From assembly GCA_963764725.1 (NCBI GenBank), contig CAVXTM010000001.1:32001-96000 (forward strand): DNA of 64,000 nt. Reading direction: 5' to 3'. The number at the start of each line of letters is the position of its first letter. The first letter of the stretch is position 1. Source of the stretch: an uncultured Gammaproteobacteria bacterium. Lineage in GTDB: Bacteria; Pseudomonadota; Gammaproteobacteria; JACCXJ01. Below, piece by piece: positions 1 through 64,000 of this stretch. The notes below the pieces were generated by a model that saw nothing but the letters and a program-made list of their open reading frames with translations, ran no database searches and was not told where the DNA came from. The translations under genes were made by a program, and so were the position numbers.

Positions 1-771
1 CGCGGCCAGCCCTCCGCCCACCAACAGCATCATTACCGCCACAACGACCTGCACCGCGCGCTGCGTGATCTTGCGCAGCAGCCGCTTGCCAAGAACCGCA
101 CCGATGAAGGCACACGCTATACCCACCACGACGGGAATCATCAGTTCCTGTGACTGGGCGAAGTGTTCGGCCAGGAAAGTGACGCCATACACGACTAGAC
201 GCACCGCGTCAACGATCACCGCCGACACGACGCTCGTAGCCACAAAAGCCTCTTTGGCCAGCCCGGCCTTGATCAGAAAGGCCGAACGAAACGCGCCCTG
301 GTTGCCCGACAGGCCTCCGAAGAATCCGGACAGTAAGCCGCCCCAAAACAGATAGCGTGGCGGTAAGACGAGCGCCTGAAATCGTGGCGAAAGCTCTAGC
401 AGCGCGAATGCGATGATCAGCACGCCAATCACCGCTTTAACCACCGTAATTTCGTGCATTCCGCCACCCAGCGAGTAACGCAGCAGGACTGGCAAACGGT
501 CAAACCAGAACAAGATAGCAGCCCCGACGACCGCGGCCAAGGCGGCCGGAATGCAGAACCGGAACACGACCCGCCAATCCGCCTGCCGCGCCATCAGCCC
601 GAGCTTAAACAGGTTGTTAGCGAAATGGACGACCGCCGTTGCCGCCACCGCCAGGGTCACCGGGAAGAAGAGGGCAAAGACTGGCGTCAGCGCGGTGCCC
701 AAGCCGAAACCCGAGAAGAGCGTCAACCCAGAGACCAAGCAGGCAGCTATGCCAATAACCAGGAGTTCCAA
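1..771 (-). CDS. Sulfite exporter TauE/SafE (TSUP) family membrane protein, runs off the window edge
   Basis: My translation of the minus strand: LELLVIGIAACLVSGLTLFSGFGLGTALTPVFALFFPVTLAVAATAVVHFANNLFK...GGLLSGFFGGLSGNQGAFRSAFL, which is typical of TSUP. TTG start is uncertain. Confidence 0.85.
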   Translation of the reverse strand, partial: MELLVIGIAACLVSGLTLFSGFGLGTALTPVFALFFPVTLAVAATAVVHFANNLFKLGLMARQADWRVVFRFCIPAALAAVVGAAILFWFDRLPVLLRYSLGGGMHEITVVKAVIGVLIIAFALLELSPRFQALVLPPRYLFWGGLLSGFFGGLSGNQGAFRSAFLIKAGLAKEAFVATSVVSAVIVDAVRLVVYGVTFLAEHFAQSQELMIPVVVGIACAFIGAVLGKRLLRKITQRAVQVVVAVMMLLVGGGLAA

Positions 772-957
772 TGCCAATTATCTTATTTCGTTATCGAATC
801 CCTCTTGGACGGCTACTTGCCACGACGCACTGCCCCACGTCCGGCGTGAGGTTCACAAATCCGACCCGAGTCGGAAGTTTGAACCAGAATTCTTGTAGGG
901 TTTCCTTAGGACTTGCTGCCCCTCTTAGTTCACGCATTCGTGCAGCAAGCGTCTCAT

Positions 958-1584
958 TCAACGGTAGGAGCGAATCAATCCGACAACGACACCTTGGATA
1001 CTAACGCGGTCAGGTGCAAATTCCATCGGCGCATAGGTGGCGTTCGCAGGATGCAAGATGATGCGGCGCCGATGTTGTTCGATCCGCTTCAGCGTTGTCT
1101 CATGGCCGTCGATGAGCGCGACGACAATTTCGCCGTTGCGAGCCTCCTCGCGATGTTCGACGATGATCTGATCCCCATCGAAGATCCCCTCCTCCACCAT
1201 CGAATCCCCCTTGACCCGCAGTACGTAGCACGGCCGGCGCGTGCGTAAAGTGATAGGCACTTCCACCGTCTCCTCATCAGAGACCGCTTCAATCGGACGC
1301 CCGGCCGCTATCGTTCCAAGCAGCGGCAATGGCTCCGCTCCCGCCTCACTGTGCTGGCTAACCAGCCGGACACCGCGCTGCTTGTGATCCATGGGTTCGA
1401 CGAGTCCCGCGTCCACCAAGGCCTGAATATGGCGATGCAAGGACCCACGGGAACTGAGCTTCAGTGCGCGACACAACTCATCCAAGGTCGGCGGATAGGG
1501 AAAGTCGTCCGCCTGTTCCTGGAGGTAGTCATAGATCTCCTGTTGCCGCCGCGTGAGCCTCACCATTCCTGCTTGCTTGCACAT
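958..1584 (-). CDS. lexA: LexA SOS repressor
   Basis: N-terminal wHTH (LTRRQQEIYDYL...PPTLDELC), Ala-Gly cleavage site (IAAGRP), catalytic Ser (GDSM) and Lys (TLKR). Confidence 0.95.
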   Translation of the reverse strand: MCKQAGMVRLTRRQQEIYDYLQEQADDFPYPPTLDELCRALKLSSRGSLHRHIQALVDAGLVEPMDHKQRGVRLVSQHSEAGAEPLPLLGTIAAGRPIEAVSDEETVEVPITLRTRRPCYVLRVKGDSMVEEGIFDGDQIIVEHREEARNGEIVVALIDGHETTLKRIEQHRRRIILHPANATYAPMEFAPDRVSIQGVVVGLIRSYR

Positions 1585-1614
1585 GATCGAAGGCTCTTAT
1601 ATTCTCACAAATAA

Positions 1615-1629
1615 GAACCAATTGAGAAC
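1615..1629. promoter_or_regulatory. Putative LexA operator GAAC-N7-GAAC
   Basis: GAACcaattgaGAAC lies in the roughly 50-bp gap between divergent lexA and the helicase ATG (1634). Confidence 0.7.
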
Positions 1630-1633
1630 AGCC

Positions 1634-4031
1634 ATGCGTAACCTCGCCGAGCAGCCAACGGATGCTACCCGCGCGCGCCCCCTTAGCGTCAACACATTCA
1701 TCGCAGGCCTCAAACGCAAATACGCTGGCCGGATCACCGGAGAGCTCGTCATCCCCGCCCGCGAAGGTCGGTATGCCGAATTCCCGCCGGATCTGGATTT
1801 AAGACTCGTGTCCGCGCTCCGGAAACGCGGCATCGAACGGCTCTACCGACATCAACGCGAGGCCTGGGACTTAGTTGCGCAAGGAAGGCCGACGGTGATC
1901 GTCACGCCGACGGCTTCCGGGAAGACGCTTTGCTATAACCTGCCGGTACTCCAGGGGGCGCTCCAGGACCAAGCCAAGTCGCTCTACCTATTTCCGACCA
2001 AAGCCCTATCGCAAGATCAAGTCACCGAAATTCTGGAACTCAATCAGGCCGGTGGCTTAGGCGTCCGCGCGTATACCTTCGACGGTGATACGCCAGGCGA
2101 CGCCCGCAAAGCGGTCCGCACTCGGGGCGATATCGTTGTCTCCAATCCCGACATGCTGCACCAGGGGATCTTGCCCCACCACACCAAATGGGCCCAATTC
2201 TTCGAGGCCTTACGCTTTGTCGTCATCGACGAATTGCACACCTACCGCGGTGTCTTCGGTTCGCATATGGCGAATGTCATTCGTCGGCTGCGACGGGTAT
2301 GCCGCTTCTACGGATCCGATCCGATTTTCATCTTGTCGTCTGCCACGATCGCTAATCCCGCCGAGCTCGCCGAAGAGTTGATTGGCTGTCCGATAGCCGC
2401 CGTGACAGACAGCGGCGCACCGCAGGGGCAAAAGCATCTTCTCCTCTGGAATCCGCCGGTCATCAATCCCGACCTCGGTCTGCGTGCCTCGAGTCGCTCG
2501 CAAGTCACTCGTATCGCGAGATCCGCTCTGGTACACGGACTGAAAACCATCGTCTTTGCTAACTCGCGGCTGATGGTCGAAGTGCTGACCAAGTATCTCA
2601 AGGATGTATTTGATCGGGATCCGCGCAAGCCATCGCGGGTGAGGGCTTATCGGGGCGGCTACCTGCCGAGCGAGCGGCGTGCGACCGAGAAGGAGCTGCG
2701 CGCCGGCCGCTTGGACTGTATCATCACGACCAGCGCGCTGGAATTGGGTGTCAACATCGGTGCTCTCGATGTCTGTCTGCTCAATGGCTATCCCGGCACC
2801 ATCGCCGGAACCTGGCAGCGGCTTGGGCGGGCCGGTCGCCGCCAGCGGGCAGCACTCGGCGTCTTGGTCGCAACCAGTGATCCCTTGGATCAATTCCTGG
2901 TCCGCAACCCCGACTTCTTCATGGGCAGCTCCCCCGAGCATGCGCGGATCGCACCCGATCAATTGCTCGATCCTGATGGACCACGTCCGCTGCGCGGCTT
3001 TCGAGTTACCGTTTAGGGACGGCGAGCCGTTCGGTCAAGAACCGCTCGATGAGGTCCTGGCTTATCTCGAAGAACACGGGATCCTGCATCATGAAGCGCC
3101 TCAATGGCACTGGATAGCCGACAGTTATCCTGCCAATAGTGTAGGCCTGCGCTCGGTGGCCGAGGGCAACTTCGTGGTAATCGATACGACCGGCGGCAAG
3201 CAGGAGATCATTGCCGAAGTCGACTACTCCAGCGCACCGATGACGATCTACGAAGGCGCCATTTATCTCATCCAAGCCCAACCCTGGCAAGTCGAACGGC
3301 TCGACTGGGAAGGACGCAAGGCCTTCGTCACCCGTACGCACGCGGACTACTACACCGATGCGATCGACTATACGAAACTGAAAGTCTTGGACGAATTCGA
3401 GCAACAAGAGCGTTCAGGTTCCGCCTGTGCTCGTGGCGAAGTGCATTTAGTTAGGCGCATTGCCGGTTACAAGAAGATCCGCTATTACACGCACGAAAAC
3501 ATCGGCTACGGCAACATCCATTTGCCCGATCAAGAAATGCACACGACCGCTGTTTGGTGGCAAATAAACCCTGCGGCGCTGGAAGCCGCCTTTCCCGCCC
3601 GATGGCAAGCTCTCGATGGATTTCTCGGCGCCGCCTACGCCCTCCACCACGTCGCGGCACTGCTCACGATGTCTGAACGGCGAGATCTAGGACGCTCGGT
3701 CGGCGATAGTCAACACACGTGGTTTGCCGTGACGGGTCCGAACGGACGCGGACGGGCGCAAGCCTTCGATGGCGGGACTATCGATATCGAACAATCAACG
3801 CAAGCCTTCCTTCCTACGGTCTTCCTCTATGACAACTATCCAGGCGGCATAGGGCTATCCACGCCGCTCTATGATCTCCGTGCGACGGTCGTCACCAAAA
3901 CCCATGACTTGATCGCCGCGTGTCCCTGCCTCCTGGGATGCCCAACCTGCATCGGTCCTATTCTAGCGTCCGATGAAACGCATTCACCGAAGGCGGCCGC
4001 CTTGAGTGTGCTGGCGCTATTCCAAAGGTAA
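1634..4031 (+). pseudogene. mrfA: MrfA-like DEAD/DEAH helicase with C-terminal DUF1998 four-Cys domain, split by a +1 frameshift near 2969
   Basis: Motifs PTASGKT, DELH, SAT and QRLGRAGR lie in ORF 1553-3016. The protein continues as ILMDHVRCAAFE...CPCLLGCPTC in ORF 2679-4031. One extra base in CTCGATCCTG; a sequencing error is possible. Confidence 0.85.
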
Positions 4032-4066
4032 GTGCTCGTCGGTACTGAGACTAACTACCGCGGCGC

Positions 4067-5278
4067 ATGGATCTGAAAGCACGATTGTCGGCTCTGAAAG
4101 GCCAACGCGGCGCGCCGGCAAGTGCCGAACCTGCCATCCCAGAAACGACTATCAGTGAACGCCTGCGACGCCTCACCGTGCAAGCGACCCACACGAAGCG
4201 CGACTGCACCGATGACCAAGAAGTCGCTGCGCGCTTGCAGGGGCAGGCTCTCGCACCCGGACTGATCCGTATCGAGCAGCGTCGATTACTGGCGCATGTA
4301 CCCGGTTGGGAGAGAGTCTCGGCAACGGCGTTTACGCGCTTCTCCCTACTTACCAGCGGTGACGCCATTGAGCCCAACGAGCTCTTGTTTCTCGACACCG
4401 AAACCACAGGCCTCGCGGGAGGCACGGGGACGCTACCGTTCTTATTAGGGCTCGCGCGCATCGATGGCGATGAGCTGCACGTATGTCAATGGTTCCTCAC
4501 GGGCTTTCGGGGCGAAGCCACTTTACTGGAAGATGCATGTAGCTGGTATGGCCAGGCACGGCATTTGGTGAGTTTCAACGGTAAGGCCTTCGATGTACCA
4601 CTTCTCACAACGCGTTACCGCCTAGCGCACCTCGCGGAACCCCTTTCGGTAATAAAACACCTGGATCTCTTGCATCCCACGCGCCGCGCCTTCGGAAGCC
4701 GTTGGCCCGATTGCCGTCTGCAGACCGCCGAACGCGAATTGCTCGCCTTTGAACGAGAAGATGATTTGCCGGGCCACCTTGTGCCCGAGGCATGGGCCGC
4801 GTTTGTACGCTCGGGCGCGTTCACCGAGGTGCCGCGCATCCTCCATCACAACTTGCTGGATTTGATAACGCTGACGGGCTTACTCTCCACGTTGGTCCGC
4901 GTCTATGCCGAACCCGGATATGGGGAGTCCGATACACACGCCATTGCGCGCGGTTTCCGCAAACGAGGTCACGAAGCGATTGCTTATCAGTACTTATGCG
5001 GCCGAGCCGACGAACTTGATGCGGCGGGGCTCATGGAGCTGGCCGATTTGCATCGGCAACGCCGGCTTTGGCGGGAAGCCGTGCAGATCTGGACGCGACT
5101 TGCTTATGAGGATCATGCCCTAGCGATGGAACGCTTAGCGAAGTACTATGAACACGTGCGCCGGGATCCTCGGACGGCCTTGCTATGGAGCAGCCGACTG
5201 TTGCAGGTACAAGCGGAGGATCGGCAACACCATGGCCGTCAAGCACGCTTGCTTGAGCGGATAAACGCAAGCAGCTAG
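4067..5278 (+). CDS. mrfB: MrfB/YprB-like RNase H-fold (DEDDh) exonuclease with C-terminal TPR-like helices
   Basis: FLDTETTGL, SFNGKAFD, HLDLLH and HNLLD motifs; directly downstream of the MrfA-type helicase. Confidence 0.85.
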   Translation: MDLKARLSALKGQRGAPASAEPAIPETTISERLRRLTVQATHTKRDCTDDQEVAARLQGQALAPGLIRIEQRRLLAHVPGWERVSATAFTRFSLLTSGDAIEPNELLFLDTETTGLAGGTGTLPFLLGLARIDGDELHVCQWFLTGFRGEATLLEDACSWYGQARHLVSFNGKAFDVPLLTTRYRLAHLAEPLSVIKHLDLLHPTRRAFGSRWPDCRLQTAERELLAFEREDDLPGHLVPEAWAAFVRSGAFTEVPRILHHNLLDLITLTGLLSTLVRVYAEPGYGESDTHAIARGFRKRGHEAIAYQYLCGRADELDAAGLMELADLHRQRRLWREAVQIWTRLAYEDHALAMERLAKYYEHVRRDPRTALLWSSRLLQVQAEDRQHHGRQARLLERINASS

Positions 5279-5325
5279 TCTATTGATCTCCGCGCTACTT
5301 CCCCCCTCACCCCATCGGCGGTTTG

Positions 5326-5731
5326 ATGCAGCGACGAGTCGCCCATCTGGACATGGATGCCTTTTATGCATCGGTGGAGCTCTTGCGGTATCCACAATTG
5401 AGAGGCTTGCCAGTGGTGATTGGCGGTCGGCATCACGGGCACCTCCGGACGGGGGACACCTTTCCTCGCCTTCGTGATTATGTTGGGCGAGGTGTCGTCA
5501 CCACCGCGACCTATGAGGCGCGGGCATTCGGCGTCCACTCAGGCACGGGCATCATGAAAGCCGCGAGGCTCGCGCCTGATGCGATCTTGCTACCGGCGGA
5601 CTTCGAACAATATCGGCATTACTCTCGCTTGTTCAAAGCGGCCGTCGCCGAAATCGCACCGGAAATTGAAGACCGTGGCATCGACGAGATTTATATCGAT
5701 CTGACCAAGCTTCCCGGTGACACCGTGGAAC
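5326..5731 (+). pseudogene. dinB: DNA polymerase IV, N-terminal third only
   Basis: HLDMDAFYASVE, ATYEARAFGVHSG and GIDEIYID. It breaks off at about 5731 into a copy of the rimI-like gene 3' end. Confidence 0.9.
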
Positions 5732-5787
5732 TCAGGGCATTGAGGCCGCGATCCGCATGGCGCGTGATCTGAGTGCCGGTTAGCCTC
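5732..5787 (+). repeat. 56-bp direct repeat of 23762-23817 (3' end of the rimI-like gene)
   Basis: TCAGGGCATTGAGGC.GCGATCCGCATGGCGCGTGATCTGAG.G.CGGTTAGCCTC, with 3 mismatches by eye. Confidence 0.9.
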
Positions 5788-5856
5788 TAACGAAGACCGG
5801 CGGTCCGTCCTTCCACCCAGTCGTCAGGGGGCGGCGCCCTGCGCTAAACTCATGGC

Positions 5857-6861
5857 ATGCGCAAGCTGATGGCCATCGCGGTGCTGTTGCTCTTGATAGG
5901 GGGCGCGGCCTATCTCTACTACGTGCGTGGGGTTGGCGTCTCGGCCCAGATCCCGCGGCCTGCGACTATCGAACGGGCAGGGCGGGTGCGCACCTACACC
6001 TGGGGTGTAAGCACGGCCATGCCGACACCCCGCACCGAGGTCGCCGCGGCGGTGCTCGCGGGCAAGATCTATGTGATCGGAGGATTCGATGGCCTCGGCC
6101 AGACGGTCGCGACAGTCGAGGTCTACGATCCTGCCAGCGGGCTTTGGGCAGCTGGCCCCGACCTGCCGGCGCCCCGCCACCACATAGCGGCCGTCACAGC
6201 TGGGGACGCTCTCTACGCGCTGGGCGGCTACACCGGTTCGAGCTTCGAACCCCATGCCGAGGTCTACGCGCTGGTTGCACGGACTACGTCTTGGAGGCCA
6301 GTGGCCCCGCTGCCGGCGGCGCGAGGGGCCATGGCCGCGGCCGCGCTCGGCGGCAAACTCTATCTCGTCGGCGGCGTAGGGCCCGAGGGGCTCGCGAATG
6401 AGCTTTACGTCTACGACACCGTAGCGGACCACTGGGAGGAACGGCGGCCGGCGCCGACCCGCCGGGACCACCTGGCGGCCGCCGCACTGCACGGCCGGCT
6501 CTACCTCGGCGGGGGGCGCGAGCAGAGCTTGTCGAAGAACCTGCCCACGCTCGAAGTCTACGATCCGACGGCTGACACCTGGAACGTGGGAGCGAACATG
6601 CCTACTCCTCGCGGCGGGGTGGCGGGGGCGGCCTTCGACGGGCTTTTCGTCGTAGTGGGTGGAGAGCGTCCGAGCGCGACCCACGCGGAGGTCGAAGCCT
6701 TTGATCCAGAGAGCGGCCGCTGGCTGAGCCTGCCCCCCTTACCGACGGCCCGGCATGGCCTCGCCGCGGCGGTCGTGGGTAACGTCCTCTACGTGATCGG
6801 CGGCGGCACGCACCCCGGGCTATCGGTCTCGGGGCGCGTGGAGGCCTTGGAGGTGCACTGA
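5857..6861 (+). CDS. Kelch-repeat beta-propeller protein with N-terminal membrane anchor
   Basis: Six repeats of the pattern PxPR...(I/L)Y(V/L)xGG...EvYDP...W. Confidence 0.9.
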   Translation: MRKLMAIAVLLLLIGGAAYLYYVRGVGVSAQIPRPATIERAGRVRTYTWGVSTAMPTPRTEVAAAVLAGKIYVIGGFDGLGQTVATVEVYDPASGLWAAGPDLPAPRHHIAAVTAGDALYALGGYTGSSFEPHAEVYALVARTTSWRPVAPLPAARGAMAAAALGGKLYLVGGVGPEGLANELYVYDTVADHWEERRPAPTRRDHLAAAALHGRLYLGGGREQSLSKNLPTLEVYDPTADTWNVGANMPTPRGGVAGAAFDGLFVVVGGERPSATHAEVEAFDPESGRWLSLPPLPTARHGLAAAVVGNVLYVIGGGTHPGLSVSGRVEALEVH

Positions 6862-6883
6862 GCCGAGCAGTCACGGTCCCGAT

Positions 6884-7738
6884 ATGGAACCGCTGATCCC
6901 CCTTCTCCTCATGGGCGCACTGTTGGCCACCTTCCTGCTCGGCCCGCCGATGCTCAAGGCTCGGCGCCGCCAGCGCCTGCAACGGACCCCTTTTCCCCCG
7001 GAGTGGGAGAGAATCCTGTTCGAACGTCTGCGCTTCTACCCGCGGATGCCTGAGCTCTTAAGACAAGAACTGCGGCGACATATCGCGGTCTTCCTCGCCG
7101 AGAAGCACTTCTACGGCTGTGGTGGATTGGAGATCAGTGATGCGATACGGGTGCTCATCGCTGCGCAGGCCTGTCTTCTCATACTGAACCGCAAGACCGA
7201 TAACTATAGAAAGCTCCAATCGATCCTGGTCTACCCTTCGGCCTTCATCGTCAACCGCGAACTGGTAGACGCGGCGGGGGTCTGTACGACTCGTCGTGAG
7301 CCTCGTATCGGGGAGTCCTGGGAGGTGGGCCGGGTGATCATCGCCTGGGACGAGGTGGAGGGTGATGCAGGGGATCGCTTTGAGGGTGAGAACGTCGTCC
7401 TCCATGAGTTCGCCCACCAACTGGACCAGGAGGACGGGATCGCAGACGGGACGCCGGTGCTCGACAGCGTAGCCCGTTACCGGATGTGGGCGGAAGTGCT
7501 GGGCAGTGAGTTCCGGACCCTGCGCGACAAGGCGTCGCGCGGGGAGGCGACGGTCATGGCCCACTACGGCGCCGAGGACGCCGGCGAGTTCTTCGCCGTG
7601 GCCACAGAGTCCTTCTTCGAACAGCCGGAACGCCTGTCTAGAGAGCACCCTGCGCTCTACGCGGCGCTGCGGGACTACTACCTGGTGGATCCTGCCGCAT
7701 GGCATACGATGGTAGGTGCGGGACCGACCGCTCAATAA
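6884..7738 (+). CDS. MtfA-family (M90) zinc peptidase
   Basis: NVVLHEFAHQLD, EFFAVATESFFEQP and IAAQACL motifs. Confidence 0.9.
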   Translation: MEPLIPLLLMGALLATFLLGPPMLKARRRQRLQRTPFPPEWERILFERLRFYPRMPELLRQELRRHIAVFLAEKHFYGCGGLEISDAIRVLIAAQACLLILNRKTDNYRKLQSILVYPSAFIVNRELVDAAGVCTTRREPRIGESWEVGRVIIAWDEVEGDAGDRFEGENVVLHEFAHQLDQEDGIADGTPVLDSVARYRMWAEVLGSEFRTLRDKASRGEATVMAHYGAEDAGEFFAVATESFFEQPERLSREHPALYAALRDYYLVDPAAWHTMVGAGPTAQ

Positions 7739-7821
7739 CAAAGGAGCGACCCGCGACCTTCACGTGCGACCCAGGCAGTCCGACGTCCTACTGTGACGGC
7801 GGTGTGCATCCAGTGACAACG

Positions 7822-8075
7822 ATGAAGCTACTAATCAACGTTGACGTCGACGACCTTGATAAGGCTGTAGAGTTCTATGCCAGTGCCATCGGGCTTCACC
7901 CTGGGCGTCGTCCTTTCGGAGATACCGTCGCCACTGGACGCCCGTGCACCCTGATTTCGTCGTTGACGATGTCTGGGCCGCGGTCCAACGTGCGTTGAAT
8001 GCGGGGGGCCAAGCTCGAAGGCGAGGTCCAATGCGACCCTTGGGGCTATCTAGGCACAATCAGCGACCGATTAGG
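7822..8075 (+). pseudogene. VOC/glyoxalase family protein with internal deletion
   Basis: MKLLINVDVDDLDKAVEFY, followed in another frame by HWTPVHPDFVVDD...AGAKLEGEV. Confidence 0.65.
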
Positions 8076-8127
8076 CAGCGGTTACGATGAGGTCGAGTCG
8101 ACGGCGGCCTCCTAGACAGGGCGTTAT

Positions 8128-8208
8128 ATGAAGAAGACATACCCCGGAAGCTGCCACTGCGGCGCGGTCCGCTTTGAGGCGGACATTGACCTGAGCGCAG
8201 GTACATAG
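8128..8208 (+). pseudogene. GFA (Mss4-like) family N-terminal fragment
   Basis: [26 protein letters not shown], then a stop. Confidence 0.7.
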
Positions 8209-8804
8209 TATGAAGAGCCGTTAAGTCACATTGCTGATCACATAACCAGTACTCAGCCAGCAGCAGACATCTAGTATGGCGGTATTCAATAATCAGGACC
8301 GCGGCATCTCCCTCGATGTTTTTGGGCTGCTTTTGCTTTAAGCTTATGGTCCTGGGAAGACATTATCGAGGAAGAGCAGCTCTTCTGGCAGTTTCACGCC
8401 AAGAGCGCGGCCCAACCCCAAACACCCAATTACCCGCTGAGGCCGAGTGAGCGGTCGCTGCTGAGCATAGGGTTAAATCGGATGTTCCTCTGCTTGTCAG
8501 CCGTGCGGCGATCTGCGCTGCGCGATTGCGCGCCAGTCGTGAGCGCGCAGCAGCGAATCAGGGAACTGGCCAGGTTCACGCGCCAGTCCGCGGAGGAGAG
8601 CGAGTGCTATCATTCGCCCTCCGATCTTGATGTCTATCGGGCCTGACTTCGCGCTCACGTACCCTACGCACGCCGGTGGGAGCTGCTTCAATCCCGAAAG
8701 GGGCCATACGCGCTCCTACAAGGGCAATTCATCATCTTGCCGCCTATTATTTTGTCTGATGGCGTCGATGAGACTCCTGTGTTGCGATGCGCTAGCATCT
8801 CCCT

Positions 8805-9243
8805 ATGACTGCCGAACTCGTCTGCTGGAAATGCGGTGCCGCGCTCGACGAAATACCACTGCCCTTGTCGCGTTAGGCACAGTGCCCGGCCTGCCACGCC
8901 GAACTTCACGCCTGCCGCATGTGCCGGTTTTTCGAACCCCAGTAGGCGGGGCTGTCGCGAACGGCGCGCGGAAGAGATCATGGAGCGCGACCGCGCCAAC
9001 TTCTGTGAGTGGCTGCAACCGCAACCCGGCGTCTGGCAAGCCGGAGCATCGACGGTCGAGGACGCGCGGGCGAAGCTCGACACGCTATTTGGTGAAAAGA
9101 AGGATGAGGAGCGTGTCGAACCGGCGCTGCCAGAGTCATCGAAAGCCGACCGCGCACGCGCGGAGCTTGAAGAACTGTTCGGCCGCCCCAAGAAATCGTA
9201 CCAGCCCGCCCTGAAGGTGATACGGATATCCGCAAGTCAGTAA
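8805..9243 (+). pseudogene. Conserved Cys-rich (Zn-binding) hypothetical protein with in-frame TAG and a frameshift
   Basis: MTAELVCWKCGA...LSR*AQCPACHAELHACRMCRFF, then a frameshift to CRERRAEEIMERDRANFCEW. Confidence 0.65.
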
Positions 9244-9319
9244 CCTGCACAGGCGGGAACAAGTTCGGTGAACACCTTAGGCATCAATCTCTCGCTGTCG
9301 TCGGTTCGCGAGGATACCT

Positions 9320-9613
9320 GGAAGAGATCAAGACCGTTCCCTTCGTTCCGCAGTCGCATCCTTTCGTGGAACGCGTGATCGGTACGCTATGGCGCGCGTA
9401 TCTCGATCATCTTTTCTTCTGGAATGGACAGATCTTGAACGGAAGCTCCTTGCGTACCGAGACTACTATAACCAGCACCGTTGCCATGCCGGCTTAAGCG
9501 GAGAAACGCCGAACCGCTACGGGACGGAACATACGGCTCCATGTGCAACGATTGAGTCCTATGAGTGGCTCAGCCATTGCCATGGAATGTTTCATCTGCC
9601 TGTTGCTGCATAA
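9320..9613 (+). mobile_element. Integrase-core (rve-type) transposase C-terminal remnant
   Basis: IKTVPFVPQSHPFVERVIGT...YRDYYNQHRCHAGLSGETP, frameshifted. Confidence 0.7.
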
Positions 9614-9683
9614 GAGCTGGAATTCGCAACAAACACGCTTGTCGAGAAATCGTTTGCGTTCTTGCTAGCCCGCGAGCCCAATA

Positions 9684-10944
9684 CTAGTATAACGATTCTA
9701 TAAAACATTTACTTTTATGAGTAGCGGTGTCATCCTGGCTTCCCAGGCTTATCCATGGTCTGGGAGGGTGATGATGGCGGGAAAGACAAGGCGGGCGGCG
9801 CTGGAGGTTTCGGCAGATGAACGCAAGAGGTTGGAGCGTTTGCGGGATTCGCGCAAGGCGCCGAAGCGGGAAGTCGAACGCGCGGCGATCCTGCTGCGCT
9901 ACGCCGTGGGTGAGGGTCCGGCGGCGATCCAACAGGCGTTGGGGGTGAGCCGGCCGACTATTTACAAATGCATCGACAAGGCGCTGGCGGCCGGGGTGGA
10001 CGCTGGACTGAAAGATCACTACCACCGCCCCAAGGAGCCGCTGATTACACAGCAGGCGAAGGCGTGGGTGTTGAATATAGCGTGCACGAAGCCCACCGAT
10101 CATGGCTTGGCGGCGGAGTTGTGGACGCTCTCCGCGCTCGCCCGCTATACCCGCGAGCACGCCCCTGTCGCGGGGCATGGGAGCCTGGCGCAGGCGGGCA
10201 AGGCCACGATCTGGCGCATCCTGCACGCTGCTGAGATCAAACCCCATAAGGTGGAGTACTACCTGGAGCGCCGCGATGCGCAGTTTGAAGAGAAAATGTG
10301 CGAGGTGTTGATGGTCTACCAGGAAGTCGCCCTTGCCAATGCCGCGCAGGCCTTGGGCGAGGACGCCGGTTCGGTCATTACCGTCAGCGTGGACGAGAAA
10401 CCGGGCGTTCAGGCGATCGAGACTACCGCGCCCGATTTGCCGCCGGTGCCAGGGCAGCACGGCACCTGGAGTCGGGACCACGAGTACCAGCGCCATGGAA
10501 CCCTGTCCATTCTCGCGGCCGTTGACTTGCACACCGGCGAAGTCATCGCACAAGTTCATCCGCGCCACCGTAGCCGCGAGTTCATCCTGCTGCTCAAGGA
10601 ACTCGATGAGCACTACCCGAAGGCGTGCACCATTCGCGTGATCCTGGACAACCATTCAGCGCATATCTCCAAGGAAACCATGGCCTACCTCGCTTCTCGG
10701 CCCAACCGGTTCATCTACGTCCATACGCCTAAGCATGGCTCTTGGCTGAACCTGATCGAAACCGTGTTCGGAAAAATGGCCCGTACGTTCCTCAAGGCTA
10801 TACGCGTCAAGTCTCGCGAGGAACTTAAGAAGCGCATCTTGCAAGGTGTGCATGAGATGAATCTCGCCCCAGTCGTTGTGCGCTGGACGAAGTTCGATCT
10901 GGGGCTGGCATAACAGTAAGCTAATTGATGAATCGTTATACTAG
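9684..10944 (+). mobile_element. Complete IS630-family insertion sequence (1261 bp)
   Basis: Terminal inverted repeats CTAGTATAACGATTC (9684-9698) and GAATCGTTATACTAG (10930-10944), each flanked by TA. Confidence 0.92.
9717..10913 (+). CDS. IS630-family transposase
   Basis: HTH region followed by DDE motifs VDEK, LDNHSAH and SWLNLIE; ORF is uninterrupted. Confidence 0.95.
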   Translation: MSSGVILASQAYPWSGRVMMAGKTRRAALEVSADERKRLERLRDSRKAPKREVERAAILLRYAVGEGPAAIQQALGVSRPTIYKCIDKALAAGVDAGLKDHYHRPKEPLITQQAKAWVLNIACTKPTDHGLAAELWTLSALARYTREHAPVAGHGSLAQAGKATIWRILHAAEIKPHKVEYYLERRDAQFEEKMCEVLMVYQEVALANAAQALGEDAGSVITVSVDEKPGVQAIETTAPDLPPVPGQHGTWSRDHEYQRHGTLSILAAVDLHTGEVIAQVHPRHRSREFILLLKELDEHYPKACTIRVILDNHSAHISKETMAYLASRPNRFIYVHTPKHGSWLNLIETVFGKMARTFLKAIRVKSREELKKRILQGVHEMNLAPVVVRWTKFDLGLA

Positions 10945-11459
10945 TATCCTGCGGAGCTTCGAACTGCCCGTCATCTGTCGGTACTTTCCGGAGTACGAAA
11001 CGACGATTAAAAAAATGCTCGGCTAGCTTGGTCGCCACCGAGCATCACCAACGCCATTAATAGCGATTATAGCTTTTTGTGTCCATGCCGCTTTTCTCCT
11101 CAACACTCATCTCAACGTTTTTCATAGGTTACCGTTACTGTCCATTGATTCTGCGCTCTGGTTGAACTGCCTGTGAAAGATCCGTTGAAGTAGGTGACTT
11201 GGCGGTCTTTCTGAATAAACGCCAACTCAACCAGACATCATTTCAAAATTGCGTTGGCCATGCTATAAGCGCGTAACGTGCCGTGCGGTTAATCCCCTAA
11301 TAGCTTGTTCCGTAAGCCTTGCTGCCACTCTCCACGCGTGGCGCCGATTTCGCCTATTACAGGATTCATAAAACGGCCAGCCCAGACGAGGCTACCCCTA
11401 GGTGCGAAGGCCAAAACGAGTACGTGACCTAGACGCCGACGTCGGGGGGCCTGCCCTCA

Positions 11460-11690
11460 TGTCACGCCCCGTATGCAGCAACTGCTCCTTTGGTGAGGAC
11501 CTCGTCGCCTCGCCTCTAGTAATGCCACCCGAAGATCCGCGTCATTACGATGGCGTCTGTCGGGCATGCCTCCTCGCAGAAGCCACAGTAAACGCGCTTG
11601 AACAAGTCGATGTCGTATTGTGTCGTGCGCCGAGTGGCGTCTACCCGCTCCTGGGACTCCATCGTAATGGCCACTGCGGGACACAGTCAC
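11460..11690 (-). pseudogene. nuoI: nuoI (NADH dehydrogenase subunit I) fragment, inverted copy
   Basis: [13 protein letters not shown]...[23 protein letters not shown], with a stop and frameshifts; close DNA match to 15240-15460. Confidence 0.8.
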
Positions 11691-12012
11691 GCTGGGTTCG
11701 TTCCTCAACCCAACTATGCGGGCTCAAAGTATAGTGCTGCCCCTTCGTCCTGTACTAGAGAAATAGATAGCATAAGTGGGCCCAATGTGCTACATTGCCA
11801 ATGCCCAACGTGTTTTCTAGCTAGGGCATTTGGTGACTTCCCTCCCGAATGCAGCGCGCTTCTATCCACCGCTTCCTTCCTGAAGTTCTCGCCCAATACC
11901 CAGCGCTCCAACTGGAGCCAAACATGGATGGTAATCCCTCTGACTAGATGATAGTCGGAGGAACTTTCGAGAATACTGCGTCCGCTATTGAGGCGGGCAT
12001 GGAGCTATAGAA

Positions 12013-12306
12013 ATGTCCACGAATATCTATGTTGGAAATCTCTCTCCCCGTACTACCCAAGATGAGGTTCGTAATCTGTTTACACCGTATGGCGAAGTTG
12101 ACTCAGTCAACCTCATCACGGACCGATACTCCGGTGATTCCCGCGGTTTTGGCTTCGTCATAATGACCGACACGGGCGCTACGCAGGCTATCGCCGGTCT
12201 CGATAGGAAGTCTGTGGATGGCCAAAACATAAAAGTTAACGAGGCGAGATCACGCCAACAACGAGTCACGCAGGGCGCAAGCGCCGAGGCGGGGAGCCCA
12301 CGATAG
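12013..12306 (+). CDS. RRM-domain RNA-binding protein
   Basis: RNP2 IYVGNL and RNP1 RGFGFV; GGAG RBS. Confidence 0.93.
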   Translation: MSTNIYVGNLSPRTTQDEVRNLFTPYGEVDSVNLITDRYSGDSRGFGFVIMTDTGATQAIAGLDRKSVDGQNIKVNEARSRQQRVTQGASAEAGSPR

Positions 12307-12312
12307 CCGCGT

Positions 12313-12455
12313 TGTCAACGATGATTGAAAATTGACCCACTTTTTAGAAAACGGCGATCTAATTTTGATCCACTAGATTGTGGGGTTATTGGGAGTGTAT
12401 GTAAAACACCGGCGTTGCGTTTATCTTTTAGTCGATAGCTCTCTCCTTGGATGTG
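12313..12455 (-). mobile_element. IS21-family end with istB C-terminal remnant
   Basis: Terminus TGTCAACG with internal repeats (AAAATTGACCCACT / ATTTTGATCCACT); peptide IQGESYRLKDKRNAG. Confidence 0.8.
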
Positions 12456-12607
12456 TGCGAGAGGGGCTTGGACCGCCGCGGACCTCAGATAGGTTGCAAC
12501 GGTCTCCATCAGGTGACCCGCCTGCTCATGCCGCTTTCCCAGGAAACCGCGTAGTCGCCAATAGAGTTCCTCCCGTTATCGTCGGCTTCATGCCACAAGG
12601 ACTCTAA

Positions 12608-14872
12608 ATGCTTGGCACCCTGCAACACATCGTGCAACAGGTCAATGAGGCGGCCAACCTCGACGAGGCCCTCGCCATCATCGTGCACCGGGTCAAGGAA
12701 GCAATGGCTGTTGATGCATGCTCGGTCTGTATAAAAAACGCAACCGCCGATCACTATGTCCTGATGGCGTCCGACGGCCTCAATCCTGAGTCCGTCGGCA
12801 AAGTCCAATTGGCCGCTAACGAGGGTCTCGTCGGACTGATTGCAGCCCGCCAGGAACTGGTCAATCTAGAAAACGCCGCTGATCATCCAGCCTACCGCTA
12901 TGTTCCTGAGACGGGGGAAGAACGCTACCACAGCTTCCTCGGTGTTCCCCTGGTGCATTTTCGTAAGGTGGTGGGCGTGCTCTACATCCAGCGGCACACA
13001 CGACAGATGTTCGGCCAGGACGAGGTGGCCTTTCTCGTCACCATTGCGGCTCAGCTTGCGGGTGCCCTGAACTCCGCAGCGCCGGACGGCGTTATCACCG
13101 TCTTGCAGAACGATAGGCCCCATAGTGTTAGTTTCAACCAGGGATTGCCCGGTGCGCCCGGGATCGCCATCGGGACGATCGTTCTGCCCTCGCCGTTCGC
13201 GAGCCTCGAGTCGGTCTCGGATCGCGCGCTTCAAGACCTTGTCGTGGAAGAGGCGGCCTTTCGAGAGGCCGTCAGCGCCGTGCAAGAGGAGCTACGCAAC
13301 AGCGCAGAGCTCATGGCGACCCGACTCCCCAGTGAGGCACGTGCCATTTTCGATGTCTATGCGCTGATGTTAGGCAGTGACAGTCTGGTGGAGAAGACGG
13401 TCGCGCGGATCCGGGCTGGCAATTGGGCACCTGGCGCGCTGCGCGACACGATCGCAGAGCATGCGAGGGCTTTCGATCAGATGGAAGACCTCTATCTCCG
13501 GGGCCGGGCCGAGGACGTTCGCGCCATTGGTCGTCGTATCCTCATGTACTTGCAATCCGATGCGCGCGAACCGCGCGCGTACCCGGAAAACAGTATCTTG
13601 CTGGGTGTTGAGGTCAGTCTCGCGCGTATCGCCGAGGTCCCGGCGAACCGACTGGCAGGTGTCGTCTGCCTGCGCGGCTCGGTGCTCTCCCATATTGCGA
13701 TCATCGCCAAGGCTCTGGGCATTCCTGCCGTCATGGATCTAGGGCATCTCCCGATTGGAAACCTGGAGGGTCATCCGATCGTGGTCGACGGCTATCAAGG
13801 GCGGGTGTTTATCGATCCTTCCCCGATAGTCATCGAGGAATTTGAGCGGCTCGTTCACGCGGAGAAGGAACGCACCGTCGAACTGAGGAAATTGCGTGAC
13901 TTGCCTGCGGAAACACTGGACGGGGTGAAGGTGACGCTGAACGTCAATATCGGGCTCATATCCGAGACCAACGAGGTGGAGGAAAGTGGCGCAGACGACG
14001 TAGGGCTATACCGTACCGAGTTCACGTTTATGGTGCGTCACGCCTTTCCCGTGGAGGATGAGCAATACCACGTCTACCGCCAGATACTGGAATCCTTTGC
14101 CCCAAAACCAGTGACCATGCGCACCTTGGACGTGGGTGGGGACAAGCCCTTGCCCTACTATCCTATAAAGGAAGACAACCCGTCTTTGGGCTGGCGAGGG
14201 GTCCGCTTTACCCTGGATCATCCCGAGATCTTCTTAATCCAGCTTCGGGCCCTGCTACGGGCCAATGCGGGGCTCAACAACCTGCGCCTCCTTTTCCCTA
14301 TGGTAAGCCAAGTCCATGAGGTCAAGGAGGCCCGGGCACTACTGGCTCGGGCCCACCGTGAGCACCTCGAGGAAAGGAGAGACTCCGCCATGCCGCCGGT
14401 GGGTATGATGATCGAGGTGCCTTCGACCGTCTACCAGGTTCCGGCACTCGCCAGGTACGTTGATTTCTTCTCCATCGGGACTAATGATCTTACCCAACAC
14501 CTGCTTGCCGTAGACAGAAACAACCCGAATGTGGCGAGGCTTTACGATAGCCTGCACCCGGCGGTGCTGAGGGCGTTGCGCGCCGTTACCAGGATCGCCC
14601 GACGGTATGGTAAACCCGTGAGCGTCTGTGGCGAGATGGCGGGTGATCCGGCTGCCATGATCTTGCTGCTCGGGATGGGCATTGATACGTTCAGTATGAG
14701 CGCAGGGAGTATCCCACGGATTAAATGGGCGATCCGCAGTATTACCCGCAGGCATGCGAAAGCGGTTCTCCGGGAGGCGCTGCAGATGGACAACGCCCGG
14801 GATATCCGCCAGATGCTGAACAGCGAGCTCGAACAGGCGGGCCTCGGCGGGCTTATTCGGCCGGGTAAATAA
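12608..14872 (+). CDS. ptsP: PEP-protein phosphotransferase EI-Ntr (GAF + EI)
   Basis: N-terminal GAF domain, phospho-His motif GSVLSHIAI, GLYRTEF, FSIGTNDLTQ and CGEMAGDP. Confidence 0.95.
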   Translation: MLGTLQHIVQQVNEAANLDEALAIIVHRVKEAMAVDACSVCIKNATADHYVLMASDGLNPESVGKVQLAANEGLVGLIAARQELVNLENAADHPAYRYVPETGEERYHSFLGVPLVHFRKVVGVLYIQRHTRQMFGQDEVAFLVTIAAQLAGALNSAAPDGVITVLQNDRPHSVSFNQGLPGAPGIAIGTIVLPSPFASLESVSDRALQDLVVEEAAFREAVSAVQEELRNSAELMATRLPSEARAIFDVYALMLGSDSLVEKTVARIRAGNWAPGALRDTIAEHARAFDQMEDLYLRGRAEDVRAIGRRILMYLQSDAREPRAYPENSILLGVEVSLARIAEVPANRLAGVVCLRGSVLSHIAIIAKALGIPAVMDLGHLPIGNLEGHPIVVDGYQGRVFIDPSPIVIEEFERLVHAEKERTVELRKLRDLPAETLDGVKVTLNVNIGLISETNEVEESGADDVGLYRTEFTFMVRHAFPVEDEQYHVYRQILESFAPKPVTMRTLDVGGDKPLPYYPIKEDNPSLGWRGVRFTLDHPEIFLIQLRALLRANAGLNNLRLLFPMVSQVHEVKEARALLARAHREHLEERRDSAMPPVGMMIEVPSTVYQVPALARYVDFFSIGTNDLTQHLLAVDRNNPNVARLYDSLHPAVLRALRAVTRIARRYGKPVSVCGEMAGDPAAMILLLGMGIDTFSMSAGSIPRIKWAIRSITRRHAKAVLREALQMDNARDIRQMLNSELEQAGLGGLIRPGK

Positions 14873-15016
14873 AATGATCCCGGTTGCCAAACGGGTCGTG
14901 GCCGTGAGCGATTGCGGGTGTTCCGGAAGTTGCGCTGATCTCGGTCGGGTCAAGGCGTTTAGGATCCCGCAAAAATGTCGGCGGTTCACGAGCACCATCG
15001 ACGCAGAGGGTAGGTC

Positions 15017-15514
15017 ATGTCTAAGCTAGCACTGAAGATCCAACGCTACTGCAAGAGCTTGCTGCTCTTGGAGCTTCTTAAAGAGCTCGCGCTCACGGGG
15101 CGACACTTGCAGGAAGAAGATCACGATTTTCTATCCGGAGGAAAAGACGCCACAATCGGGACGGTTTCGAGGCCTCCATGCGCTGCGGCGCTATCCGAAT
15201 GGAGAAGAGCGGTGTATCGCCTGCAAGCTCTGTGAGGCCGTGTGCCCCGCAGTAGCCATTACGATCGACTCTGAGGAGAGGGCAGACAGAACTCGGCCAC
15301 GACACGATACGACATCGACTTGTTCAAGCGTGTTTACTGTGGCTTCTGCGAGGAGGCATGCCCGACAGATGCCATCGTGCAGACACGGATTTTCGAGTGG
15401 CATTACGAGAAGCGAGGCGACGAGGTCATCGGCAAGGAGCGCTTGCTGGCGATCGGCGACCGCATGGAAGCAGAGATCGCAGCGAACCGTGCGTTGGATG
15501 CACCCTATCGGTGA
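15017..15514 (+). pseudogene. nuoI: nuoI, near full length with two frameshifts
   Basis: [43 protein letters not shown]...[14 protein letters not shown]...ALDAPYR. Confidence 0.88.
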
Positions 15515-15571
15515 CAGCTCCACATCTGCTCAGCTGTCAGCGGACGTGGCTAAAGCTCGGAGAAGAGGTTT

Positions 15572-15757
15572 ATGGTGGAGCACAAGATAGAGATGAGAAA
15601 TTCTAGACAACTCTCACCCACGGATAACCTTGAGGCGCAGGACTCGTTGGAAGTGGATAAAGCACTCGATGAGGCACTGGAATTGACGTTTCCCGCGAGC
15701 GATCCGATTGCTGTGTCGCCCGGCGCACCGCATCAAACTCCGGCCTCTCTTGGCTGA
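15572..15757 (+). CDS. Small conserved hypothetical protein (DEALxxTFPASDP motif)
   Basis: GAGG RBS; the [17 protein letters not shown] motif is typical of a widespread small-protein family. Confidence 0.6.
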
Positions 15758-15777
15758 ACCAGCCCTTTCGGCTGCCG

Positions 15778-16917
15778 GTGTCTCAATACCATCGCCAAGC
15801 TCCGTTGAAAGAGAGAAACCTGCGTGGGGCACGTCCTCCCAGCTCGCTACCCATTTCGGTGCCGCTCATTGTCCTGATTTTGTTGGCGGGGATCGGCCTG
15901 TGGACGTCTTACTACACGATTCCGGCCGAGTCAGAGGGCGTTGTGCTCCGATTCGGAAAGTACATCGATAAGGTCCCGCCAGGTCTGCATTTTAAACTCC
16001 CGTTCGGAATCGACGCCGTCATCGCGGTACCGATCCAGCGGCAGTTGAAACAGGAGTTCGGCTTCGCCACCCCCGACGCCACCCATCCGGATCAGGTGGG
16101 GGCCGAACCAGCAAAAGAACAATCCATGGTCACGGGAGACCTCAATTCCGTGCTGGTCGAGTGGATCGTGCAATACCGTATCACCGACTCGGAGAAATAC
16201 TGGTTCGCGGTGCGCGAGCCGGGCCAAACGCTACGCGATATCTCCGAGTCCGTCATGCGGGAGGCGGTCGGGGATCGGACGGTCGACGAAGTCATCACGG
16301 TGGGGCGGCAAGATATTGAGACTACCGCCCTCAACCGGATGCGCGAGATGGCGGAGCGCTATCATCTGGGCGTATCTGTCGACCAGGTGCAGTTGAAGAA
16401 CGTAAATCCGCCCGAGCCCGTACAAGCCTCCTTTAATGAGGTGAACCGGGCGCAGCAGGACCGGGAGAATTTTATCAACGTGGCCAACGGTGAGTACAAC
16501 AAGGCCGTGCCCCGTGTGCGCGGGGAGGCGGACCAGAAAATACGCGCGGCCGAGGGCTTGCTCGAACGCATCCACCAGCGCATGATCAGCGAGCGGCTAC
16601 AGATCGTGCAGCGATTCCGTTCCGAAGGAGCGGGCGAGGCCGCGCGGATCTCCGGGAAGAAGGAACGCGACATTAACGAGATCGTGTCCACGGCCTACAA
16701 GCGGGTGCAGGAGATCCGTGGAGAGGCGGACGCCAAGGCCACGGAGATCTACGCTAAAGCTTACACGCAGCGGCCTGAAGCGGCCGACTTCTACAGGTTT
16801 CTGAAGAGCATGGCAACCTATCGCAAGGTCATCACCAACGACGCCACGATCGTCCTCTCAACCAACAGCGATCTCTTCGCACTGCTCAGGCGCATTGAGC
16901 CGAAGAGCCGAGACTAG
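15778..16917 (+). CDS. Chimeric HflK(N-terminal)-HflC(C-terminal) SPFH protein
   Basis: HflK-like up to QKIRAAEG, then HflC-like RMISER...FRSEG.GEA...IRGEADAKATEIYAKAY...FYRFLKSM. Confidence 0.8.
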   Translation: MSQYHRQAPLKERNLRGARPPSSLPISVPLIVLILLAGIGLWTSYYTIPAESEGVVLRFGKYIDKVPPGLHFKLPFGIDAVIAVPIQRQLKQEFGFATPDATHPDQVGAEPAKEQSMVTGDLNSVLVEWIVQYRITDSEKYWFAVREPGQTLRDISESVMREAVGDRTVDEVITVGRQDIETTALNRMREMAERYHLGVSVDQVQLKNVNPPEPVQASFNEVNRAQQDRENFINVANGEYNKAVPRVRGEADQKIRAAEGLLERIHQRMISERLQIVQRFRSEGAGEAARISGKKERDINEIVSTAYKRVQEIRGEADAKATEIYAKAYTQRPEAADFYRFLKSMATYRKVITNDATIVLSTNSDLFALLRRIEPKSRD

Positions 16918-16935
16918 ATGCCTAGTTGTGTGCAT

Positions 16936-17820
16936 TAAGGAACCTCTGAACAAGAAATCAAGAATGGTTGCGCGGCGTGCATACGAATCGATTTCAGACG
17001 GAAACGCGGCCGGGAGGCCCGTTTTTCATCGTTCAGGGGCCATTTTCGCGCCGTTTACCATGCTGCAGACATACTACGCCCCCGACAGTCGCCACAGCCG
17101 CCGGCGCATCAGGTACAGATTGGTCAGCGCACAGGTGACGAACAGGCGGTGTGCGCTCCATCCTCAGGGCGCCAAGCAGGCCCATCCTTGGGCCTGGCTC
17201 TCTTCGCCAACCCCTTGTAGCGGGTCTTCACGAAGCCGAAGATACGCTTAATGATGAGAAAGGGGTGCTCGACCTTGGCGCGCACGCTGGACTTGGTTTT
17301 GTTCTTCGCCCGTTGGATAACGGTAACGTCGATGGGTGAAATCGGTGGCCTTCGGTGCGTGCTTGCGTATGACCTCACTCTGCCCCTGATAGGCCGAGTC
17401 GCCCCAGACGCATGTCTCCTCCCCGTGCAAGAGATCGGGCAGACACACCGAGTCGTGCACATGGGCCGGGGTGGCGACCACCGCGTGGATGAGCTTGGTT
17501 TGACTGTCCACACCGATGTGCGCTTCATCCCGAAATACCACTGATTGCCTTTCTTGGTCGGATGCATGTCCGGGTCACGGCACTTGTCTTTGTTCTTGGT
17601 CGAGGGCGGGGCGCTGATAATCGTGGCATCGACAATCGTGCCGGTGCCAATCTTGATGCCCTGGCGCTCCAAGTACCCATGCACCTGCTCGAACAGCTTC
17701 TCACCCAGCCCATGTGCCTCCAACAAATGGCGGAAGCGCAGCACCGTGGACTCATCGGGCACCGGCATCTCCCCCAAGTCGATGCCCGCAAACCGGCGCA
17801 TCGACACCGAGTCGTACAGG
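16936..17820 (-). mobile_element. IS5-family transposase remnant (frameshifted, internally deleted)
   Basis: VPDESTVLRFRHLLE, IVDATII, KKGNQWYFGMK/AHIGVD and VRAKVEHPF; left boundary approximate. Confidence 0.85.
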
Positions 17821-18111
17821 GTCAAGGTCATACGACTGCCTCCGCGATCGCCGAATTTGAATGCCTACGCCGAGCGCTTCGTACGTTCAATCAAGGACGA
17901 ATTAATCTATCGCATGATCTTCTTCGGCGAGGTCTCGCTGCGTCGGGCATTCAAAGAATACATGGCTCATTATCACACCGAACGGAATCATCAGGGCATG
18001 GGAAATCGACTGATCGCGCCCTCGAATGTGGTTGCACTCAGACAGGGAGTCGTTCAACACCGTGATCGGCTCGGTGGAATGTTGCGCTACTACCATCGGG
18101 AAGCCGCGTAA
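17818..18111 (+). mobile_element. Integrase-core transposase C-terminal remnant abutting the IS5 remnant
   Basis: VIRLPPRSPNLNAYAERFVRSIK...HYHTERNHQG...RLGGMLRYY. Confidence 0.8.
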
Positions 18112-18224
18112 ACTGGCCCCGTCATAAATTTGGACAATACGGCATATGACTTTACATTTTGACATTGCGACTTTAACCCTGCTCAAATGGTGCCCTCGAC
18201 CCAAATTAAATATAAGGAGTTCTT

Positions 18225-18560
18225 ATGAAAGCGCTTTTGCTCACAGCCTTGATGATCGCCCCCTTCGCCTCCTCCGCCGCGAGCTCTTACAGCTGCGTCC
18301 TCAGAGGCAAAGCCGGCGTGAAGTATGAAACATTGCAAGAGATCATCTCCATCGAAAACGCCAACTTAGCCAGCCGCCGAGCTGAAATCGAAGCCAACTA
18401 TCGTGAAGAGATGAGCAAATTGCACTGCAATACCTGCTCTGAAGCGGCCAATCGCCTGGTCGTGGAACGCAACGGAGCCATGGCTGCCTCTGTGGACGGC
18501 TGGCGCGCCGACCTACAAGACCAATGCTCCGTTAAAGGCTGCCAAGTTATTTGCGAATAG
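18225..18560 (+). CDS. Small secreted Cys-containing hypothetical protein
   Basis: TAAGGAG RBS, signal peptide, six Cys residues. Confidence 0.65.
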   Translation: MKALLLTALMIAPFASSAASSYSCVLRGKAGVKYETLQEIISIENANLASRRAEIEANYREEMSKLHCNTCSEAANRLVVERNGAMAASVDGWRADLQDQCSVKGCQVICE

Positions 18561-18740
18561 TTATTTCTGAGCTTTCAAATTGGCGAGAACGGTCGCGACT
18601 TTGTCGGCATCTTTAACCGGATCGACTTCTTTGTCGATGGCCCGGATTTTCAATTCAGGATCGAGGATAAACGTCCACCGCTTGGACATATTCATCATTG
18701 GCATTTTGGTGCCGTAGAGCTTGATGATATCGACCTGAGC
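18561..18740 (-). pseudogene. Peroxiredoxin (BCP-like) C-terminal fragment
   Basis: IIKLYGTKMPMMNMSKRWTFILDPELKIRAIDKEVDPVKDA. Confidence 0.6.
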
Positions 18741-18804
18741 TTACACACCGTCCCCAGCCAAACGGCACCGCCCACCCAACAGCGCTGTGTCAGCGAACAG
18801 GGCA

Positions 18805-19263
18805 ACGTACCAGGCAAAGCCCTTAGTGTAGAGCGGGTTGTCGGCCAGAAAGTCCAGACGCTCGCGCTTCACCGTAGCGCACTTCCGACAGCGCACCCGC
18901 CGGATCTCCAACTCGAGCCACACGCGTGTGTCGCCGCAAGAAAGGTCCCGTACCTGCCGGACCTTCTTGTCGTACCAGCTCCGATGCACGGTCCCGCAGG
19001 CCCCGCAAATCGTTTTTTTGAGCCTCGGACGAGCGTGATGATGCGGGCCTTCGGTTCCCCGAAGACACCGCGTACGGTTGCCCGCGGACGGAAGCCTTCG
19101 AAGGCGTATGTGTCGGTGAGCCGACGGGGGCGTTTGCATTGGGTTGCCATCGCCGCAGCATGCCAGAAATCACCGCCCCTTCAACCGGACCCAACGCCTC
19201 GCCTGGCAAGCCTCGCAGCGTGATCATGACCCCTAAACTACCCACACGACTTCACGAAGACCC
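18805..19263 (-). mobile_element. ISL3-family left end and transposase 5' remnant
   Basis: Terminus GGGTCTTC; zinc finger CGACG...RQVRDL...RRVRCRKC...ERLDFLADNPLYT. Confidence 0.8.
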
Positions 19264-19570
19264 TATAAAGTTTTGTATGACCTTTTAGACAAACTTTCCT
19301 AAAAGGATACGTTGTGGCTCATTAACTTCTATATTTGTATCCAAGGTAACCTCCAACGAGTGAGGACTGGTTCACACCCTGGGGTTCAGTATCGCACTTT
19401 ACGATGGACACGACACACGCATAGTCGCTACTCACATCGGCCCGCCACGCCCAGTTTGCGATGATGCACGAGCAATGGTACTAGGATAGCGTATTATCTC
19501 ACCATCAGAGAATCTCCCTGTTCAGTGGATCACGCTCCAATATAAGCTCGAAATAAACGTCAACGACGAA

Positions 19571-21130
19571 GTGTCCGTGTCCGCGCCGAAAGACCTTATG
19601 GAGGCTGTCTTGGATCGCCCCAACCGCATCGCGCAATCGCTACGTGCGGGGCGATTCTTCTGGACTATCGAGTTCGTCGCCTCCAGCACCCCCGTGCTCC
19701 GCGAAGACCTGGTGATCATCGATGCCTTTGTGCGCGCGCTGGCCGGGCGCCCGGAGATCGCCGGCTTCTCGGTCACCGACCGTGTCCATTCCGACCAGGA
19801 CCCCGATCCGGTGACGATGGCGGTCCAGGTGCGGGAGCACAGCGGGAGCGAGCCGCTCATCCATTGGGCGGGCAAGGACCGGGACCTCGAGGATCTCGAC
19901 GCGACCTTGCAGCGGATGCAGGGGCAGCGCTTGGAAAACCTGTTGTTGCTGAGCGGCGATAAACTCAAGGATCCACCCGTTGACCGACGCCCACGCTACC
20001 TCGAGTCGGTGCCGGCGATCCGCGCCGCGAGACAAGCCATGCCGGACCTCATAATCGCGGCGGCCCTAAACCCGTTCAAGTATCGCGAAGAAGAGGCGAT
20101 GGCCCAGTACCTGAAACTCGGCAAGAAGGTCGCCGCCGGCGCCGATTTCATCGTCACCCAGATAGGCTTCGATAGCAACAAGTTCGAGGAGGCGCTGTTC
20201 TGGATGGACACGCGCGGCTACCGCGTGCCGATGGTGGCCGATGTGATGGCATTATCCGCGCGGCGGGCTCGCTATATTCGTAAGAATCCGCTCCCCGGGG
20301 TTACCATCACGGACTCCTATCATCGCCTACTGGACGAAGAGGAGCGACTGATGCCCGAGCGGGCCCGGGCGCGAGTGACGCGCCGTCTGGCTCTCCAAAT
20401 CCTAAGCTTGCGCATGCTTGGGTACTCCGGTGTACAGCTCACTGCCATCCACTCGCTAGAGACTCTGGTAACACTGCTCCATCAGATCGACTACCTCGCC
20501 GACCGATGTCCCGATCGCATGAGCTGGAATAAGGCTTGGGCAGAGGCTCTGTCCCTGCCCAATGGCGTTCGCGCCGATCCGGTGCCCGAAGCGCCCTGGT
20601 ACATGGTAGACCGACACGTCCGCCACGCGCCTCGCCGAGACATGATCAAATATGTAGTCATGGAGAAAGCGCATCGGGTCTTGTTCGAAGACGGGGCGGG
20701 TGCGCGTTTCCTGGGTGGGTTGGTACGGGGTATTCGGCGGCAAAGCCGGGCGGACCGGTGGTTAGAGCGTTTCGAACGGATCATAAAAGCACCCTTGTTT
20801 GGTTGTGAAAGCTGCGGCCTATGCCGGCTGGCAGCGACGCAGTATGTATGCCCGGAGACCTGTCCGAAAGGGCTTGCCAACGGCGCCTGCGGTGGGACGC
20901 ACATGAACCGCTGTGAGTTTGAAGACCGTGAGTGTATCCATAGCCGGAAGTACCGAATTGCCAAGGACGCCGGCATCCTACAGCAGCTAGAACGCTGGCT
21001 GATCCCGGCGGTTCCGAAGGCGATCCGGCATACCTCGTCGTGGCCGCCGCACTTCCGGGGTGAAGGTCCGGCGATCGAGATGGTGGATATGAGCGGTTAC
21101 GGCGGGCGTGGCGGGACGGAGAAAGTTTAA
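19571..21130 (+). CDS. Methylenetetrahydrofolate reductase-like flavoprotein fused to a C-terminal Cys-rich MTHFR_C (MetV-like) domain
   Basis: LLLSGD, KKVAAGADFIVTQIGFD; CESCGLC...CPETCPKGLANGACGG...C...C. Confidence 0.85.
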   Translation: MSVSAPKDLMEAVLDRPNRIAQSLRAGRFFWTIEFVASSTPVLREDLVIIDAFVRALAGRPEIAGFSVTDRVHSDQDPDPVTMAVQVREHSGSEPLIHWAGKDRDLEDLDATLQRMQGQRLENLLLLSGDKLKDPPVDRRPRYLESVPAIRAARQAMPDLIIAAALNPFKYREEEAMAQYLKLGKKVAAGADFIVTQIGFDSNKFEEALFWMDTRGYRVPMVADVMALSARRARYIRKNPLPGVTITDSYHRLLDEEERLMPERARARVTRRLALQILSLRMLGYSGVQLTAIHSLETLVTLLHQIDYLADRCPDRMSWNKAWAEALSLPNGVRADPVPEAPWYMVDRHVRHAPRRDMIKYVVMEKAHRVLFEDGAGARFLGGLVRGIRRQSRADRWLERFERIIKAPLFGCESCGLCRLAATQYVCPETCPKGLANGACGGTHMNRCEFEDRECIHSRKYRIAKDAGILQQLERWLIPAVPKAIRHTSSWPPHFRGEGPAIEMVDMSGYGGRGGTEKV

Positions 21131-21398
21131 CCATCCGAAAACAAACTAGGCGCTTACGGCGGTTAAAGTCACATGTTGGTAGTAAGTAATAAAGCTCCGC
21201 TTGTTAGAAATCTTCCTGGCCTTGCCAACGGACGTAATTTCGTACCGGAATTGATCTGATCTTCTTGGAGTTTTTGTCTCGCCGATGGGGCGTAGATGAC
21301 AAAGTGTACGAGGTGAAGGGGCAGTGCACCTCTGGAATAATATTGAGTATGTAACAACTTGCCGAGACGGCCCGTCAAAGCAATCGGTCACAAAGGTG

Positions 21399-21427
21399 TT
21401 GACAAACCTATGCTGCAATGCAACAAT
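21399..21427 (+). promoter_or_regulatory. sigma70 promoter of the phasin gene with overlapping PhaR-type operator
   Basis: TTGACA (21399-21404), 17 bp, AACAAT. The near-palindrome TGCTGCAATGCAACA (21411-21425) lies in the spacer and overlaps the -10. Confidence 0.6.
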
Positions 21428-21477
21428 ACCGCATTGGAACAACGACACCGTTCCCTAACCTAACTGCGAGAATGCTA

Positions 21478-21849
21478 ATGAAAAACGACATCTTCGAATA
21501 TTGGACCAAATCTGGAAACACCTTTTCTGAATCGATGGAGGCACTCACCGAGATCAACACCAAGGCCTTCACCAAGTTGACCGAGCAACAGCAGGCCCTC
21601 GTGACTAACCTGAGCGAAGTCTGCGCCCACCAGATCCAGCTGGCCACTGAGTCTAAAGGGCATGCGGAGCTGTTGTCCGGCCAGGCCAAACTAGCGGCCA
21701 AGCAGCGTGAAAAGCTGCTCACCATCGTCAGCGATACGACCAGTGTGCTCGAAGCTGCCAGAGCCGAACTCACCGCTTGGGTGGAAAAAGGCTTCGAAGC
21801 CGTGACTCAGCCCTTGAGCAAGGTCGCGGGTGCCAAGCAGGCTGCGTAA
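21478..21849 (+). CDS. Phasin family (PHA granule) protein
   Basis: Helical low-complexity pattern EINTKAFTKLTEQQ...ELTAWVEKG; PhaR-like box upstream. Confidence 0.75.
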   Translation: MKNDIFEYWTKSGNTFSESMEALTEINTKAFTKLTEQQQALVTNLSEVCAHQIQLATESKGHAELLSGQAKLAAKQREKLLTIVSDTTSVLEAARAELTAWVEKGFEAVTQPLSKVAGAKQAA

Positions 21850-21876
21850 CCAATACTCATCGCCTGCTTTTGTTCT

Positions 21877-21910
21877 GCCGGTATCCCACGAAGGTGGGAC
21901 ACCGGCTTTT
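21877..21910 (+). terminator. Rho-independent terminator after the phasin gene
   Basis: GCCGGTATCCCAC-GAAG-GTGGGACACCGGC-TTTT. Confidence 0.75.
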
Positions 21911-22094
21911 CCCCACCAGCTTGTTTATTTCTGCAACTCTTGCGCAGAGGCAGCAGCGCGATGGCGGACGTTAGCGGGGAGATGCGTTGGGGTGTGAGCT
22001 CACATTCGCTATTGGGTTCTGGCCTGACGCTCGGTCTCGGTTGCCTACGTTTTTCGATGAACTCGATATAAGAAACCTATCCGGGAGGCGATGA

Positions 22095-22430
22095 ATGAAA
22101 CAGGAATTCACGGTATCCGCTCTTCAACGCCAACGACGACGCTACCGCGGTTCAGTCGGGATCAGCCAAATGAACCAAGGGCACGGATTCCGAGCCGCGT
22201 TTAGGGACGCTGAAACCGGCATCATTTACGGTTGTTGTTACGCCGACGGCCGCCCCGCCCCCGTTCATCTCCTCGATGGATTGCCAGTTTCCTTGGTGCT
22301 CGCGCGGGCACCTAGCGGGAAAGTCACCGCTGTCAAGAGGTCCGTCGTCGCCGGCTTTGTCCCGGGACGGACGCTTCTACACCCGCGATGAGGCGGTGCG
22401 GAGCGTAACGAGCGAGGTGGGATCTGTAAT
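22095..22430 (+). pseudogene. Conserved hypothetical protein, frameshifted near 22362
   Basis: GGAGG RBS; ADGRPAPVHLLDGLP...VVAGFV, then RDGRFYTRDEA in another frame. End approximate. Confidence 0.6.
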
Positions 22431-22835
22431 TTCCCTCGGAGCGTGCGATGCGATCACGGTCGCCGGACCACCGAGCAGAGACGAATTCGATCAGCGCTAT
22501 GACGCCGATTCTTGTGGCCAGATCATGGAGTGCGGTTGGTTGGCTTTCCGGGTCACGGCCGCAGCTCTAGAAACAAGATGGCTCGCGCTGGCGGAGTTGG
22601 CGTCTCGCCTACTGCTACCCCACGCCTCAATGCTGGGCGGCGATTTGGTGGGGCGGCTGTTTTGCCCGAGCCATACCCCCGGATCTGCCTGTCTGTCGCG
22701 AATTCCTAAGGAACTTCTGAACAGGTAGCGAAATTCAGTAGCCCCGCCGCCTCTAGCACACCGTACAGTGGCAGCCCGTAGAACACCCCAGTCCGCTTGT
22801 TTGTCACAACCTTGTCACACCCAGAATGACGCAAT

Positions 22836-22867
22836 ATGATTAATCATGATGCATCATGATTAATCAT
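22836..22867. repeat. Perfect 32-bp palindrome
   Basis: ATGATTAATCAT-GATGCATC-ATGATTAATCAT. Confidence 0.95.
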
Positions 22868-22949
22868 TGTTACGCTATTTTTCGATCTATCAAAGGATTA
22901 GGCGTGTAAGTGCTTGACATAAAAAAACAAATAATTTCGCAGCGGCGCA

Positions 22950-23005
22950 CTTGAAAACCGTTGTGGGGCAACCCACCGGGGGTTCGAATCCCTCCCTCTC
23001 CGCCA
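22950..23005 (+). tRNA. 3' half of tRNA-Ser(TGA): a non-functional fragment marking an integrative-element att site
   Basis: CTTGAAA anticodon loop, long variable arm GTGGGGCAACCCAC, GGTTCGAATCC T-arm and CCA end; no D-arm or 5' acceptor strand upstream. Confidence 0.88.
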
Positions 23006-23046
23006 TGCAAAACAAGTAGTTACCTCTCGGCAGCGACGTTTACGCG

Positions 23047-23190
23047 ATTTTGGTGAGTTTCAACGGTAAGGCCTTCGATGTGCCACTCCTCACCACACGC
23101 CCGATTGCCGTCGGCAGACCGCCGACCGCTCGCCTTTGACAACCGAGAATGATGCTTTGCCGGGCCACCTTGTGCCCGAGGTATGGGCAG
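23047..23190 (+). pseudogene. Decayed duplicate of internal mrfB segments
   Basis: Matches 4563-4612 and about 4706-4797 (TTTGGTGAGTTTCAACGGTAAGGCCTTCGATG; GCCGGGCCACCTTGTGCCCGAGG). Confidence 0.85.
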
Positions 23191-23220
23191 CATGCTGGTA
23201 GCGAGGTTTGGACCGTGTGT

Positions 23221-23330
23221 ATCAAACTCCGCTACGATGGTTCGGGACCGTGACCTGCGACGTCACGCTAGAGGAAGCGACGGCGGATCCAGAGACCATC
23301 CGAGCTACAGCGCGAACAGCGGTTGATACC
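23221..23330 (+). pseudogene. dinB little-finger (C-terminal) remnant
   Basis: IKLRYD(fs)GTVTCDVTLEEATADPETIRATAR resembles the DinB KLRYDDFRTVTRD motif. Confidence 0.65.
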
Positions 23331-23345
23331 CAACGGTAGATTGGA

Positions 23346-23813
23346 ATGAAATGCCAGAGCCCCACACTGCGTTTAGCGGGACTCGCTGATGCCCAGAAAA
23401 TCGCTCGCATGTCACGCGATCTCGTTGAGGTGGGCCTCGGTTGGTCGTGGACACCGGATCGAGTGAGACGATCGATTCAGTGTCCTGATACGGTTGTCTT
23501 GAGTGCGCATGATGGCCCACGCATGCTGGGCTTTGCCATCATGAAATTCCTTGAAAAGGAGGCGCATTTGGAACTGTTGGCAGTAGACCCGAGTTACCGT
23601 CGTGCAGGCCTTGGCCGACGCCTCGTTCGATGGCTTGAGGAATCCTGCACGGTGGCCGGTAGCTTCGTTGTCTATCTGGAAGTGCGCGCCAGTAACCTGG
23701 GTACCCGCGCCTTTTACCAAGCGCTTGGATATCGCTCTGTCGCTCACGTCCCTCGCTATTATCAGGGCATTGAGGCGGCGATCCGCATGGCGCGTGATCT
23801 GAGGGTCGGTTAG
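23346..23813 (+). CDS. RimI-like GNAT acetyltransferase
   Basis: LLAVDPSYRRAGLGRRL, LEVRASN, FYQALGY and RYY motifs. Confidence 0.88.
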   Translation: MKCQSPTLRLAGLADAQKIARMSRDLVEVGLGWSWTPDRVRRSIQCPDTVVLSAHDGPRMLGFAIMKFLEKEAHLELLAVDPSYRRAGLGRRLVRWLEESCTVAGSFVVYLEVRASNLGTRAFYQALGYRSVAHVPRYYQGIEAAIRMARDLRVG

Positions 23814-24116
23814 CCTCCTAATAAATTTAAAGGCGGGAAAGATTTTTCGGTCCAACGGCATCCATTTCAACGGGATCGAAGCAGCAGGCATCTTACTCTA
23901 CTGCCGCACGGGCGGACGCCCCGGCCTCGCCGCGCAGAGGGTGCTAGGACGACGTTCTTGACCAGACCTACCGTTCGTATTGCACGCGGAAGAGAAATTG
24001 GCGGAAAAGGCCGTTGCTGTTTGTGGCGCCTGAATCAATAATGATATCTTTCGTTGAGATTGTTACAACGATGAGAACCGTCGGTTCCGACGTAATCATG
24101 AACGGTCAGGAGACTT

Positions 24117-24737
24117 ATGCAGAGCAGCCCGCAAGCACACCCTGAGTGGAAATTGGAAGGTACCTACTTCGAGGCCTGCAACTGTGAAACGGCTTGTCCT
24201 TGTGTATGGTTCAACGCGCCGAGTGAAGGCAATTGCAAGCTCTTTGTCGCCTGGCACATAGACCAGGGGCACTATGGCGATCAAACGCTTGATGGTTTGA
24301 ATGTCGCCCTCGCCTGTTACGCCCCCGGGCATATGAAAGACGGCCAGTGGCAGGCCGCACTTTACCTCGACGAGCGCGCCACTGTGGCGCAGAGTGACGC
24401 ACTTAAGCAAGTCTACACGGGTAAAGCCGGCGGCCATCTGGCAGTTCTGATGTCATTCGTTGGCACCGTGCTTGGAGTGAAGATGGTTCCGATGACCTAC
24501 CGTGCCGAAGGCGACCGCCGCAGCCTATCCATTCCAGAGACGGCAGATATAGGCGTAGAAGCGATCGCCGGGATCGCCGGTGGCTCCGCCACGATCACCA
24601 ATCCGCCCCTCTGCGTCGCACCGTCGCATCCGTCCGTAGTGGCCCGCTCGACGGCATATCATTACCAAGACTACGGTTTCGACTGGACGATCTCCGAGCG
24701 CAATGGCTATTTCTCGCCATTCACCTACGAACCCTGA
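24117..24737 (+). CDS. DUF1326 domain protein
   Basis: GTYFEACNCETACPC...WHIDQGHYGDQTLDGL; AGGAG RBS. Confidence 0.88.
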   Translation: MQSSPQAHPEWKLEGTYFEACNCETACPCVWFNAPSEGNCKLFVAWHIDQGHYGDQTLDGLNVALACYAPGHMKDGQWQAALYLDERATVAQSDALKQVYTGKAGGHLAVLMSFVGTVLGVKMVPMTYRAEGDRRSLSIPETADIGVEAIAGIAGGSATITNPPLCVAPSHPSVVARSTAYHYQDYGFDWTISERNGYFSPFTYEP

Positions 24738-24849
24738 TGAGTCGCCACAGCTTCGTTTAGTCACGCAAGCAGCGAAGGGCGTGATCCGCTCAGGCTTGCC
24801 TCAGCCTTTCGCGTCGCACCAATCTCCCACTCATCCCCCCTCCGTAGGC

Positions 24850-25593
24850 ATGCCGCGCCCACTCGCTCTGATGCTCGTTCTAATCGCAGTCCTGGCCTGG
24901 GGCTATCTTATCCATGAGCACCGCTTGATGAGTGCGCCCACGATGTCCCAGATGTGGATGCCGCCAAGTGGCGTATGGGCGTGGGCATGGTTCGACTTCT
25001 GGATGACGTTCGTGATGTGGACGGTCATGATGGCCGCTATGATGGCACCCGCGGCTCTGCCCCTGGTGCCCATGCTCGCGAGAGCCTATCGGTCGCGACA
25101 TAGCGTCGCCGAATGCCAGATCCTGGCCGGTCTCTTCTTAGCGACCTACTTGGGTCTCTGGGTTCTGTTCGGCGCAGCGATGACGCTCTTGCAATGGCAG
25201 CTGCACGCGTGGTCGATACTGACGCCCATGATGGAGGCCAACAATCACTTATGGGCGGGTCTCGTACTCCTAGCCTCCGGGGCCTACCAATTCACACGCT
25301 GGAAACACGCGTGCCTCAGCACCTGCCGCACACCGCTTGGTTTCGTGTTGACAGACTGGCGAGACGGCAAAGCGGGCGCAGTCGTGATGGCGTGGCGCTA
25401 CGCCAGATACTGTGTCGGATGCTGCGGGATGCAAATGGTGGTGATGTTCTCGGTGGGCGTAATGAACCTGCTGTGGATGGGCATCATCACGCTCAGCATC
25501 CTGGCGGAAAAGACCCTGCCGCATCCGAACCAAGTCCGAACGATCACCGGCATCGGATTAATGGGTTACGGAATACGGCTGCTGGCAGCGTAA
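24850..25593 (+). CDS. DUF2182 predicted metal-binding membrane protein
   Basis: MWTVMMAAMMAP, YQFTRWKHACLSTCRTP and YCVGCC...VGVMNLLWM...EK; start uncertain. Confidence 0.88.
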   Translation: MPRPLALMLVLIAVLAWGYLIHEHRLMSAPTMSQMWMPPSGVWAWAWFDFWMTFVMWTVMMAAMMAPAALPLVPMLARAYRSRHSVAECQILAGLFLATYLGLWVLFGAAMTLLQWQLHAWSILTPMMEANNHLWAGLVLLASGAYQFTRWKHACLSTCRTPLGFVLTDWRDGKAGAVVMAWRYARYCVGCCGMQMVVMFSVGVMNLLWMGIITLSILAEKTLPHPNQVRTITGIGLMGYGIRLLAA

Positions 25594-25636
25594 GCCTCTG
25601 CGCCGCACGGCTCGCTCCTGTCTAATTACGATAGCA

Positions 25637-26371
25637 TCAAAAAGATTCCTTGAAGGGCCGCAGATCCAGCTCGTGCGTCCAGGCGCTGCGCGCCTGACGA
25701 TGCAAGACCCAGTAGCTGTCGGCGATGGCATCCGGTTCAAGAAGACCGTCCTCCCCTTTGGCTCGAACGAAGTCAGGGAAGGTGCTGCGCGCATAGTCGC
25801 CCGCAATAACGCCATCGACCACGACGTGGGCCACATGTATCCCTTGCGGCCCAAACTCCCGCGCCAAGCCCTGCGCAACAGCCCGCAGGGCGGCCTTGGC
25901 GGAGGCGAATGCGGTGAAGGGCGGACGCGCACGCAGCGAGGCAGTCGCCCCGGTGTAGAGCAGGGTGCCCCGTTGCTGCGGCAGCATCGAGCGCACGGCT
26001 TCCCGCCCCACCAGAAACCCGCCGAGTGCGTTCTGCCGCCAGATACTCTCGAAAAAGTCCGCGCTCACCTGAAGCAAAGGGACCATCGCATTGTTACCTA
26101 TGTTGTAGACGACGAGCTCGGGGAACCCGTCCTCTGCTGAGGTGGCTACGCGAAACAGACGAATCACCTCAGCTTCACGCGTGACATCGGTCACCACGGG
26201 ATGCGCTATCCCGCCGGTATCGTGGATCTCCTCCGCGACGGCCTCCAGTCGCTCCGCGGTCCGGCCGGCCACGTACACCCGCAAGCCCTCGCGCGCGAAA
26301 CGACGCGCCAAAGCCGCGCCAAGGCCCGAACGCGCCCCGACTCCGACGACCACTGCGGTACCTTTCATCAT
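25637..26371 (-). CDS. Short-chain dehydrogenase/reductase
   Basis: VGVGARSGLG, TGATASLR, FASAK and WTHELDLRP motifs. Confidence 0.9.
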   Translation of the reverse strand: MMKGTAVVVGVGARSGLGAALARRFAREGLRVYVAGRTAERLEAVAEEIHDTGGIAHPVVTDVTREAEVIRLFRVATSAEDGFPELVVYNIGNNAMVPLLQVSADFFESIWRQNALGGFLVGREAVRSMLPQQRGTLLYTGATASLRARPPFTAFASAKAALRAVAQGLAREFGPQGIHVAHVVVDGVIAGDYARSTFPDFVRAKGEDGLLEPDAIADSYWVLHRQARSAWTHELDLRPFKESF

Positions 26372-26438
26372 GGCTATCCCCTTCGGATTAGAAACCCCTG
26401 GCCGTGTACCAAGCGCATGACCAGGGGAACGATTTCGA

Positions 26439-26550
26439 CTACGACGTTTGACCCGCCTCCATGGCCGCCTTCACCTCCAGCAGTCGGTCCGATTTCACTT
26501 CATAGATGAAACCGTAAATCGGAATATTCTTCGGCACCAAGGAGTGTGAT
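26439..26550 (-). pseudogene. Beta-carbonic anhydrase (COS-hydrolase-like type) C-terminal remnant
   Basis: RSHSLVPKNIPIYGFIYEVKSDRLLEV resembles the HPLVP..IPIYG.IYDV..GRL.EV tail. Confidence 0.6.
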
Positions 26551-26745
26551 CTCGCTTTCCGACGGTGCTCGGAATCCTCATGTATTTCAATATACATTCC
26601 GGTTGCTGCGCTCCGGCGGGAAGGCAGGGTCAGGGGCGAGTACCCGAGCGCCAGCGAAGCTAGCGGGGCCGAAGGCGGCCCTGCGTGGCGCGTCGAGGAT
26701 GCAGCGCAACCTTCCTTCGCTCGCGAGATTTTTTCACAACCTCGG

Positions 26746-27396
26746 TCAGGCCCTGCCAAACATCAGGATGAAATTATTGGCCGGCATATCGACCTGTCGT
26801 TGCAAATTTAGACCATATCTCTTGGCCGCCGTCCGTAAATCCGCTATGTCCTTGAGCCCCCATTCGGAAACTCCCGCGGAACGAACCTCCTTGTCGAAGG
26901 ATTCATTTGAGTCAGTGGTGTAACGCCCTTCCACTTTGAAGGGTCCGTAGATTGAGAGAAAGCCTGTATCTTTCAGAACCGTCGCCGCACAATCCATCAT
27001 CCCGTCAGCAATTGAGATGGGTGCCACCTGGAAGATGTTGATGCAAAAGATCGCGTCATAGCGCCGATCCTCTGGGGTAGGCCAAGTTTCGGGCTTGGTG
27101 AGATCGAGCTTGATGGGATCTTCCACGTTGGAGTTTCCCCGATCCGACTTGAGCTTCTTGATGGTCGCGAACACGTCTTCGTTCACGTCGGAGGGTTGAA
27201 ATCGCATCTCCGGGAAGTGCGGGGCAAAGTAGTTCATGTGCATCCCACTGCCACTGGCGAACTCGAGTACATTCCCTGCGTTTGTCGGAAAGTATTGCTT
27301 GAAAACTTCGAGAATCGGGTCGCGGTTGCGGCGTCCCGCCCAGGCGACATAGTCACTGAGCGGATAGGGATCTAAAGCGGGTCTATCGTCGTACAT
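26746..27396 (-). CDS. DUF938 SAM-dependent methyltransferase
   Basis: RNRDPILEV, VLEFASGSGMH, YGPF and DMPANN motifs. Confidence 0.9.
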   Translation of the reverse strand: MYDDRPALDPYPLSDYVAWAGRRNRDPILEVFKQYFPTNAGNVLEFASGSGMHMNYFAPHFPEMRFQPSDVNEDVFATIKKLKSDRGNSNVEDPIKLDLTKPETWPTPEDRRYDAIFCINIFQVAPISIADGMMDCAATVLKDTGFLSIYGPFKVEGRYTTDSNESFDKEVRSAGVSEWGLKDIADLRTAAKRYGLNLQRQVDMPANNFILMFGRA

Positions 27397-27524
27397 GGTC
27401 TCCACCTCATTGCTTAATGTGATTACATAACCACCCCTTTGGGTGGCAATCTTGTGCAGCGTTGCGCTGTCCCGGCTCGACGCCCTGAAATTGAGCTCTC
27501 AGCTGGGAATGTGCTTTGCTGCAC

Positions 27525-27538
27525 GCAGAGCCCGTGCC
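27525..27538 (-). promoter_or_regulatory. sigma54 -24/-12 promoter for the DUF938-(CA)-SDR operon
   Basis: Minus strand reads GGCACGGGCTCTGC (GG-N10-GC). An IHF-like TTTCATGGAGTTA is nearby and a divergent sigma54 activator follows. Confidence 0.65.
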
Positions 27539-27699
27539 TAAAGCAGGACGATGAATACCCCTTTATTTCATGGAGTTATGATTCAGCCTGCCGCGCGGGC
27601 GAGAAGATGGTTTTCACTTATTGCAACTGGGCTTCACGTTCCCCACAATGCGTTCAACGACCGATGCATTACCGACGGGCTTATCTTGCACCTCAAGCG

Positions 27700-29337
27700 A
27701 TGAAATCCATCGACATGAGAAACCGACGACAAAACGACTCAACTTCCGAAGTGGCGCCACAATTTCCGTTCTCGAATCTGAGTCCAAGTGCCTTCCTGCA
27801 GGCGTTCCTCAATGAAATGATGCGGGTCTGCGACGAGCACGGACTCAGCCGCCGCGACGAGCTTATCGAGCATATCGGTCTCAACGCAGGGGAGAATTTC
27901 GAAAGCGCCTACCGCTATGAATTCGCGTTGGGAGCATCGCTTGACGCCGAGCGGTATGCTGACCTGATCCTGGGAATTAAGAACCGGATAGGGGGCAATT
28001 TCTCTCTAGCCTCGAGTACCAAGGATTGCGTTCGTGTGGTCAACACCCGCTGCCCCTTCGGCGATCGCGTCAAGGATTTCCCCGAGTTGTGCCATATGAC
28101 CTCGAGCGTCTTCGGCGGGATCGCAGCCCGAAATTTTGGTTACGCGAAGGTCGAACTGAGAAAGCGTATCGCCACACACGATGGAATGTGTGAGGTGTGC
28201 ATTCACACCAATCCCAAAGAGGCGACCAAGTACGCCGGCACCGAGTACCGGCGCGATAACGTACCGGCTATCAAACCCCTGCCGTGCGAGACGCGGCAGC
28301 GCGTGGAAGAACGGATGCGTGCGGTCTGGTGCCCAGTGGGCAAACCTGTGGCACCAAAAAAAGAACGTGAGCGCGCCAGTATCGTGGCGCACTCGCCATT
28401 GATGCACGACATCCTGCTCGCGGTGGAAATGGTCGCGCCAACCCTGGCCACGGTCTTGATTACGGGTGAGACCGGGGTCGGCAAAGAAGTCGTTGCGCGG
28501 GCCATCCACGCCATGAGCGACCGCTGGAATAGGAACTTTGTAGCGGTCAACTGTGGGGCGATCCCGGAGACCCTTATCGAGACCACGCTATTCGGCCATG
28601 AGAAGGGCGCCTTCACCGGCGCCTATGAGGTCCACCATGGGCTCTTTCACCGAGCCGAGGGAGGGACGCTTTTCCTGGACGAGGTAAACACCCTCTCGGC
28701 CGCGACCCAAGTCAAGCTATTGCGCGTGCTGCAGGAAGGCGAATACGAGCGCGTGGGTGGAAATCATAGTTTGTCGTCCGACGTCCGTATCATCGCGGCC
28801 AGTAATTTTCCTCTGGATCAAGCCCTCGTACGCGGTGAGTTTCGGCAAGACCTTTTTTACCGGCTAAACGTTGTTCACCTGGAAGTTCCACCATTGCGAG
28901 TAAGGCCTGAGGACATCCCATACTTAGTGGACCACCTACTCGGTAAGCTTCGCCACAAGCACCATAAGCCCATACATGCCGTAAGCTCCCGTGTCATGCG
29001 CCAGCTCACCGAGTACGCCTGGCCGGGGAACGTGCGGGAGCTTGAAAATGTGTTGGAACGCAGCTTCGTATTCGCGACGGGCAGCCGAATCGAGCAAGTA
29101 GAACTGCCAAAACAAACCGACAAGTTCGCCAGCCCTTCTAACGAACTCTCTGCTCCGTGGGCAGAAGTTAGGAAACAAGCCTTGGAGGACATCGAAAAAC
29201 GCTATCTTGAACTTACTTTGAAGCGCTTTAATGGGAACGTGACGGTTGTGGCAAAGTGGATGGACTTGACACCCCGCGCTGTCTATCAAAAGATGACACG
29301 CTACCGCTTAAACCCTGGCGCGTTCCGGGTGTTATAG
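27700..29337 (+). CDS. sigma54-dependent activator with N-terminal methanogen-output-domain (MetOD1/V4R-like) sensor
   Basis: CPFG...[22 protein letters not shown]...C; [23 protein letters not shown]-terminal HTH. Start uncertain. Confidence 0.88.
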
Positions 29338-29361
29338 TCGGTTTTTTTTTGACAGGCCGCA

Positions 29362-29868
29362 ATGAGACTAAAGAGCATTGTGACGACGGGCGCGGTATTG
29401 CTGCTGGCCACGGCCATATACTCCGCGAGTGGTACCGATATAGAAGCTCCATCAAGTAAACGGCAGACTGATATAGCCCATCGCGGCGCGAATATCATGC
29501 CCTTTGACCTCAGCCGCACCACACACGTATTCGACGATAAATCCGACGGCGGATTGCAAACCGTCATCGCCAATGATCCCGCCGACACCGCGCAAACCTA
29601 CCTTATCCGCGACCATCTCGCGGACCTTGCCAATCGTATGGCGCGTGGCGATTTCTCGGATCAGGCCTGGTTGCACGGTCCGGATATGCCCGGTTTGGCC
29701 GAACTCAGTACGGGCTATAGAAAGATCAAGATTACCTACCAGGTGCTGCCCAACGGGGCGAGCCTACGGCTGGCGAGTAATGACGCGACGATCGTAGCGG
29801 CCATACATAAATATTTTCTGGCACAACGTACCGACCACGCCGCGCATGGGAAGGTGCATCGTCACTGA
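29362..29868 (+). CDS. Conserved exported hypothetical protein
   Basis: Signal peptide; RGANIMPFDLSRTTHVF...HGPDMPGL...AQRTDH. Confidence 0.7.
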   Translation: MRLKSIVTTGAVLLLATAIYSASGTDIEAPSSKRQTDIAHRGANIMPFDLSRTTHVFDDKSDGGLQTVIANDPADTAQTYLIRDHLADLANRMARGDFSDQAWLHGPDMPGLAELSTGYRKIKITYQVLPNGASLRLASNDATIVAAIHKYFLAQRTDHAAHGKVHRH

Positions 29869-29932
29869 ATGAGTGTCTTATCACTTATCTTGTAAAGGCC
29901 ACGCTAATTTCACTCGCGGGAGGACACGTCTG

Positions 29933-30337
29933 ATGGCGGCGCTGACATCCAAGATGAAAGAAGCAATGATGAAGGTGGAGCTATTCCCGTTTGCGACAGC
30001 CTCGTCAGCCGGGCTCCCTAACGTGGTGCCGATCAAGTTTCTTTACGTCGCGACGGACGATACGCTCTGGATTACGGATAACTATCTCAACAAGACCCTG
30101 GCGAACCTGAAGGAAAATCCCCGGGCCTCGGTGTATGTCTGGTCTTCCGATACGCAAGAGTGCTTCCAGGTTAAGGGCACCATCGAGATTAAGACTGGTG
30201 GGGACGACTACGAGAAGATGAAGACAATGGTACGGGCCAAAATGCCAGACCTACCCGCGAGGGCCCTCGTGGTCGTGCACATTACGGCCATCTTTGATTG
30301 CATGCCGGGCGTGAGCGCGGGCAGACAGCTCGCCTAA
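29933..30337 (+). CDS. Pyridoxamine 5'-phosphate oxidase-like FMN-binding protein
   Basis: ATASSAGLPNVVP, DNYLNKTLANLKENP and FQVKG motifs; GGAGG RBS. Confidence 0.88.
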   Translation: MAALTSKMKEAMMKVELFPFATASSAGLPNVVPIKFLYVATDDTLWITDNYLNKTLANLKENPRASVYVWSSDTQECFQVKGTIEIKTGGDDYEKMKTMVRAKMPDLPARALVVVHITAIFDCMPGVSAGRQLA

Positions 30338-30489
30338 GAAGCTGTTCTCAACATCCGTCGGCCGAAGGCCCAAAACGCCTCGTCCTCACCGGGGCAGGCG
30401 ACGCCGAAAAGTCCACGGTGATGCGCAGCATCCCCCTGCGAACCCCTTTGCTGCTGTTCGTTCCGCTTCGGCAGATCACGGCATGGCAC

Positions 30490-30575
30490 CCGACCTCACG
30501 GCCGCCGCGGAATATGGCAAGCGTCGGGATGCCGCGGATATTGAACGACTGGGCGAGGGTCGAGGTGAGGATTCC
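30490..30575 (-). pseudogene. Thioredoxin C-terminal remnant
   Basis: LAQSFNIRGIPTLAIFRGGREV. Confidence 0.65.
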
Positions 30576-30592
30576 TAGCACAGTAGACTCTT

Positions 30593-31465
30593 TCACAAGC
30601 TCTCAGCCCGTGTGATCGGAATCTTGAGATAAGATCGTCCATTCGACTCAGGTGGCGGAAACTGACCGGCACGCATATTAATCTCAACCGAGGGGAAGAG
30701 GAGCTTTGGCGTTGCGAGCTGCTTATCCCGAGCATTGCGGAACTGGACGTAAGGCTCTTCGCTGGTCGCCGAGTTGATTTGGATGTTGTGTTCCCGCTGT
30801 TCGGCCACCGTGGTCTCCCAGCGGTGTGTTTGCCGCTTTTCAGTCAAATAGTCATGACAGAGGAGAAGCCGCGTCTCGGACGGCAGTGCATAGAGCTTTT
30901 GGATCGAGCGATAGAGCGTACGGGCATCGCCTCCTGGGAAGTCCGCTCGCGCCGAGCCGTAATCGGTCATGAACAAGGTATCGCCGATGAAGGCCGCATC
31001 CCCGATGAGATAAGTCACGTCGGCCCGGGTGTGGCCGGGAGTGTAAAGTACATGCCCTTCGAGCGCCCCGATCCGAAAACGCTCTCCCTCCTTGAACAGG
31101 TGATCGAATTCCGAGCCATCGGCCCTGAACTCATTACCTAGATTTAGAATGCCCTTCCAGATCTGCTGCACCTCGACGATGTGCTCGCCGATCCCGATTT
31201 GCCCGCCGCACTGCGCCTTCACATCCTGTGCGGCGCTCAGCCGATCGGCATGGGCATGGGTCTCCAGGATCCAGTCGATGGTCAGCCCCCGCTCTCGAAT
31301 AAAAGCGATCACCGGCTCGATGCTCGCGGTACTCGTCCGCGAAGCCTGATTGTCGTAGTCGAGCACCGGATCGACGACCGCGCAACGGGAACCATCAAGC
31401 TCCCGCACCACGTAGGTGAGCGAACCGGTGGGCTCGTGCATGAAGGCGGTAACGATGGGGTTCAT
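30593..31465 (-). CDS. Persulfide dioxygenase (ETHE1/Blh-like MBL-fold)
   Basis: DPVLDYD, LETHAHAD(R), TPGHT, GDTLF, ARADFPGG, CHDY and NMRAG motifs; alternative start at 31513. Confidence 0.9.
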   Translation of the reverse strand: MNPIVTAFMHEPTGSLTYVVRELDGSRCAVVDPVLDYDNQASRTSTASIEPVIAFIRERGLTIDWILETHAHADRLSAAQDVKAQCGGQIGIGEHIVEVQQIWKGILNLGNEFRADGSEFDHLFKEGERFRIGALEGHVLYTPGHTRADVTYLIGDAAFIGDTLFMTDYGSARADFPGGDARTLYRSIQKLYALPSETRLLLCHDYLTEKRQTHRWETTVAEQREHNIQINSATSEEPYVQFRNARDKQLATPKLLFPSVEINMRAGQFPPPESNGRSYLKIPITRAESL

Positions 31466-31530
31466 GGTTACGGTCCTATGGCGCTTATCGATTTCATACT
31501 GCCCGCAGTACATTCATCCTACGTTCGCTT

Positions 31531-31974
31531 CTAGGGTGTCGCGAGCGCGCGCAGGTAATGGATCAGGGTCCAGCCCTCCCGTTCGCTCAGCACGGAAGGA
31601 ATAAAGGACGCCATCGCCGTTCCCCTGCTGCCGTTCTTCAGCACCCATAGCAGCTCGCCATCGCTGCGGGCGGTTTGCCATTCTATGTCGGTAAAGTTGG
31701 TGGGCAAGGCGCCCTTGAGGAGGGAGGGATCGACATCCGTGATCCCGCGCCCATCGCGCCCGTGGCAGGCGACACAAAATCCTTTGCCGCGGTAGAGCCC
31801 CTGTCCTAGGGCGATGGTCGCGGGCGTGCGCTTCATCGGATTCTTGAGGGCACGCGCCGCCGCAAGCTCCGGTTCAGGGACTCGGGGGTGCAGCACATCG
31901 ACGTCAGTCGCCGGAGCAATGCCCGAGCCTACGAGCAGTGTGAAAATGGTGGGAAAAGTCATTGGATTTTTCAT
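31531..31974 (-). CDS. Monoheme cytochrome c
   Basis: Signal peptide, CVACH, distal Met in GTAM. Confidence 0.88.
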   Translation of the reverse strand: MKNPMTFPTIFTLLVGSGIAPATDVDVLHPRVPEPELAAARALKNPMKRTPATIALGQGLYRGKGFCVACHGRDGRGITDVDPSLLKGALPTNFTDIEWQTARSDGELLWVLKNGSRGTAMASFIPSVLSEREGWTLIHYLRALATP

Positions 31975-32059
31975 CGTCCTATCTTTTCGCCCGCAACGGC
32001 TTCGCGGTTCCATGGGATGCGCGGAGAGGCGGGGCGCCCCTCCGCGTTCCGGCCGCTTT

Positions 32060-32572
32060 TTACTCCGGGATCTCCAGTTTTTCCACCGGCTTGTGGCTGA
32101 TCGCGGTCGGGAACATCACCTCCCCATTGGGGACCTTGGCGCCGACGGGCCAGAGGTGGAAGATGATGCCATCGGTCTTCGAGGCCGCTGCCGCGATCTC
32201 CTTGGCCTTCTCCGGTGTCACATCCAGCACTTGCACCCGCCCGGTCGCCACTTCTTCCGTGTGATCATGGAAGTGCTTGTTCCATTCCTCCAGGGTAACA
32301 TTGGTGCGCGCAAGCTTCTTATCGATGAAGTACTCGATCTCGACCAGTTCCGCGTTCGGATCGGTCGACAAGAAGATCATGCACTGCAAGATTTCGGGTT
32401 TGATCGATTTGCAGTAGTGGTGATAAGGACCGCCCACCGTGCCGTCTTCATGCCGATGCGGAGCCAGGACATGGATGTTGAAACCCTCCGCCGGGCTTCC
32501 CGCGGCAAACAGCGAGGGTGTTGCCAGGGTGAGAGCGCCAACTGTCGCGATAAGATGAAGTTTCTTCAGCAT
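32060..32572 (-). CDS. Exported DUF1264/OBAP-family protein
   Basis: Signal peptide; HHYCK...LQC...AELVEIEYFI...W...HDH..E. Confidence 0.75.
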   Translation of the reverse strand: MLKKLHLIATVGALTLATPSLFAAGSPAEGFNIHVLAPHRHEDGTVGGPYHHYCKSIKPEILQCMIFLSTDPNAELVEIEYFIDKKLARTNVTLEEWNKHFHDHTEEVATGRVQVLDVTPEKAKEIAAAASKTDGIIFHLWPVGAKVPNGEVMFPTAISHKPVEKLEIPE

Positions 32573-32721
32573 GATAATAGTCTCCAATTGTTGTTGAGAT
32601 TAAGATCCTCCAGCGCTTCTGACCTCTTAGGCCCAGCGCAACTTGCCTCGTTTGGGCGAGACAGCCCTTATCCGGCGCCGTCGGTAGAACAGACAATGAA
32701 TCTTGCTAAAATCCCAATCCA

Positions 32722-33168
32722 CTATGCATCCTGCCGTGACGCCGACCCTTGCATCTCTCGGGGCGACAGCCACTGATAAAACTTCATCCCCAGGAGCATG
32801 GAAAGCACGAATACCCAGACCGTGAACAACCCGCTCACCAGTGAGGTGAGTGCAGGGCCGGGGCAAAACCCCCCGAGTCCCCAGCCCACACCGAAAAGGG
32901 CGCTGCCTGCGATGAGGCGAACGTCCAAGCTACCGAGCTTGGGCAAATGGAAGACTGCCCCGACGAGCGGACGATCACGCTTGAAGGTCCAGCGATAGCC
33001 CAAGGCGGTGACGCTGATGGCAGCCGCCATCACCCAGAGCAGATCCGGGTCCCAGCGCCCAGTCACATCGAGAAAACCGATGATCTTCTCGGGCCGCGTC
33101 ATGCCGGCGATGCCGAGCCCAAGGGCGAACAACAGACCGCAAAGAAAGGCCACAAGCTGGCGCTTCAT
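32722..33168 (-). CDS. YeeE/YedE-family sulfur transport half-protein (DUF6691 type)
   Basis: GMTRPEKIIGFLD...WDP...GWGLGGFCPGPA. Confidence 0.9.
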   Translation of the reverse strand: MKRQLVAFLCGLLFALGLGIAGMTRPEKIIGFLDVTGRWDPDLLWVMAAAISVTALGYRWTFKRDRPLVGAVFHLPKLGSLDVRLIAGSALFGVGWGLGGFCPGPALTSLVSGLFTVWVFVLSMLLGMKFYQWLSPREMQGSASRQDA

Positions 33169-33596
33169 ACGCTTCCTCCAAACCAGGTGTTGATCGCGAG
33201 CACGGTCAGCATCCCCGTGGCGATGAAGGTAAGGGTTGCCGCGATCGAGCGCGGGGATAGCCGACTTACCCCGCAGACACCGTGACCGCTGGTACAGCCG
33301 TTACCGAGCCGCGAGCCGAAGCCAACCAGAAGTCCGGCGGCTGCCGTTGCCATGAGCGAGCGGTCAGGGGACACGCCAAAGGCCTGGGGGTATGCAAGCA
33401 ATAACAGCAGCCCGCCGCTCATGAGACCGCCCAAAAAGGCGGAGCGCCATCCGCTCTCCCGAGGATCCCGATCGAGCAGGCCGTACACGATCCCGCTCAC
33501 CCCGAGCAGGCGACCGTTGAAGAGCGCGAACAGCACGACCGAGAGGCCGATGAGCGCGCCACCTAAAAGCGCTGTCATTGGAAAGACGCGATTCAT
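33165..33596 (-). CDS. YeeE/YedE-family sulfur transport half-protein
   Basis: GNGCTSGHGVCGVSRLSPRS. Confidence 0.92.
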   Translation of the reverse strand: MNRVFPMTALLGGALIGLSVVLFALFNGRLLGVSGIVYGLLDRDPRESGWRSAFLGGLMSGGLLLLLAYPQAFGVSPDRSLMATAAAGLLVGFGSRLGNGCTSGHGVCGVSRLSPRSIAATLTFIATGMLTVLAINTWFGGSV

Positions 33597-33609
33597 TGGG
33601 ACTCCTAGC

Positions 33610-33886
33610 TCACGCCGTCGCGAGCAAGTAGGATTCCATGTGCGGCAGGTCGAAGCTCACACCCTTCAGCAAGGGCAGCAGGTATTTCTTGCCGATCCAC
33701 CAGAGGTAGCGGTTCTCGCGCGGATCGAGCCAGGGGAAGGAAGGCGTCACCTGGCCATCGTAGGAGAACTCGGCCAGCATCACGGTTTGCAAGGAGGTAG
33801 TCAGGGGGCAGGCGCCGCATAGTGGCTGCCACCGAGATCCCGGCGGCCCCGCCCCCGACGATGAGGATGCGATGCTGCTTAGTCAT
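33610..33886 (-). pseudogene. sqr: Sulfide:quinone oxidoreductase with most of the gene deleted
   Basis: N-terminal ILIVGGGAAGISVAA is joined out of frame to C-terminal GACPLTT...LAEFSYDG...PSFP...W..KK. Confidence 0.82.
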
Positions 33887-33919
33887 GGGATTTTCCTCCT
33901 GCCGGTTCTCTAGTTGTTT

Positions 33920-34816
33920 TCAAGCGCGTCGCGCCTGGGTTCGGCGGGACGCCGCCCTCAGGACTTCCCCTATGACCAGGGGAATGGCCGCAAGAGCAAG
34001 ACCGATGAGCCAAAGCACCGGGTGTTCGTGGACGCTGCCCATGAGCCATGCTAAAGGCAACTCTCGATACAGAGAATACCCCGCAACGCTCAGGACAAAA
34101 ATACCAAACCCTTGTTTCAAACGAGCGCTCTGCACGCGGTTCGCCACCAGGCTGCCCAGCAGCGTACCGGTTGAAGCCACCACGATGAGCATCCCGGCGA
34201 GGGGATAGCTTACATCCACATGCTGCACGTAGGCGGCGAATCCGGCAAAGGACTTCATCGCAATGACCAGCAGCGAGGTACCGATCGCTGCATGCATCGG
34301 CAGGCGGCCCAACAGGTGCAGCGCCGGCACCACCAGGAAGCCACCTCCCGCACCGACGAGCCCGGTCGCGCCACCAACCAAAAGCCCATCGACCAGGATC
34401 CGCGCTAAAGGCAGAGTGCTAGCGTTCTGACAAGGCGAAGCGTAGGGGGGTGCTATGCCGCCCTCTTCAGGGCGGCTACGCAACATCGCCAAGGCCGTGG
34501 CGAGCATGATCGCGGTGAAGAGCGAGAGCAACGCCTGAGCCGGGATGAAGCGGGCCCCCCAACCCCCCGCATAGGCCCCGATCATGGCGGCAAAACCGAA
34601 CAGCAGGCCCACGCGCCGGCACACCTGGCCGCGGCGGGCGTAGGGGATCGTGGTGAGGATGCTGGTGACGCCAACCACCAGCAGTGAGGTGGCCATCGCC
34701 GCTTTGGTTTCGATCCCGAGGCCGTAGACCAGAAGCGGCACGGTTAGGATCGAACCGCCTCCGCCCAGGAGTCCTAGGGCAAGACCGATTCCCAGCGCGC
34801 CTAGCCAAACGAGCAT
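33920..34816 (-). CDS. TauE/SafE sulfite exporter
   Basis: LGLLGGGGSILTVP, GAGGGFLVVPAL and AIGTSL motifs. Confidence 0.92.
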   Translation of the reverse strand: MLVWLGALGIGLALGLLGGGGSILTVPLLVYGLGIETKAAMATSLLVVGVTSILTTIPYARRGQVCRRVGLLFGFAAMIGAYAGGWGARFIPAQALLSLFTAIMLATALAMLRSRPEEGGIAPPYASPCQNASTLPLARILVDGLLVGGATGLVGAGGGFLVVPALHLLGRLPMHAAIGTSLLVIAMKSFAGFAAYVQHVDVSYPLAGMLIVVASTGTLLGSLVANRVQSARLKQGFGIFVLSVAGYSLYRELPLAWLMGSVHEHPVLWLIGLALAAIPLVIGEVLRAASRRTQARRA

Positions 34817-35298
34817 ACCGCGTCCTCCTCAATCGAATGCCTTTGGCCGCGATTCTCACTCCCTGAACGCGCGACCTCTGTGCAAGCCCCGGCCATGTAA
34901 GAGGTGAACTGCTCCTCGGCCACAAGCCACAATCGCACCGGCTCGGGGAGGGCGGGTGGCGTCGTGGCGAGTTCACCCAGGACTTCAAGCACCGGCATCA
35001 TGCCTTGTGAGCTTAGGAAAACCACTTTGCTGAGCGAGCGCCGGCGACTGGTCAAGGTGCCGGCGAGTACAGGTCGCCAGCCCTTTTTGAAGACGCGCCT
35101 TAGCAAACCGAAGCGGGCTAGGATCTCGAGCGAAGCCACATTCATGATCGCGAGGTAACGGCTGTTGGTCATATGGCTGTTGACATCGAGATCGGTCGGC
35201 AAGACGTGAAAATGCTTCTTTACCCTCTGATGGAGCCCGATCACAGGCTTATATCCACAGGTGATAGCGAACCAGGCGAGGCGTAGCAACAGATTCAT
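34801..35298 (-). pseudogene. Hotdog thioesterase family protein, apparently internally deleted
   Basis: DLDVNSHMTNSRY; the central segment after RRRSLS appears to be missing. Confidence 0.6.
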
Positions 35299-35351
35299 GG
35301 CGTATTCCCTATGCAAACGTTGAATCAACATGAACACTTGCTTTGGTAAGG

Positions 35352-35366
35352 GCTGGTTTCGTGCCA
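35352..35366 (-). promoter_or_regulatory. sigma54 -24/-12 promoter of the sulfide-oxidation operon
   Basis: Minus strand reads TGGCACGAAACCAGC (GG-N10-GC), next to an AT-rich spacer and a divergent activator. Confidence 0.75.
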
Positions 35367-35499
35367 TGCTCAGAGGAATCGCTTAAATTAGCGTAACTTC
35401 ATGATTATATTGTATGTTATATATAAACAGTTGGGGTTGCTTGACCCGGATATAGTTTCACTATAAGTTGCAATGATACATATAAGGCTGAACTGATAC

Positions 35500-36900
35500 A
35501 TGATGAAACGTGCTGCGCCGGCTGCGACGAGTTTGAGTCCGGAGAGTCTCCAGCGCTGGCTGGACGCGATTGACCCCAGCGTCGGCTTTACCACCTTGGC
35601 CGGACTTATCGACCAGGCGGCGGTCTTCGTGGTCAACCGTGACCGGGCGGTCCAATATTGGAATACGGGGGCAGAGAAGCTGCTTGGATTCCGAGCCGGA
35701 GAGGTGCTAGGCCAGCATTGCCTGAAGTCCAACCGCTGCCCCCAATGCATGCGGGGTTGCGGGATCGCTCAGCATGGACGAGTTACGGGCGCCCTGATTA
35801 CGCTTCTCCGCGCCGACGGCAGCAGCCTTGCGGTGCGGAAATACGCCCAGGCGTTTTTCGATGCCGACGGGAGCTTCGCGGGCGGGATCGAGGTGCTGGT
35901 CCCGGAGGCGGTGGAAGACACAAAGACGTTACCCGACACCTGGCTTTTTTCAGGCGCTCAGCGTGAAGAGTTCCATGGGCTGCTCACCCGCTCGCCCGTC
36001 ATGCGCCAAGTTTTTCCGATCATCGCCAATGCCGCCGAGACAGAGAGCACGGTGCTGGTGCGCGGGGAGAGCGGTACTGGGAAGGAGCTCATAGCGCGCG
36101 CGATCCACAACTTAAGCCACCGCAAAGACGGTCCGTTCCTCGCGGTCAACTGCGCGGCCCTTACTCCGAGCCTGCTGGAGAGCGAGCTTTTCGGGCATGT
36201 ACGAGGCGCCTTCACCGGGGCGCTGCGGGATCATCCGGGCTTATTTCAACGCGCCGATGGTGGCACAGTGTTCCTAGATGAGGTTGCAGAGCTGCCCGTG
36301 AATCTCCAGGCCAAGCTCCTGCGGGTGCTGCAAGAGCGCAACTTTGTGCCCGTGGGTGGAGATCGCAGCGTAACGGTGGATGTGCGCATCGTCGCGGCGA
36401 CGCACCGGGCGCTGAGGGAAGAGGTCAAAGCCGGGCGCTTTCGCGAGGATCTCATGTACCGGTTGCGGGTGGTGCCGATCTTTCTACCTGCGCTGCGCGA
36501 ACGGCGCGAGGACGTGGGCCTGCTCTTATGGGAATTCATCGAGCGCCATAACGCGCGGGGCGTGCGGCGCATCGAGCGCATCGCTCCTGAGGCCATGCGG
36601 GTGCTGCTCGATCATTCCTGGCCGGGCAACGTGCGGGAACTAAAGAATGTCGTCGAGTATGCTTTTGCCGTGGGGCGGGGGGCCGAACTGCGGCTCTCCG
36701 AATTGCCGCCCGAGTTTCGGGAGCCAAGAACGCCCCCGCCCGTCGCAATTAAAAGAAACGAACGCTTAAGCCCAGAACAGCAGGCCGAACGGGTCCGACT
36801 CGCCCTGCAAGAGACTGGTGGAGACATACACAGGGCCGCCCAGCGCGCCGGGATGAGCCGCGCCACCTTCTGGCGTAAGCGCAAGCAGTTTGGGATCTAA
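35500..36900 (+). CDS. PAS-domain sigma54-dependent activator (FisR-like position)
   Basis: PAS domain with a Cys cluster (C-x4-C-x2-C-x3-C), [17 protein letters not shown]. Confidence 0.9.
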
Positions 36901-37131
36901 AAGCCGTGGTCGAATCCAGGGATCCCGGCCGTTGCTCGAACTCGGTGAAGTCCTCCACGTTTTTCAAAGCGCGCTGGGAGCCAAACAGGCGCTGGATGTT
37001 CGCCCCCCGCAAGGAAGGGGTGTGTTCCGAGGTCACTTATGGATTCGTTTCCCCGCTCCAACCCTCCTCTCCCTTGTTTGCGCCCATGAGAGAGTTTTAC
37101 ACGACAATGAAAAATAAATCGCGCTTCAATC

Positions 37132-37145
37132 TTGATCTACGTCAA
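37132..37145. promoter_or_regulatory. FNR box
   Basis: TTGATCTACGTCAA. Confidence 0.65.
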
Positions 37146-37486
37146 CACAATGCGACCGTGAGTTATCCACGGCAGATTGGTAAGAAGCAGCGCGGTCAGT
37201 GGCTGCTCGGCCTGTCGGGTATCAAGGCAGCTTCGCTTCTGGCGCTGCTTGTCGGTCACGCGCTTGTTGTGTGATCTAGAACAGTATGTCGTACCGCCCG
37301 AGTGCTATCATTGTTGGCGTATAGAGGTTTTTATGAAGGCTCCGCGGGCTAATTTCCGCGCAAAATCCTCTTCCCTGCTACAACAGATGTAGAACCATTT
37401 TGAAGAGTAGCGTGTCAAAAAAAGCGTGTGAAAGTTAGTCTCTCACACACACATTTAATCCTTAAATCCTAGTAAGGAGAAAAATC

Positions 37487-37831
37487 ATGAAACATTCAGG
37501 CTTAGCGGTGGCATTGTTTACAGGTTCGTTAGGGGTTGTAGGAATAGCCTATGCAGCCGAACATACCGGGCACCAGACGGAAGCGGTAACACATACTCAG
37601 CAGGCAATTGAGCACGGCAAAATGGGCCATGCGGATGTGGCCGCCGAGCACTGCACCCAGGCTTTGACGCATGCTGAAGCCGGCGCTAAGGCAATGGCCG
37701 ACCCCCATATGGATGAAGGCAGCAAACATCTGAAAGACTGCGTGGAGCATGGCAAGATGGGCCATGCGGATGTCGCTACCGAGCATGCCACCACGGCCAT
37801 GGAGCATCTCAATCAGGCTTACAAAAAGTGA
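37487..37831 (+). CDS. smbP: Small metal-binding protein SmbP
   Basis: TAAGGAG RBS, signal peptide, His every about 7 residues, repeated EHGKMGHADVA. Confidence 0.88.
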   Translation: MKHSGLAVALFTGSLGVVGIAYAAEHTGHQTEAVTHTQQAIEHGKMGHADVAAEHCTQALTHAEAGAKAMADPHMDEGSKHLKDCVEHGKMGHADVATEHATTAMEHLNQAYKK

Positions 37832-37909
37832 TGTTTTGAGTCGCGACGCAAAAGACTCGCAAAGTTAGAAAATGTAGCGAACACCTTGGAGATTGCCTAA
37901 GCAAGCAGG

Positions 37910-37947
37910 AAAAATCCCCACCTCTCCAAACGGGTGGGGATTTTTTT
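37910..37947 (+). terminator. Bidirectional Rho-independent terminator
   Basis: AAAAATCCCCACC...GGTGGGGATTTTTTT. Confidence 0.85.
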
Positions 37948-37976
37948 GTCTTTGGGAGCGTGGAGAATAGCAAGCG

Positions 37977-38100
37977 ATAGGGGTCGGGAAGTGCTAGCGC
38001 CCTCCCGCCCTCCGAACCGTGTGGGCGGTTCTCCCGCGCACGGCTTTCCAGTCCGTGGTTTCCTCATCGGGATTGGCGCGCCAGGCAAAGGGGTCAAATA
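37977..38100 (-). mobile_element. Group II intron 3' remnant (domains V-VI)
   Basis: Minus strand GAAAGCCGTGCGCGGGAGAACCGCCCACACGGTTCGGAGGGCGGG...CCCGACCCCTAT; no reverse transcriptase ORF. Confidence 0.85.
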
Positions 38101-38113
38101 GGTAAAATGCGCC

Positions 38114-38256
38114 GCAGCATGACCGACTCAAAGACGCCGATGCCACCGGGGACGTGACATCAATCGGCCGCAAACACGCCCGTGCCTATATTCGTGGACC
38201 GCACTCATCAGCGTCAAATCTATGGCGCCGGGTAGCGTTTGAGCAGCGGCCGTTCT
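38114..38256 (-). pseudogene. Decayed duplicate of an internal mprF segment (about 44985-45177)
   Basis: Shared blocks CAGCATGACCGACTCAAAGACGCCGATGCC, CGGCCGCAAACAC and GACCGCACTCATCAGC. Confidence 0.85.
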
Positions 38257-38301
38257 TGGTGCCGCCGCGAGGCCCAACATGGCCGCGCTCGCATGGACCA
38301 G

Positions 38302-38814
38302 TTACGGGAGCACAGCGGGACGCGTGAATACATGGTCCGTATTCTTCACCTGGATATGGCATCCCATGCATTCTGTTACGAATGACGCATCGCTTCCATA
38401 AGGCCTTTGCTCCAAACCGAGCCAGCGGGCGAAACCCCATCCCCCAGTCGAGATATATTTCTGAGAATCCTTGACCATGAACTCGGCGTGGACGAATGAA
38501 CCGGGGATTGTGGCAGTGGACCACGCATCGTGGGTCTTGTCTTCCCAAACGAGCTTGGCGAGGATGGAACCCTCAGGCCATGGATTAGTATGTTTTGCCC
38601 GCGCCGCTTGGATGGCGATGTCGTTGCCGAGGATGACGCGCAGACTATTCTTATCAGTCCGGTGGGAGGAAGCGATCACGCGCCAGTCCTGGTACCCTTG
38701 TGGTAACTGAATCCCGTTGGGTACCGATGGCACCATGTTGGAGGCCGGCTGGGAGCAACCAGCGACGAGGACGAGGGCCCCCACAAGTAAGGTTCGATTT
38801 AGCTGCTTCATCAT
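38302..38814 (-). CDS. cytL: Cytochrome P460 (lipoprotein signal)
   Basis: PNGIQLPQGYQDW, LRVILGN, WPEGSILAKL (cross-link Lys position), GGWGFARW and C-terminal CMGCH; lipobox VAGC. Confidence 0.88.
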   Translation of the reverse strand: MMKQLNRTLLVGALVLVAGCSQPASNMVPSVPNGIQLPQGYQDWRVIASSHRTDKNSLRVILGNDIAIQAARAKHTNPWPEGSILAKLVWEDKTHDAWSTATIPGSFVHAEFMVKDSQKYISTGGWGFARWLGLEQRPYGSDASFVTECMGCHIQVKNTDHVFTRPAVLP

Positions 38815-38985
38815 TTCTTCGTCATTTACGACGTTACGTGGCGGTTGACGACGGCTAAGAGCGGATTCCAGTGCTTTCGAGTAACCGCCACCGCTCGCGA
38901 TGGCCGACACGCTGTCGCTCAGAGCGTTTCCACGCCTGCGCGTATATTGCAGACGGAGTCTGTTTGGTCTTGACATATCAGTTTA

Positions 38986-39444
38986 TTATATCTCCAGACG
39001 TGACCCCTTTTCGTGCACGGTCAGCACTGGGACCTCGGAGGTGCGAACCACCCGCTCCGCCACACTCCCCAGCATCATGTGCGACAGGCCGGTGCGGCCG
39101 TGGGTGCCGATGACGATGAGATCGGCTTGTTGCTGCTTAGCAACCTCGACGATCTGGAGGTAGGGCACGCCTTCGGCCAGATGGACGGTCGTCTTGGGCG
39201 CCTCAGCCGCCGTTTCTTTGACGAACTGCTCGAGCCGCTCCCGCAGCCGCATCGCCAGGTTTTCCTGCATGTAAGGGGGCAGATCCACGGCACCGTCCTC
39301 GACCGCAAAGTTTGGAAACTCGTAGACGTGGATCACATCGACCTGCGCCCCCAGGCGCTCGGCCAGCGCCAAAGCGTACTCCAAGGCGCGTGCGGAAGGC
39401 TTGGAAAAATCGACCGGACAGAGAATTCGATTGATGACGAGCAT
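38986..39444 (-). CDS. Universal stress protein
   Basis: ILCPVDFS and GTHGRTG...LGSVAERVVR. Confidence 0.93.
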   Translation of the reverse strand: MLVINRILCPVDFSKPSARALEYALALAERLGAQVDVIHVYEFPNFAVEDGAVDLPPYMQENLAMRLRERLEQFVKETAAEAPKTTVHLAEGVPYLQIVEVAKQQQADLIVIGTHGRTGLSHMMLGSVAERVVRTSEVPVLTVHEKGSRLEI

Positions 39445-39569
39445 AAGATCCTCCTCGCATTAGCAATGGTGTTTCGACTCGCATGGTATGCATTGCGAGT
39501 TGTGTCAGGGGGACTAAGCCGTGTTTCTCAGCATTATTTAACATCATACTCAAAACGCCGGACGCGAAC

Positions 39570-39583
39570 GTGATCTGGATCAA
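39570..39583. promoter_or_regulatory. FNR box upstream of usp
   Basis: GTGATCTGGATCAA. Confidence 0.6.
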
Positions 39584-39682
39584 ACCAAGGGCGGCCTCAC
39601 CGGTCTACCGAAGTCGAAGGCGAACGCCGCACGGATGCCGTGAAGCGCGAACTTGATCGCCTTACGGGATCTGAACCCCCGT

Positions 39683-41278
39683 TCAGCGAGTGGGCCGACA
39701 TTGCGTGAGCCGCTCGAGGTCGGCGGCGATGGGCGCGGCTTCGGCGGGGCACTCGGTGTCCCAGATCAGAGTCAGCGACTGCTCGTGCGGCGTTAAGGAC
39801 TCCTGGCTACGGCGCTGGTGTTCGAGCACCGCGAGATCGGCCTCGGAGGCATCGTGCCCTTCTACCGCGCGGCGCGCGATCCGCAGACGCAACGCCGCCT
39901 CGCCGGCCCGAAAATCCAAGATCCGGAACGGCGCACCGAGCGATCTCGCAAGCGCCGCGAAGGCCTCTCGCCGCGCACGGGCGAGGAAGGTGGCATCGAC
40001 GATGACCGGAATGCCGCAGGCGCTCACGATGCGGGCGACGTCCAAGAGCCGTTCATAGGTGCGATCGGTCATGGCGGCATCGTAGATCCCGGCCGCTACC
40101 GTGCTTGCGGTCTTCGCCTCGGCCGACAGACCGGCCAGCCGCTTGCGCTCGACGTCGGAACGGATGCGTAGCGCTCCGAGCCGGGGGATCAACACCGCGC
40201 TCCCCATAGTCTTGCCGGCGCCGGAAACACCGTGGGTAAGGAGGATGAGACCCGGAGGACGTGGCTCCGCATAGCGCCGAGCAAGCGCGAGATGCCGCTC
40301 GTAGCGCGCAAGACACGCCGCCTTCGCGCCCCCGGAACGATGCTCGAGATAGGCGACCTTGGCCCGCACGAGCGATCGGTAAACGCGGTACAGGTCCAGC
40401 AGAGGCAGGCCCTCGTAGTCACCCGTCTCCTCCAAATAATGGTTGAGGAAGATCCATGCGAGATCGGGACGCTCGCGAACATCGAGGTCCATCAAGAGAA
40501 AGGCGATCTCGCTCATGACATCGACGAAAGACAGCGCGGCATTGAACTCGATGCCATCGAAGACCACGATCCTCCCCTCCAGCAACACCATGTTCGTGAG
40601 ATGCAGATCCCCGTGACATTGCCGCACCCGCCCTTGCCGCTTGCGTCCTGAGATGAGCTCGCAATGCCGCTCAAGCTGCCTCTCGGTCCAGGCGCGCAAG
40701 GACGCGAGCGCGTTGCCGGCATCGATCTCCGCGGGCCCGCTCCCCATCTGCGCGAAGTTCGCCAAGGCGTACTTGGCGACCTCGGAGGCGTTTCCATACG
40801 GCACATTGGCCGAAGCGATCTCGGCGCGGTCGTGGAACGCCGCGATCGCCTTGGCGAGCGCCTCGAGCAAGTCCCCGGTGAGCTCGCCGCGCGCAAGCAC
40901 CTGGTCGAGCTGCGCCGTGCGAGGAAAGCGGCGCATCTTGACGCAGTATTCGATGGGAGTGCCGGGCCCTCCGAAACGAGGCGCATCCTCCGTCCCCGTC
41001 ACCGTTTCAACCCCGAGATAAAGCTCGGGGGCGAGGCGCCCGTTGAGCCTCAGCTCCTCCTCGCAATAAAACCTGCGCTTCTCGAGCGTAGAGAAGTCGA
41101 GAAACCCGAAGTCCACCGGCTTCTTGAATTTATATGCATACGGGCCGGCCAGGAGCACGTAAGAGATGTGGGTCTCCGCCAACTCAAAGCCCGCGGTCGG
41201 GTGGTCGAAGTGTTGAGGTTTCTGTAAGCTTTTGAGCAATCGCCCCAAGCGATCGGAGGCCATCGCCGTAGCGCTCAC
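39683..41278 (-). CDS. Aminoglycoside-phosphotransferase-like kinase fused to an AAA_33 P-loop (Rv2004c/COG2187 type)
   Basis: ETHIS, CHGDLHL, FDGIEFN, GVSGAGKT and RSDVERKRL motifs. Confidence 0.9.
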   Translation of the reverse strand: MSATAMASDRLGRLLKSLQKPQHFDHPTAGFELAETHISYVLLAGPYAYKFKKPVDFGFLDFSTLEKRRFYCEEELRLNGRLAPELYLGVETVTGTEDAPRFGGPGTPIEYCVKMRRFPRTAQLDQVLARGELTGDLLEALAKAIAAFHDRAEIASANVPYGNASEVAKYALANFAQMGSGPAEIDAGNALASLRAWTERQLERHCELISGRKRQGRVRQCHGDLHLTNMVLLEGRIVVFDGIEFNAALSFVDVMSEIAFLLMDLDVRERPDLAWIFLNHYLEETGDYEGLPLLDLYRVYRSLVRAKVAYLEHRSGGAKAACLARYERHLALARRYAEPRPPGLILLTHGVSGAGKTMGSAVLIPRLGALRIRSDVERKRLAGLSAEAKTASTVAAGIYDAAMTDRTYERLLDVARIVSACGIPVIVDATFLARARREAFAALARSLGAPFRILDFRAGEAALRLRIARRAVEGHDASEADLAVLEHQRRSQESLTPHEQSLTLIWDTECPAEAAPIAADLERLTQCRPTR

Positions 41279-41424
41279 GTGCCCACACTCGACACGGTTC
41301 TTGCCCAGACGATCGCGCGGTTGATGAGCACGCTTGTGTACAATAGAGCGAGCCGCTTAGAGCGCCGGGGGTGATCAGGTCTTGATTAATAGTTTGGCGT
41401 TCTACGCAAACTATAAATCAAGAA

Positions 41425-41557
41425 GCGAGCGAAGGCCACTACCGGGTCCTGCAATGTGCGTACGGGAGCGTTCAACGGGCTGCGAGAGGCGTACTCAAGA
41501 TCGAGGTGCCGAAGGCCGAGGCGGCGAGAGAGAACCATCGACATCAAGGTTCGCTGA
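41425..41557 (+). pseudogene. Hsp20 remnant
   Basis: EGHYRVLQCAYGS...RGVLKIEVPK...IDIKVR. Confidence 0.6.
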
Positions 41558-41666
41558 GCCGAGGACCGGGTTTTTGAGCAGGCGCAAGGACGTTGCGCCG
41601 ACACCCGAAAGACTGTAGGATTTTCAATGGCTCGCCGGGTTCGTTCCGGCAGACGAGGAGAAGACG

Positions 41667-41859
41667 ATGTCCGAAGATGACCTATCGGGCTCCCGCTATC
41701 ACATGGGCTGGCGTTTCTACCTGGCCGGGCTGTTGCTCCTCTACATCGTCGTCGCGGCGCTGGCTCGCGCTCCTCATCCCGATCCCGGTCGTGATCTTCG
41801 GTCTGTACTGGGACAAGAACTATCCCCTGCCAACGCGGGTAGGGACCGTTAGGCGCTGA
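41667..41859 (+). pseudogene. Internally deleted duplicate of the membrane-protein gene at 49222-49792
   Basis: Same leader GTTCCGGCAGACGAGGAGAAG; MSEDDLSGSR is fused to YHMGWRFYLAGLLL...GLYWDKN. Confidence 0.85.
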
Positions 41860-41875
41860 ACCTCGGGAGGTCGTT

Positions 41876-42256
41876 ATGGTTGGATATTCAAGGCGGATCG
41901 CGTTTGCGCTCGCAGCTGCTCTGTCGGCGATCTCGAGCGGAGCCGCGGCAGACCCGAGCGCAGAAACGAACCCGCGCGGCGCAGTAGGTCCATACGGAGA
42001 GATCGGGTCGCCGCGGGGCACGGGCCCGAGCGTCGAGGAAGGGGAGCACCGCAGGCGGGGATCCCATTCGGGGATGGAGCAGCGCCAAGGGATAGGCATG
42101 CAGCAGGGCATGGACATGAACGAGGGCATGGGCATGCAACACGGGATGGACATGCAGCAGCAGGGCATGGGCATGCACCAGGGGATGGACATGCAGAAGG
42201 GGATGGGACATCACGGTGGCATGGAGCCGGGTGGCGGCCGTGAGCGAAACCCATAA
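41876..42256 (+). CDS. Exported Met/Gly/His-rich small protein
   Basis: GGAGG RBS, signal peptide, repeats of GMxMQ. Confidence 0.65.
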   Translation: MVGYSRRIAFALAAALSAISSGAAADPSAETNPRGAVGPYGEIGSPRGTGPSVEEGEHRRRGSHSGMEQRQGIGMQQGMDMNEGMGMQHGMDMQQQGMGMHQGMDMQKGMGHHGGMEPGGGRERNP

Positions 42257-42664
42257 GGTCATTGATCTCCCAAACTTACCGATCCTGCTGCCGCCTGCAA
42301 CAGCTCTGTCTACCACATGGTCGCGATCCCCATGAGATCGCCGCGAGCTCAAGCATGCGATTCGGGTTGCTATGGAAGAGATGAACGCATGAGAGCGCCT
42401 TCGTGATCCAGCGCTTCCTCGAGTGCTTCCGCGCGCAGGTTCTGAGTTTTCGTTCCTTCAATAAGTTCGGATGGTATATCGACCTGACGCTTTTGTGCTC
42501 CCTCTTCGATCTCTTCCAGGCGCAGGAAGGTTTCTTCAGCGGAACTAATCCATGAACAGATCAGGTTTTAGAGTGGCCGCTTCACCGATCATGGTGATGT
42601 CAGCCGTGCCGGCGAGAATCTGCTTCAGGCCCTCGCGCTAGGGTGCTCCTCGGCACTCGCCGCG

Positions 42665-43111
42665 TCAGCGGTAAACCATCACGGGAATCTTCGAGTGTGT
42701 CAGCACCTTGTTGGTCTCGCTCCCGAGAACCAAGGCAGATACGCCTTTGCGACCGTGGGATGCCATGAAGATAAGATCACAGCCTTCCTTTTCGGCGGTT
42801 TGTATGATGGCGGCGAAGGGATCGGGGCTATTAACATAGCGTGTCTCGACCGGTACGGATGCATTCTTCGCGGCGTCAGAAACGAATTGGAGAATTCGGT
42901 CTACTCTTTCTTTGAATTCCCGTTCAATCTTTTCTCCGATTTCCTTGCTGACTGCGCCGGATGCGACGTATACCTGCGTCAGGTCATTGTGACTGGCGGC
43001 ATGACACGCTATCACTCGGGCGCCAATCTGCTGGGCGAATTCAATTCCCTTGAGAACTGTTTTCCGAGAAAGCTCAGAATCATCAGTGGGCAGCAGAATG
43101 TTGTTGAACAT
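42665..43111 (-). CDS. Universal stress protein
   Basis: ILLPTDDS and MASHGRKG...LGSETNKVL. Confidence 0.93.
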   Translation of the reverse strand: MFNNILLPTDDSELSRKTVLKGIEFAQQIGARVIACHAASHNDLTQVYVASGAVSKEIGEKIEREFKERVDRILQFVSDAAKNASVPVETRYVNSPDPFAAIIQTAEKEGCDLIFMASHGRKGVSALVLGSETNKVLTHSKIPVMVYR

Positions 43112-43208
43112 TCGATCTCCTCGTGGAAAGTGCAACTAAGCTCGTACAACATTTATAACATCATTGCAAACCACTCCGGTGGAGAAGCAACGAAAGGAGC
43201 TTCTGGGC

Positions 43209-45827
43209 TCACGCAGCGCGACCGACCAGCCCGGCGATATCCCGTAGAATCCGGGGCGTCTTGAGTATGTGCGGCAGCGCGACATACTTCGGGTGATATG
43301 CGGGATTGAGACTCTCGACGAACCGCCGGTAACTGTCGCCATCGGCGAAATACTCAGTGTGAGAAAAGAGCAGCGCTCCAAAATCGTTCCACAACGGCGT
43401 CAGCGTGTGTTGCTCGACATCGGCGAGCGGTAGGAGTCCGAGATTGATATGCCCATAACCAGGCTGCCCTCTTCTTCCCCCCCAGCTCCACCAATGACGT
43501 TCACGAGCGCGCCCGTTCAACATGAGTTCCAGTACCAGGAATTCCGCGATCCCCGGAGGCGCATCGTGACGATGGCGTATGAGATCCAGACGCACCTCTT
43601 CTTCATGAGCTCCGACCAAGAGTGTCGCGAACGCGAGGATGTGCTTGTCGTTGCGTACGACGGCGCACGGGAAATTGCTTACATAGGCAGGATCGAAAAA
43701 GCCGCGCGAGAATCCGTGCTCGGTGCGCCTCGTATGGGCCAGCCAATCGTCCGATACGGCCTTGAGCTCCGGTATGAGCCGCGATACATCCTTAGAATTC
43801 GCGATGGACAGACGGAGATGCTGCGCGCGCAGACGAGCATGGAGATCACGCAGTTCGGCGCGCTCTGCGCCGCGCAGGGTAAAGCGATCGAGAGCGATGC
43901 GGGCCTCCTCGCCCACTTTCAGCACCGAGAGACCGAGATCGACGTATACCGGTAAGTTTGCGGCATCGATCAAGTAGAAGACCGGATCCCCGCCATAGCT
44001 TGAGCACAGATCATAGAAGGCCCGTATGAGCCTTTCATGCTCCTGTCGGGTCCCGATCGGATCCCCTAGCGCCACCCAGCTCGTGCTCTTGACGCCATAC
44101 ATGATGAAGGCATGACCTGACTCGCTAAACAGGAACCGTTTGTCGCCGAGTAAGGCGAGATGTGCGCGCGGGTCCGGATCGTCTTCCGCGATGCGACGCG
44201 CCTGCGTGAGCGTCATCGCGTCAGGCAGGTCGGGCGGCGGGGTGCGACGGAGCAGCTTCACGACGGTGAGCCCGGCGGCCACGGCCAGGATCGCCATCGT
44301 GGTGCGCAAGAATCGGGGGAGTTCCGCGTCGTAGGCGAGGTGCCACCAGAATGCATGAGGCGTCGGTACATGTTTATACGAGAACATGCCAAGCCAAACC
44401 GTCACGGCCAGAATCGTCGTCAGCGTCGGCGCCCATTCAGCAGCAGAGCCGATGCTCGATTCCTGGCTTTGGAACTCGGGTCGCATGATCCAGAGCACGG
44501 CGAGGACCATGGCAAGGATCACAGCGCCTTCGATGTTCAGACCTTTCAATAAAAGCGCGGCGACCCCTATGGCCAACAACCAAATACTATACTTGTGCTC
44601 AGCGGCGAGCCGTCGCCTTAGGCCGCGAGCGAAGATGATGAGTCCCACGCCGGCACCGCCCGCGATCATGTGCGAGGCTTCGAGAACCGGTAACGGCACG
44701 AACGTCTCCATGAGGGCTAAGCGCTCAGGAGACGCCGGGACTGCGCAGGAAAAGAGGAGCACCACGCCGGCCAGAAAGACGATCGCGGCCATTACTTGCG
44801 GCCCGATGTCCCTGACCCATTCCATGGCCGTATCCCGTGCGCGCGAGATCTGTGCGTGCTGCAGGCTTAACTCGTAGGCCGCCAGTGCGATCGCTGCAAG
44901 GCCCAGGGGAACGAAGTAGTAGGTGCAGCGGAACATTAGGATGGCGCTGAGCAGCGATGCCGCCGGCACCTCGGGAAGACCGATCAGCATGACCGACTCA
45001 AAGACGCCGATGCCGCCGGGGACGTGGCTTATCACTCCGGCGGCCAAGGCGGCCGCAAACACTCCGAGATAAGCGAAAAAGTCCGTGTCCATATTCGTAG
45101 GCAGCAATACATAGATGACCGCACTCATCAGCATCAGATCTATGGCGCCGAGTAGCGTTTGGGCAGCGGCCGTTCTCGCGGAAGGTAATCTAAGCGACCA
45201 GAACGGCATCTGGATCGTCACGGGGCGAATCGCGGGGACCACGACGTAAGCGGCGATCGTACCTAACACGAGTACGCCCACGGCGAGCCGCAGCTCCTCC
45301 GGCATGGGCAGGGCCGACGCCGAGGCTGTCCCGAATAGCATCGCTAGCGCGGCGATGAATGCGACGCCCAAGGACGAGGTGAGCGAATACATCGTCGTCA
45401 CACTCGCGATGTCGAGTGCCGACAGTCCCGCCTGCGTGTAGATGCGGTAGCGGATCGCGCCGCCCGTGATTAGGACGAAGCCGAGATTGCTGCCGAAAGC
45501 GTCGGCGAGACAGCTCGCGAGAGCCACACGCCTATACGGGAGAGGGCGGCCAATATGATGCAAGGCCACCACATCGTAGCCGGTCGCGAGCAGGTAGCTG
45601 AGACCGGTGATGAGGAAGGCCAAAAGAACTGACCGCAGCGGTAGCGCCTGAAATTGCTCCACGACATTAGCGAGCTCGACCGTGCTGACCGTTCGATACG
45701 CAGCCCATAAGGCCAGGCTCACGATCGCGAGACTAAGAAATGGACGCGCCTGAACGAATAACCTCTTGAAAAGATTACCGAACAGGCCTGCGGTTGTAGA
45801 CCGGAGTTCGGTCGTAATTGCACTCAT
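43209..45827 (-). CDS. mprF: Bifunctional aminoacyl-phosphatidylglycerol flippase/synthase
   Basis: GGAIRYRIY, SHVPGGIGVFE, LALLGDK, KVGEEA and DLIR motifs; the C-terminus is divergent. Confidence 0.85.
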   Translation of the reverse strand: MSAITTELRSTTAGLFGNLFKRLFVQARPFLSLAIVSLALWAAYRTVSTVELANVVEQFQALPLRSVLLAFLITGLSYLLATGYDVVALHHIGRPLPYRRVALASCLADAFGSNLGFVLITGGAIRYRIYTQAGLSALDIASVTTMYSLTSSLGVAFIAALAMLFGTASASALPMPEELRLAVGVLVLGTIAAYVVVPAIRPVTIQMPFWSLRLPSARTAAAQTLLGAIDLMLMSAVIYVLLPTNMDTDFFAYLGVFAAALAAGVISHVPGGIGVFESVMLIGLPEVPAASLLSAILMFRCTYYFVPLGLAAIALAAYELSLQHAQISRARDTAMEWVRDIGPQVMAAIVFLAGVVLLFSCAVPASPERLALMETFVPLPVLEASHMIAGGAGVGLIIFARGLRRRLAAEHKYSIWLLAIGVAALLLKGLNIEGAVILAMVLAVLWIMRPEFQSQESSIGSAAEWAPTLTTILAVTVWLGMFSYKHVPTPHAFWWHLAYDAELPRFLRTTMAILAVAAGLTVVKLLRRTPPPDLPDAMTLTQARRIAEDDPDPRAHLALLGDKRFLFSESGHAFIMYGVKSTSWVALGDPIGTRQEHERLIRAFYDLCSSYGGDPVFYLIDAANLPVYVDLGLSVLKVGEEARIALDRFTLRGAERAELRDLHARLRAQHLRLSIANSKDVSRLIPELKAVSDDWLAHTRRTEHGFSRGFFDPAYVSNFPCAVVRNDKHILAFATLLVGAHEEEVRLDLIRHRHDAPPGIAEFLVLELMLNGRARERHWWSWGGRRGQPGYGHINLGLLPLADVEQHTLTPLWNDFGALLFSHTEYFADGDSYRRFVESLNPAYHPKYVALPHILKTPRILRDIAGLVGRAA

Positions 45828-46198
45828 TTCCAAATCACCGGTCTGGCTGTGTGCCGTCCTCGACGCGTGGTATCGAGCGCAGCAAGAGTAGGGTACACAT
45901 CCGCAACAAAAATCAGCCGCATCCCACACCCATTTATCCAGCAAGCAGAGGACTTGACCACTTCGGATGTTTGACTCGGTACTTCTCCACGGCGGACTTT
46001 GCTACGTAAATACCGAGCAGCCGTGGTACTTACCGTATGCAGCTCCGCATCGGGTGTGCCCGGCGCATCAGACGATGCGCCAACGGCGCCTAAGCGGTCC
46101 GGCGGCTCGTGAGCCCTTCGCGTTCACTTAGCACAGGTCGATGACTCCCAACCTGTGATCCTACTCGTCTTGAACATCCACCACTGGACTGCGAGAGA

Positions 46199-48067
46199 TC
46201 ATTCCACAGAAAAATCGCGCATCATACCCATGTCTTCGTGTTCGAGGTTATGGCAGTGAACCATGAACAAGCCTTTGAAATCCTGATACGGCTTGATGAT
46301 CCGCACTCGTTCGCCAGGCATAACCAGTACGGTATCCTTCCAGCCGCTGGTAACGAAACCTTCTCGTACGGTGGCATAGTCGTCCGCTCGCTCCGCACCA
46401 TTGGTGCGGCTGAGGATCTGGAAATATTGACCGTGCAAATGGATCGGGTGAGCCATGGAAAGCATCATGCCCATGCCACCGCCCATTCCCATGCCTTGCA
46501 TGCCCATTCCTCCCATCGCGTGACTGCCTTCCTGCGGTTTGCGGCTCTCGCCGTGTTCTCCCGTTCCTTCCATGCGTCCCATCATTCCCATGCCTCGCAT
46601 GCCGCCACCCATCATTCCGTCCCGCATTCCGCCCATGGCCCGTTCATTACCCTCCTGCTGGTGTCCTCCGGAGTCATGACCGCCGGGTAACGATTCCGAT
46701 TGGGGGCCGTGTCCGCCGCCATGAGCATGAAAGATCTCCATCAGTTGCAAAGTATTGAATGGCATCCGTTCGCTGGGTTGCACGTCGTCATACGCGTAAG
46801 GCCGTCCGTTAAGCAACATCGCCATGGGGCCCTCGGAAATGCCGACCGGCACCGGCTTATTGGGGTTGGCGGTATCGTCGACTTGATACCGGGTGAACTT
46901 GGAGAGGCGCGTCGGAAGCTTGGGGCTGTCGCTGACTTCGCGGGTTACGCGGGCGGTAAAGATGGGGTAGTCGCTCCCCACGGCTAGCTTGCTTCCCGCC
47001 ATCATGCCGTCTCCCATCCCTCCGTGCATACCTCCCATGCCGCCACCCGTCATGCGCTCGGCCATATTCGGCAGCACGCCGGAGAAGGGACGGCTACGCA
47101 TGACCAGCTGTGAGCCAGCCGCACGCCCGGTGAAATCCGCCCAGACATCCAGCCGTTCACCAGGCGCTAACATGGCATAAGGTATGTTCTCCGGTTTCTC
47201 CAGCAATCCGCCCTCGACGCCGATGACGGTGACGGGCGTACCGTCATCCCAGGCCAGTTTGTAGATACGTGCGGTGGATCCATTCATTATGCGGAGGCGG
47301 TAGGCACGGCTGGCCACGTCGATGCGGAAGTCGGGCCTGCCGTTGACCAGGATGCGATCACCGTAAAAGCCGATCATTCGATCGTGCATGCTGCGAACAT
47401 ATATCAGTTGATTCTGCTCGTCGAACATCCGGTCCTGAATGACGATAGGAATTTCGTACTCACCCGAGGGCAATTCGAGTGCGCGCTCTTCGTCGTCATT
47501 GACCAGGATGGCGCCCACCAAACCGTAGTAGACCTGTCTGGCCGTTGCCTCATGGGGGTGTGGATGATAGATATTCATGCTCGCTCGGTTAAGCATTTCG
47601 AATTCGTAAACGAAAGTCTGGCCCGGAGTGATCGCATACATGGGATGCCCGTCCATCAGGGCTGGGACGTGCAAACCGTGCCAGTGGGTGATGGTGGGTT
47701 CGGTCAGTTCGTTACGCAGGTGGATCCGTATCTTCTGACCTTTCCGAAACCGCATAATGCGCCCCAGATACGATTCCGGCATAGTCGTCAGCGTGTTTTC
47801 CGGCCCTTTGATCAGCCCCGCGAAATACTGGTACACCCGGGTTGGCTGGCCGTTCAGTATGGACACTGAAGCGGGACGGCAGACGAGTTCGATTTCGACG
47901 TCCGGGTTAAAGGTGAGAGAAGCGGTGTTGGGCACGCTGTTCGGCATAGCTTGCATGCCCATGGCGTCCATGGTGCGTAACCAGCCGGGTAGCCCTGCGT
48001 ACGCTATCAAGCCGATGCTGGCCTGGGAAAGAAAACGACGGCGGGAACGGTTGACGAAATTTTGCAT
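46199..48067 (-). CDS. Tat-exported multicopper oxidase with long Met/Gly/His-rich inserts
   Basis: SRRRFL, HWHG, YHPH, HPIHLHG and HCHNLEHEDMGMM. Confidence 0.95.
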   Translation of the reverse strand: MQNFVNRSRRRFLSQASIGLIAYAGLPGWLRTMDAMGMQAMPNSVPNTASLTFNPDVEIELVCRPASVSILNGQPTRVYQYFAGLIKGPENTLTTMPESYLGRIMRFRKGQKIRIHLRNELTEPTITHWHGLHVPALMDGHPMYAITPGQTFVYEFEMLNRASMNIYHPHPHEATARQVYYGLVGAILVNDDEERALELPSGEYEIPIVIQDRMFDEQNQLIYVRSMHDRMIGFYGDRILVNGRPDFRIDVASRAYRLRIMNGSTARIYKLAWDDGTPVTVIGVEGGLLEKPENIPYAMLAPGERLDVWADFTGRAAGSQLVMRSRPFSGVLPNMAERMTGGGMGGMHGGMGDGMMAGSKLAVGSDYPIFTARVTREVSDSPKLPTRLSKFTRYQVDDTANPNKPVPVGISEGPMAMLLNGRPYAYDDVQPSERMPFNTLQLMEIFHAHGGGHGPQSESLPGGHDSGGHQQEGNERAMGGMRDGMMGGGMRGMGMMGRMEGTGEHGESRKPQEGSHAMGGMGMQGMGMGGGMGMMLSMAHPIHLHGQYFQILSRTNGAERADDYATVREGFVTSGWKDTVLVMPGERVRIIKPYQDFKGLFMVHCHNLEHEDMGMMRDFSVE

Positions 48068-48354
48068 GAAACCTCCTCGAACGGAATCGCCTCTTATTGA
48101 TGATTGTCGTTACCCGGCTCTCCAAAGGCTCACGGTCGGTCTGACGGCTCTAATCTTTAGGTCATCGTTATGAGGAACTCGCAAATCAATACCTGCGCCC
48201 CAAACAGTTGGCTTTCTGCGCTTGGCGCCGTATTTATTCGCCACTGCATGACATTAGCAAGATTACTATTCCTGAAAATTTCTGATAGCATTCTACTAAA
48301 ACCCGGGCCGCTAGATGCAGGGAGACCGAAAGCATGCGTACCCACGCGCGCAAG

Positions 48355-48562
48355 GGGCGGGATCATCGACGAAATGCTCGCGAGTTTCGATTTTGGCAGC
48401 ATAGAACACGTGGATATACTGCGCAACATTGCGGAGTTTCGCCATGAAGCGGTCAACGGGAAAGGTTATCCACGCGGACTTCAAGGACAGGACATCCCGC
48501 TAGAAGCGCGTATCGTGGCGGTTGCAGATGTGTTCGATGCTCTCACGAGTCGGCGTCCGTAG
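48355..48562 (+). pseudogene. HD-GYP phosphodiesterase fragment
   Basis: RHEAVNGKGYPRGL...ARIVAVADVFDALTSRRP, followed by a premature stop. Confidence 0.75.
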
Positions 48563-48772
48563 TATTGTCACATCCTATGACATAGATCAATTCATTCGGT
48601 GGTACAAGAGGTATCGTGTAGGTGGGATCCATGAGAGAAGCGTGGAAAGAAATAGCAGATAACCGCTCACTTTCTAGCGCAATTCATATTCTCGATAACA
48701 GAAGCGTTCCGATCGCTGAGATGAGTGATCGATCGCATTAGTTGTTCGCGAAAATCAAACTGGAGAAATAGT

Positions 48773-48901
48773 ATGAAAGCCATATTGAATACGATCGCAA
48801 TATTAGCCATGACGCTAGTCTTAGCAGCGTGTCAAGACAACCCGGCACCGACGGGTATGGGGCCAGGGAGCGATAAACCCGAAAGTTCCCAAACTCAGTA
48901 A
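48773..48901 (+). CDS. 42-aa lipoprotein (below the ORF-track cutoff)
   Basis: GGAG RBS; MKAILNTIAILAMTLVLAACQDNPAPTGMGPGSDKPESSQTQ with lipobox LAAC. Confidence 0.7.
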   Translation: MKAILNTIAILAMTLVLAACQDNPAPTGMGPGSDKPESSQTQ

Positions 48902-49221
48902 ACGAGCGGCTTGTTCCCGATTCACGCTCAGCATAACTGGCCGCTCGGCGTGACCAGTAAGAGAGCGTTTGTAATGTCAGTGCGGTGCCAAGCGATAGCG
49001 GTTTGCGTTGTCTTGGCCCGATAGAAAATGCGACGCTCTCTTACACTTTCGCGGCTGTTCGCCCTTCTTGACCGCAATCGCGGACCAAGGACCAGCGCGG
49101 TCGAGGAGCAGGAACAGACGTGGACACGGGGTCTAGTGTTGACATACATATCAGTTTATTTTATGTAAAGACATGACCCCTTTGGTTCGCCGGGTTAGTT
49201 CCGGCAGACGAGGAGAAGGCG

Positions 49222-49792
49222 ATGTTTGAAGATGACCCCATCGGGCTCCCGCGAGGGGGCCCCTTTTCCCAGATCAAGGTGGGCTGTCGAAGAGTTCGCT
49301 TTCCTCGGGCTCGTGGCGTTGTCGGTCATCGGGGAGGTCGTCGGGAACTACTCACCCATCATCAGCTTCTGGTACTGGTTGACCATGATGCCGGTGTTCG
49401 CCGCGACCGCCATCGTCACGGAGTGGTCGCGCGCCCGCGCCGCGGGGCAAAGCGCCATGAAGGTGATCTGGATCCAGGTCGCGCACTGGGGGGGCACGGT
49501 CATCGCGCTGTTCGCCACCTATTCGCTCTGGCATGTGGGCCGGCTCGGCAACGAGCACACGGGCCTGATCGTGCTGCTCCTCCTCGCGCTTACCACCTTC
49601 CTCGACGGCTACCACGTGGGCTGGCGTTTCTACTTAGCCGGGCTGCTGCTCTTCATCTACACCATCGTCGCGGCGTTGCTCAAGGCCGTGATCTGGCTCA
49701 CGCTCCTCATCGCGATCCCGGTCGTCGTCTTCGGCCTCTACTGGGACAAGAACCATCCCCTGCCGACGCGAGCGGGGACGACTGGCAGTTAG
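49222..49792 (+). CDS. Multi-pass membrane hypothetical protein; the RBS-proximal ATG is out of frame by +1
   Basis: Hydrophobic ORF 49226-49792. Comparison with the duplicate at 41667 shows an extra base in GACCCCATC. Confidence 0.7.
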
Positions 49793-49875
49793 AGCTCCGG
49801 AGGTGTTGCGCCGGGTCTCGCCCGGGGATCGGCCGGATCTCAGTGTCGGGGAAGGTGAACTAGGGTGGGCTCCAG

Positions 49876-52557
49876 ATGAGCATTCGCAACCTGGAATTCG
49901 CCCTCAAGCCTCGGTCCGTGGCGCTCATCGGCGCAAGCAAGCGACCTGGGTCCGTCGGGGCGGTGCTCGCCCGGAACCTCTTCAAGGGGGGATTCGACGG
50001 GCCCATCATGCCCGTCAATCCCAAATACCAGGCCATCGAGGGGGTGCTCACCTACCCGACCATCGAGACCCTGCCGTTGGTGCCGGATCTTGCGGTCATC
50101 AGTACCCCGCCCGAGACCGTGCCCGGAATCGTCAAGGCGCTCGGAAGGAAGGGTACGCGGGCCGCCGTCGTCATCACCGCCGGTTTCGGAGAGGGTCGGG
50201 ACGGCGTCGGCCGGGCGCTGCAGCAAGCCTTGCTCGATGCCGCGAGACCCAATCTCTTGCGCATCATCGGCCCGAATTGCCTCGGTGTCCTGGTCCCCGG
50301 GATCGGGCTCAACGCGAGCTTCGCCCATCTCAACCCGGCGAAAGGCCCCATCGCCTTCGTCGCGCAGTCGGGGGCCATCGTCACCTCGGTGATGGACTGG
50401 GCCGAGCGGCGCGGCATCGGCTTCTCGCACCTCGTCTCCTTGGGGGACATGGCGGATGTGGATTTCGGGGATCTGCTCGACTACCTCGCGAGCGATCCCG
50501 AGACCCGCGCCATCCTGCTCTATATCGAGGCGGTGACCGAGGCCCGCAAATTCATGTCTGCGGCCCGGGCCGCGGCCCGGATGAAACCCACCATCGTCGT
50601 CAAGGCGGGTCGCCACGCCGAGGGCGCGCGCGCCGCTGCCTCGCACACGGGCGCGATGGCCGGGTCCGATGCGGTCTACGAAGCCGCGTTCCGCCGCGCC
50701 GGGATGCTGCGTGTCTACAGCCTCGATGAGCTCTTCGATGCGGTGGAGATCTTGGCGATGGCCCCGCAAGCGAAGGGGCCGCGCATGGCCATCTTGAGCA
50801 ACGGCGGCGGCCTCGCCGTTCTCGCGACCGACCACCTGATTGACGAGGGTGGGGTCCTGGCTGAGCTCGCACCCGAGACGATGGAGCGGCTGAACGCGAC
50901 GCTGCCACCCACCTGGTCCCATCACAACCCGGTGGACATCATCGGCGATGCCCCCGGTAGCCGCTATGCCCAGGCGCTCTCGGCCTTGATCGAGGACCCG
51001 GGCGTCGACGCCGTGCTGGCCCTCAATTGCCCCACCGCTGTGGCCTCCGGCACCGAGGCGGCCCAGGCGCTCATCGAGGCGTTCGGCAAGAGGCGCGAAC
51101 CGGCGCTCATCACGAGCTGGGTCGGGGATGGTGCGGCAGAGGCGGCACGGCGGATGTTTTGCACGCATGGGATCCCGAGCTACGCGACGCCCGGCCAAGC
51201 CGTGCGAGCCTTCATGTATTTGGTCAACTACCGGCGTTCGCAAGAGCTCTTGATGCAGACCCCGCCCTCGGTTCCAGAGGAATTCACGCCCGACACCGAA
51301 ACCGCCCGTGCGCTCATCGGGCGGGCAATTGGCGAAGGGCGCGCCTGGCTCACCGAGCCCGAGGCCAAGGCGCTCCTCGGCGCCTACGGGGTGCCTGCGG
51401 TCGCGACGCGGATCGCGCGGACGCCCTCCGATGCGGCCGCGATCGCCACGGAGATCGGGGCGCCCGTGGCACTCAAGATCCTCTCCCGCGACATCACCCA
51501 CAAGTCCGACCTCGGAGGTGTGGCCCTGGGGCTCCTCGGGCCCGGCGCCGTCGGGGACGCCGCCTCAGCGATGCTCGAGCGCATCCGCGCGGCGCGGCCC
51601 GAGGCCCGCATCGAGGGCTTCAGCGTGCAGCCCATGGTGCACCGTCCCGGCGCCTACGAGCTCATCGCCGGCATGATCGACGATGTGCAGTTCGGCCCCG
51701 TGATCCTCTTCGGCCAGGGAGGGACGGCGGTCGAGGTCATCGCCGACCAGGCCCTGGGGCTGCCCCCGCTCAACATGCGGCTCGCCGCCGAGATCATCTC
51801 ACGCACCCGCATCTACAAGCAGCTCAAAGGATTTCGGGGCGTCGAGCCGGTCGATCTCGAAGCCCTGGCCCTGACGCTCATCCGAATCTCGCAGATGGTG
51901 ATCGAGCACCCCGAGATCGCCGAGCTCGATGTCAACCCGCTCCTCGCCGATGCTGCGGGCGTCCTGGCCCTCGACGCAAGGATCAAATTGGCAGAGCCCC
52001 GGGGGGAGGGCGCCGATCGGCTCGCCATCCGGCCGTACCCCAAAGGGCTCGAGGAAGAGGTCGCGCTCGCGGGGGGCCAGAGGCTCCTGCTCCGGCCCAT
52101 ACGGCCGGAGGACGAGCCCGCCCTCCAGGCGATCTTCGCGCACCTCACCCCCGAGCAGGTCCGCATGCGGTTCTTCGTCTCCTTGAAGACCCTCTCGCAC
52201 GCAATGGCGGCCCGCATCACCCAGGTCGATTACGACCGGGAGATGGGGCTGGTCTTGAGTGCGCCCGGCGTCCCGGGCCGGGCGGAGATCTACGGTGTGG
52301 CCCAGGTGTGCGCTGACCCTGACAACGAACGCGCGGAGTTTGCGATCCTGGTGCGCGGCGACATGACCGGGAAGGGACTCGGTACCTTGCTGATGCGGCA
52401 CATGATCGCGTATTGCCGAGGCCGTGGGATCGGCGAGATCTATGGCGATGTGCTGTGTGAGAACCTGACGATGAGACGGCTCTGCAGGAAGCTCGGATTC
52501 ACGGAGACACCGCTCGCCGATGACCCGGGCATTGTCCGGGTCACGGTCAATCTCTGA
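49876..52557 (+). CDS. Protein lysine acetyltransferase Pat/Pka (NDP-forming acyl-CoA ligase-like + GNAT)
   Basis: IGPNCLG, QSGA, SHTGA, THKSD and C-terminal GNAT (GKGLG). Confidence 0.92.
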   Translation: MSIRNLEFALKPRSVALIGASKRPGSVGAVLARNLFKGGFDGPIMPVNPKYQAIEGVLTYPTIETLPLVPDLAVISTPPETVPGIVKALGRKGTRAAVVITAGFGEGRDGVGRALQQALLDAARPNLLRIIGPNCLGVLVPGIGLNASFAHLNPAKGPIAFVAQSGAIVTSVMDWAERRGIGFSHLVSLGDMADVDFGDLLDYLASDPETRAILLYIEAVTEARKFMSAARAAARMKPTIVVKAGRHAEGARAAASHTGAMAGSDAVYEAAFRRAGMLRVYSLDELFDAVEILAMAPQAKGPRMAILSNGGGLAVLATDHLIDEGGVLAELAPETMERLNATLPPTWSHHNPVDIIGDAPGSRYAQALSALIEDPGVDAVLALNCPTAVASGTEAAQALIEAFGKRREPALITSWVGDGAAEAARRMFCTHGIPSYATPGQAVRAFMYLVNYRRSQELLMQTPPSVPEEFTPDTETARALIGRAIGEGRAWLTEPEAKALLGAYGVPAVATRIARTPSDAAAIATEIGAPVALKILSRDITHKSDLGGVALGLLGPGAVGDAASAMLERIRAARPEARIEGFSVQPMVHRPGAYELIAGMIDDVQFGPVILFGQGGTAVEVIADQALGLPPLNMRLAAEIISRTRIYKQLKGFRGVEPVDLEALALTLIRISQMVIEHPEIAELDVNPLLADAAGVLALDARIKLAEPRGEGADRLAIRPYPKGLEEEVALAGGQRLLLRPIRPEDEPALQAIFAHLTPEQVRMRFFVSLKTLSHAMAARITQVDYDREMGLVLSAPGVPGRAEIYGVAQVCADPDNERAEFAILVRGDMTGKGLGTLLMRHMIAYCRGRGIGEIYGDVLCENLTMRRLCRKLGFTETPLADDPGIVRVTVNL

Positions 52558-52630
52558 GATTAGGCTGTGTCGAGATTTACGCTAGGACGGAGCGGATCGT
52601 GCGAGGTTTCGAGAACCGACGCGCAACCTT

Positions 52631-52644
52631 TTGATCTGGATCAA
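52631..52644. promoter_or_regulatory. Consensus FNR box
   Basis: TTGATCTGGATCAA, extended palindrome TTTTGATC-TG-GATCAAAA. Confidence 0.8.
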
Positions 52645-53268
52645 AACGGCCTGGCCATACTATGGCAAAGTTCAAAGGGACCGGCGAGGCTAAGTGAGAC
52701 GAGGATGGCGTATGTACGAGCAAACCGAATTTGACGAGATGTGGGGACGTTGCGCACCGATCAAGCGACCGGCGCGCAAGGAGCGCCAGCGGGTCGCAGC
52801 GGCCGCGATCGGGTGAGACGCCGCCGGCCAGTCGAGTGCAGCTATCGATTTCGAAACATCTTTGAGGAGCTACACGAATGAGGCGCTACCACTTTGCTCT
52901 CAACGGAAGTCTTGTCACCATAGACTTTGATCCCGTAAGCAGCGCGCGGCTGCGACTGAATAATGCGCCAACGAACAGCCGTTGCGAGCTGCCCCCGACC
53001 CCAGCGGCCGCAAAGAGCACCAGCGGGCCGAGCGGCCGCGATTGCGTAAAACGCCCGCCGGCTGCTATACGCCGGCTGATTTGGGGAGATGCCGACAGAC
53101 GGTTGATTCTGGTCCAAGAAAAAGTGCGATGCATTCGAGCCGACGACTAGCGTCGCATCGAGCTAACCTCCGGCACCGCGGGTAGCCGAGAGAAACCGGA
53201 CTGGAGGGAGCGGGATGCCTCCTCGTCCCGAGCCCTCCGCTAAACCCCGCTTCGAAGGGATGGGATCC

Positions 53269-53670
53269 TCACATCCCCCCGCCCATGCCTCCCTTCATGG
53301 GCATGCCGGTGCAATGGCTCTCCATCATCTTGCCCATGTGGCCCATCTCGGATTGGTCTAGCGTGCCGTCCTTGTTTGTGTCCATCTGCGCGAACGCGTC
53401 ATCGTGGTGTTTCGTGAACTCATCCTTGGAAACCTTGCCGTCCTTGTCGGTGTCCATCATGGCCCCCATGTTCTTGCCACAGCCTTCCATCCCTTCCATT
53501 TTGTCCTTACCGCCCATGCCTCCCATCTGGGCCAGGATCAGGGAGCCGCTCCCTGGATCTCCCCCGGCCAAGGGCTCGTCAGCGGCCGTGACGAAGGGGG
53601 ATGCGATGAGCGACAAGACGAGCGCAGCGCCTACCACCACCGTAGCATTGGTCCTTGTATAGGTCATCAT
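53269..53670 (-). CDS. Exported Met-rich EF-hand protein
   Basis: Signal peptide; DTDKDGKVSKDE and DTNKDGTLDQSE loops. Confidence 0.85.
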   Translation of the reverse strand: MMTYTRTNATVVVGAALVLSLIASPFVTAADEPLAGGDPGSGSLILAQMGGMGGKDKMEGMEGCGKNMGAMMDTDKDGKVSKDEFTKHHDDAFAQMDTNKDGTLDQSEMGHMGKMMESHCTGMPMKGGMGGGM

Positions 53671-53805
53671 ACCTCTCCTCAGCGGGCGCGGCAGAATCGC
53701 CGCCGCATCATTATAGTTAATCTGTCTGGATCCAGTAACTGGACTGTTGCCTGGCCGGCGGGGTCAAGGCGGTTTGTGTCTCGGGCTCATGAACCCGTCG
53801 TAGGG

Positions 53806-54561
53806 TTAAGAGGCATCCTCGGCCGAGCGCGGCACGCTCGTGGGCGTCAAACAGGGCTCGACGAAGGCGCGCAATCGATCGAGGTCGTGAATGTGTACGT
53901 TGCGCTGGTTGACGCTCAGGATCCCTTGCACTTGAAAGCTCGAGAGCTGTCGGCTTACGGTCTCGGCTGCGACCCCGAGGAAATTGGCGATGTCATGACG
54001 GCTCATGCTGAGGCTGAATTCGGTCCTCGACAGACCGCGCTCACCAAAGCGCATCGCAAGGCTCAAGAAAAAGGCCGCGAGCCGTTCCTCGGCACTGCGG
54101 TTGGCGAGCAGAAGGAGCGCCTGGTGTTCGGAGGCGATTTCCTTGCCGATGAACTTGAGCAACTGCTGCTGGAGGCGGGGTAGCTGCGCGCACAGCTCCT
54201 CGAGCCGGCCTAAGGGTAGCTCGCACACCGCGGTGGTCTCGAGGGCTACGGCGGCGCAGGTGTGGCGCTCACGCTCCAGCCCATCGAAACCCAGCACCTC
54301 GCCGAGCAGATAGAACGCGACCGTCTGTTCGGTCCCGTCGGCCGTCGAGGTAAAGGCCCGGAGAGAGCCGGCGCGCACGGCAAAAAGCCCTCGCATGGGA
54401 TCGCCTTGGCGGTAGAGATACTGGCCTCGCTGCAAGGGCAGGCCGCGTTTGACGATCCCATCAAGCCGCTCCATGTCCTCGCGGCCCAAGCCGCGCGGGA
54501 GGCATAAGGTGGCGACCCGGCAGTTTGCGCAAGCCAGCTTGAGCAGTTTGAGATTTACCAT
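53806..54561 (-). CDS. fnr: FNR/Anr oxygen-sensing regulator
   Basis: Cys ligands C-x2-C-x5-C plus VCELP; HTH IANFLGVAAETVSR. Confidence 0.92.
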   Translation of the reverse strand: MVNLKLLKLACANCRVATLCLPRGLGREDMERLDGIVKRGLPLQRGQYLYRQGDPMRGLFAVRAGSLRAFTSTADGTEQTVAFYLLGEVLGFDGLERERHTCAAVALETTAVCELPLGRLEELCAQLPRLQQQLLKFIGKEIASEHQALLLLANRSAEERLAAFFLSLAMRFGERGLSRTEFSLSMSRHDIANFLGVAAETVSRQLSSFQVQGILSVNQRNVHIHDLDRLRAFVEPCLTPTSVPRSAEDAS

Positions 54562-54606
54562 AAGATACCCTTGTCAGCGGAGAGCAGCCTATGAAATCGG
54601 AAAGGA

Positions 54607-54620
54607 TCGATCCATGTCAA
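54607..54620 (-). promoter_or_regulatory. FNR-like box at the fnr promoter (possible autoregulation)
   Basis: Minus strand TTGACATGGATCGA, about 45 bp upstream of the ATG. Confidence 0.5.
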
Positions 54621-54778
54621 TACTGCGCGGCGCGGGGCGCGCGTCCCACCAGCCAACCTGTCGACCCGCGGCTGACAACTCGAGTCGCGTCACGCGGCGG
54701 TTCGAGCGCTGCAGTCCCGTACTTATCCGATCTTCACAGATCAAGCCCGCATCGGCGCAAGGTCTCGCCTCCGTTTTT

Positions 54779-55660
54779 CTATTTCCCTCCGTCAGGCTTC
54801 TGTCTGCGGGGGCAGACCAGCGCCGAGCAAGCACAGTGCTGCAAGATCTGATGCGAGGTACTGCCCAATCGAAGGCCGGCGAAACCGCCTAGCCCGCGAG
54901 TGCCTACGGCGATGAGGCTCGCATCCCAAGTGGTCGCGTGCTCTAGGAGAGCCGCTGCGGCTTGACCCTCGAGCTCAACGGAATCGGCCGCAATACCGGC
55001 CTGCCGGGCCTGCTCGCAGAATTTCGCCAGGAGCTTCCCGGCCGACTCATAGTTCCCCACGAGAGGCTCTACTTGCGCTCCTTTCACCGAATTTCTGACG
55101 TGGGCAAATCGGATCGTACCGCCGAGCAGTGCGACGAGACCCAAGGACGCGATTCCCGCCCTCTCGCTCTCGATCGAGCCGTCCAGACCGCAGAGAGCTC
55201 GTTGAAATGGAGTATCAGGCACGGGGCCATAGCCCTTGCTTACCAACACCGTGGAAGCGGCGTGGAGGACAACTTTAGTGACGACGCTTCCCAATAACCA
55301 ACGCTCAACGCCGCTGACACCTCGACGACCAACCACGATTAGTTCGCAGCCACGTTTGGCCGCGATTTCCAGAATACTGCCGGCCGGTTCTCCCTCGAGA
55401 ACCAACTGCTCGATGGGGAAACCGGTTTCGTTCTGAATCCTGTTGAGCAGGGCCCGGGCATCGGCCTGCAACTCGGCCTCGCCCTGGGCACGGTGGATAC
55501 CGAGTTGAAATACTTGATGATAGGGGATCACACAGAGCCCCAGGAGACGCGACGACAGTCGTTTCGCTATCATCGCACCCAGTTTAGCGGCGTGGAGGCT
55601 CTCCTCGGAGCCGTCCACGCCACAGAGAATGGTTCGCCAGTCGAGCAGGACCTCACCCAT
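54779..55660 (-). CDS. Tandem-domain universal stress protein
   Basis: Two USP domains (GVDGSEES...LLGSV; GLDGS...LGSTS). Confidence 0.9.
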   Translation of the reverse strand: MGEVLLDWRTILCGVDGSEESLHAAKLGAMIAKRLSSRLLGLCVIPYHQVFQLGIHRAQGEAELQADARALLNRIQNETGFPIEQLVLEGEPAGSILEIAAKRGCELIVVGRRGVSGVERWLLGSVVTKVVLHAASTVLVSKGYGPVPDTPFQRALCGLDGSIESERAGIASLGLVALLGGTIRFAHVRNSVKGAQVEPLVGNYESAGKLLAKFCEQARQAGIAADSVELEGQAAAALLEHATTWDASLIAVGTRGLGGFAGLRLGSTSHQILQHCACSALVCPRRQKPDGGK

Positions 55661-55937
55661 CACGTCTACGGCTAGTTTCATCGCCAGAACGAAACACACA
55701 TTCCGCCATTACCCGCGCGAAGCTCATACGTCCCTCTGTTCCGTCATTCAATCGATTGCTCCCTGCGGCCAGGACCTTGCTGAGTGGAATCGTCAGATAG
55801 GACACATCCCTTGACAAGGGTACCTGCGCGCGAGTGCACATGCAATCGGATTGCGGAGTCGCGGCGCGTCGGACGCAACGGCGAATAGGTGAGACAAGAG
55901 CAACCCGAGTATAGAGGCCTTACGCAAGCTGAAGCCG

Positions 55938-58580
55938 CTATTTCCCCAAGGCCCCGGTGCGCACGAGCCATTTGGCGAACTCGAGCACCGGAGCCACCGA
56001 GAGCGCGATCACCGTGACGATCGCCCAATCCTCGGCACTGAGCCGGTAGGTACCGAGAGCGTGCTGCAGGAAGGGTACGTGGACGATCAGGTAGAGCAAC
56101 ATCAACTCCCAGACCACCGCGAGGTTGAGCCAGCGATTGGCGAAGGGCCTCCGGAAGACGGAACAGCGGTCGGAGCGGAAGTTGTAGGCCTTGACGAGCT
56201 CGATGAGCACCAGCGCGACGAAGCAGAGCGTCATCGCGTGCTCGGGGGCGCGTCCGGATGTGAGGGCCCAGCCGAAGAGCCCGAAATTGACCAGCATCGA
56301 CCACAGGCCGCCGGCCAGCATCAGAAACACGACGGGCCGGGTGAAGATACCTTTCGTCGGGTCCCTCGGCGGGCGGCGCATCGCGTCGGCCTCGGCGGGA
56401 TCTACCGCGAGTGCAAGCGCCGGCAGGCCGTCGGTTGCGAGGTTGACATAGAGGATCTGGACCGCGCTCAGGGGCAAGGGCATGCCCGCAAGCGTGGCGC
56501 CCGCCATGAGCCCGATCTCGCCGATGTTCGACGACAAGAGGTACATGAGGTACTTCTTGATGTTGCCGAAGATGGCGCGGCCTTCCTCCACGGCCGCGAC
56601 GATGGAGGCGAAGTTGTCATCGGTCAGGATCACGTCCGCGGCTTCGCGGCTCACCTCGGTCCCTGTGATCCCCATGGCGATGCCGACATCGGCCTGCTTC
56701 AATGCGGGTGCGTCGTTGACGCCATCGCCGGTCATGGCGACGATGTGGCCGTTCTGCTGCCAGGCGCTCACCACCCGCAGCTTGTGCTCGGGGGAGACCC
56801 GAGCGTAGACCGCGATTTTCTGTACCTCGCGCGCGAGGTCGAGTGCCGACATCGCTTCGAGCTCGGCGCCGGTCACCACACGCCCCGATCCAAGTAGACC
56901 GATCTCCTCGGCGACCGCGGCAGCGGTCTGCGGGTGATCGCCCGTGATCATGACCGGCAGGATCCCCGCCGCCTTGCAGGTCTCGATGGCCTGTGCGGCC
57001 TCGGCCCTGGGCGGATCGATGAGGCCGATGAGACCCAAGAAGACCATCTCGCATTCGGCATCCCCGATGTCGGCATTCGGCTTCTGGGCCACCGCAAGCA
57101 CCCGTAACGCCCTGGCGGCCATCGCCTGCGCGGCCTCGCGGACGGCATGGCGGTGGGCCTCATCCAAGGCCATCGTGCCGTACGCGGCGCGCCCTCGGGT
57201 GCAGGCTGCGAGGATCACCTCGGGTGCGCCTTTGGAGCACGCGATAACGCCGCTTTGTCCTCGATGGAGCGTGGTCATGCGTTTGCGCTCGGAGCTGAAG
57301 GGGACCTCGCGCACGCGCGGCCAGTAGGTCTCGAGCGCCCGTGCATCGAGGCCGGCCTTGGCGGCCGCCACCATCAGCGCCGCCTCGGTGGGATCGCCCT
57401 TGACCTTGACGCCGCCGTCCACCTCGACCAGCCTTGCGTCCGAGCATAGCGCCGCGGCGCGCAGGCACTCCATCGCCGGGAGCGCGGGTCGCATCGACGC
57501 GCCGTCGACGGTGAACCGGCCTTCGGGTGTGTACCCGCCCCCGGTGATCACGATCTCCTGTCCATTCACCCAGAGCCTGCGCGCCGTCATCTCATCCCGG
57601 GTCAAGGTGCCGGTCTTATCCGAGAGGATCACCGTGATGGCACCTAGGGTCTCGACCGCCGGGAGATGGCGGACCAGGGCGTTGCGCTTGGCCATGCGCT
57701 GGACGCCGAGGGCGAGGGAGATCGTGACGACGGCGGGTAAGGCCTCGGGCACCACGGCGACGGCGAGGGCGATGCCGAACATGAACATCTCCATGAGGCT
57801 CGCGCCGCGCATGAGGCCGAGCACGACGATGAGCGACACTACGGCGAGCGCCGCTGCGGCCAGGCCGCGGCCCACGCGGTCCAGGTTTTCTTGCAGAGGG
57901 GTCTTGGAGGCCTTAACGCCTGTGACCAGGCGGGTGATCTTACCCAGCTCGGTCTGCATGCCGGTGGCGACGATGATCGCCTTGCCCCTGCCATAGGTGA
58001 CGGCCGTGCCCGCATAGACCATGTTGTGGCGCTCGGCGAGCGGGAGCGTATCCTCCGCCAATGTCTCCTGAACCTTTTCGACCGGCGCGGACTCGCCGGT
58101 CAAGGCCGACTCGTTGAGCCTCAGATTGACCGCCTCGACCAGCCTTCCGTCGGCGGGCACCTTATCGCCGGCCCTGAGCAGAACCAGGTCTCCGGGCACG
58201 AGGTCCTGCGCCGGGACTTCGGTCTCCGTGCCGCCACGGAGCACACGCGCCATTGGCGCTGCCATTTGCCTGAGGGCTGCGAGGGCGCGCTCTGCGCGAT
58301 ACTCCTGGACGAACCCGAGCAGGATCGCGAAGCCGACGATCACCCCGATGGCGATGGCTTCGACCACCTCTCCTAGATACGCAGAGAGGGCGATCGCGAT
58401 GAGCAGGATCAGGATGAGGACGTTCTGGAACTGGGCCCGCAACACCGACCAGGGCGAAACCGGATGTGCCTCCCCGAGCTGGTTGGGACCGAACGCGAGG
58501 AGCCGCCGGTGCGCCTCGGCGGCGTCGAGCCCCGCGGGCGCCGCCGACAGGCGCTCGCAAAGCTCCGAAAGCGCGAGCAT
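55938..58580 (-). CDS. P-type ATPase, type IIA (Ca2+-type)
   Basis: TGES, VPEAL, DKTGTLT, KGAPE, TGDGVND and NLATDGLPA motifs. Confidence 0.95.
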   Translation of the reverse strand: MLALSELCERLSAAPAGLDAAEAHRRLLAFGPNQLGEAHPVSPWSVLRAQFQNVLILILLIAIALSAYLGEVVEAIAIGVIVGFAILLGFVQEYRAERALAALRQMAAPMARVLRGGTETEVPAQDLVPGDLVLLRAGDKVPADGRLVEAVNLRLNESALTGESAPVEKVQETLAEDTLPLAERHNMVYAGTAVTYGRGKAIIVATGMQTELGKITRLVTGVKASKTPLQENLDRVGRGLAAAALAVVSLIVVLGLMRGASLMEMFMFGIALAVAVVPEALPAVVTISLALGVQRMAKRNALVRHLPAVETLGAITVILSDKTGTLTRDEMTARRLWVNGQEIVITGGGYTPEGRFTVDGASMRPALPAMECLRAAALCSDARLVEVDGGVKVKGDPTEAALMVAAAKAGLDARALETYWPRVREVPFSSERKRMTTLHRGQSGVIACSKGAPEVILAACTRGRAAYGTMALDEAHRHAVREAAQAMAARALRVLAVAQKPNADIGDAECEMVFLGLIGLIDPPRAEAAQAIETCKAAGILPVMITGDHPQTAAAVAEEIGLLGSGRVVTGAELEAMSALDLAREVQKIAVYARVSPEHKLRVVSAWQQNGHIVAMTGDGVNDAPALKQADVGIAMGITGTEVSREAADVILTDDNFASIVAAVEEGRAIFGNIKKYLMYLLSSNIGEIGLMAGATLAGMPLPLSAVQILYVNLATDGLPALALAVDPAEADAMRRPPRDPTKGIFTRPVVFLMLAGGLWSMLVNFGLFGWALTSGRAPEHAMTLCFVALVLIELVKAYNFRSDRCSVFRRPFANRWLNLAVVWELMLLYLIVHVPFLQHALGTYRLSAEDWAIVTVIALSVAPVLEFAKWLVRTGALGK

Positions 58581-58603
58581 GTGCCAGGACGACGCAGGGG
58601 CCG

Positions 58604-59053
58604 TCAGGGCGAGCCCGCCGACCGGATGGTCAGCACAGGGACCTCAGAGTTGCGCACCACCCGCTCCGCCACACTTCCGAGAAACACGTGCGACAGCCCC
58701 GTGCGTCCGTGGGTACCGATGACGACGAGATCCGCCCGGTGCTCTTTGGCGGCCTCTACAATCTGGAGGTAGGGTATGCCCTCGAGGAGATGGGTGCTCG
58801 TCTCAGGCCCCTCGACCGTCTTCCTTTTGACGAACTGCTCGAGCCGCTCGCGTAGCCGCATCGCCAGGTTTTCCTGCACGTAAGGGGGCAGCTCCACGGC
58901 ACCGTCCTCGACCGCAAAGTTTGGAAACTGGTAGACGTGGATGGCATCGACTTGCGCCCCCAGCCGCTCGGCCAGTGCCAGGGCATACTGCAAGGCCCGC
59001 GCAGAGGGTTCGGAGAAATCGACGGCACACAGAATTCGATTAATGACGAGCAT
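58604..59053 (-). CDS. Universal stress protein, close paralogue of 38986-39444
   Basis: Near-identical protein (MLVINRILC...FPNFAVEDGAV...). Confidence 0.93.
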   Translation of the reverse strand: MLVINRILCAVDFSEPSARALQYALALAERLGAQVDAIHVYQFPNFAVEDGAVELPPYVQENLAMRLRERLEQFVKRKTVEGPETSTHLLEGIPYLQIVEAAKEHRADLVVIGTHGRTGLSHVFLGSVAERVVRNSEVPVLTIRSAGSP

Positions 59054-59291
59054 GAGATTCTCCTTGCATGATTACTAGCATCGCATTTAAAAACATCGCC
59101 TGCTCCGGGAATCGCAGATGCACCGACCGCCGCCGTCTTTCCCCGGGCTGGTGTCAAATCATACCCAAAATCTGATACGCGAAGGTGGTCTGGGTCAAGC
59201 CGGGCTAGCGATGCCCCGAGGCCTGCACGCAGCCCCGGCTGGGTACGGTCGAGGGCCTGCATTTGGGACTTCTCATCGTGTAGGAAAGTAT

Positions 59292-59510
59292 ATGACTGAC
59301 CAAATCAAAACCGCGCCGACGATCCTTCGGCGCAAACAAGTGGAAGCCCGCATCGGACTCTCGCGGACAACGCTTTATCTTCTCATCTTCAAAGGAACAT
59401 TCCCTCTCCAGGTGAAGCTTGGCGGGCCGCATGCGGTCGGCTGGATCGAAAGCGAGATCGAGGCTTAGCTGTCCCGACAAATTGAACAAAGCCGAAATGC
59501 AATTCCTCTC
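59292..59510 (+). pseudogene. AlpA-family regulator/excisionase with premature stop
   Basis: ILRRKQVEARIGLSRTTLY...FPLQVKLG...AVGWIESEIEA*LSRQI (TAG where Trp is expected). Confidence 0.8.
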
Positions 59511-59537
59511 TGCAGAAGGATCGGCCCAATACCCCGC

Positions 59538-60272
59538 TCAAGAGTTGGCCACAAGGTGTGCTGCCAGGCCGGGTGCCAGGCGCATGAGCCAGGGGAGATA
59601 CCTTACCTGGCCGACGAACACCTCGTCACGACCGCGCTCGATTGCGCGTAAGGTCGCATCCACCACCGCCGCTGGGCTCATCTTGCGCCCGGGCATATTG
59701 GCGGTCAGCGGGGTATCGACGAACGGAGGTAAGGTTTCAACGACGCGGATCCCGCAACCATCGAGCTGATAGCGAAGGGCGCGGGTAAACGCGCGTAGAC
59801 CGGCCTTGGTGGCCGAGTAGACAGGGGCGCGACGAGCAGGCAGCAATGCATAGCCCGAGGTGACCATCAGTATCAACGGTTCACGCCCTTCCCGGAGCAA
59901 AGGTAAAAACCGACGCGTGAGGAGGATCGGGGCCGTTAGGTTCGTCTCAATCTCGCGCGCGATAGTCGCATCGTCAACCTCATCGTCACGGACGTTCACC
60001 TGTGTCATGACCCCGGCGTTGTTCACCAGCATATCGAGCCGACCGCACTTGTTTGCAATGTGATCGCGCAAGGCATCGACCTCCCGAGCTGAGGCGATAT
60101 CGCAACGCCAGGCATCGATCCCTGGGTGTGCCGCACGCAATTCGCTCAATGTGCGCGCATTGCGGCCACAAGTGAACACCCGCGCGCCGGCTGCAACGAA
60201 GCGATCGACAAACGCCCGACCGATGCCGGAGTTACCGCCGGTGATGAGAACGATGCGATCCCGGTAATTCAT
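59538..60272 (-). CDS. SDR oxidoreductase (DltE-like)
   Basis: TGGNSGIG, NNAG and YSATK motifs. Confidence 0.92.
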   Translation of the reverse strand: MNYRDRIVLITGGNSGIGRAFVDRFVAAGARVFTCGRNARTLSELRAAHPGIDAWRCDIASAREVDALRDHIANKCGRLDMLVNNAGVMTQVNVRDDEVDDATIAREIETNLTAPILLTRRFLPLLREGREPLILMVTSGYALLPARRAPVYSATKAGLRAFTRALRYQLDGCGIRVVETLPPFVDTPLTANMPGRKMSPAAVVDATLRAIERGRDEVFVGQVRYLPWLMRLAPGLAAHLVANS

Positions 60273-60414
60273 CGCTGCATCCCTCGAACTCGAAGCCCCC
60301 AAAAGGACTCTGTTCAACACTTGAGTGTAGAAAGATCGGTTTCGGATAATTTGACCATAACGACATCGGCGCTGGGAAGCGATATTCTTGCGCCTGCAAT
60401 GTTAACGAGTCAGG

Positions 60415-61290
60415 GTGAGAAGTGACTCCATATTGAGGATTACCACGAAGCTCCGCCGCTGGGTTATGGTGCTACTCGTGACAGCGATCACAGCAGTGGA
60501 AATAGGCGCTATGGACTCCATCGAGAAGAATGAATCTGATGTGGAAAGGAGTATCTGTGGTTTCCTACGCGAGCCCTTCGCCTTCTGGTCGTTTCAGCTG
60601 ACGGCTGGCGCGCCCGATGCGAAACGCACGCGCGCAATACCCGGGATCGAGCGCTTGTCTTTCACAACCCGCGATGGCCGAAGCTTAGGCGGTTACAAGC
60701 TGCGCGCGGTGGCGCCTTGGGGCTACCTCTTGGTCGCCCAGGGGAATGCCATGCTGGCGGACCAAATCATCGGTGAGTTGCAATTCTTCCGGGATTTTGG
60801 CCTGGACGTTTACATTTATGACTACCGTGGCTATGGACTATCGGGGGGCAAAAGTCGACTCAAAGCGCTTATTTCTGACTACCAAGAGATCATTCGGGCG
60901 TTGAACGCCCAGGATTACCGCCGTCGTTTTTTGTATGGCATTTCGATGGGCGGCATAATCCTCTTGGATGCAGTCGGAATCACCGATGAGTATGACGCCG
61001 CCGTCATCGATTCTTCCCCAAGCCGGATCTCCCCTTTAGGGTGCCCGGAGGAATACGATCCGATCAACCACTTACCCATCGATGCCTCAGGGATAAAGAT
61101 CGTGATCGGGCTGAGCGATCGAGTGGTCCCCGCCGCAGAGATAGAAGAGATGGCGAAGGAGGCACAAAGCCGTGGGGCGGCGGTGTCGAAACATCCGGAG
61201 TTTGCCCATCCGTTCCAAGATTTCAGCTTGGAGACGCATCTCCGCCGGTTTCAGGAGGTGGCGGATTTTTTCACACGATGGCGGCCCTGA
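60415..61290 (+). CDS. Alpha/beta hydrolase
   Basis: YDYRGYGLSGG, GISMGG nucleophile elbow, DRVV and HPF; start uncertain. Confidence 0.85.
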   Translation: MRSDSILRITTKLRRWVMVLLVTAITAVEIGAMDSIEKNESDVERSICGFLREPFAFWSFQLTAGAPDAKRTRAIPGIERLSFTTRDGRSLGGYKLRAVAPWGYLLVAQGNAMLADQIIGELQFFRDFGLDVYIYDYRGYGLSGGKSRLKALISDYQEIIRALNAQDYRRRFLYGISMGGIILLDAVGITDEYDAAVIDSSPSRISPLGCPEEYDPINHLPIDASGIKIVIGLSDRVVPAAEIEEMAKEAQSRGAAVSKHPEFAHPFQDFSLETHLRRFQEVADFFTRWRP

Positions 61291-61937
61291 AGACAGGGTT
61301 ACCGCTGTTCGTCGTCATCGCCCTCGGTGTTGCTTGTGCGGTAGCGGTTAAGAACGATGCTTACTTATTTCACCAAGAGGGACTGACGACCCCGGTCTAT
61401 TTGGTCAGCGACCATTGGCATGCCGGCGTTGTGATCAAGATCTCCGACATCCCGCGCGACCTGGTGCCGGAAAGTCACGATTTTCCCGAGGCCGACTACC
61501 TAGAGTTTAGCTGGGGCGATTGGGATTTTTATCAGGCGCCGAATTTCAACTTGGGCTACGCAATCAAAGCCCTGTTATTTCCGACCAAGAGCGTGTTGCA
61601 TGTCGTTGGTTTCAGCGGACCGGTAGTAAATTATGCGCCCCATCGGGAGATTATCCAATTCCGTCCTTCGTCGCGCAATTTTGAGCGCTTGGCGGCCTAT
61701 ATCGATGAGAGTTTTGCGAGACTGGTCACGGGAGCTGCGGCGCCATTAGGCCGAGGGCTTTATGGCAACAGCCGGTTCTACCCGGCACGGGGGAAGTTTC
61801 ATCTATTCAACACGTGTAATACCTGGGCAGCCCGTGCCCTAGGGGCTGCGGGTTATCCAATATCGCCCGCCGTCATGGTGGATACGCTGGTGTCAGAGGC
61901 GCGCCAGTTCGGCGAGGCAATTCAAGCGGGGCGTTGA
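61278..61937 (+). CDS. DUF2459 domain protein
   Basis: WHAG, WGDWDFY and FHLFNTCNTW motifs. Confidence 0.8.
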   Translation: MAALKTGLPLFVVIALGVACAVAVKNDAYLFHQEGLTTPVYLVSDHWHAGVVIKISDIPRDLVPESHDFPEADYLEFSWGDWDFYQAPNFNLGYAIKALLFPTKSVLHVVGFSGPVVNYAPHREIIQFRPSSRNFERLAAYIDESFARLVTGAAAPLGRGLYGNSRFYPARGKFHLFNTCNTWAARALGAAGYPISPAVMVDTLVSEARQFGEAIQAGR

Positions 61938-62023
61938 GGCGTCCTGCAAGCAGGTGGAAACCGTGGCGAATACTCGGGCACGTGCTTAAGGGATCTTCGG
62001 GTCTATGATAGTCGTCGATGAGC

Positions 62024-62057
62024 AGAGTCGTCTTATCCGAGAGGATAAGACGACTCT
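62024..62057. terminator. Perfect 15-bp hairpin with GAGA loop between convergent genes
   Basis: AGAGTCGTCTTATCC-GAGA-GGATAAGACGACTCT; no poly-T tail. Confidence 0.55.
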
Positions 62058-62065
62058 CTCTGCGC

Positions 62066-62152
62066 TCATGAGGTTCGAATAAAGTAAAAGAGCGCCCCGA
62101 GCGCGAGTACGATGCAAACTACCGGGGCCAGGGCTAGAATTTCTGTAAACAT
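62066..62152 (-). CDS. 28-aa single-transmembrane small protein
   Basis: Strong RBS (AGGAGGGAAGGA); MFTEILALAPVVCIVLALGALFYFIRTS. Confidence 0.55.
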   Translation of the reverse strand: MFTEILALAPVVCIVLALGALFYFIRTS

Positions 62153-62314
62153 ATTCCTTCCCTCCTACCGAGGCTACGATACGATATTAAACCGCCGCAC
62201 GTTGCCATGGAACGCAATTCTTATGGGCATCATATTAATTGTATGCCGAGAATCATCATTATCAAGCCATCGTTAGCACAAATTTAGCTGCTACCCCAAG
62301 CAAACTGATTTTTC

Positions 62315-63820
62315 GGTGTTGTTTCAGTTTGAATTTCGGCTTACGACCCCTTGCAGACGCTCACTGGAGATGGAAGCTGACATTCATGTGGACCTCGTGA
62401 CGACATGGACCTTCTTCTGTTGAAGGCCCAAAAGCTCGGATCAGTCCGATTTCCTCACTGGTCCAGCCTTATCGGTACACTCCAGCCAACACGTCAGGGG
62501 TATGCGGCCGCGACGCCCGCCTTGTGCTCCTCGCGCATCCCAGCCTCAAGGCTGTCGAGCCAGTCCAACAACGCATCCCAACTGCGCAGGCTGAATGCCT
62601 CCACACCATAGCGTTTCTGGAGATTTACCGTCGGCATACAGACAAGGCCGGCCATGAAAATGTCGATCACGATGGCGTCGCAATACGGCGCATACAGCGA
62701 GATGTGCTTGATGTCCTCAAACACGCCCTTCAAGCGCTGGCGCGCTTCTTTTCGGTTCGAGAACGTACCACGCTTTACCATTTCCCGCATCGTCGCGAAC
62801 ATGTGCGACGAGAGCCACATGTACGGCACCTCAGCAAAGTGCGGTGATTGGAAGAAATCTATACAGCGCCGGACGCGTTCCGGGAGCGGTTGATCCTTCG
62901 GCAGGCAATACATCATGTGCTCCATCACCTTTGCGACCATGGGCGAATTGATGGCGGCGTTGAAGTCACCCTCAGCGTAGCGCTTGATCATCGTGAGATA
63001 CGTGTGCACGTACTGGCGGCCTGCATCATGAATTTCCAAGGCCACGGCTTCGTTAAAAGTCTGAGTTGAGACCTGCCACTGGTCGAGCACCTTGACCAGT
63101 TCGTCCACCGCCTCTTCCTTCAACCGACGCTTCAACTCAATATCGCACATGTAACCGCCAACATCGATGCGGAAGTAGCCGTCCCATTTGTCCAGGGCAC
63201 CCTGGATGGCATCCCGGTCTTCAACGATGTACTCCGGCGGCTGGTCCTTCAAGAATGCCTCCCAGGCTTTCAGCACCTGCTTGCGTTCTACGTTGTAGTG
63301 CTTCTCGAACTTTACGCCGCGCGACGTGGCTTTGATGAATTCCATTAGCTGATCCTCGTGGCCCCGCCACTGGTGCGTTTCGTCTTCGTGAACCGAAGAA
63401 TATGGAGCGACGAGCAGCTGCAGGCGGCACATTCGCTTGACGCGCTCAGTGGCTACTTTGAAGCGCGGGTCTTTTCTGCGCAACGCACCGGAGAAAAAGA
63501 ACTGGTCGAGGTAAATAACCTTCTTGCGGATCTCTGGCAGCCACACAACGCGCTGGTATTGGCAGTACTTACAGCCTCGGAGGACATATTCGCGCACTGA
63601 GACATTGCCGAAGCTGTCCTTCGCCCCGCACCCAGGGCAATCGCCAAGCACTCTAGTCACCAGCATCGCTTCCGGTTTCCGTCGGTTCTGTCGTCAAGAT
63701 CCCCCGGGTCCAACCATCCAACATAGTTTAGCGGGAGATCGTCGCTGACCGTCAGCTATCGGGCAAGACTCTCAAGGTCCGGTCATGGCCGATAGCCGAA
63801 ATTCAAACTGAGACACTACC
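62315..63820. mobile_element. Non-autonomous transposable cassette (1506 bp) with one passenger gene
   Basis: 27-bp inverted repeats at 62315-62341 and 63794-63820 (24/27 identical), flanked by the direct repeat GATTTTTC (62307-62314, 63821-63828); no transposase inside. Confidence 0.88.
62494..63666 (-). CDS. Hypothetical protein, N-terminal Zn ribbon plus PIN-like domain
   Basis: CPGC...CKYC; VIYLDQ, SSVHEDE, EDIKH and YCDAIVID acidic pattern. Confidence 0.7.
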   Translation of the reverse strand: MLVTRVLGDCPGCGAKDSFGNVSVREYVLRGCKYCQYQRVVWLPEIRKKVIYLDQFFFSGALRRKDPRFKVATERVKRMCRLQLLVAPYSSVHEDETHQWRGHEDQLMEFIKATSRGVKFEKHYNVERKQVLKAWEAFLKDQPPEYIVEDRDAIQGALDKWDGYFRIDVGGYMCDIELKRRLKEEAVDELVKVLDQWQVSTQTFNEAVALEIHDAGRQYVHTYLTMIKRYAEGDFNAAINSPMVAKVMEHMMYCLPKDQPLPERVRRCIDFFQSPHFAEVPYMWLSSHMFATMREMVKRGTFSNRKEARQRLKGVFEDIKHISLYAPYCDAIVIDIFMAGLVCMPTVNLQKRYGVEAFSLRSWDALLDWLDSLEAGMREEHKAGVAAAYP

Positions 63821-63851
63821 GATTTTTCTAACCACACGTCAGTAGGCGCAG

Positions 63852-64000
63852 TCAGCGCTTATCGAGGATCGCTTCGGGGTCAAAAACCCGGCCGCCTTTG
63901 ACCACGGAATGGATGCGTCGGAGGTTACGGATATCGGCGAGCGGGTCAGCCTCGAGGACTAATAGATCTGCGAGCTTACCGGGTTCTAGGGTGCCGAGCT
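63852..64000 (-). CDS. Amidohydrolase family protein, C-terminus only
   Basis: LGTLEPGKLADLLVLEADPLADIRNLRRIHSVVKGG. Confidence 0.85.
   Translation of the reverse strand, partial: LGTLEPGKLADLLVLEADPLADIRNLRRIHSVVKGGRVFDPEAILDKR

Follow-up and report, generated by a model that had tools for sequence, protein, structure and literature searches.

Transposase-less cassettes enclosed between inverted repeats have an established name, mobile insertion cassettes (MICs), and for MIC231 of Bacillus cereus mobilisation in trans by the IS231A transposase is reported as shown (PMC3913671). Insertion-sequence derivatives with passenger genes are termed transporter ISs (tIS) in a source that also places ISAba3 in the IS1 family (PMC9330008). 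The element described here, 1506 bp long, lies in a window of 64,000 nt (the whole stretch of DNA analysed) from an uncultured gammaproteobacterium. Like MIC231 and the 'mic' elements of qnrD and qnrS2, it consists of two inverted repeats around passenger DNA, lacks an internal transposase and is flanked by a target duplication; together with the existence of a complete element with matching ends, these are features by which a MIC is recognised, besides mobilisation in trans. In contrast to MIC231, its ends are assigned to an IS1-type transposon and not to IS231 (IS4 family), and its duplication is of 8 bp. Although the concept of a cassette without transposase is already known, the family differs from known MICs in its scale, with metagenome stretches numbering at least 126 and unrelated cargos running into dozens, and in its polar A and B ends. 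The complete elements of 2.6-4.2 kb fit the description of a tIS, whereas the window element, having no transposase at all, is for that reason a MIC. The cassettes also resemble MITEs in being non-autonomous and in having ends in common with a complete element, but MITEs are non-coding and span a few hundred bp, whereas this element carries a 390-aa ORF. The resemblance to integron gene cassettes is only functional, as a pool of mostly single-gene, varied units at recurring chromosomal places; in contrast to those, neither attC nor an integrase is present, and the units end in inverted repeats and have made 8-bp duplications at numerous different sites, which indicates transposition and not site-specific recombination. 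In a full-text literature search with a 15-nt stretch of the ends (CAGTTTGAATTTCGG), the one match listed out of two was an unrelated C. elegans paper, and no paper retrieved on passenger genes and inverted repeats in the IS1 family dealt with such cassettes, as far as titles and abstracts tell.

The earlier note on this DNA had proposed a mobile cassette at 62307..63828 with 27-bp terminal inverted repeats, an exact 8-bp target duplication and a single cargo gene, and all of these were confirmed (Table 1). Direct reading delimits an element of 1506 bp, both terminal repeats included, between two copies of GATTTTTC. The 27-nt arms are identical at 24 positions, with mismatches at positions 4, 5 and 9, and start with GGTGTTG (left) and GGTAGTG (right), both of the form GGnnnTG. 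Searched with up to 2 mismatches, the degenerate 27-mer matched only the two element ends in the 64-kb window and had 0 matches in 100 dinucleotide-preserving shuffles. The imperfect symmetry noticed further inward is real and corresponds to two conserved subterminal end types, A containing ...CGGCTTnCGACCC... and B containing ...CGGCTATCGGCC.... In the cassettes a subterminal C(G/C)ACCC motif has the same strand orientation at either end, which makes the ends polar. There is one long ORF, and the remaining ORFs of at least 50 aa in the element region all overlap it; scanning the element for promoters and terminators gave signals at or below chance level.

Table 1. Features of the window element (window coordinates) and complete elements sharing its termini.
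Feature	Position	Strand	Basis or remark
Left target-site duplication GATTTTTC	62307..62314	.	Direct reading; single copy at the G006/G008 empty site
Left terminal inverted repeat, 27 nt (GGTGTTGTTTCAGTTTGAATTTCGGCT)	62315..62341	+	A-type end, runs to ~62364 (TTACGACCCCTTGCAGAC)
Left subterminal non-coding module	62342..62493	.	Cassette-specific; not common to cargo homologs elsewhere
Cargo gene, 390 aa: zinc ribbon and PIN-like predicted nuclease	62494..63666	-	ORF, model, fold search
Upstream stretch of ~43 bp, travelled with the cargo ORF	63667..63709	-	Has homology to upstream DNA in the closest relatives
Right subterminal non-coding module	63710..63793	.	B-type inner part ~63760-63793
Right terminal inverted repeat, 27 nt, B-type (reverse complement GGTAGTGTCTCAGTTTGAATTTCGGCT)	63794..63820	-	Direct reading; 27-mer search
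Right target-site duplication GATTTTTC	63821..63828	.	Direct reading; empty site comparison
Complete element G003:C198	L290 60-2869		Duplication CCGGCCCG
Complete element G010:C426	L291 50-2665		Duplication GACGGCTT; unpublished genome
Complete element, plasmid CP050295.1			Duplication CGCTGGTG
Complete element, plasmid NZ_CP041717.1			Duplication AAGCCGAG
Complete element, plasmid NZ_CP011481.1			Duplication GATGATTG

If the whole unit had moved into place, relatives without the insert were expected to have a clean, single GATTTTTC, and this was found in two congeners. Their contigs G006:C95 and G008:C10 (the G008 genome being unpublished) read ...caagcaaactGATTTTTCtaaccac... uninterrupted at the insertion point, and since one GATTTTTC lies exactly there the site is empty in both. 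In metagenomes, too, there are contigs that run across the unoccupied site, joining 62313 to 63839 at a depth of 174 as against 8 in the interior of the element. Two metagenome contigs of 1516 and 1500 bp cover the left subterminal module at 92-93% identity. Many different contigs diverge at 63786-63789 and others just outside 63820.

The expectation that the ends would recur around other genes, as a family of cassettes delivering variable cargo, held in this genome (15 ends), across the genus and in metagenomes. An 18-mer of the end is present in 8/8 congeners and 0/6 genomes from other genera of the same family, and the metagenome stretches counted above all hold it; the 92 distinct metagenome ends, taken with 11 of this genome, have the consensus start GGTAGTG, and the cassettes have 27-50 nt of end sequence in common. 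Further afield, a phylum-wide sample of 400 other genomes yielded one end match with 2 mismatches, the matches on a Neorhizobium plasmid comprised one solo end, and three matches in viral contigs were not informative. Among 34 end pairs (33 non-redundant) the flanks were identical at 8/8 positions in 14 and at 7/8 in 11, as against 1 and 20, respectively, among 1943 mismatched end pairs used as control; the C18 pair of this genome is without a matching duplication. What lies between the ends is highly diverse. All-against-all BLAST of 165 inward ORFs revealed no recurrent protein, and Pfam assigned the cargos to unrelated families, including toxin-antitoxin pairs, AbiV, NERD/SEC-C, TIR, reverse transcriptases, metabolic enzymes and, in one case, the rifampin ADP-ribosyltransferase arr. 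Short relatives with the same ends (L117, L140, L172 and L173) measure 236-603 bp. As a separate observation, a tally of how the cargo is oriented with respect to its A and B ends gave 12 versus 6, which is not convincing.

The distribution of the ends also bears on a different origin, in which they would be recombination sites or portable homology at chromosomal hot spots, with cargo swapped between fixed ends in the manner of integron or dif modules. Solo ends are common, and a given chromosomal junction can have different cargo enclosed by the same ends from one species to another, as seen at putA|GTPase (G006 L069, G003 L073 and G001 L083) and at mscL|Mo-oxidoreductase (G006 L067 and G008 L075); no high-identity orthologs of these hot-spot genes putA, GTPase and mscL were detected in the present genome. 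On the other hand, many separate sites carry exact 8-bp duplications that are unrelated to one another in sequence, and these, along with the clean empty site of the window copy, are the signature of transposition; no recombinase was found recurring beside the ends. We therefore regard recombination alone as very unlikely to account for the cassettes, although cargo exchange may well take place in addition to transposition without explaining the window insertion.

The layout of the element, with inverted repeats and a single ORF that fills its 1.5 kb, is also that of an ordinary insertion sequence, and the 390-aa protein could then be a new kind of transposase, the more so as it begins with a zinc ribbon, as several transposases do, and many of its homologs sit on contigs of ~1.4-1.6 kb. 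Neither Pfam nor NCBIfam matched any family to this protein, which displays a CxxC...CxxC zinc ribbon at its N terminus and, after it, a predicted PIN-like domain that a large helical insertion divides. Its AlphaFold2 model (pLDDT 85.5, pTM 0.84) is mostly helical. A wide VIA structure search with it returned PIN or VapC-type chains as 19 of the 20 top matches, aligned over 118-155 residues with rmsd 3.0-4.2 and at Z 5.0-7.4, a range below the level that the tool rates as safe; no transposase or integrase was among the best matches, and Foldseek against the PDB gave nothing at E <= 0.001. Five acidic residues, D54, D95, E96, D318 and D335, do not vary across 26 homologs. The gene is single-copy in the genome, the cassette ends are missing at 18/18 loci where homologs occur elsewhere, 16 loci examined have no flanking inverted repeat longer than 12 nt, and elements with the same ends elsewhere contain no homolog of it. 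As for the 1.5-kb contigs, their size reflects assemblies that broke off within the repeated ends. Thus, the earlier view of the ORF as a non-transposase stands, and its reading as a transposase is close to refuted. By blastn, homology between the element and the 18 homolog loci is confined to element positions 186-1403, the outer limit being reached with locus L023. PADLOC recognised no defence family in the protein, and no conserved partner gene was seen among the neighbours of 12 homolog loci. Judging from the modelled fold, the cargo product is probably a zinc-ribbon protein with a PIN-like domain, a putative toxin- or defence-type nuclease, and belongs to an uncharacterised family of at least 623 homologs.

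The earlier note had inferred a transposase supplied in trans, and ends of this kind around a transposase gene, which would support that proposal, were found in a congener and a sister genus (genomes G003 and G010) as well as in four alphaproteobacterial plasmids. These complete elements encode a 279-aa transposase, a 79-aa basic protein and variable genes. They share with the cassettes the terminal 19-23 nt, GGTAGTGTCTCAGTTTGAA(T), identity stopping at nt 23. Where both ends are visible, which is so for 6 copies, exact 8-bp duplications flank 5, the Methylocapsa plasmid copy (L310) being without a matching one. IS1-family elements have ends of the form GGnnnTG and duplications of 8-9 bp (ISfinder family table). 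The elements found here likewise begin with GGnnnTG, duplicate 8 bp and encode a transposase whose best NCBIfam match is the IS1 model NF033558 (E 1.2e-12), although its 48 bits fall below the curated cut-off of 100, as do the 20.5 bits of the G003 copy against PF03400 (cut-off 24.1). NCBI and JGI give the name 'IS1 family transposase' to homologs that are 70-82% identical, a precomputed PF03400 match exists for many homologs and 3 of the 4 plasmid copies are annotated as IS1 family, so that the initial guess at this family fits the partner transposase. IS1 itself is about 0.8 kb long and encodes a transposase with an N-terminal zinc finger, produced through an InsA/InsB frameshift. The partner differs from it in being a single ORF with an N-terminal helix-turn-helix and no frameshift, without a CxxC pair in its first 60 residues as inspected by eye, and in residing in larger elements with extra genes; in this it would fit the single-ORF subgroup of IS1. 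The IS1-type elements are thus a plausible autonomous partner of the cassettes. No copy of the transposase was found in this genome (assembly 96.9% complete), nor was a complete element seen among ~110 ends in 78 metagenome loci, and because the match to the cassettes covers only 19-23 nt their true source may be an unseen subfamily.

This short match, together with other transposase genes located near the ends, also suggests that an enzyme of a different type, IS1182/IS5-like, IS91-like or of an unsampled family, could have moved the cassettes. An IS1182-like transposase lies directly inside the ends in G003:C101, in G007:C43 and in contig C5 of this genome, and IS91-type transposase genes start 134-385 bp inside the ends in L171 and L175, both short contigs. 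The IS1182-like element, however, has inverted repeats of its own (CCGAGGCTGTGTGAAAAC) and always breaks into the cassette end at one point, the end sequence resuming on the far side; it is therefore an insertion into the end, and was discarded as partner. To our knowledge, the rolling-circle enzymes of the IS91 type generate neither inverted repeats nor 8-bp duplications. The same termini on both sides in combination with 8-bp duplications were found only for the IS1-type elements, which makes a transposase of another type very unlikely. Two further candidates were rejected. The IS256-family transposase next to the end at C15 (L018 7200-8453) has different repeats of its own and interrupts a KAP NTPase cargo. 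The IS66 family (PF03050) has 0 matches in this genome and a match in 5 of the 9 genus genomes, and in six loci nhmmer gave no more than a non-significant partial match of 11 nt (E 0.85, L282).

Taken as a whole, we consider that the element at 62315-63820 is a non-autonomous cassette, a MIC, derived from an IS1-type transposon and presumably moved in trans, with a probability of roughly 0.85. A DDE transposase supplied in trans, for which that of the G003 type is the candidate, would bind the cassette ends, and the whole 1506-bp unit would have inserted into an intergenic GATTTTTC, thereby duplicating it. This event would have occurred in the lineage of this genome after its split from the sequenced congeners, and would have delivered one passenger gene along with 43 bp of the gene's own upstream DNA. 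Since the transposase gene is absent from this genome, the cassette is at present stranded and would need the arrival of a complete element to move again.

It is tempting to speculate, although this broader reading is doubtful, on these cassettes as the transposon-borne counterpart of the integron cassette pool. They may constitute a very large, mostly unannotated family of single-gene units in soil, sediment and cave Proteobacteria, many with defence or toxin genes, which a rare IS1-type transposon may spread by acting in trans. Their polar ends of 32-50 nt may let cargo be swapped at chromosomal hot spots by end-end recombination, and may be common enough to have gained a parasite of their own, the IS1182-like element inserting at end position 32|33. 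Annotation and IS-finding pipelines look for transposases, and such cassettes consequently pass as ordinary chromosomal genes. A single end sequence identifies dozens of unrelated genes here as having moved recently, so that searching for it offers a cheap way to accessory and candidate defence genes, the zinc-ribbon/PIN-like cargo family being one such find, and it also helps to date gene gain between close species. As it involves a single small transposase, termini of 20 nt and duplications of 8 bp, the system provides a simple test bed for trans-mobilisation and could reveal by what route non-autonomous elements become more numerous than the source they derive from.

The 1506-bp element terminates on either side in a 27-nt arm lying directly against an octamer. 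The two arms are identical at 24 of 27 positions, with an exact GATTTTTC on either side, which bears out the terminal repeats and target duplication described in the earlier note, and a single long ORF of 390 aa occupies the interior, also as described there. A degenerate 27-mer allowing up to two mismatches matched the window only at the element's two ends, with no match in 100 shuffles.

Coordinates of the window element, of other end pairs in its genome (GCA_963764725.1; C, contigs) and of related elements elsewhere (G, other genomes; L, fetched loci)
Feature	Position	Size or strand	Target duplication	Remarks
Target duplication, left copy	62307-62314		GATTTTTC	read from sequence
Left terminal inverted repeat	62315-62341			GGTGTTGTTTCAGTTTGAATTTCGGCT; directly inside left octamer
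Sole long ORF	62494-63666	390 aa, minus strand		
Right terminal inverted repeat	63820-63794	opposite strand		GGTAGTGTCTCAGTTTGAATTTCGGCT; directly inside right octamer
Target duplication, right copy	63821-63828		GATTTTTC	read from sequence
End pair	C7:67624-72986	5.4 kb	GAGACATC, exact	PPIase, DUF3604, 393-aa unknown
End pair	C10:58785-75095	16.3 kb	TGTGATGA, exact	NERD/SEC-C, TIR-like, MFS, sulfatase, others; extra internal end at 61226
End pair	C18:333958-339495	5.5 kb	6/8	three unknowns, one P-loop protein
Complete element	L290 60-2869 (G003:C198)	2810 bp	CCGGCCCG, exact	inverted tips GGTAGTGTCTCAGTTTGAA
Complete element	L291 50-2665 (G010, sister genus, unpublished)		GACGGCTT	82% protein identity
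G013 copy				truncated at contig end; one tip visible
Mesorhizobium loti plasmid element	CP050295.1	3370 bp	CGCTGGTG	
Acidiphilium multivorum plasmid element	NZ_CP041717.1	2634 bp	AAGCCGAG	
Hoeflea plasmid element	NZ_CP011481.1	4224 bp	GATGATTG	
Methylocapsa plasmid element	NZ_CP136863.1		none	both tips present
79-aa protein gene	L290 125-364 (G003:C198)			equivalents in L291, L292, L308, L310, L311
IS1182/IS5-like element in cassette ends	L235/L247 (G003:C101) 2903-4575; C10:61177; C5:109300-110996; C16:73558; L251 (G007, unpublished)			

The element was inserted at this site, and recently. When it was compared, with 1.3 kb on each side, to eight other genomes of the genus, G006:C95 and G008:C10 proved uninterrupted at the site (...caagcaaactGATTTTTCtaaccac...) and carried the octamer once, the clean junction predicted for relatives without the insert; G008 being unpublished, the published support for the empty site is G006. 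The element is also absent from G003 and from the unpublished G001, where the sequence at the site differs. Among contigs from four public metagenome runs aligned to the region, depth was in the hundreds to thousands over the flanks versus 5-30 in the element interior, a rough guide as contig depths are sums over organisms. A single contig of depth 174 in run X6 bridged 62313 to 63839, contigs with similar joins crossed the site in runs X1 and X2, and the cassette itself was spanned from repeat to repeat by contigs of 1516 bp (X3) and 1500 bp (X6) at 92-93% identity. On the inner side many unrelated metagenome contigs diverge at 63786-63789, and on the outer side they do so immediately beyond 63820; this sets the outer boundary of the element and puts the inner limit of the shared end at roughly 32-35 nt.

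The earlier note further proposed that such ends would recur around other cargo genes, and they do so widely. An 18-mer of the end (up to two mismatches) occurs 11 times in this genome, with none for the reversed control, and a profile search found 15 ends here. The 18-mer is present in all eight congeners, in none of six genomes from other genera of the family and in one of 400 other genomes sampled across the phylum, and the cassette end was found in at least 126 metagenome stretches. Over 34 end pairs (33 non-redundant), the 8-bp flanks are identical in 14 and agree at seven of eight positions in 11, versus 1 and 20, respectively, among 1943 mismatched end pairs used as control. The two ends of one element differ in a regular manner, as in the window, where 62342-62364 and 63760-63793 contrast an A-type (...CGACCC...) with a B-type (...GGGTGG... 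or ...ATCGGCC...) subterminal pattern; 22 of 30 typed pairs were A+B, one was B+B, none was A+A and seven were indecisive. Since the B motif is approximately the complement of the A motif, both ends carry C(G/C)ACCC, set within GCTTT...AAAGC, on one strand, which makes the element polar. A 30.6-kb stretch of this genome, C2:129907-160510, is likewise bounded by ends, without a matching duplication, and contains Fic, a RecD-like helicase, AAA ATPases, a ResIII helicase, a reverse transcriptase, succinate dehydrogenase gene fragments and an IS bearing a DDE_Tnp_1_4 transposase.

The 390-aa ORF is cargo and, in agreement with the earlier note, not a transposase: its gene is single-copy in this genome, it belongs to no family in Pfam, NCBIfam or PADLOC, and none of 18 fetched homolog loci carried the cassette ends (nhmmer gave one partial match, E 0.29). 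Among the 16 of these loci that were checked, the longest flanking inverted repeat was 12 nt versus 18 exact in the window; DNA homology with the closest relatives is confined to the ORF and 43 bp upstream, and the neighbours at 12 loci vary, comprising housekeeping genes together with ParE, AbiEi/AbiEii, PD-(D/E)XK and SIR2-like genes. The at least 623 homologs, from Beta- and Gammaproteobacteria and others, are all named hypothetical. A confident AlphaFold2 model built with 26 homologs (pLDDT 85.5, pTM 0.84) had no Foldseek match at E ≤0.001; in a wide VIA search, PIN-domain proteins (VapC toxins, FitB, protein-only RNase P) filled 19 of the 20 top rows, aligning 118-155 residues within model residues 46-378 at Z 5.0-7.4, under the safe level of the tool, so that a PIN fold is probable, not settled. 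Residues 1-42 match zinc ribbons, and D54, D95, E96, D318 and D335 are invariant in the 26 homologs. We infer a nuclease, of a toxin or defence kind.

Cargos elsewhere are of unrelated kinds. No resemblance was found among those of this genome's end pairs, and no protein recurred when 165 inward ORFs were compared all against all by BLAST. The end pairs at 78 metagenome loci, some merely 236-603 bp apart, enclose one or few genes, among them a radical SAM enzyme with a GntR regulator, a cupin, an epimerase, methyltransferases, an alpha/beta hydrolase, AlaE, DUF4440 and a rifampin ADP-ribosyltransferase. The last of these (Pfam Arr-ms, E 5e-48) is the only gene of a 568-bp metagenome cassette (L172 1392-1959) with an exact CGCGGTCG duplication, hence resistance genes are among the cargos. 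Within the genus, cargo is mostly of defence or toxin type (AbiV, NACHT-N, DruA-like, reverse transcriptase, RelA/SpoT, Schlafen-like, Vsr + Dcm, TacA/GNAT, PrlF/YhaV, PIN), many of these loci coming from the unpublished G001, G002, G005, G007 and G008. Two chromosomal junctions hold the same ends with a different cargo in each species, namely putA/GTPase gene (L069 in G006, L073 in G003, L083 in unpublished G001) and mscL/molybdopterin oxidoreductase gene (L067 in G006, L075 in unpublished G008), the cargos being TacA/GNAT, a 606-aa unknown with PrlF/YhaV, and ankyrin proteins with DUF7380/DUF4209. At the mscL site the duplication is conserved between species. These loci suggest turnover of cargo within resident ends.

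In this genome, no transposase was found in the 4 kb inward of any end. An IS256-family gene on C15 was rejected as the partner, having its own repeats and lying within a cargo gene: at L018 5926-9086 (C15:229926-233086) this insertion sequence (Transposase_mut, E 1e-62) disrupts a KAP-family P-loop NTPase gene that comes after a solo B-type end. IS66 showed no linkage to the ends, and an IS1182-like candidate was discarded as itself inserted into them. The latter, an IS1182/IS5-like element encoding a 480-aa protein (DDE_Tnp_1, DUF772, DDE_Tnp_1_6) between repeats CCGAGGCTGTGTGAAAAC, lies in cassette ends always at one point, after nt 32, with junctions ...TTTCGA/IS/CCCAAAC... or ...TATCGG/IS/CCAG... 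(slash, boundary) beyond which the cassette end continues; at C10:61177 all that remains is its two repeats, joined as a 32-nt palindrome. It looks like an IS targeting cassette ends, much as IS4321/IS5075 target Tn21 repeats. On two unrelated short metagenome contigs (L171 40-1744, L175 942-2348), IS91-type transposase genes start 134-385 bp inside cassette ends, preceded in L171 by a tyrosine recombinase gene.

A weak PF03400 match in G003:C198 led to a 279-aa ORF with the motifs QCDEIW, TTDGHKPY and YVERQNLTMRMGMRRFTRLTNGFSK, about 0.5 kb downstream of which the outermost 19 nt of a cassette end recur. Complete elements sharing the terminal 19-23 nt, candidates for the autonomous element that the earlier note recommended searching for, exist in G003, in the unpublished G010 (with which G003 and the plasmids agree) and on plasmids, where tblastn found four more copies. 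Tips of the form GGTAGTG(T/G)(C/G)TCAGTTTGAAATTT are present in all four plasmid copies, and one Hoeflea tip equals the cassette form up to nt 22. The best NCBIfam match of the transposase is IS1 (E 1.2e-12; 48 bits, cut-off 100), followed by IS1595 (4e-4) and IS6 (1e-3); many of its at least 8000 homologs are named 'IS1 family transposase' by NCBI and JGI, and three of the four plasmid copies bear this annotation, that of Methylocapsa being annotated as a helix-turn-helix domain-containing protein. IS1-type elements have ends GGnnnTG and duplications of 8-9 bp. Just inside the left tip lies a gene for a basic, lysine- and alanine-rich 79-aa protein, conserved in five of six other copies and annotated 'histone H1' on one plasmid, which may be an accessory DNA-binding factor in transposition; the large middle gene is not conserved among copies. 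Neither the transposase nor the 79-aa protein nor the middle gene has a match in this genome. The likely transposase partner is now identified in silico.

The window element derives from this IS1-type transposon group and is non-autonomous; as cassettes and complete elements have the 19-23-nt terminus and the 8-bp duplication in common, it is probably the IS1-type enzyme that moves the cassettes. The cassettes are alike over 27-50 nt, beyond their likeness to the complete elements seen; either the cassettes inherited the inner part of the end from a common ancestor, or they derive from an unsampled subfamily. The finding is real, and the earlier note's interpretation of it is supported, movement in trans being probable. 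Transposase-less cassettes as such are already known: according to PMC3913671, a 'mic' (mobile insertion cassette) lies between a pair of inverted repeats, lacks a neighbouring transposase gene and usually has a target duplication, and MIC231 of B. cereus was moved by the IS231A transposase acting in trans. The window element has all the sequence features so listed, and the complete IS1-type elements fit the transporter ISs, IS derivatives carrying passenger genes, as outlined in PMC9330008. In open-access full text, 15 nt of the end, CAGTTTGAATTTCGG, gave no paper on it among the matches listed, nor was one on IS1-derived cassettes found in open-access text judged from title and abstract. The interest of this family lies in its size and diversity, its load of defence-type genes, its polar ends, the apparent turnover of cargo at fixed sites and the IS that seems to target its ends.
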